Position numbers and translations under genes: made by a program. Shown piece after piece: positions 1 to 12,588 of a stretch of DNA of 12,588 nt. The DNA lies in IMG/VR virus record IMGVR_UViG_2713896773_000018, positions 1 to 12,588 of that record; one strand, written 5' to 3'. The stretch comes from a virus (Duplodnaviria; Heunggongvirae; Uroviricota; Caudoviricetes). Under the pieces are notes generated by a model. That model was not told the DNA's origin. It made no database searches and saw only the letters and a program-made list of their open reading frames with translations. Each line of letters begins with the position of its first letter. Positions within the stretch are counted from its first letter, which is position 1.

Positions 1-597
1 TCATTGGGCTGCCTCCTGGCGAAGTTGGGCGGCGCGAATTGCTTTCCACTGCGACCACATTCCGTTGTAATCAGTACCGGAAAGAGTTGAGTTGCGGTAG
101 CCGTCATCAGTGCGCAAACCTTCTAGCGTGGTCTTAGAGATGAATATCTTCTCCATTACCCATTCTTCGAATAAATCACGCTCCGTCGCTTCATCTGGAA
201 TAGCACTTGCCCGTACTTCAGCCAGGAAAGCGTCGGTGGCTGGGGTTTTGTTATCTGACTCCAGCCACTGGTTGTAGTAATAATCGAACATGCCAGTAGG
301 ATAACCACATCCGCTGTGCACGTGGTCTTTCATAGCAGAACCACACATGCAGTAGTCATTGTCAGTATTGCTAATGATGTCGATAAGTTGCTGTGTCCGT
401 TGCTTCAACATCGCATTCTCCGCAGCCAGCGCCGCGCATCTGGCTTTAAGCTCTGATAATCGGTCACTGCATTCCGCCAGCACCACATCAACATCGGTAT
501 CAAGCGGAGGAACATGCATGCTGGCGCGGCCTTTGGTGAAGTCTTCAAGTGCCTTTTCGATTCGTTCTTTCAGTGCTGGCTGTGTATTATTTTTCAT
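1..597 (-). CDS. hypothetical phage protein (198 aa from ATG at 597; Cys/His-rich central segment CMCGSAMKDHVHSGCGYP); nin-region position downstream of ren
   Basis: Long minus-strand ORF with its stop codon at 1-3. The ATG at 595-597 overlaps the stop of the upstream Ren-like gene (ATGA overlap) and is preceded by a GGGGTGAGAG Shine-Dalgarno-like stretch. The upstream GTG at 651 has no usable spacer. No family recognised. Confidence 0.6.
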   Translation of the reverse strand: MKNNTQPALKERIEKALEDFTKGRASMHVPPLDTDVDVVLAECSDRLSELKARCAALAAENAMLKQRTQQLIDIISNTDNDYCMCGSAMKDHVHSGCGYPTGMFDYYYNQWLESDNKTPATDAFLAEVRASAIPDEATERDLFEEWVMEKIFISKTTLEGLRTDDGYRNSTLSGTDYNGMWSQWKAIRAAQLRQEAAQ

Positions 598-935
598 GCT
601 CTCACCCCGTATACGCTTAAAATTCTTCTCATCGCCGCGCTGTTGCGGCACTCCTGGCAGATCACGTTTGCCTCTGTACGCTGCACCAGCTTCGAATTTC
701 CCTTCGGCATAGCCGGGATTGTTTCTGGTGCGTATTTCATGCCGTAATCGGTCAGCCGATAAAGCCGCTGGCCGTATTTTCCTTCGCAGCGGATCAGGCC
801 GTCTGCCAGCAGCGTGCTCACCGTTCCGGATATCTTTTTGGTGTCCATGCCGATAAGCCCTGCCAGTTTGGCGTTGTTCAACCCTGGGTTGTTGCGCAGG
901 GCGGCCAGCACCTGCTCACGGATTGTTATGTTCAT
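594..935 (-). CDS. ren: Ren-like protein (113 aa)
   Basis: Start at the internal ATG 933-935, one nucleotide after the P stop; the ORF-track N-terminal extension overlaps P and is rejected. C-terminus ...CQECRNSAAMRRILSVYGVRA resembles the C-terminus of lambda Ren as I recall it (...KECRQSAAMKRVLAVYGVKR). Position immediately downstream of P matches lambda. Confidence 0.65.
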   Translation of the reverse strand: MNITIREQVLAALRNNPGLNNAKLAGLIGMDTKKISGTVSTLLADGLIRCEGKYGQRLYRLTDYGMKYAPETIPAMPKGNSKLVQRTEANVICQECRNSAAMRRILSVYGVRA

Positions 936-936
936 G

Positions 937-1626
937 TCACACCATCCCGTTCGACTTGTTGCGGTTGTACTTGGCCAGCAGCAGCTGGATCGGCGTCGGC
1001 CCTTGCTCGGCAGCTGGTGCGGCAATAGCCCGGCGTACCGGCGGCACTGGCTTACCCTCGGTGACGCGCCTTTCCCACATGTCCAGCAGATCGCCTGCCT
1101 CGCGTGCCAGTTCACCATGCGTTAACTGGCGCTCGGTGCTGCGGTGGCGCAATTCTACGCAAATGTGGTACATGACCGGCTGCGACCATGGAAATTGCTC
1201 GCTGGAGATGAATTCGAACGAACGATTACGCCATTCCCAGTACTCGGCGATCACCTGGTCAACGTTGACGCCCAGCGCGCCGCCGCTCTGCTTGCACCAG
1301 GCGACGAACTGGCCCGGCGACGGCAGGAATGGGCGCTCCTGGCGGCGGGCAATGCGCATGCCGGCATCGACCTGAGCCATGGTGTGGATCCCGTTCTCCT
1401 GAAACGCCAGCAGCCACTGACGGCGGAATTCGTTCAGGTCTTCCTGGGTGCGGAAGTTCGCCATGCTGGCCGGGAACGCGGCGCGCAGCTCGTTGAACAG
1501 CTTGTTGAATACCTGCGCCACCTGCTCGACCGGCGCGCACTCCTGGTACTGCTCTGGCAGGTTATGGGCCATGCGGCTCATCTGCTCGCGGTCGTGGTTA
1601 CGCATCTGCTCTGCAAGAGATTTCAT
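937..1626 (-). CDS. P: replication protein P-like (DnaB helicase loader), 229 aa
   Basis: Collinear similarity to lambda P from memory along the whole length (e.g. MKSLAEQMRNHDREQMSRMAHNLPEQY... and RRQERPFLPSPGQFVAWC). Start ATG 1624-1626 overlaps the O stop (ATGA) and is preceded by GGGGTGA. Confidence 0.9.
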   Translation of the reverse strand: MKSLAEQMRNHDREQMSRMAHNLPEQYQECAPVEQVAQVFNKLFNELRAAFPASMANFRTQEDLNEFRRQWLLAFQENGIHTMAQVDAGMRIARRQERPFLPSPGQFVAWCKQSGGALGVNVDQVIAEYWEWRNRSFEFISSEQFPWSQPVMYHICVELRHRSTERQLTHGELAREAGDLLDMWERRVTEGKPVPPVRRAIAAPAAEQGPTPIQLLLAKYNRNKSNGMV

Positions 1627-2531
1627 CGGATCACCCCATAGGCCCAGTCAGTGTTGTTGAAGTCCAGATCTGGCTTGACAGCGCGCTGCTCACCTCCGGC
1701 GTTACGCTGCATTGTCAGCTTGTCCCACTGCTTACGCAGGCTTTCGGGACTCAGGATGTTGGTCTGCCAGAAGTGGTGTTTGCTAGCCCAGTCATACAGC
1801 GCGCAGATGTCCTGGTGCGACCGGTTGTCTATCTGGCGCATCAGGCGAACAGTGTTAGACCAGGAGGTCATGTCCGGGGCTTTGCAGGTTGGGTTAATCA
1901 GCTTCACCCTGGAGGAAATCCACTTAGCTGTCTCGAGGTCTTCAGCAGAGCCCCACTTCGCACCGGATGGTGTGTAGACCGCAGCTTCAGGATGAGTTGA
2001 TAAAAATTTCTTCAGACGTGCGTCAGAGGATTCGTCAGAATTCTCGGACGAAGATCTTTTAATACTGTTCTTGTTCTTGTATTGGGTGTCTACCGTTTTC
2101 GGGAAGGTTATTCCTGATTTCGGGAAGGATTTTCCCGTTTTCGGGAATTTTCTTCCCGTTTCCGGTTTGTCTAAAATCCATGCTGAAAGGTCAGTGTTTA
2201 CACCGACGATTTTCATCATGCCCTGCTTCTGTGAAAAGATGATTTTGCGTTCTGCGAGAGACTTAAGCGCGTCCGATACATGCGTATCGCTCAGGCCCGT
2301 AAGCTCGGCAATAACCGTATTTGTCACGCGGTCCTGTTTCTTGTTCCAGCCGTAGGTAAGCCAGATCACCGCCTCAAAACATTGCCATTCCCGGCCTGAC
2401 AGTCTCAGGCGAGGCTTAAGCTGTTGGATCTCGTTAGCGACCTTGGTATACCCGTTCGACAGGTCGGCCATACGACCTCCCGGTTGTTCGGTTTTATTTG
2501 GGAAATTGATTATTTCAGCGGTGTTTGACAT
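1623..2531 (-). CDS. O: replication initiator O-like protein, 302 aa
   Basis: N-terminal region (MSNTAEIINFPNK...LTYGWNK...) resembles lambda O. Start ATG 2529-2531 with GGGAGTAAGT RBS; the upstream in-frame extension from the ORF track is rejected. A central repeated peptide FPKTGKSFPKSGITFPKT is encoded by the DNA iterons. Confidence 0.85.
   Translation of the reverse strand: MSNTAEIINFPNKTEQPGGRMADLSNGYTKVANEIQQLKPRLRLSGREWQCFEAVIWLTYGWNKKQDRVTNTVIAELTGLSDTHVSDALKSLAERKIIFSQKQGMMKIVGVNTDLSAWILDKPETGRKFPKTGKSFPKSGITFPKTVDTQYKNKNSIKRSSSENSDESSDARLKKFLSTHPEAAVYTPSGAKWGSAEDLETAKWISSRVKLINPTCKAPDMTSWSNTVRLMRQIDNRSHQDICALYDWASKHHFWQTNILSPESLRKQWDKLTMQRNAGGEQRAVKPDLDFNNTDWAYGVIR
2045..2160. other. 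phage origin of replication (ori-lambda-like): three 21-bp-spaced iterons with internal dyad symmetry plus an adjacent AT-rich stretch, inside the O gene
   Basis: TCGGGAA(GG) recurs at 2099, 2120 and 2141, exactly 21 bp apart, each followed by an inverted TTCC(C/T)G arm (CGGGAAGGATTTTCCCG, CGGGAATTTTCTTCCCG). The flanking 2045-2090 segment is AT-rich (cttttaatactgttcttgttcttgtatt). Lambda ori has the same layout within O. Confidence 0.7.
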
Positions 2532-2616
2532 ACTTACTCCCGTTACTTGCCGTAACACAGTGTGATAAGGGCCTTTGAAGTTACCGCTTCAAGGGCTTTT
2601 TCTTTTCTTGTGCCTC

Positions 2617-3159
2617 TCATATAACCCCCAGCATCGATGTAACCATCGTCATCAGCGGTCCTACCTGCTCCGGCATGAGGCGAAACAATGACGCTATGCC
2701 CTCGCTTACCTCCTTCATTTTCTGGTGCTCAGGCGCGTTCAGGAGAACGGCTTGCTTTGCTTCTGAACATTCCTTCATGGCAGATGCGATCAGCGACATG
2801 GTGTCGTTCTGCGGCGCCAGGCGTGTACGAAACTCAACAGGAAGAACAGCCATGATTGCCGGGGTCAGTTCTCTAACGTTCTCGCGGTACTGATCGGAGT
2901 CGAAGCGGTTATCCAGAAAGCGAAAAAGTTTCTGGCGCGCCCTGCTGATGTCTTCTGGGAAGCTGATGGCGGTACCGCCCTGCTCCCGGTATTCGTTGAT
3001 GATCAGCGCTGACACTACGTCCTGATTGTCCAGGGACGACGACCATGCACGGACCGCATCGCGGATTTTGTCGTGACCTGGCTCCGCCTTAGGTTGAGCG
3101 CGGTTTATCATCGCTCCCGGGTGTATTCCGGTATTGTGTTGATACGCAAGTGAATGCAT
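2617..3159 (-). CDS. CII-position regulatory protein, YdaT / CP76-type (180 aa)
   Basis: ATG at 3157-3159 with AAGGGA RBS. Lies between cro and O where lambda has cII, but is twice the size of CII. Segments IINEYREQGG... and RELTPAIMAVLPVEFRTRL resemble Rac prophage YdaT as I recall it. Family assignment is from memory and unverified. Confidence 0.5.
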   Translation of the reverse strand: MHSLAYQHNTGIHPGAMINRAQPKAEPGHDKIRDAVRAWSSSLDNQDVVSALIINEYREQGGTAISFPEDISRARQKLFRFLDNRFDSDQYRENVRELTPAIMAVLPVEFRTRLAPQNDTMSLIASAMKECSEAKQAVLLNAPEHQKMKEVSEGIASLFRLMPEQVGPLMTMVTSMLGVI

Positions 3160-3189
3160 TGCTTTCCCTTTCGTGGTTAGAGCCGCCGG

Positions 3190-3411
3190 TTAGGCGGCAA
3201 AGATACCTGGATATAGAACTTCGCGAGGAAGTCCGGTTACTTCTTCGTATTTACGCATTTTTGTTACTGGAAGGCTGCCACCTCGCTTTTTAAGCATATT
3301 GATGGCCTGAGGCGTTACGCCGACCTTTTCAGCAAGCACCTTTTGAGAGCCGCCCACTGCATTAATGGCTTTCTCAAGCGGGGTGCTGGCGTTGGATTTT
3401 TTGTTGATCAT
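3190..3411 (-). CDS. cro: Cro-like HTH regulator (73 aa)
   Basis: First gene divergent from the repressor. HTH segment QKVLAEKVGVTPQAINMLKKRGG. ATG at 3409-3411 with a GGAG RBS. Confidence 0.8.
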   Translation of the reverse strand: MINKKSNASTPLEKAINAVGGSQKVLAEKVGVTPQAINMLKKRGGSLPVTKMRKYEEVTGLPREVLYPGIFAA

Positions 3412-3432
3412 GTTTTGCTCCGCTCATGTGTA

Positions 3433-3506
3433 ATCAACACCATGTTAATTCATGGCGTGGATTAAATCAACATTATGGTGATGGAAAAAATCCACATGTT
3501 GTTTAC
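3433..3506. promoter_or_regulatory. OR-like operator cluster: three 17-bp sites of form ATC[AC]ACA-N3-TGnTnAn between cro and cI
   Basis: Site A 3433-3449 ATCAACA CCA TGTTAAT; site B 3466-3482 ATCAACA TTA TGGTGAT; site C 3490-3506 ATCCACA TGT TGTTTAC. The same half-site recurs in the OL region at 5458-5541. Confidence 0.65.
3442..3470 (-). promoter_or_regulatory. candidate PR promoter for cro (minus strand): -35 TTGATT (3465-3470), -10 TAACAT (3442-3447), 17-bp spacer
   Basis: Hexamers read on the minus strand; they overlap operator sites A and B as PR overlaps OR1/OR2 in lambda. The -10 is a weak match, so the exact hexamers are uncertain. Confidence 0.4.
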
Positions 3507-3528
3507 CATGCATGGAGCGGAGGGTTTT

Positions 3529-4248
3529 ATGAGCAGCATTTCTGAAAGAATTAAATTTTTACTGGCAAGGGAAGGCTTGAAGCAGCGGGATTTGGCTGAG
3601 GCTTTGTCGACTAGCCCACAGACCGTTAACAACTGGATAAAAAGAGACGCGTTAAGTCGTGAGGCGGCGCAACAAATATCTGAAAAATTCGGTTATTCTC
3701 TTGACTGGTTATTAAATGGAGAGGGTTCTCCAAAGAAGGATCTGGAGAGCAACATCCCGCCAGAGTCTGAGTGGGGAACTGTCGACGCTTGGGACAAAAA
3801 TACCCCCCTACCTGACGATGAGGTGGAAGTACCGTTTCTGAAGGATATCGAGTTTGCGTGTGGTGATGGACGAGTACACGATGAGGATCACAACGGTTTT
3901 AAATTGCGCTTTTCAAAAGCAACGCTCCGTCGAGTTGGAGCTAACACAGATGGGTCTGGCATCCTGTGTTTCCCTGCTACTGGCGACAGCATGGAACCTG
4001 TGATACCGGATGGTACGACTGTAGCCGTCGATACGAACAACAAACGCATAGTTGATGGGAAACTGTATGCCATTGGTCAGACAGATGGCGGGAATGGTCA
4101 ACTCAAGCGCATTAAACAGCTGTATCGTAAGCCAGGTGGGAAGCTGATCATCCGCAGTTACAACAACGACTCCTACCCAGACGAAGAGGCTGATATTGAT
4201 GATGTCGAGATAATTGGCCGTCTCTTCTGGTACTCGGTATTGCTGTAG
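3529..4248 (+). CDS. cI: CI-like prophage repressor (XRE-type HTH + S24 LexA-like autopeptidase), 239 aa
   Basis: N-terminal HTH (RDLAEALSTSPQTVNNWIKRD). C-terminal S24 signatures GDSMEP (catalytic Ser) and GQLKRIKQL (Lys). The ATG at 3529 has a GGAGCGGAGGG RBS; the upstream ATGs at 3475/3481 lie inside operator site B and lack an RBS. Confidence 0.9.
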   Translation: MSSISERIKFLLAREGLKQRDLAEALSTSPQTVNNWIKRDALSREAAQQISEKFGYSLDWLLNGEGSPKKDLESNIPPESEWGTVDAWDKNTPLPDDEVEVPFLKDIEFACGDGRVHDEDHNGFKLRFSKATLRRVGANTDGSGILCFPATGDSMEPVIPDGTTVAVDTNNKRIVDGKLYAIGQTDGGNGQLKRIKQLYRKPGGKLIIRSYNNDSYPDEEADIDDVEIIGRLFWYSVLL

Positions 4249-4294
4249 CGGTGGCCTGATGAGACGTTTTGGTGAAAGCATATAAGGACTGTTG

Positions 4295-5161
4295 ATGGAA
4301 AACACTGGCTTACACGATGTTAATTTTTCACTTAGATATGACGGTTTGGATGCTGAAAAGCATGAGATTGAACTTTCTTCGCTCGGTGAATCGCTAAAGG
4401 GATTTTCGAAGATATTAGCTACAGCTGGAACCTTCGCATTAACCCAAAAGTACTCGCGAAGCACCTCAACTCAAGAGGTTAAAATTTACGCTACCGAAGC
4501 TAGGGCCAATTGTTTTTCTCTTGATACTATCATGAATTTTATCAGTCAGTCTCAATTGTTCTCAGGGTCTGCGGGGGCTATACTTGGCGCATTAGTGCCT
4601 TATATCTTCGCTAAAAACTCGCAGAAGAAAGAGGAAATGAAATACCTAAAAGAAGCACTTGAGAAGGCAATTGAGGCCCTCGGAAATAAAGATAAAGATA
4701 CCATCTCAGGTCTAATCTCAGTGATTGACAAGATGGCTAGTGAGTTACGCCCATCAGTTAGACAGGCAGTTTCCCCCATCGGTACCACCTGTAATAAGAT
4801 AAGCGTCACACCGGGGAATGGTTTCAAGCCTGCTGTAATTGATGAGCAAGATAAAGCAGTAATAGACCAGTTGGACGACGACGAAGTTCTTGGCTTAAGG
4901 GAGTATCGAATCTTCCTTACTGAATTCGACGCTCACCGAATGACCGCTAAAGTCATTATAGAAGGTGATGATTCAGATAAGCGCATCTCAGCACAAATAA
5001 GCGATCCATCTGCTTCAAAGGCAGACAACCCGTATCTCATTTCACTTAGTCGTTTTCTGTCAACGGGTCTAAGTCATGAGTCAGCGGTAAAAGTAACTGC
5101 CAAAGCAGCAGTTAGAAAAGGGGCTATTAGTAAACTTTTCATAGTTGATATTGAGCTTTAA
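4295..5161 (+). CDS. hypothetical protein (288 aa) in the rex/immunity-moron position; one short hydrophobic stretch, no recognised domain
   Basis: ATG at 4295 with AAGGA RBS (the ORF track starts at a TTG at 4292). Immediately downstream of and co-oriented with cI, followed by a terminator. AT-rich: about 38% GC in a hand-counted 130-nt sample. Hydrophobic stretch [17 protein letters not shown], then a K/E-rich helical segment. Confidence 0.8.
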
Positions 5162-5164
5162 CAA

Positions 5165-5187
5165 CCGGCCACCGCGCCGGGTTTTTT
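5165..5187 (+). terminator. rho-independent terminator ending the cI operon
   Basis: CCGGC-CACCG-GCCGG stem-loop followed by TTTTTT, directly after the stop at 5159-5161. Confidence 0.7.
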
Positions 5188-5191
5188 GTGC

Positions 5192-5401
5192 CTACTTCAC
5201 AGCTTTACTACCCTTCCTGACTATCTCAGCTGCATCCCTGTTCACACCCTTACCTATCACGTTTCCCGTTTCCTTCCGGTACCGTTCCAGCTTGTCGATG
5301 ATGTTTTGCTGGGTCATAGGTAAATCTGCCAGTGACAACTCCATGACCGCCCGCCCCATGGCGTGAACCATCATGTTCACTCTTTCTTCATCCAAGTCCA
5401 T
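5192..5401 (-). CDS. hypothetical small protein (69 aa), convergent with the cI operon
   Basis: Strong RBS AAAGGAGTGGGTA before the ATG at 5399-5401. Its upstream region is the AT-rich operator-bearing segment 5402-5500. No family recognised. Confidence 0.6.
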   Translation of the reverse strand: MDLDEERVNMMVHAMGRAVMELSLADLPMTQQNIIDKLERYRKETGNVIGKGVNRDAAEIVRKGSKAVK

Positions 5402-5457
5402 TACCCACTCCTTTTTGATGTTTTTTTCAGCATATCACTTATGCCACCAAAAAATAA

Positions 5458-5542
5458 ATCAACATAAAAATCAACAGTAAACGATTAAATCAACAAAATA
5501 AATCCACAAGGTGTTGACCTACAAATCCACATGATGTTTAAT
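5458..5542 (+). promoter_or_regulatory. OL/PL-like region: operator half-site array plus candidate PL (-35 TTGACC 5514-5519, -10 TTTAAT 5537-5542, 17-bp spacer)
   Basis: ATCAACA at 5458, 5470 and 5489; full sites ATCCACA AGG TGTTGAC (5502-5518) and ATCCACA TGA TGTTTAA (5525-5541). The promoter hexamers sit inside these two sites, as in lambda OL1/OL2. Confidence 0.6.
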
Positions 5543-5588
5543 TACTCCATCGAAACGAAACATCGACAGCTGAGCGAAGTTAGCCAGC

Positions 5589-5619
5589 GGCGGACAGCAA
5601 GTCGCCTGCTTTTTAACAA
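5589..5619 (+). promoter_or_regulatory. candidate nutL-like antitermination site: hairpin (5589-5606) followed by boxA-like TGCTTTTTAACAA (5607-5619)
   Basis: TGCTTTTTAACAA differs at one position from the E. coli rrn boxA core TGCTCTTTAACAA as I recall it. It lies about 40-70 nt downstream of the predicted PL start, preceded by a GGCGG/UCGCC stem. Confidence 0.4.
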
Positions 5620-5843
5620 CATGCAAAGTCGGAACAGCACTCAGTAATCCTGTTTAGACCCCAACGTACAAATTCGGCGCAGCACCGGGCGCGATCCGGT
5701 CGGTGTGAGGCTACCCCCTCGCGAGAGCGATAAAGGCGTGGGAACGGGCAACACTGGCTGGATGAGAGGTGCGAAGCGCAAACAGATTTATTCCAGTCCA
5801 TTCGAAGTTGAGTGGGCTGGGCTGAATCACAAGAGGATTTTTT

Positions 5844-6056
5844 ATGACTCAGACATACATTCCGGCGTGTTTAAGAGACCTTCCTAAGAAGCGTCAGAAG
5901 CCACGCAAACAGGCGATTAAAGAAGCGCAAGTGGAAGTTCTGAATAAGGCAATCGCATCGATAAAAGACGATATGCGTGCGTTCAAAACAGAAGAGCAGC
6001 GTCGCGGTCATTACCAGGCGATCAGCACACTCTCACAGATTCGTGATGAGTTGTAG
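5844..6056 (+). CDS. small basic protein (70 aa), first gene of the PL operon (N position); function unassigned
   Basis: Strong RBS AAGAGGA with a 6-nt spacer. Basic N-terminal segment LPKKRQKPRKQAIK. No clear arginine-rich motif of the lambda N type, so an antiterminator role is positional inference only. Confidence 0.6.
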   Translation: MTQTYIPACLRDLPKKRQKPRKQAIKEAQVEVLNKAIASIKDDMRAFKTEEQRRGHYQAISTLSQIRDEL

Positions 6057-6079
6057 AAGCTGATAGATAAAGCATTTCT

Positions 6080-6097
6080 CCCGCATCAGCGGGTAAC
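6080..6097 (+). repeat. copy 1 of a 17-bp direct repeat CCGCATCAGCGGGTAAC (hairpin CCCGC-ATCA-GCGGG)
   Basis: Identical 17-mer at 6081-6097 and 6303-6319, each just upstream of a gene's RBS. Confidence 0.8.
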
Positions 6098-6113
6098 TAA
6101 GTGGAGAGTACGT

Positions 6114-6302
6114 ATGCACAAGTGTCAATTCTGTGGGTACTTTCTGGCATCTGAAGAGATGCAGAGAATATCTGTAAACATGGTTGGCAGGCCTTACAAC
6201 ATCTGCATTCCATGCTCAGAAAAGTACAAAAAGAAAGGCCTGTGGGATTCGGCAAAAAACGATATCGACTGGAAATCACTTCCATGCGTCGATGAGACAT
6301 AA
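6114..6302 (+). CDS. small zinc-ribbon-like protein (62 aa; CxxC...CxxC)
   Basis: RBS GGAGAG with a 5-nt spacer. Cys pairs CQFC and CIPC about 24 residues apart. AT-rich. Flanked by the 17-bp direct repeats. Confidence 0.6.
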   Translation: MHKCQFCGYFLASEEMQRISVNMVGRPYNICIPCSEKYKKKGLWDSAKNDIDWKSLPCVDET

Positions 6303-6319
6303 CCGCATCAGCGGGTAAC
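6303..6319 (+). repeat. copy 2 of the 17-bp direct repeat CCGCATCAGCGGGTAAC
   Basis: Exact match to 6081-6097; begins one nucleotide after the stop of the 6114-6302 gene. Confidence 0.8.
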
Positions 6320-6335
6320 GACAGAGGGTAAGTCA

Positions 6336-7004
6336 ATGATTCGTCTTAACAACGAAATTAAAAATCAGCTATGCCATAACCTGCTTCTCGCATCCCCATT
6401 GTTTGAGAAAGCGAAAGCTGCGGTTAATGAGAGGGCGAAAATTGTTGAAGAAATTCGACAGGCATTGCTCAAGCAGGAAAACACTAGCGATGAGCAAATA
6501 ACTAAGGCTCGGGAAGATTTCAAAGATAACTCCTTCATCAAGATGCAGGTCGGCGCTAAAACTGCAACTTTAAAGGTCATTATTAATGGTGAGTATCACG
6601 AATTAGCCAGGAACGGTTTGGATCATCGCTATCGCCACCGTGGAAAACATATTGGTAAGCACGATCTTGAAAGCGACCTGTTCTTCGGAGCTTCCTTCGC
6701 GCCTGTAATTGATTCGGGTTTCGTTCCTGAAAGTTACAGCACGCTGAAGAAAGTTGGAAAATTACACGACCGACTCACTGAATCGACGGTAACCATCAAC
6801 GTTCTTTACGATGAAGTTGATGCCTTCCAATTGCAGGTTAAAGGTGCTCTAACCAAAGTCTCAACTGTTAAAAAACTGGCTGAGATGTGGCCTGAGGCAG
6901 TGCCATATTTGCCTGAGGTGGAACGCCGTGAAGCGACCAGCACCGCACTTGCCATTCCCGTTGAAACGCTAAACGCCCTTTGCGGCATACCAAAGAATGA
7001 ATGA
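6336..7004 (+). CDS. hypothetical protein (222 aa), AT-rich accessory gene in the ral/sieB-equivalent position
   Basis: RBS GAGGG. A long ORF with no internal stops in AT-rich DNA, followed by a strong terminator. No family recognised. Confidence 0.8.
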   Translation: MIRLNNEIKNQLCHNLLLASPLFEKAKAAVNERAKIVEEIRQALLKQENTSDEQITKAREDFKDNSFIKMQVGAKTATLKVIINGEYHELARNGLDHRYRHRGKHIGKHDLESDLFFGASFAPVIDSGFVPESYSTLKKVGKLHDRLTESTVTINVLYDEVDAFQLQVKGALTKVSTVKKLAEMWPEAVPYLPEVERREATSTALAIPVETLNALCGIPKNE

Positions 7005-7026
7005 CCCGCTCCGGCGGGTTTTTTAT
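7005..7026 (+). terminator. rho-independent terminator
   Basis: CCCGC-TCCG-GCGGG stem-loop followed by TTTTTTAT, immediately after the TGA at 7002-7004. Confidence 0.8.
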
Positions 7027-7165
7027 CGGCCATACATAGGCAGATTTTCGAGTCTGCCCATTTATGACAACCGGCGGCCATCCACCGCCCATTGAAACAC
7101 TGAATAAATGCGTTGAAGTCTTGTATTAACCGTTCGGCGGCGCGGCCTTAAGCGCGGAGATGATT

Positions 7166-7675
7166 ATGACTCTTATCGAATTGACCAAAAAGAAAATGGC
7201 AATTGAAGCCGAACTGGCTCAGTTGAAGGCGAAGTTTGTTGATGACACCTCACGCATCGGTAAAGAGCTGATTGCCGTGTCTGAAGGTATCAACCAGGCC
7301 AATAAAGGCCTAACGGTTGAGATGGTTAGGCATGGCATGACGATCATTAACTTCGGTGACCCGAAACAAAGCATGGAGCGGCGCGGGTGTGTTGAAGACG
7401 CGATTAACGACATTGCGTCGGGGTTCAACCGTCTGAGCGAGCGTTATTTTGGCACAAAAAACTACGCCCACTGGAGCGATCAGCGTGAAGACCATCGCTA
7501 TGGATATGGCCCTAAACACGGCTCTATCTGCTTCAAGATCGGTTTAACTGGCACCGCACTTAATAAGCTGGCAAGCGGCGGGTTGAGTGATTACGACGCT
7601 GAATGCGCTATCTACTGCCTGATGAACATTGACGCCATCAATGCGGCAAACGACAAAGCCCGGGAGGCATCATGA
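7166..7675 (+). CDS. hypothetical phage protein (169 aa)
   Basis: GGAG at 7156-7159 favours the ATG at 7166 over the one at 7160. The stop overlaps the next ORF's start (ATGA). Confidence 0.7.
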   Translation: MTLIELTKKKMAIEAELAQLKAKFVDDTSRIGKELIAVSEGINQANKGLTVEMVRHGMTIINFGDPKQSMERRGCVEDAINDIASGFNRLSERYFGTKNYAHWSDQREDHRYGYGPKHGSICFKIGLTGTALNKLASGGLSDYDAECAIYCLMNIDAINAANDKAREAS

Positions 7676-7830
7676 CAGTCACCCATAACGGAAAGAAGTA
7701 CACCGCCAAAAAGCTCAACGATAACGAGTGGCAGCTGACGTCCGTATCGGCACCGCGTGAAAAGCTGACGCTTAACCGCTGGCATATGAAGCTGGCTGGC
7801 CTCCTGGAACAGGTTGAGGTGAAGGTATGA
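7672..7830 (+). CDS. small hypothetical protein (52 aa; MTVTHNGKKYTAKKLNDNEWQLTSVSAPREKLTLNRWHMKLAGLLEQVEVKV), not in the supplied ORF track
   Basis: Strong RBS GGGAGG 5 nt upstream of the ATG at 7672. ATGA overlaps with both the upstream and downstream genes suggest translational coupling. Confidence 0.55.
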   Translation: MTVTHNGKKYTAKKLNDNEWQLTSVSAPREKLTLNRWHMKLAGLLEQVEVKV

Positions 7831-8333
7831 TGCGAAAGCACAAGTTGCCAAGTGCTGAGGAGATAGATTCCTTGCTGGATTACAACCCTGAAACCGGAGT
7901 ATTTACGTGGAAAGTGACGAAATCAGGATGGGTTGTAAAGGGGCGGCCTGCTGGTTCAAAAAACAATAATGGCTATCTCCGAGTTGGTATTGGAAGAAGG
8001 CACTACTTCCTTTCTCGAATCGCATTTTTCTTATGCACCGGGGAATCACCTGAAGAAGTAGACCATATCAATGGTGACAGAACAGATAACAGGGCGTGCA
8101 ACTTAAGAGCCGCAAGCCGTCATGAAAACTGCCTCAATAAGTCGGTAAGAAGCGACAGCAGGACTGGTGTAAAGGGCGTCTCATGGCGACCGGATGTTAA
8201 AAAATGGTCTGCACGATCAACTGATTCATCGGGGAAGAGAGTGTTTTTAGGTTACTACCGCACCATCAGAGATGCGGTGGCTGTCCTTAATGATTTTCGG
8301 AGAGAACAGCATGGTGAGTTTGCAAAAAATTAG
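7827..8333 (+). CDS. HNH homing endonuclease with C-terminal AP2-type DNA-binding domain (168 aa)
   Basis: HNH motif EEVDHINGDRTDNRACNLRAASRHENCLN. AP2-like segment GVKGVSWRPDVKKWSARST...KRVFLGYY. RBS GAGGTGAAGG. Confidence 0.85.
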   Translation: MMRKHKLPSAEEIDSLLDYNPETGVFTWKVTKSGWVVKGRPAGSKNNNGYLRVGIGRRHYFLSRIAFFLCTGESPEEVDHINGDRTDNRACNLRAASRHENCLNKSVRSDSRTGVKGVSWRPDVKKWSARSTDSSGKRVFLGYYRTIRDAVAVLNDFRREQHGEFAKN

Positions 8334-8544
8334 CAGCAACTTGCACTACGGCACCACCCCGCTCATTCGCCAGTGCGTCACGCCAGGCATGATGGCATTG
8401 CATGAAGGCCGCACCTATCGCGTCTCAGCAGTCATTCAGGAGCGCAAATGGGTGTACCTGCACACCGATGCAGAAATTATCCGCCTCAGTGACTGCGTGA
8501 TTGACGTCCTTCTGGACGGTCACGGAAACCCTATCCAGCACTAA
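8311..8544 (+). CDS. hypothetical protein (77 aa), start overlapping the 3' end of the HNH gene by 23 nt
   Basis: RBS GGAGAG with a 6-nt spacer before the ATG at 8311; the ORF-track start at 8272 has no RBS. Confidence 0.5.
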   Translation: MVSLQKISSNLHYGTTPLIRQCVTPGMMALHEGRTYRVSAVIQERKWVYLHTDAEIIRLSDCVIDVLLDGHGNPIQH

Positions 8545-8613
8545 CCACCCTATTCATCCGATCGGCCTGGCTTCTGCGGGCGGGATCTGCACATCCAAAT
8601 TTCAGGAGAAACC

Positions 8614-9582
8614 ATGAGCGAAGTAACGGACTTAACTGTCATCGAAATCAAGCCGGAACAGGCCCCAGTGCTTTACGTAGCGGGCGGCCTTGACGCGTAC
8701 CTTGAGCAAATCCGCCAGGCTGTAAACGAAGTGCCGGACCTGTCCACGAAGAAAGGCCGTGACCGTGTCGCCTCTCTGGCGGCGCAGGTATCCCGCAGCA
8801 AGACAGCAATCGAAAAGCCGGGCCGTGAATACCTTAAGCGCCTGAAAGAGGCTGTGCGTCCGGCTGAGGCCGAAATTAAGCGTTTCGTTGATGCTTGCGA
8901 CGAGCTACGTGATGCCACCCGCCGCCCACTCACCGAATGGGAAGCCGAGCAGGAGCGCATCAAGGCTGAAGAAGCCATGAATGCGCTGCACGCCGAAGCG
9001 CTGGAGATGAACGAAGAGTTTGACCGCCAGCGCGCCGCTCAAATCGAAGCGGACCACGAAATGGCTCTGCTGATGAATGAGAAGTTTGACCGTGACCGCG
9101 AAGAGCAGCGCCGCCTGGCAGAACAGGCTCAGCGCGAACGTGACGAACGACTGAAGCAGGACGCGGCAGAACAAGCCCGCCGCGATGCCGAAGCGATGCA
9201 CAAAGCAGAGATTGAAGCCGCAGCGCGCCGTGAAGCTGAAGAGAAAGCACGTGCAGAGCTGGCTGAACGCCAGCGCGTCGAAGCGGAACAGCGTGCAGCT
9301 CGCGAGAAGCAGGAAGCAATCGCAGAAGAAAAACGCAAAGCGCAGGAAGAAGCAGATCGCATCAAGCGCGAAGCTGAAGCGAAAGAGAAAGCCCGTCTGG
9401 CCGAAGAGCAGCGCAAAGTTGAAGAAGAAGCGCGCCGCGCCGCAGACAAAGAGCACCGCCGCACCGTCAACCGTCGCGTCATCGCCGACCTTATAGCTCA
9501 GGGCATCCCCGAAGAATTCGCGCAGAAAGCACTGCTGGCGATCGCTGGCGGCAAAGTGCAGGACGCGCACATCAAATATTGA
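8614..9582 (+). CDS. hypothetical protein (322 aa) with a long Ala/Glu/Arg/Lys-rich low-complexity central region
   Basis: RBS AGGAG. Globular-looking N-terminus of about 100 aa, then about 180 aa of ERKA-rich repeats (e.g. AEEKRKAQEEADRIKREAEAKEKARLAEEQRKVEEEARRA), then a short C-terminal tail. Located immediately upstream of gam. Confidence 0.75.
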   Translation: MSEVTDLTVIEIKPEQAPVLYVAGGLDAYLEQIRQAVNEVPDLSTKKGRDRVASLAAQVSRSKTAIEKPGREYLKRLKEAVRPAEAEIKRFVDACDELRDATRRPLTEWEAEQERIKAEEAMNALHAEALEMNEEFDRQRAAQIEADHEMALLMNEKFDRDREEQRRLAEQAQRERDERLKQDAAEQARRDAEAMHKAEIEAAARREAEEKARAELAERQRVEAEQRAAREKQEAIAEEKRKAQEEADRIKREAEAKEKARLAEEQRKVEEEARRAADKEHRRTVNRRVIADLIAQGIPEEFAQKALLAIAGGKVQDAHIKY

Positions 9583-9589
9583 GGCAACC

Positions 9590-9871
9590 ATGAACGCATA
9601 CCTCACTTACGACCGAATCGAAGATCGGCGCTGGGTTGAGCAGCAGCTCACCGACGAGAAGGAGAAGTGGATCGACAACCGGGCGAAAGAACTGATCGCC
9701 ATGTTCCCGAAATATGCTCTGCAAATGAGTAGCCTGTTTCTCCCAAAAGAAGCGCAAATGGCACTAGTCGGTGAAAAGGCAGAGGAAGCCTATAACGACT
9801 ATGTCACACGCATCTGTTACGACCGCGCCGAAGAAGAGTGGGATCGCCTTCATCCAACCTGCCCATTTTAA
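9590..9871 (+). CDS. gam: Gam-like host-nuclease (RecBCD) inhibitor, 93 aa
   Basis: N-terminus MNAYLTYDRIEDRRW... resembles the short form of lambda Gam (MNAYYIQDRLEAQSW...) from memory. Position directly upstream of the annealing-protein and exo genes. RBS GAGG. Confidence 0.55.
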   Translation: MNAYLTYDRIEDRRWVEQQLTDEKEKWIDNRAKELIAMFPKYALQMSSLFLPKEAQMALVGEKAEEAYNDYVTRICYDRAEEEWDRLHPTCPF

Positions 9872-9880
9872 GGAGGGGCT

Positions 9881-10798
9881 ATGAGCTTAACCCTTGTTGA
9901 TTTCGTCAAACAACAGGAGCCGCTTTTCATTAAGGCGGCCACAGACGAGCGGATGGTGTGGGCGAAGGAAAGCCAGTTCGCCATCCAGCTATTTCAGAAC
10001 AATGACTACCTCGCGAAAGTCGCATTCCAGAACCAGACCAGCACGCAGAACGCAATAATCAACGTTGCGGCTATCGGTATTTCGCTAAACCCAGCTCAGA
10101 AGCTGGCTTACCTGGTTCCGCGTAAAGGGGCAGTTTGCCTCGACATCAGTTACATGGGCCTGATGCACATTGCGCAGCAGTCTGGCGCCATTAAATGGTG
10201 TCAGTCGGCAATTGTTCGCAGAAACGACCAGTTCCGCCGCGAAGGGCTCGATAAGCCGCCGGTCCATATCTACAACGACTTCGATACCGAAGAGCAGCGC
10301 GGGGACATCGTAGGGGCATATGTAACGGTAAAAACTGACGATGGTGATTACCTCACCCATACGATGCGCATCGATGCCATTTACTCCATCCGTGACCGGT
10401 CTGAAGCATGGAAGAAGTACAAATCTGACAACAGTAAAAAGTGTCCATGGGTCACTGACGAAGAACAGATGATCCTCAAAACAGTCGTGAAGCAGGCAGC
10501 AAAATACTGGCCTCGCCGTGAGCGCCTGGACGCCGCCATAGACCACGTTAACACCGAGGGCGAAGAAGGTATCAACTTTACAGCAGAGCGTCAGCCTGAG
10601 CGCGATATAACGCCGCTTAGCGAAACCACGCAGAAAGAGATAAACGACCTGCTTGTCTCTTTGGATAAGACATGGGATGACGATCTTCTCCCTCTCTGCT
10701 CACGCATTTTCAAACGCCCTATCACGCAGCCAGCAGACCTGACAGAGCTTGAAGGTGTTAAAGCTCTCGGGTTCCTCAGACAAAAGGCGGCAGCATGA
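9881..10798 (+). CDS. single-strand annealing protein: RecT-like core with a Red-beta (Bet)-like C-terminal tail, 305 aa
   Basis: Perfect RBS AGGAGG. The C-terminal ~70 aa ([13 protein letters not shown]...[16 protein letters not shown]...[12 protein letters not shown]) closely match the lambda Bet C-terminus as I recall it. The N-terminal ~230 aa look RecT-like rather than Bet-like. Stop overlaps the exo start (ATGA). Confidence 0.8.
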
Positions 10799-11475
10799 CA
10801 CCAGAAATTATCCTGGCCCGGACCGGCATTGACGTAACCACTATCCAGCAGGGCGACGAGGCGTGGCACCGGCTGCGCCTCGGCGTTATCACCGCATCTG
10901 AAGTTCACAACGTCATTTCCAAGCCCAGATCTGGGAAGAAGTGGACAGACATGAAAATTTCCTACTTCCACACCCTACTCGCCGAGGTATGCACCGGCGT
11001 AGCGCCAGAGGTTAACGCCAAGGCGCTGGCCTGGGGGAAGCAGTATGAAGAAGACGCCCGCACCCTCTTCGAGTTCACCACCGACGTGAAAGTCACGGAG
11101 TCTCCGATCTTGTTCCGTGACGAGAGCATGCGCACCGCGTGCTCACCTGACGGCCTTTGCAGTAACGGATTCGGCCTCGAATTGAAATGCCCGTTCACCT
11201 CCCGCGACTTCATGAAATTCCGCCTTGGCGGTTTCGAAGCCATCAAGTCTGCCTACATGGCCCAGGTGCAGTTCAGCATGTGGGTGACCGGGAAAGACGC
11301 CTGGTTCTTTGCCAACTACGACCCGCGCATGAAGCGCGAAGGTATTCACCACGTCGTCGTTGAGCGGGATCCACAGTACATGACCAATTTCAACGAAATG
11401 GTGCCGGAGTTCATCGAGAAGATGGACGAGGCGCTGGCGGAGATCGGCTTCAGGTTCGGGGAGCAGTGGAAATGA
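10795..11475 (+). CDS. exo: lambda-type 5'-3' exonuclease (Red-alpha / YqaJ family), 226 aa
   Basis: Near-collinear, high-identity match to lambda Exo from memory ([14 protein letters not shown]...[24 protein letters not shown]...[31 protein letters not shown]...[10 protein letters not shown]). Confidence 0.93.
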
Positions 11476-11518
11476 AACGCACACCATTTTACCGCAGGCC
11501 CGGGCGAACCGGGCAATC

Positions 11519-12097
11519 ATGAAACGCCTGGACGATGTTTGCGGCAAAGCAGGATGGCGCAATGAATACCGCGATATTCCCAACAACGGCGGAGTTGAAT
11601 GCGGCATATCAATCAAGATTGATTCCGAATGGGTAACCAAATGGGATGCTGCTGAAAACACGCAGGTAGAAGCCGTCAAAGGTGGTCGTTCAGGTGCAAT
11701 GAAGCGTGCTGCCGTTCAGTGGGGAATAGGTCGGTATCTGTATAACCTTGAGGAAGGTTTCGCACAAACATCTCTCGATAAAAAGCAGGGATGGCACAGG
11801 GCAAAACTCAAGGGTGGAACAGGATTTTACTGGCTCCCTCCATCGCTGCCGGGATGGGCAATCCCAGCATCAGATAACAAACCATCACCAGAAAATACCA
11901 ACCATAAATCTCCATCGGTTGACTGCGAGCAAATCCTGAAAGACTTCAGCGATTATGCGTCAACAGAAACTGATAAGAAAAAACTCATCGAGCGTTATCA
12001 GCGTGACTGGCAATTAATGGCTGGCAACGAGGAGGCGCAGGCTAAATGCGTTCAGGTAATGAACATCAGAGTTAACGAACTAAAACAGGCGGCATAA
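11519..12097 (+). CDS. Erf/Rad52-superfamily-like protein, apparently N-terminally shortened (192 aa)
   Basis: C-terminal ~55 aa (EQILKDFSDYASTETDKKKLIERYQRDWQLMAGNEEAQAKCVQVMNIRVNELKQAA) closely match the P22 Erf C-terminus as I recall it. Rad52-like motif AMKRAAVQWGIGRYLY at residues ~60-75 leaves too little upstream sequence for a complete annealing domain. Weak RBS. Confidence 0.55.
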   Translation: MKRLDDVCGKAGWRNEYRDIPNNGGVECGISIKIDSEWVTKWDAAENTQVEAVKGGRSGAMKRAAVQWGIGRYLYNLEEGFAQTSLDKKQGWHRAKLKGGTGFYWLPPSLPGWAIPASDNKPSPENTNHKSPSVDCEQILKDFSDYASTETDKKKLIERYQRDWQLMAGNEEAQAKCVQVMNIRVNELKQAA

Positions 12098-12319
12098 ATG
12101 GCAAGCAGAGGCGTAAATAAGGTGATCATTATTGGTCGCCTTGGGCATGATCCAGAAATCAGAGATTCATTCAACAAGGTTGCAAAGCGCGTTCCGGCAT
12201 TCAAAGGAATCCTCAACGAATGGGATTCACTCGTTGCTCTGTTGAAGTCTGAAATGAAGATACACGGAAACAAAGCACCAGAGACTTACAGAAGAATCAG
12301 CGAGCTACGCAAGGACTAA
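12098..12319 (+). CDS. 73-aa ORF whose first 22 codons are an ssb 5' remnant (MASRGVNKVIIIGRLGHDPEIR) fused to unrelated sequence
   Basis: The first ~66 nt resemble the start of E. coli ssb at protein and DNA level, from memory. After codon 22 no frame continues SSB-like sequence, so this is a recombination junction rather than a frameshift. Whether the product is functional is unknown. Confidence 0.45.
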   Translation: MASRGVNKVIIIGRLGHDPEIRDSFNKVAKRVPAFKGILNEWDSLVALLKSEMKIHGNKAPETYRRISELRKD

Positions 12320-12320
12320 C

Positions 12321-12381
12321 GCCTCACACTCGATGAGGCCTGTACATATCTGATAGAGCCGCTATATGGCGGTTTATTTTT
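12321..12381 (+). terminator. two hairpins after the ssb-remnant ORF; the second (12358-12381) is terminator-like with a T-tract
   Basis: Perfect 6-bp inverted repeat GCCTCA-N7-TGAGGC at 12321-12339. Then CCGC-TATATG-GCGG followed by TTTATTTTT. Confidence 0.45.
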
Positions 12382-12396
12382 GCCTGGAGAATTAAG

Positions 12397-12588
12397 ATGA
12401 CCGATACCAGCCTGATTCCTGAGAAAGAAGTGATGAACAAGCTCGGTGTTTCATCACGTCAGACAATCTGGAACTATACCAAACGGCACGGATTTCCGAA
12501 GCCAGTCAGAACCCACCCCAAATCATACCTTCGTGAAGCTGTTGAAGGGTGGATTCTTAACGGTGGCGTTAATCAGAAATGCTCCTGA
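12397..12588 (+). CDS. xis: excisionase / AlpA-family small HTH protein (63 aa)
   Basis: RBS GGAGAA. Motif EKEVMNKLGVSSRQTIWNYTKRHGFPKPV is typical of the AlpA/Xis family. Sits at the distal end of the early-left operon where xis-int lie in lambdoid phages. The stop is at the last three bases of the window. Confidence 0.75.
   Translation: MTDTSLIPEKEVMNKLGVSSRQTIWNYTKRHGFPKPVRTHPKSYLREAVEGWILNGGVNQKCS

Follow-up and report, generated by a model that had tools for sequence, protein, structure and literature searches.

The 192-codon gene downstream of exo in the window (the whole 12,588-nt stretch of viral DNA that was analysed) is, judged from sequence comparison, the 3' four-fifths of a Rad52-type annealing gene and an ordinary scar of phage mosaic evolution. 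We think it very likely that the gene sits on a mosaic junction made by a crossover at 13 bp and that the remnant probably does not work as an annealing protein. The window would derive from an E. coli lambdoid prophage in which phi80-type gamL, recT and exo, together with 15 codons of orf142, were joined to an Sf6/HK75-type segment. That segment would run from codon 39 of the Rad52-like gene onward, followed by ssb, an anti-RecBCD gene, an excisionase-like gene and the integrase. The partners may have been two phages, one phi80-type and one Sf6/HK75-type, or two tandem prophages, and a crossover within the shared 13 bp would make the event a microhomology-mediated recombination, either illegitimate or dependent on very short homology. 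A later microhomology deletion, also at 13 bp and reaching from ssb through a 114-codon gene, would then have occurred in the window's own lineage. The features on which this reading is built are as follows.

9590..9871, + strand: gamL-type host nuclease inhibitor gene, the first of its module; the collinear loci encode a 93-aa product with a Pfam GamL match.
9881..10798, + strand: full-length phi80-type RecT, 305 aa, the same length as in the DH5alpha phi80 remnant, with Pfam RecT at aa 31-213.
10795..11475, + strand: exo ORF, 226 aa, whose stop TGA at 11473-11475 overlaps the ATG at 11472.
11472..11522, + strand: 16-codon ORF, the 5' remnant of a phi80-type orf142, from its translation and DNA collinearity.
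11505-11517, unstranded: left crossover, at the 13-bp microhomology CGAACCGGGCAAT, from a five-sequence DNA alignment and from BLAST matches that end at 11517 and start at 11505.
11519..12097, + strand: 192-aa annealing-gene remnant, residues 44-235 of a 235-aa protein of the Sf6 gp28 type.
11915-12094 (about aa 133-192 of the remnant), + strand: P22-Erf-type C-terminal domain, from alignment with the Erf C terminus.
12098..12319, + strand: 73-aa in-frame fusion of ssb codons 1-22 to codons 64-114 of a 114-aa gene, from a three-way DNA comparison and translations.
12151-12163, unstranded: right crossover, at the 13-bp microhomology TCCAGAAATCAGA, from BLAST against loci L006, L007 and L008 and a base-level view.
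12397..12588, + strand: 63-aa AlpA/Xis-like helix-turn-helix gene, from weak Pfam Phage_AlpA/HTH_17 matches.

Two ATGA-type stop/start overlaps follow one another at the boundary between exo and the annealing gene. The first joins the exo stop to the ATG at 11472, and the second places the TGA of the 16-codon ORF (11520-11522) over the ATG of the 192-codon ORF. Both had been described in a first-pass annotation of this DNA; the first is plain in the sequence, and translation of 11472..11522 confirms an upstream ORF of 16 codons ending on the second ATG. The mechanical ORF list begins the 192-aa ORF at 11519, indicating that no earlier ATG, GTG or TTG lies in its frame.

The DNA on the two sides of this boundary is collinear with different parents. 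Positions 895..11517 follow the phi80 remnant of laboratory K-12 strains, and up to 11517 the left flank is 89.6% identical to the DH5alpha remnant and 93-95% identical to a prophage of E. coli M37H (collinear from gamL to exo). In both M37H and DH5alpha, a 142-codon gene with a weak HTH_11 match comes after exo and overlaps it in the same ATGA, and the first 15 codons of the 16-codon ORF are the start of this intact orf142 (the M37H 142-aa gene). The 16-codon ORF does belong to the scar of an exchange, as had been proposed, but it is the 5' end of phi80-type orf142 and not a piece of the annealing gene. A parent with exactly this recT-exo allele and an intact orf142 was not found, the best match being 94.7% identical. 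From 11505 onward the right flank is collinear with the rad52-like and ssb genes of Sf6/HK75-type phages, and the match to the annealing gene begins 115 nt inside a gene that is annotated as 708 nt (235 aa) in Sf6, HK75, E. coli SY3626 and ECONIH4.

A five-way alignment places the switch precisely: the window tracks the phi80-type sequence as far as ...CCCGGG and follows Sf6-type sequence from CATGAAACGCC on. Beyond the 13 bp of identity at the crossover the parents are unrelated, and a crossover within 13 bp common to otherwise unrelated genes points to microhomology-mediated recombination. CGAACCGGGCAAT is unique in the window, where about 0.03 chance matches are expected for each 13-mer even with one mismatch allowed. 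In orf142 it falls on codons 12-16, whereas the Rad52-like gene reads it in a different frame, as codons 39-43 (TNRAI), so the genes were joined out of frame; the orf142 remnant consequently stops after 16 codons, at the TGA overlapping the Met44 codon. Since TCATGA already exists in the intact gene, this frame relationship is an accident of the crossover. The suggestion that a deletion or module exchange had removed the 5' part of the gene is thus borne out by relatives that are intact at 235 aa, by 43 missing codons and by flanks of different parentage.

The phi80-type gamL-recT-exo module of the window is intact. RefSeq names the first gene of the module "host nuclease inhibitor GamL" in both M37H and DH5alpha. 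The last 76 aa of RecT are 67% identical to lambda Bet 180-255 and form a lambda-Bet-type C-terminal domain; the neighbour had been called a RecT/Bet hybrid, and it indeed combines a RecT-family annealing domain with that C-terminal domain. The exonuclease is of the lambda type, with a Pfam YqaJ match and 85% identity to lambda Exo over all 226 aa. The window resembles the phi80-type module gamL-recT-exo-orf142-DUF1317-methylase of DH5alpha and M37H in gene order, gene lengths and the ATGA coupling of exo to orf142. It differs in that only 15 codons of orf142 remain and Sf6-type DNA takes the place of all that follows.

The 192-aa protein corresponds, with 97-99% identity, to residues 44-235 of Sf6 gp28 and HK75 gp32, which have 235 aa. 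In tblastn searches it was 98-99% identical to proteins of HK75, mEp235, mEpX2, Sf6 and IME10, and 91-94% identical to proteins of many P22-like Salmonella phages. Its match to Pfam Rad52_Rad22 (PF04098) scores 64 bits, the cut-off being 20.3 (E 1.9e-17). This match covers only profile positions 38-153 of 153, through residues 1-93 (11519-11797), whereas residues 4-136 of intact Sf6 gp28 cover positions 7-153; the annealing domain of the window protein is therefore incomplete. Neither protein matches the Erf profile PF04404 in a Pfam search in which P22 Erf itself, as a control, scores 157 bits. The C terminus nevertheless aligns with that of P22 Erf (BLASTP E 5e-31), and a count by hand from the alignment gives about 73% identity between the last 56 residues and Erf 150-205. 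An Erf-like C terminus, noted at first reading, thus holds for the last 56-60 or so residues. The gene had also been assigned to the Erf family, which is right for this C-terminal part of about 56 aa but not for the annealing domain, which is of the Rad52/Sak type (PF04098 and not PF04404).

This architecture is that of Sf6 gene 28, HK75 gp32 and epsilon34 gp36, which likewise have a Rad52_Rad22 core and a P22-Erf-type C-terminal domain. As in the Sf6/HK75 family, ssb lies downstream and its ATG immediately follows the stop of the annealing gene. Unlike members of that family, the window has neither residues 1-43 nor the native upstream genes, kil and an HK97 gp42-like gene, and the annealing gene instead follows a lambda-type exo. 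RefSeq names for the 235-aa family are "Erf-like ssDNA annealing protein" or "Rad52/Rad22 family DNA repair protein". The exchange of N-terminal domains around a shared Erf-type C-terminal domain has already been published for the intact family, with epsilon34 gp36 (PMC2629481).

A 26-sequence alignment of the family shows the size of the missing segment. The 192-aa protein starts at an invariant internal methionine, Met44, and lacks the conserved 43 N-terminal residues (MDLNKFDEPF..DIEWRIQQ.GK...WA.VLAYVTNRAI), in line with the first impression that there was too little N-terminal sequence for a full annealing domain. The Rad52-type motif recognized at that stage is present, and the conserved KR pair in AMKRAAVQWGIG is kept. 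K105 and R106 of the intact protein (K62 and R63 of the window protein, in "AMKRAAVQWG") are invariant in the alignment, so that the conserved basic residues of the Rad52 ssDNA groove are retained. Following Lopes et al. (PMC2896510), we take the KR pair of the AMKRAAVQWGIG helix to correspond to the K152 region (K152/R153) of human Rad52.

An AlphaFold model of an intact 235-aa representative (pLDDT 80) predicts a helix at residues 3-7, a beta-hairpin at 15-24/30-38, a helix at 40-51, a three-stranded sheet at 56-62, 69-77 and 80-85, a helix at 100-110 and a C-terminal three-helix domain at 179-234. PDB sequence searches with the intact protein and the family profile returned chance matches only, so a fold comparison was needed to recover the relationship to Rad52 and Mgm101. 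Foldseek matched the model best to yeast Mgm101 and to human RAD52, with E values from 3e-4 to 1e-2 and probabilities of 0.92-1.0. The predicted succession of beta-hairpin, helix, three-stranded sheet and helix in the intact relative is like the Rad52/Mgm101/Sak fold; the window protein departs from this fold in beginning inside helix alpha1, with no hairpin. Taken together, the alignment and the model of the intact relative indicate that the 192-aa protein lacks the N-terminal helix, the whole beta1-beta2 hairpin and the first turn of helix alpha1, and hence does not contain a complete N-terminal annealing domain. In the model, the parts kept in the remnant are the three-stranded sheet, the KR-containing helix and the Erf-type C-terminal domain. 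With the hairpin and the start of helix alpha1 gone, Rad52-type ring assembly or DNA annealing appears unlikely.

Alignment of the family with human RAD52 by hhalign gave a weak match (E 0.35), no more than a lead to equivalent residues, in which Tyr37 lies opposite Tyr65 and Met44 opposite Ile72. R55 and Y65 are residues of the inner DNA site of human RAD52; if this weak match is correct, their counterparts would lie in the deleted part. The remnant is most likely a defective annealing protein, and annealing would fall to the intact RecT/Exo/GamL module.

The Sf6-type side of the window carries a second junction. The ssb match ends at 12169 and the match to the 114-codon gene starts at 12141, the two BLAST matches overlapping over 12141-12169, and within this overlap lies TCCAGAAATCAGA, which is unique in the window. 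In the resulting 73-aa fusion the Pfam SSB match is confined to profile positions 1-21. BLAST coordinates give a deletion of 3,959 bp, which removed most of ssb, the anti-RecBCD gene (abc2), a DUF2737 gene and others. The undeleted parent state exists and is 99.3-99.9% identical. In most carriers of the left junction ssb is complete (171 aa), and behind it come the anti-RecBCD gene, DUF2737 and other genes and then the 114-codon gene, the 63-codon AlpA/Xis-like gene and an integrase adjoining sbcB, while the right junction was seen in the window and in locus L012. This comparison clearly marks the right junction as a deletion that took place within the hybrid. The 63-aa AlpA/Xis-like protein is identical in L007, and related loci have an integrase and then ExoI downstream; this gene belongs to the Sf6-type side of the mosaic. 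A 13-bp microhomology crossover thus lies on either side of the remnant, whose cognate ssb is lost too.

The exact 192-aa protein occurs on at least 14 contigs, from E. coli isolates and metagenome assemblies, and carries the NCBI label "recombinase" (EFN8034272.1, HDC2733788.1). A 28-nt string spanning the left junction was present in every contig that was retrieved (10 of the 14). From the start of exo to the stop of the remnant, a span of 1,303 nt, these retrieved carriers differ from the window at 0-2 nt, and all of them show 99.7-99.9% identity in the block that extends from gamL to the remnant (9577-12169). The upstream immunity regions and the downstream genes vary among them; flanking modules that vary around a constant block indicate that the junction block has been carried into several phage backgrounds. 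The junction is reproduced across independent assemblies and hence real in nature; with 14 independent contigs, an assembly chimera is unlikely.

The junction is also rare. The 28-nt string had no match in GTDB representative genomes, IMG/VR or JGI metagenome contigs, and BLAST found no record spanning the junction among 5,426 complete E. coli genomes and 50,697 phage records; the carriers came to light solely through the exact-protein look-up. Because they were chosen by exact protein identity and their DNA is near-clonal, these carriers give no power to test selection. In the literature consulted, which was not searched specifically for the junction, we found no description of it. Compared with all four intact relatives examined, the window gene has three private changes, two non-synonymous and one synonymous. 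One of the amino-acid changes, D142G, alters a position at which all other sequences of the 26-sequence alignment have D or E; the other is Q172H. These changes, D142G included, may hint at decay or relaxed constraint, the counts being too small for a test.

The arrangement of the reading frames raises the question of expression. Ribosomes ending exo may restart at 11472, in the way expected for intact orf142, and again, after 16 codons, at 11519, which would yield some truncated protein at a low level. A scan of 9500-12588 gave no promoter-like site, and on the + strand it gave a single terminator-like site, at 12356. We consider it unlikely that such a truncated protein has a retained or new function independent of the hairpin, whether binding SSB or a host factor through its Erf-type C-terminal domain, poisoning the rings of superinfecting Sf6/HK75-type phages or modulating RecT/Exo. 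In favor of such a function, the ORF stays open in 14 contigs with differing immunity and downstream modules, and it stands in the early-left operon behind two consecutive ATGA overlaps after exo, ahead of any terminator-like site. Further, the C-terminal three-helix domain (H179-234) and the family-invariant residues from Met44 onward are kept, with the exception of D142G. However, an open frame is expected even without selection, because the block is near-identical among carriers, and the overlap that would permit reinitiation comes from a TCATGA already present in the intact gene. No Shine-Dalgarno-like sequence lies ahead of 11519. The substitution at a conserved acidic residue among the window-specific changes, the later loss of the cognate ssb in the window's lineage and the absence of the junction from the E. 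coli genomes, phage records, GTDB, IMG/VR and JGI contigs searched also speak against a selected function.

A narrower version of this idea, which we regard as improbable, is that the hairpin-less fragment, made by reinitiation, acts as a dominant-negative subunit or a partner-binding decoy. Its targets could be competing Sf6/HK75-type annealing proteins, or it could titrate SSB or a host recombinase sensor. If this were true, the scar would have been domesticated as an anti-recombination or anti-defence factor, which would account for the presence of the junction block in several backgrounds; the idea has no positive support beyond the open frame in near-clonal copies. A defective remnant beside an intact annealing module remains our preferred reading.

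The lengths of homologues bear on whether the ORF might instead be complete. The 90%-identity cluster of the protein has 1,495 members, of which 11 of the 15 listed (40 read) are 235 aa long, and more distant homologues have 232-241 aa. Homologues of the window protein's own length are thus not widespread, the modal length being 232-241 aa. Three of the more distant homologues, P0040, P0097 and P0126 (195-197 aa), are called from the same methionine, and a widespread short isoform was rejected after they were inspected. It is very improbable that the 192-aa ORF is a naturally short, complete annealing protein such as an isoform started at Met44: that methionine is invariant in the family and the three short homologues begin there, but these are a separate truncation with another breakpoint (L016), a run of N in a scaffold (L017) and a frameshift of one base (L018), both the Pfam domain and the predicted fold begin about 40 residues upstream, and the window DNA upstream is unrelated to the annealing gene.

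The start of the annealing remnant had also been noted to repeat that of the upstream ORF. Indeed, both begin with ATGAAACGC, which is present exactly twice in the whole window, at 11472 and 11519, 47 bp apart; shuffled sequences gave a mean of 0.17 matches, with at least two matches in 3 of 200 shuffles. Phi80-type orf142 begins with ATGAAACGC, and the intact Sf6-type gene has it at codons 44-46 (Met44-Lys-Arg). The shared start is therefore real, but its reading as a duplication left by rearrangement fails, since each parent contributes its own copy; for the same reason, ATGAAACGC was discarded as a product of duplication or slippage. On this comparison the repeat is a coincidence of two parental sequences and no product of rearrangement. 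The 9-mer and the 13-mer stand in opposite order in the two parents and so do not form one longer homology. That the junction or the repeat is an assembly artefact, a local tandem duplication or slippage is scarcely credible: the 9-mer does occur twice, 47 bp apart, a count above that of the shuffles, but the same 28-nt junction is found in all the retrieved contigs from various samples and assemblers, each copy sits at the matching place in one parent, and the sequence between the copies is unrepeated.

The mosaic reading that we favor places the window among known lambdoid rearrangements. The gene family, its Rad52 fold, the swap of Erf-type C-terminal domains and lambdoid mosaicism are already established (PMC2896510, PMC2629481, PMC3945230). 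Like other lambdoid mosaic junctions, those in the window join unrelated modules abruptly at a short shared sequence and keep the gene order of the early-left operon. Unlike the usual junctions, both crossovers lie inside genes and not between them; the left one, which is moreover out of frame, thus left two gene fragments. Minimal efficient pairing is quoted as requiring 31-34 bp for RecA and 23-27 bp for Red-beta (PMC3945230). Because 13 bp falls below both, the events would be best described as microhomology-mediated illegitimate recombination.

For annotation, these results mean that the database "recombinase" is a truncated remnant and that the adjoining 73-aa "hypothetical protein" is a remnant of ssb in a fusion. 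For the lambdoid phages, they provide a module exchange resolved to the base, in which both crossovers fell within genes and each used 13 bp of chance identity. One of these crossovers is caught together with its undeleted parent state, which bears on the question of short homology versus random joining in phage mosaicism, a debate set out in PMC3945230. Finally, a junction can survive although it destroys a gene, provided that the function lost is redundant, and here RecT/Exo/GamL would cover the loss.

A 3,959-bp deletion at a 13-bp microhomology, TCCAGAAATCAGA, produced a short open reading frame in which the start of ssb is fused to the end of another gene:

12098-12319, 73-aa "hypothetical protein" (WP_072185832.1) consisting of codons 1 to 22 of ssb and codons 64 to 114 of a separate 114-codon gene, joined in frame.

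The crossover lies within the microhomology itself, at positions 12151 to 12163. The state before the 3,959-bp deletion is seen in three related contigs (L006, L007, and L008).

Other variants of the Rad52-like gene were also found. At L016:2356-2565, the locus of a more distant homologue, a Rad52-like gene of 70% identity has been truncated independently, with its breakpoint elsewhere, at approximately codon 27. This truncated gene adjoins a Peptidase_G2 gene in the opposite orientation, and the start assigned to it by the gene caller is again Met44. The 211-aa P0022 from E. coli differs from the intact protein by 24 residues deleted in frame; in the family alignment, the missing stretch belongs to the low-confidence linker that joins the annealing domain to the C-terminal, Erf-type one. 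The closest intact relative of the Rad52-like remnant is that of E. coli ECONIH4 (L019), with 99.3% identity over the retained part.

At the ECONIH4 locus, an HNH endonuclease gene (L019:3594-4061) is inserted with the Rad52-like gene on one side and ssb on the other. Within the window, positions 7832 to 8343 comprise 512 bp that are extra relative to L007 and L009, two contigs that are elsewhere 99.4 to 100% identical to the window. This segment is probably a homing-endonuclease insertion and carries the following:

7827-8333, open reading frame with an HNH_3 endonuclease domain.

Two further genes were noted in the window:

4292-5161, gene immediately after that of the cI-like repressor (3475-4248), encoding 289 aa with the domains DUF7946 and DUF7947.
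6336-7004, early-left operon gene for a 222-aa protein that contains the nucleotide modification associated domain 5 (Nmad5).

In lambdoid prophages, the site just downstream of the cI-like repressor is often home to accessory or exclusion genes expressed in the lysogen.

The RecT protein encoded at 9881 to 10798 is a natural domain chimera. Its N-terminal domain belongs to the RecT family (Pfam, residues 31 to 213), whereas its last 76 residues are 67% identical to residues 180 to 255 of lambda Bet. The exonuclease encoded by the adjoining gene shows 85% identity to lambda Exo. The RecT of the phi80 remnant in DH5alpha is likewise 305 aa long, and the chimeric RecT/Bet build is the normal phi80-type form.

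Follow-up and report, generated by a model that had tools for sequence, protein, structure and literature searches.

The window, i.e. the whole 12,588-nt stretch of DNA that was analysed, is identical (100%) over positions 2098-12588 to contig LDYI01000066.1 of the E. coli assembly GCA_001309485.1. Positions 895-11517 match phage phi80 at ∼95%, and this phi80-like stretch contains replication genes, cII, a cro-like gene, cI, the N region, kil, a gam-like gene, recT and exo, with exo being the last complete gene of a phi80-like gam-recT-exo module. The window ends with a gene for a small AlpA/Xis-like helix-turn-helix protein, which outside the window is followed by a convergent tyrosine integrase and by sbcB of the host; by this gene order, the window represents the left arm of a lambdoid prophage inserted beside sbcB. 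The xis-like gene and the integrase overlap by 20 nt (L008 10300-11650), and because they are convergent and overlapping, the attachment site must be 5' of int, adjoining sbcB; phi80 has the same xis/int layout. The phi80-like early-left operon also carries two inserts without a phi80 counterpart (window 6336-7004 and 7827-8333), which consist of a gene of the Nmad5 family and a free-standing HNH_3 endonuclease whose gene overlaps a KilR-like one. A different HNH endonuclease is located between erf and ssb in E. coli ECONIH4. The features between exo and the 3' end of the window, where the 73-aa ORF that is the subject of this analysis is located, are listed in Table 1.

Table 1. Features of the prophage left arm from exo to the window end, with window coordinates, strand and basis of assignment.
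Feature	Position	Strand	Basis and remarks
exo (YqaJ-type exonuclease)	10795..11475	+	within the 95% phi80 match 895-11517; Pfam YqaJ (L008)
phi80 gp35 homologue remnant	11466..11522	+	alignment to phi80 gp35; 18 codons from a GTG start, beyond which the frame is lost
Junction 1 (end of phi80-like sequence / start of Sf6-like erf interior)	11505..11517	.	window compared with both phi80 and Sf6
5'-truncated erf (Rad52/Erf-type annealing protein), 192 aa	11519..12097	+	Sf6 Erf residues 44-235, bar a few substitutions
ssb-specific part (start codon to second base of codon 18)	12098..12150	+	matches Sf6-type ssb at 53/53 nt, with no relation to the PHROG 1229 gene
Junction 2 (13-nt perfect microhomology TCCAGAAATCAGA)	12151..12163	+	present in both parents
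Donor 3' end (codons 64-114 and stop)	12164..12319	+	100% identical to ECONIH4 WP_098031474; same frame and stop
Hairpin GCCTCAC...TGAGGC	12321..12339	+	directly after the stop codon
Intrinsic-terminator-like stem-loop with T-run	12356..12385	+	precedes xis; peculiar to the integration module of the sbcB type
AlpA/Xis-like HTH gene, 63 aa (WP_000132739)	12397..12588	+	3' end overlaps the convergent tyrosine integrase

Downstream of exo, the phi80 match stops at 11517 and a match to the erf gene of phage Sf6 has already started at 11505, the stretch shared at this first junction being CGA(A/G)CCGGGCAAT (9 nt perfect against the phi80 reference). The TGA of the gp35 remnant overlaps the ATG at 11519 of the truncated erf (ATGA), through which translation of this shortened Erf might be coupled. 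The truncated protein lacks the first 43 of 235 residues and has no complete N-terminal Rad52-like core, matching only positions 38-153 of the Pfam Rad52_Rad22 profile and positions 45-251 of PHROG 1097. The gene call of the contig collection at this place is a 236-aa ORF beginning from an ATT codon inside exo. For annotation, a 192-aa or 236-aa 'Rad52 family' call here represents a truncated gene. Together, positions 11505-12163 form a 659-bp erf'-ssb' relic, placed between the phi80-type gam-recT-exo module and a module composed of the 3' part of a 114-aa gene (hyp114), xis and int.

The ORF at 12098-12319 (+) encodes a 73-aa protein (MASRGVNKVIIIGRLGHDPEIRDSFNKVAKRVPAFKGILNEWDSLVALLKSEMKIHGNKAPETYRRISELRKD), and its start overlaps the erf stop codon (TAAATG). 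The original prediction, made from the sequence of the window, held that the first 22 codons resemble the beginning of an E. coli-type ssb in both protein and DNA. Comparison with known genes agrees: 12098-12163, which is exactly 22 codons, is identical (66/66 nt) to the ssb carried by phage Sf6 and by numerous E. coli prophages, and shares 47/66 nt and 17/22 aa with E. coli K-12 ssb. Since this match is contiguous with the upstream erf match, which runs on unbroken for 593 nt at 98-99% identity (window 11505-12097), it is not due to chance. A tblastn search of the Sf6 SSB against all six window frames recovered only residues 1-29, at 12098-12184, with no SSB-like sequence after codon 22 in any frame, as had been claimed. 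Pfam SSB (PF00436) matches residues 6-26 only, corresponding to profile positions 1-21 of 104, with a score of 18.1 bits that is below the cut-off of 26, and the match to PHROG 44 (SSB) is likewise confined to residues 1-24 of the 73-aa ORF. The N-terminal resemblance was to be regarded as coincidental if the protein had full-length homologues not derived from SSB; the sole full-length homologue is an identical protein from the same prophage type.

The sequence that follows the ssb-derived start belongs to another known gene. From 12151 to the window end, identity is 100% to the donor 3' half, hairpin, terminator and AlpA-like xis of sbcB prophages, and 12151-12400 agrees fully (100%) with the hyp114-xis region of E. 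coli ECONIH4 and at 98-99% with hundreds of further genomes, O157:H7 among them. The donor is a conserved 114-aa hypothetical gene (WP_098031474 / WP_001281188; PHROG 1229, E=4e-51), which in relatives is followed by the hairpin, the terminator, the 63-aa AlpA-like HTH gene, the integrase and sbcB. Immediately upstream of xis is the normal place of the intact PHROG 1229 gene, and the chimera occupies the same position. The chimera matches PHROG 1229 over residues 19-73 (E=6e-19), and its residues 23-73 are donor residues 64-114, preceded in frame by SSB residues 1-22; the fusion uses the donor's own stop codon. Both parents that the original prediction had left to be found were thereby recovered, namely an Sf6-type ssb and, as the 3' donor, the 114-aa PHROG 1229 gene, and the proposed recombination breakpoint, as opposed to a frameshift, was supported, with the crossover in a 13-nt microhomology. 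It is extremely improbable that an otherwise intact ssb gave rise to the ORF by a frameshift, by a sequencing error or by chimeric assembly. Apart from the abrupt loss of similarity, nothing points to such an origin, which was rejected because no frame carries SSB downstream; the downstream sequence is moreover fully identical to a different known gene, and a 13-nt overlap is far below assembler k-mer sizes. The identical junction is also present in the independent sample SRR28369511, and it is therefore no assembly or sequencing artefact.

The hairpins and terminator expected after the ORF were both located (Table 1). The first hairpin belongs with the PHROG 1229 gene as a conserved module and is shared upstream of three different xis/int types. 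The region after the ORF folds no better than shuffled sequences (z = -1.0), and within 11400-12588 Rfam gave no hit at E<=1 and a promoter scan found no promoter. The PHROG 1229 gene and the hairpin form a conserved module of ∼400 bp upstream of at least three unrelated xis/int types (intact relative: L003 2825-3169).

The donor family comprises 1763 representative proteins at E<=0.001, usually of 110-130 aa and aligned over residues 4-113, with the invariant residues W11, G18, S20, P43, D48, R51, C52 and W83. No Pfam model and no significant PDB neighbour was found for this family; the AlphaFold model of the donor is a single seven-helix domain (pLDDT 95, pTM 0.89). In both halves of the intact gene, diversity is higher at codon position 3 than at positions 1 and 2, showing that the intact donor does encode a protein. 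In IMG/VR, 119/119 loci have the PHROG 1229 gene intact.

The crossover itself can be placed within narrow limits. Bases specific to ssb end at 12150 and the first donor-specific base is G12164; parental similarity reaches 12169 (18/19, with one mismatch at 12164). The ssb parent covers 12098-12163 and the hyp114 parent covers 12151-12588, similarity to each parent ending at the junction, with no inserted bases. The sequence TCCAGAAATCAGA occurs in both genes by chance and in the same reading frame, and a crossover inside it connected the first 22 codons of a P22/Sf6-type ssb with the PHROG 1229 gene from codon 64 on. In ECONIH4, which serves as a model parent, the gene order is erf-(HNH)-ssb-abc-DUF2737-...-hyp114-xis-int-sbcB, and the interval from the ssb start to the hyp114 stop is 3957 bp, within which there is no direct repeat of >=13 nt. 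Missing from the window is everything from the 3' 86% of ssb through codon 63 of the last early-left gene, which in ECONIH4 amounts to a loss of ∼3.7 kb. The original prediction that a phage ssb had been replaced needs refinement in this respect: the 3' 86% of ssb was lost, and no swap for a foreign gene took place.

The inferred event may have been an internal deletion of ∼3.7 kb or an exchange between two phages, and in either case the rest of ssb, together with abc2, DUF2737 and ea-type genes, would have been lost. Some prophages at sbcB carry Sf6-type erf-ssb alleles (e.g. VE-T2), and had two phages recombined at these 13 nt, the product would be identical. No genome among those sampled has both exact parental alleles in one prophage, so internal deletion and inter-phage exchange are not distinguishable, and we regard the two as equally possible. 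The same junction is absent from the phage collection and from 5,426 complete E. coli genomes. On this evidence the 73-aa ORF is very probably a chimeric scar that short-homology (illegitimate) recombination left in a dispensable part of a lambdoid prophage at sbcB, its early-left region. The finding is real, and the earlier reading is supported with the refinements given above.

The second short-homology junction (Junction 1), 650 bp upstream, ties the relic to the complete phi80-type gam-recT-exo module, with erf' and the ssb stub as passengers. Sample SRR28369511 contains both junctions and is identical to the window over 9208-12588 except for one SNP, and it differs upstream (8541-9207 and beyond). 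Because both junctions are shared despite the different upstream sequence, the arrangement was inherited and persisted through further mosaic exchange.

The 73-aa product is most likely a non-functional by-product, judged by modelling and by what it retains of its parents, since it consists only of the first OB-fold β-strand of SSB and four of the seven donor helices. Of the eight invariant donor-family residues only W83 is kept and 7/8 are lost, the chimera covers only residues 64-114 of the full-length PHROG 1229 domain, and its C-terminus is ...SELRKD in place of the acidic tip of the Sf6 SSB parent (...NFDDSDIPF). The chimera has kept the ssb start codon and the TAAATG coupling to the upstream ORF and lies in the pL operon, suggesting that it is probably transcribed, and possibly translated, on induction. 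The prophage could dispense with it, since it has its own RecT/Exo/Gam set and the host SSB would be usable.

One may ask whether the chimera is instead a functional new small gene, in which, for example, the C-terminal four helices of the donor keep the binding of a partner and ssb provides the translation start. The fusion is in frame, for which the chance is one in three, its start codon is coupled to the upstream ORF, and it persists in at least two prophage backgrounds. The losses in its donor part argue in the opposite direction, since 7/8 invariant residues lie in the deleted half of a family that behaves as one domain, as does its occurrence as one 90% cluster with one member sequence. 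Several other fusions keep the same C-terminal 52 residues, but the N-termini of most of these are antisense or out-of-frame junk, suggesting that retention of the C-terminal part reflects DNA-level events and not selection on a protein. A function for the chimera thus appears quite unlikely, and we continue to treat it as a by-product of recombination.

These other fusions were found by a protein search with the chimera, which returned many fusions of the donor's C-terminal part, and they reveal a recurrent deletion endpoint. Five other prophage deletions end at the same nucleotide, 12156-12158, with the retained sequence starting AATCAGAGATTC (window 12157). The left partners are the start of Rz in antisense (L010/L011, upstream of a torS-type integrase), a baseplate J gene in antisense (L012/L013, torS), a DUF2528 gene (L014, sbcB), a P22 gp20-like DNA-transfer gene in antisense (L015, thrW/proA) and a PF04404 ERF gene (L016, thrW/proA). 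Because different retained alleles lie upstream of three different xis/int modules, the five events are independent. Intact left parents were recovered for all five (5/5), and their microhomology with the site is only A or AA (1-2 nt); where both parents have AAA, the product still has AA. The remaining junctions in the PHROG 1229 gene are scattered singles, IS insertions, frameshifts, nonsense alleles and internal deletions. At the protein level there are no fragments of opposite (reciprocal) polarity ending at the hot spot. Three candidate reciprocal products, P0045, P0052 and P0033, were rejected, being respectively a TCA>TAA nonsense allele, a 1-nt frameshift allele and an indel allele. 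Read from the junctions, the five events show the pattern of nested deletions that all extend to one side of a fixed DNA end. The hot-spot junction pattern (non-A before AATCAGAG...) was found zero times in IMG/VR, JGI metagenomes and GTDB representatives, and the sample therefore consists of six lineages from one protein database.

Several defective alleles of the PHROG 1229 gene were also encountered. An in-frame deletion of codons 4-66 (P0029; L141/L142) and a TCA>TAA change making codon 65 a stop (P0045; L148-L151) are each present in at least 24 contigs; with two defective alleles so widespread, the gene seems often to be lost with the prophage end kept. Four further alleles (P0004, P0008, P0013 and P0015) are apparently interrupted at different codons by IS3-family ends, as their N-terminal peptides (...RGGS, ...PGAVQ) resemble translated IS inverted repeats. 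One IS3-type insertion is only ∼9 nt upstream of the hot spot. The 30-mer at the hot-spot region of the PHROG 1229 gene is AATCAGAGATTCATTCNACAAGGTTGCAAAGCG.

The crossover of the window overlaps the endpoint of the five deletions, and a site-preferred break may therefore have started the window event as well. In such a scenario the window junction would not be a random microhomology: a recurrent DNA end at A12156-A12158 would be joined leftwards to any pairing sequence, which in the window was the ssb sequence AATCAGAtATTCA and elsewhere was only 1-2 nt. The proposed source of the end is a nick, a double-strand break or topoisomerase/gyrase cleavage, possibly in induced cells in which Gam or Abc2 shields ends from RecBCD. 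Consistent with this, the five independent junctions start at the same AATCAGAG with different left partners, three integration modules and different donor alleles; what their left parents have in common with the site is limited to A or AA, the remaining fusion junctions in the gene are scattered singly, and fragments of reciprocal polarity are lacking at the site. The 13-nt repeat of the window contains the fixed end, and ssb matches 12/13 nt from there. However, the 13-nt repeat alone suffices for the window event, and the junction type is absent from the three collections named above. We therefore hold initiation of the window event by such a break to be possible but doubtful, and keep to the short-homology crossover as its explanation.

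Searches for an agent acting at the hot spot also weigh against a preferred break. No enzyme, recombinase site, IS element, RNA family (including Rfam) or motif could be tied to it. By protein-level search, no IS copy lies exactly at 12156-12158, IS-end-like N-termini occurring only elsewhere, and by alignment inspection the left partners share only ∼2-3/8 half-site positions with the site, which is close to random and speaks against site-specific recombination. To our knowledge, none of the hix/gix, dif, lambda att core, cos, integron core-site or common restriction sequences fits the hot spot. An IHF-like core (AATCAGAGATTCA, 7/9 specified positions) and a weak dyad (ATnnCnGA-AA-TCnGnnAT) are present at the hot spot, neither of them significant. 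The literature consulted on the site offered general frameworks only, and nothing on this site. The broader proposal would be that 12156-12158 (...CCAGA followed by AATCAGAGATTC...) is an unrecognised site-preferred DNA end in lambdoid prophages, where reproducible breaks or nicks lead to the loss of 1 to >20 kb on one side only. Prophage decay and mosaicism beside the integration module would then have a specific mechanism, with the ssb fusion as one of its products; we put this proposal forward as a speculation that is somewhat less likely still. If true, the recurrent one-sided endpoint would provide a testable handle on the whittling of prophages with the xis-int end kept, and it is the only element here of possible wider interest.

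For the rest, the locus offers a well-resolved case of mosaicism and gene fusion in a temperate phage, in which both parents can be recognised, the crossover is placed exactly at 13 nt and another junction is visible at a distance of 650 bp, and it illustrates that small prophage ORFans can be in-frame chimeras of two real genes. Like SSB (PF00436), the chimera begins with the N-terminus and first OB-fold β-strand, contained in its first 22 residues (MASRGVNKVIIIGRLGHDPEIR). Unlike SSB, it is without ∼80 OB-fold residues, the linker and the acidic C-terminal tip (...DSDIPF in the Sf6 parent). With these parts absent it cannot be an SSB, and in annotation the 73-aa protein should not be named SSB. 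With the PHROG 1229 protein it shares residues 64-114, the stop codon, the hairpin and the downstream xis, but it lacks the N-terminal 63 residues and nearly all invariant positions.

The recurrent endpoint has partial parallels in other deletion systems. Int-promoted deletions of lambda, reportedly described by Parkinson and Davis in 1971, have one fixed endpoint at att, and one-sided deletions in EHEC, mediated by IS629 and IEE, are said to have been described by Kusumoto in 2011. Like these, the hot-spot deletions are nested, with one fixed end and variable far ends. They differ in that their fixed end is not at att, which is located beyond int, that three different integrases are involved, that the partner sites are dissimilar to the hot spot, and that no IS copy was found there.

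The closest comparison for the window event itself is with short-homology recombination in lambdoid phages. Lambda-bio transducing phages arise by short-homology-dependent illegitimate recombination. In lambdoid phages, mosaic junctions are formed via short or diverged homologies by Red/Rad52-type recombinases (Martinsohn et al. 2008, PMC2327257; De Paepe et al. 2014, PMC3945230). As in these mosaics, the parents in the window are identifiable, the crossover is short and identical (13 nt; 9-13 nt at Junction 1) with no added bases, and the site is the recombination/ea region of a temperate phage encoding the RecT and Erf annealing proteins. In contrast to the junctions in those two studies, the homology in the window is much shorter than their diverged-homology tracts, and the junction is inside two genes and not at their boundaries, so that an in-frame chimeric ORF was made. 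With these differences, the chimera is an ordinary prophage deletion scar and a fresh instance of a known process.
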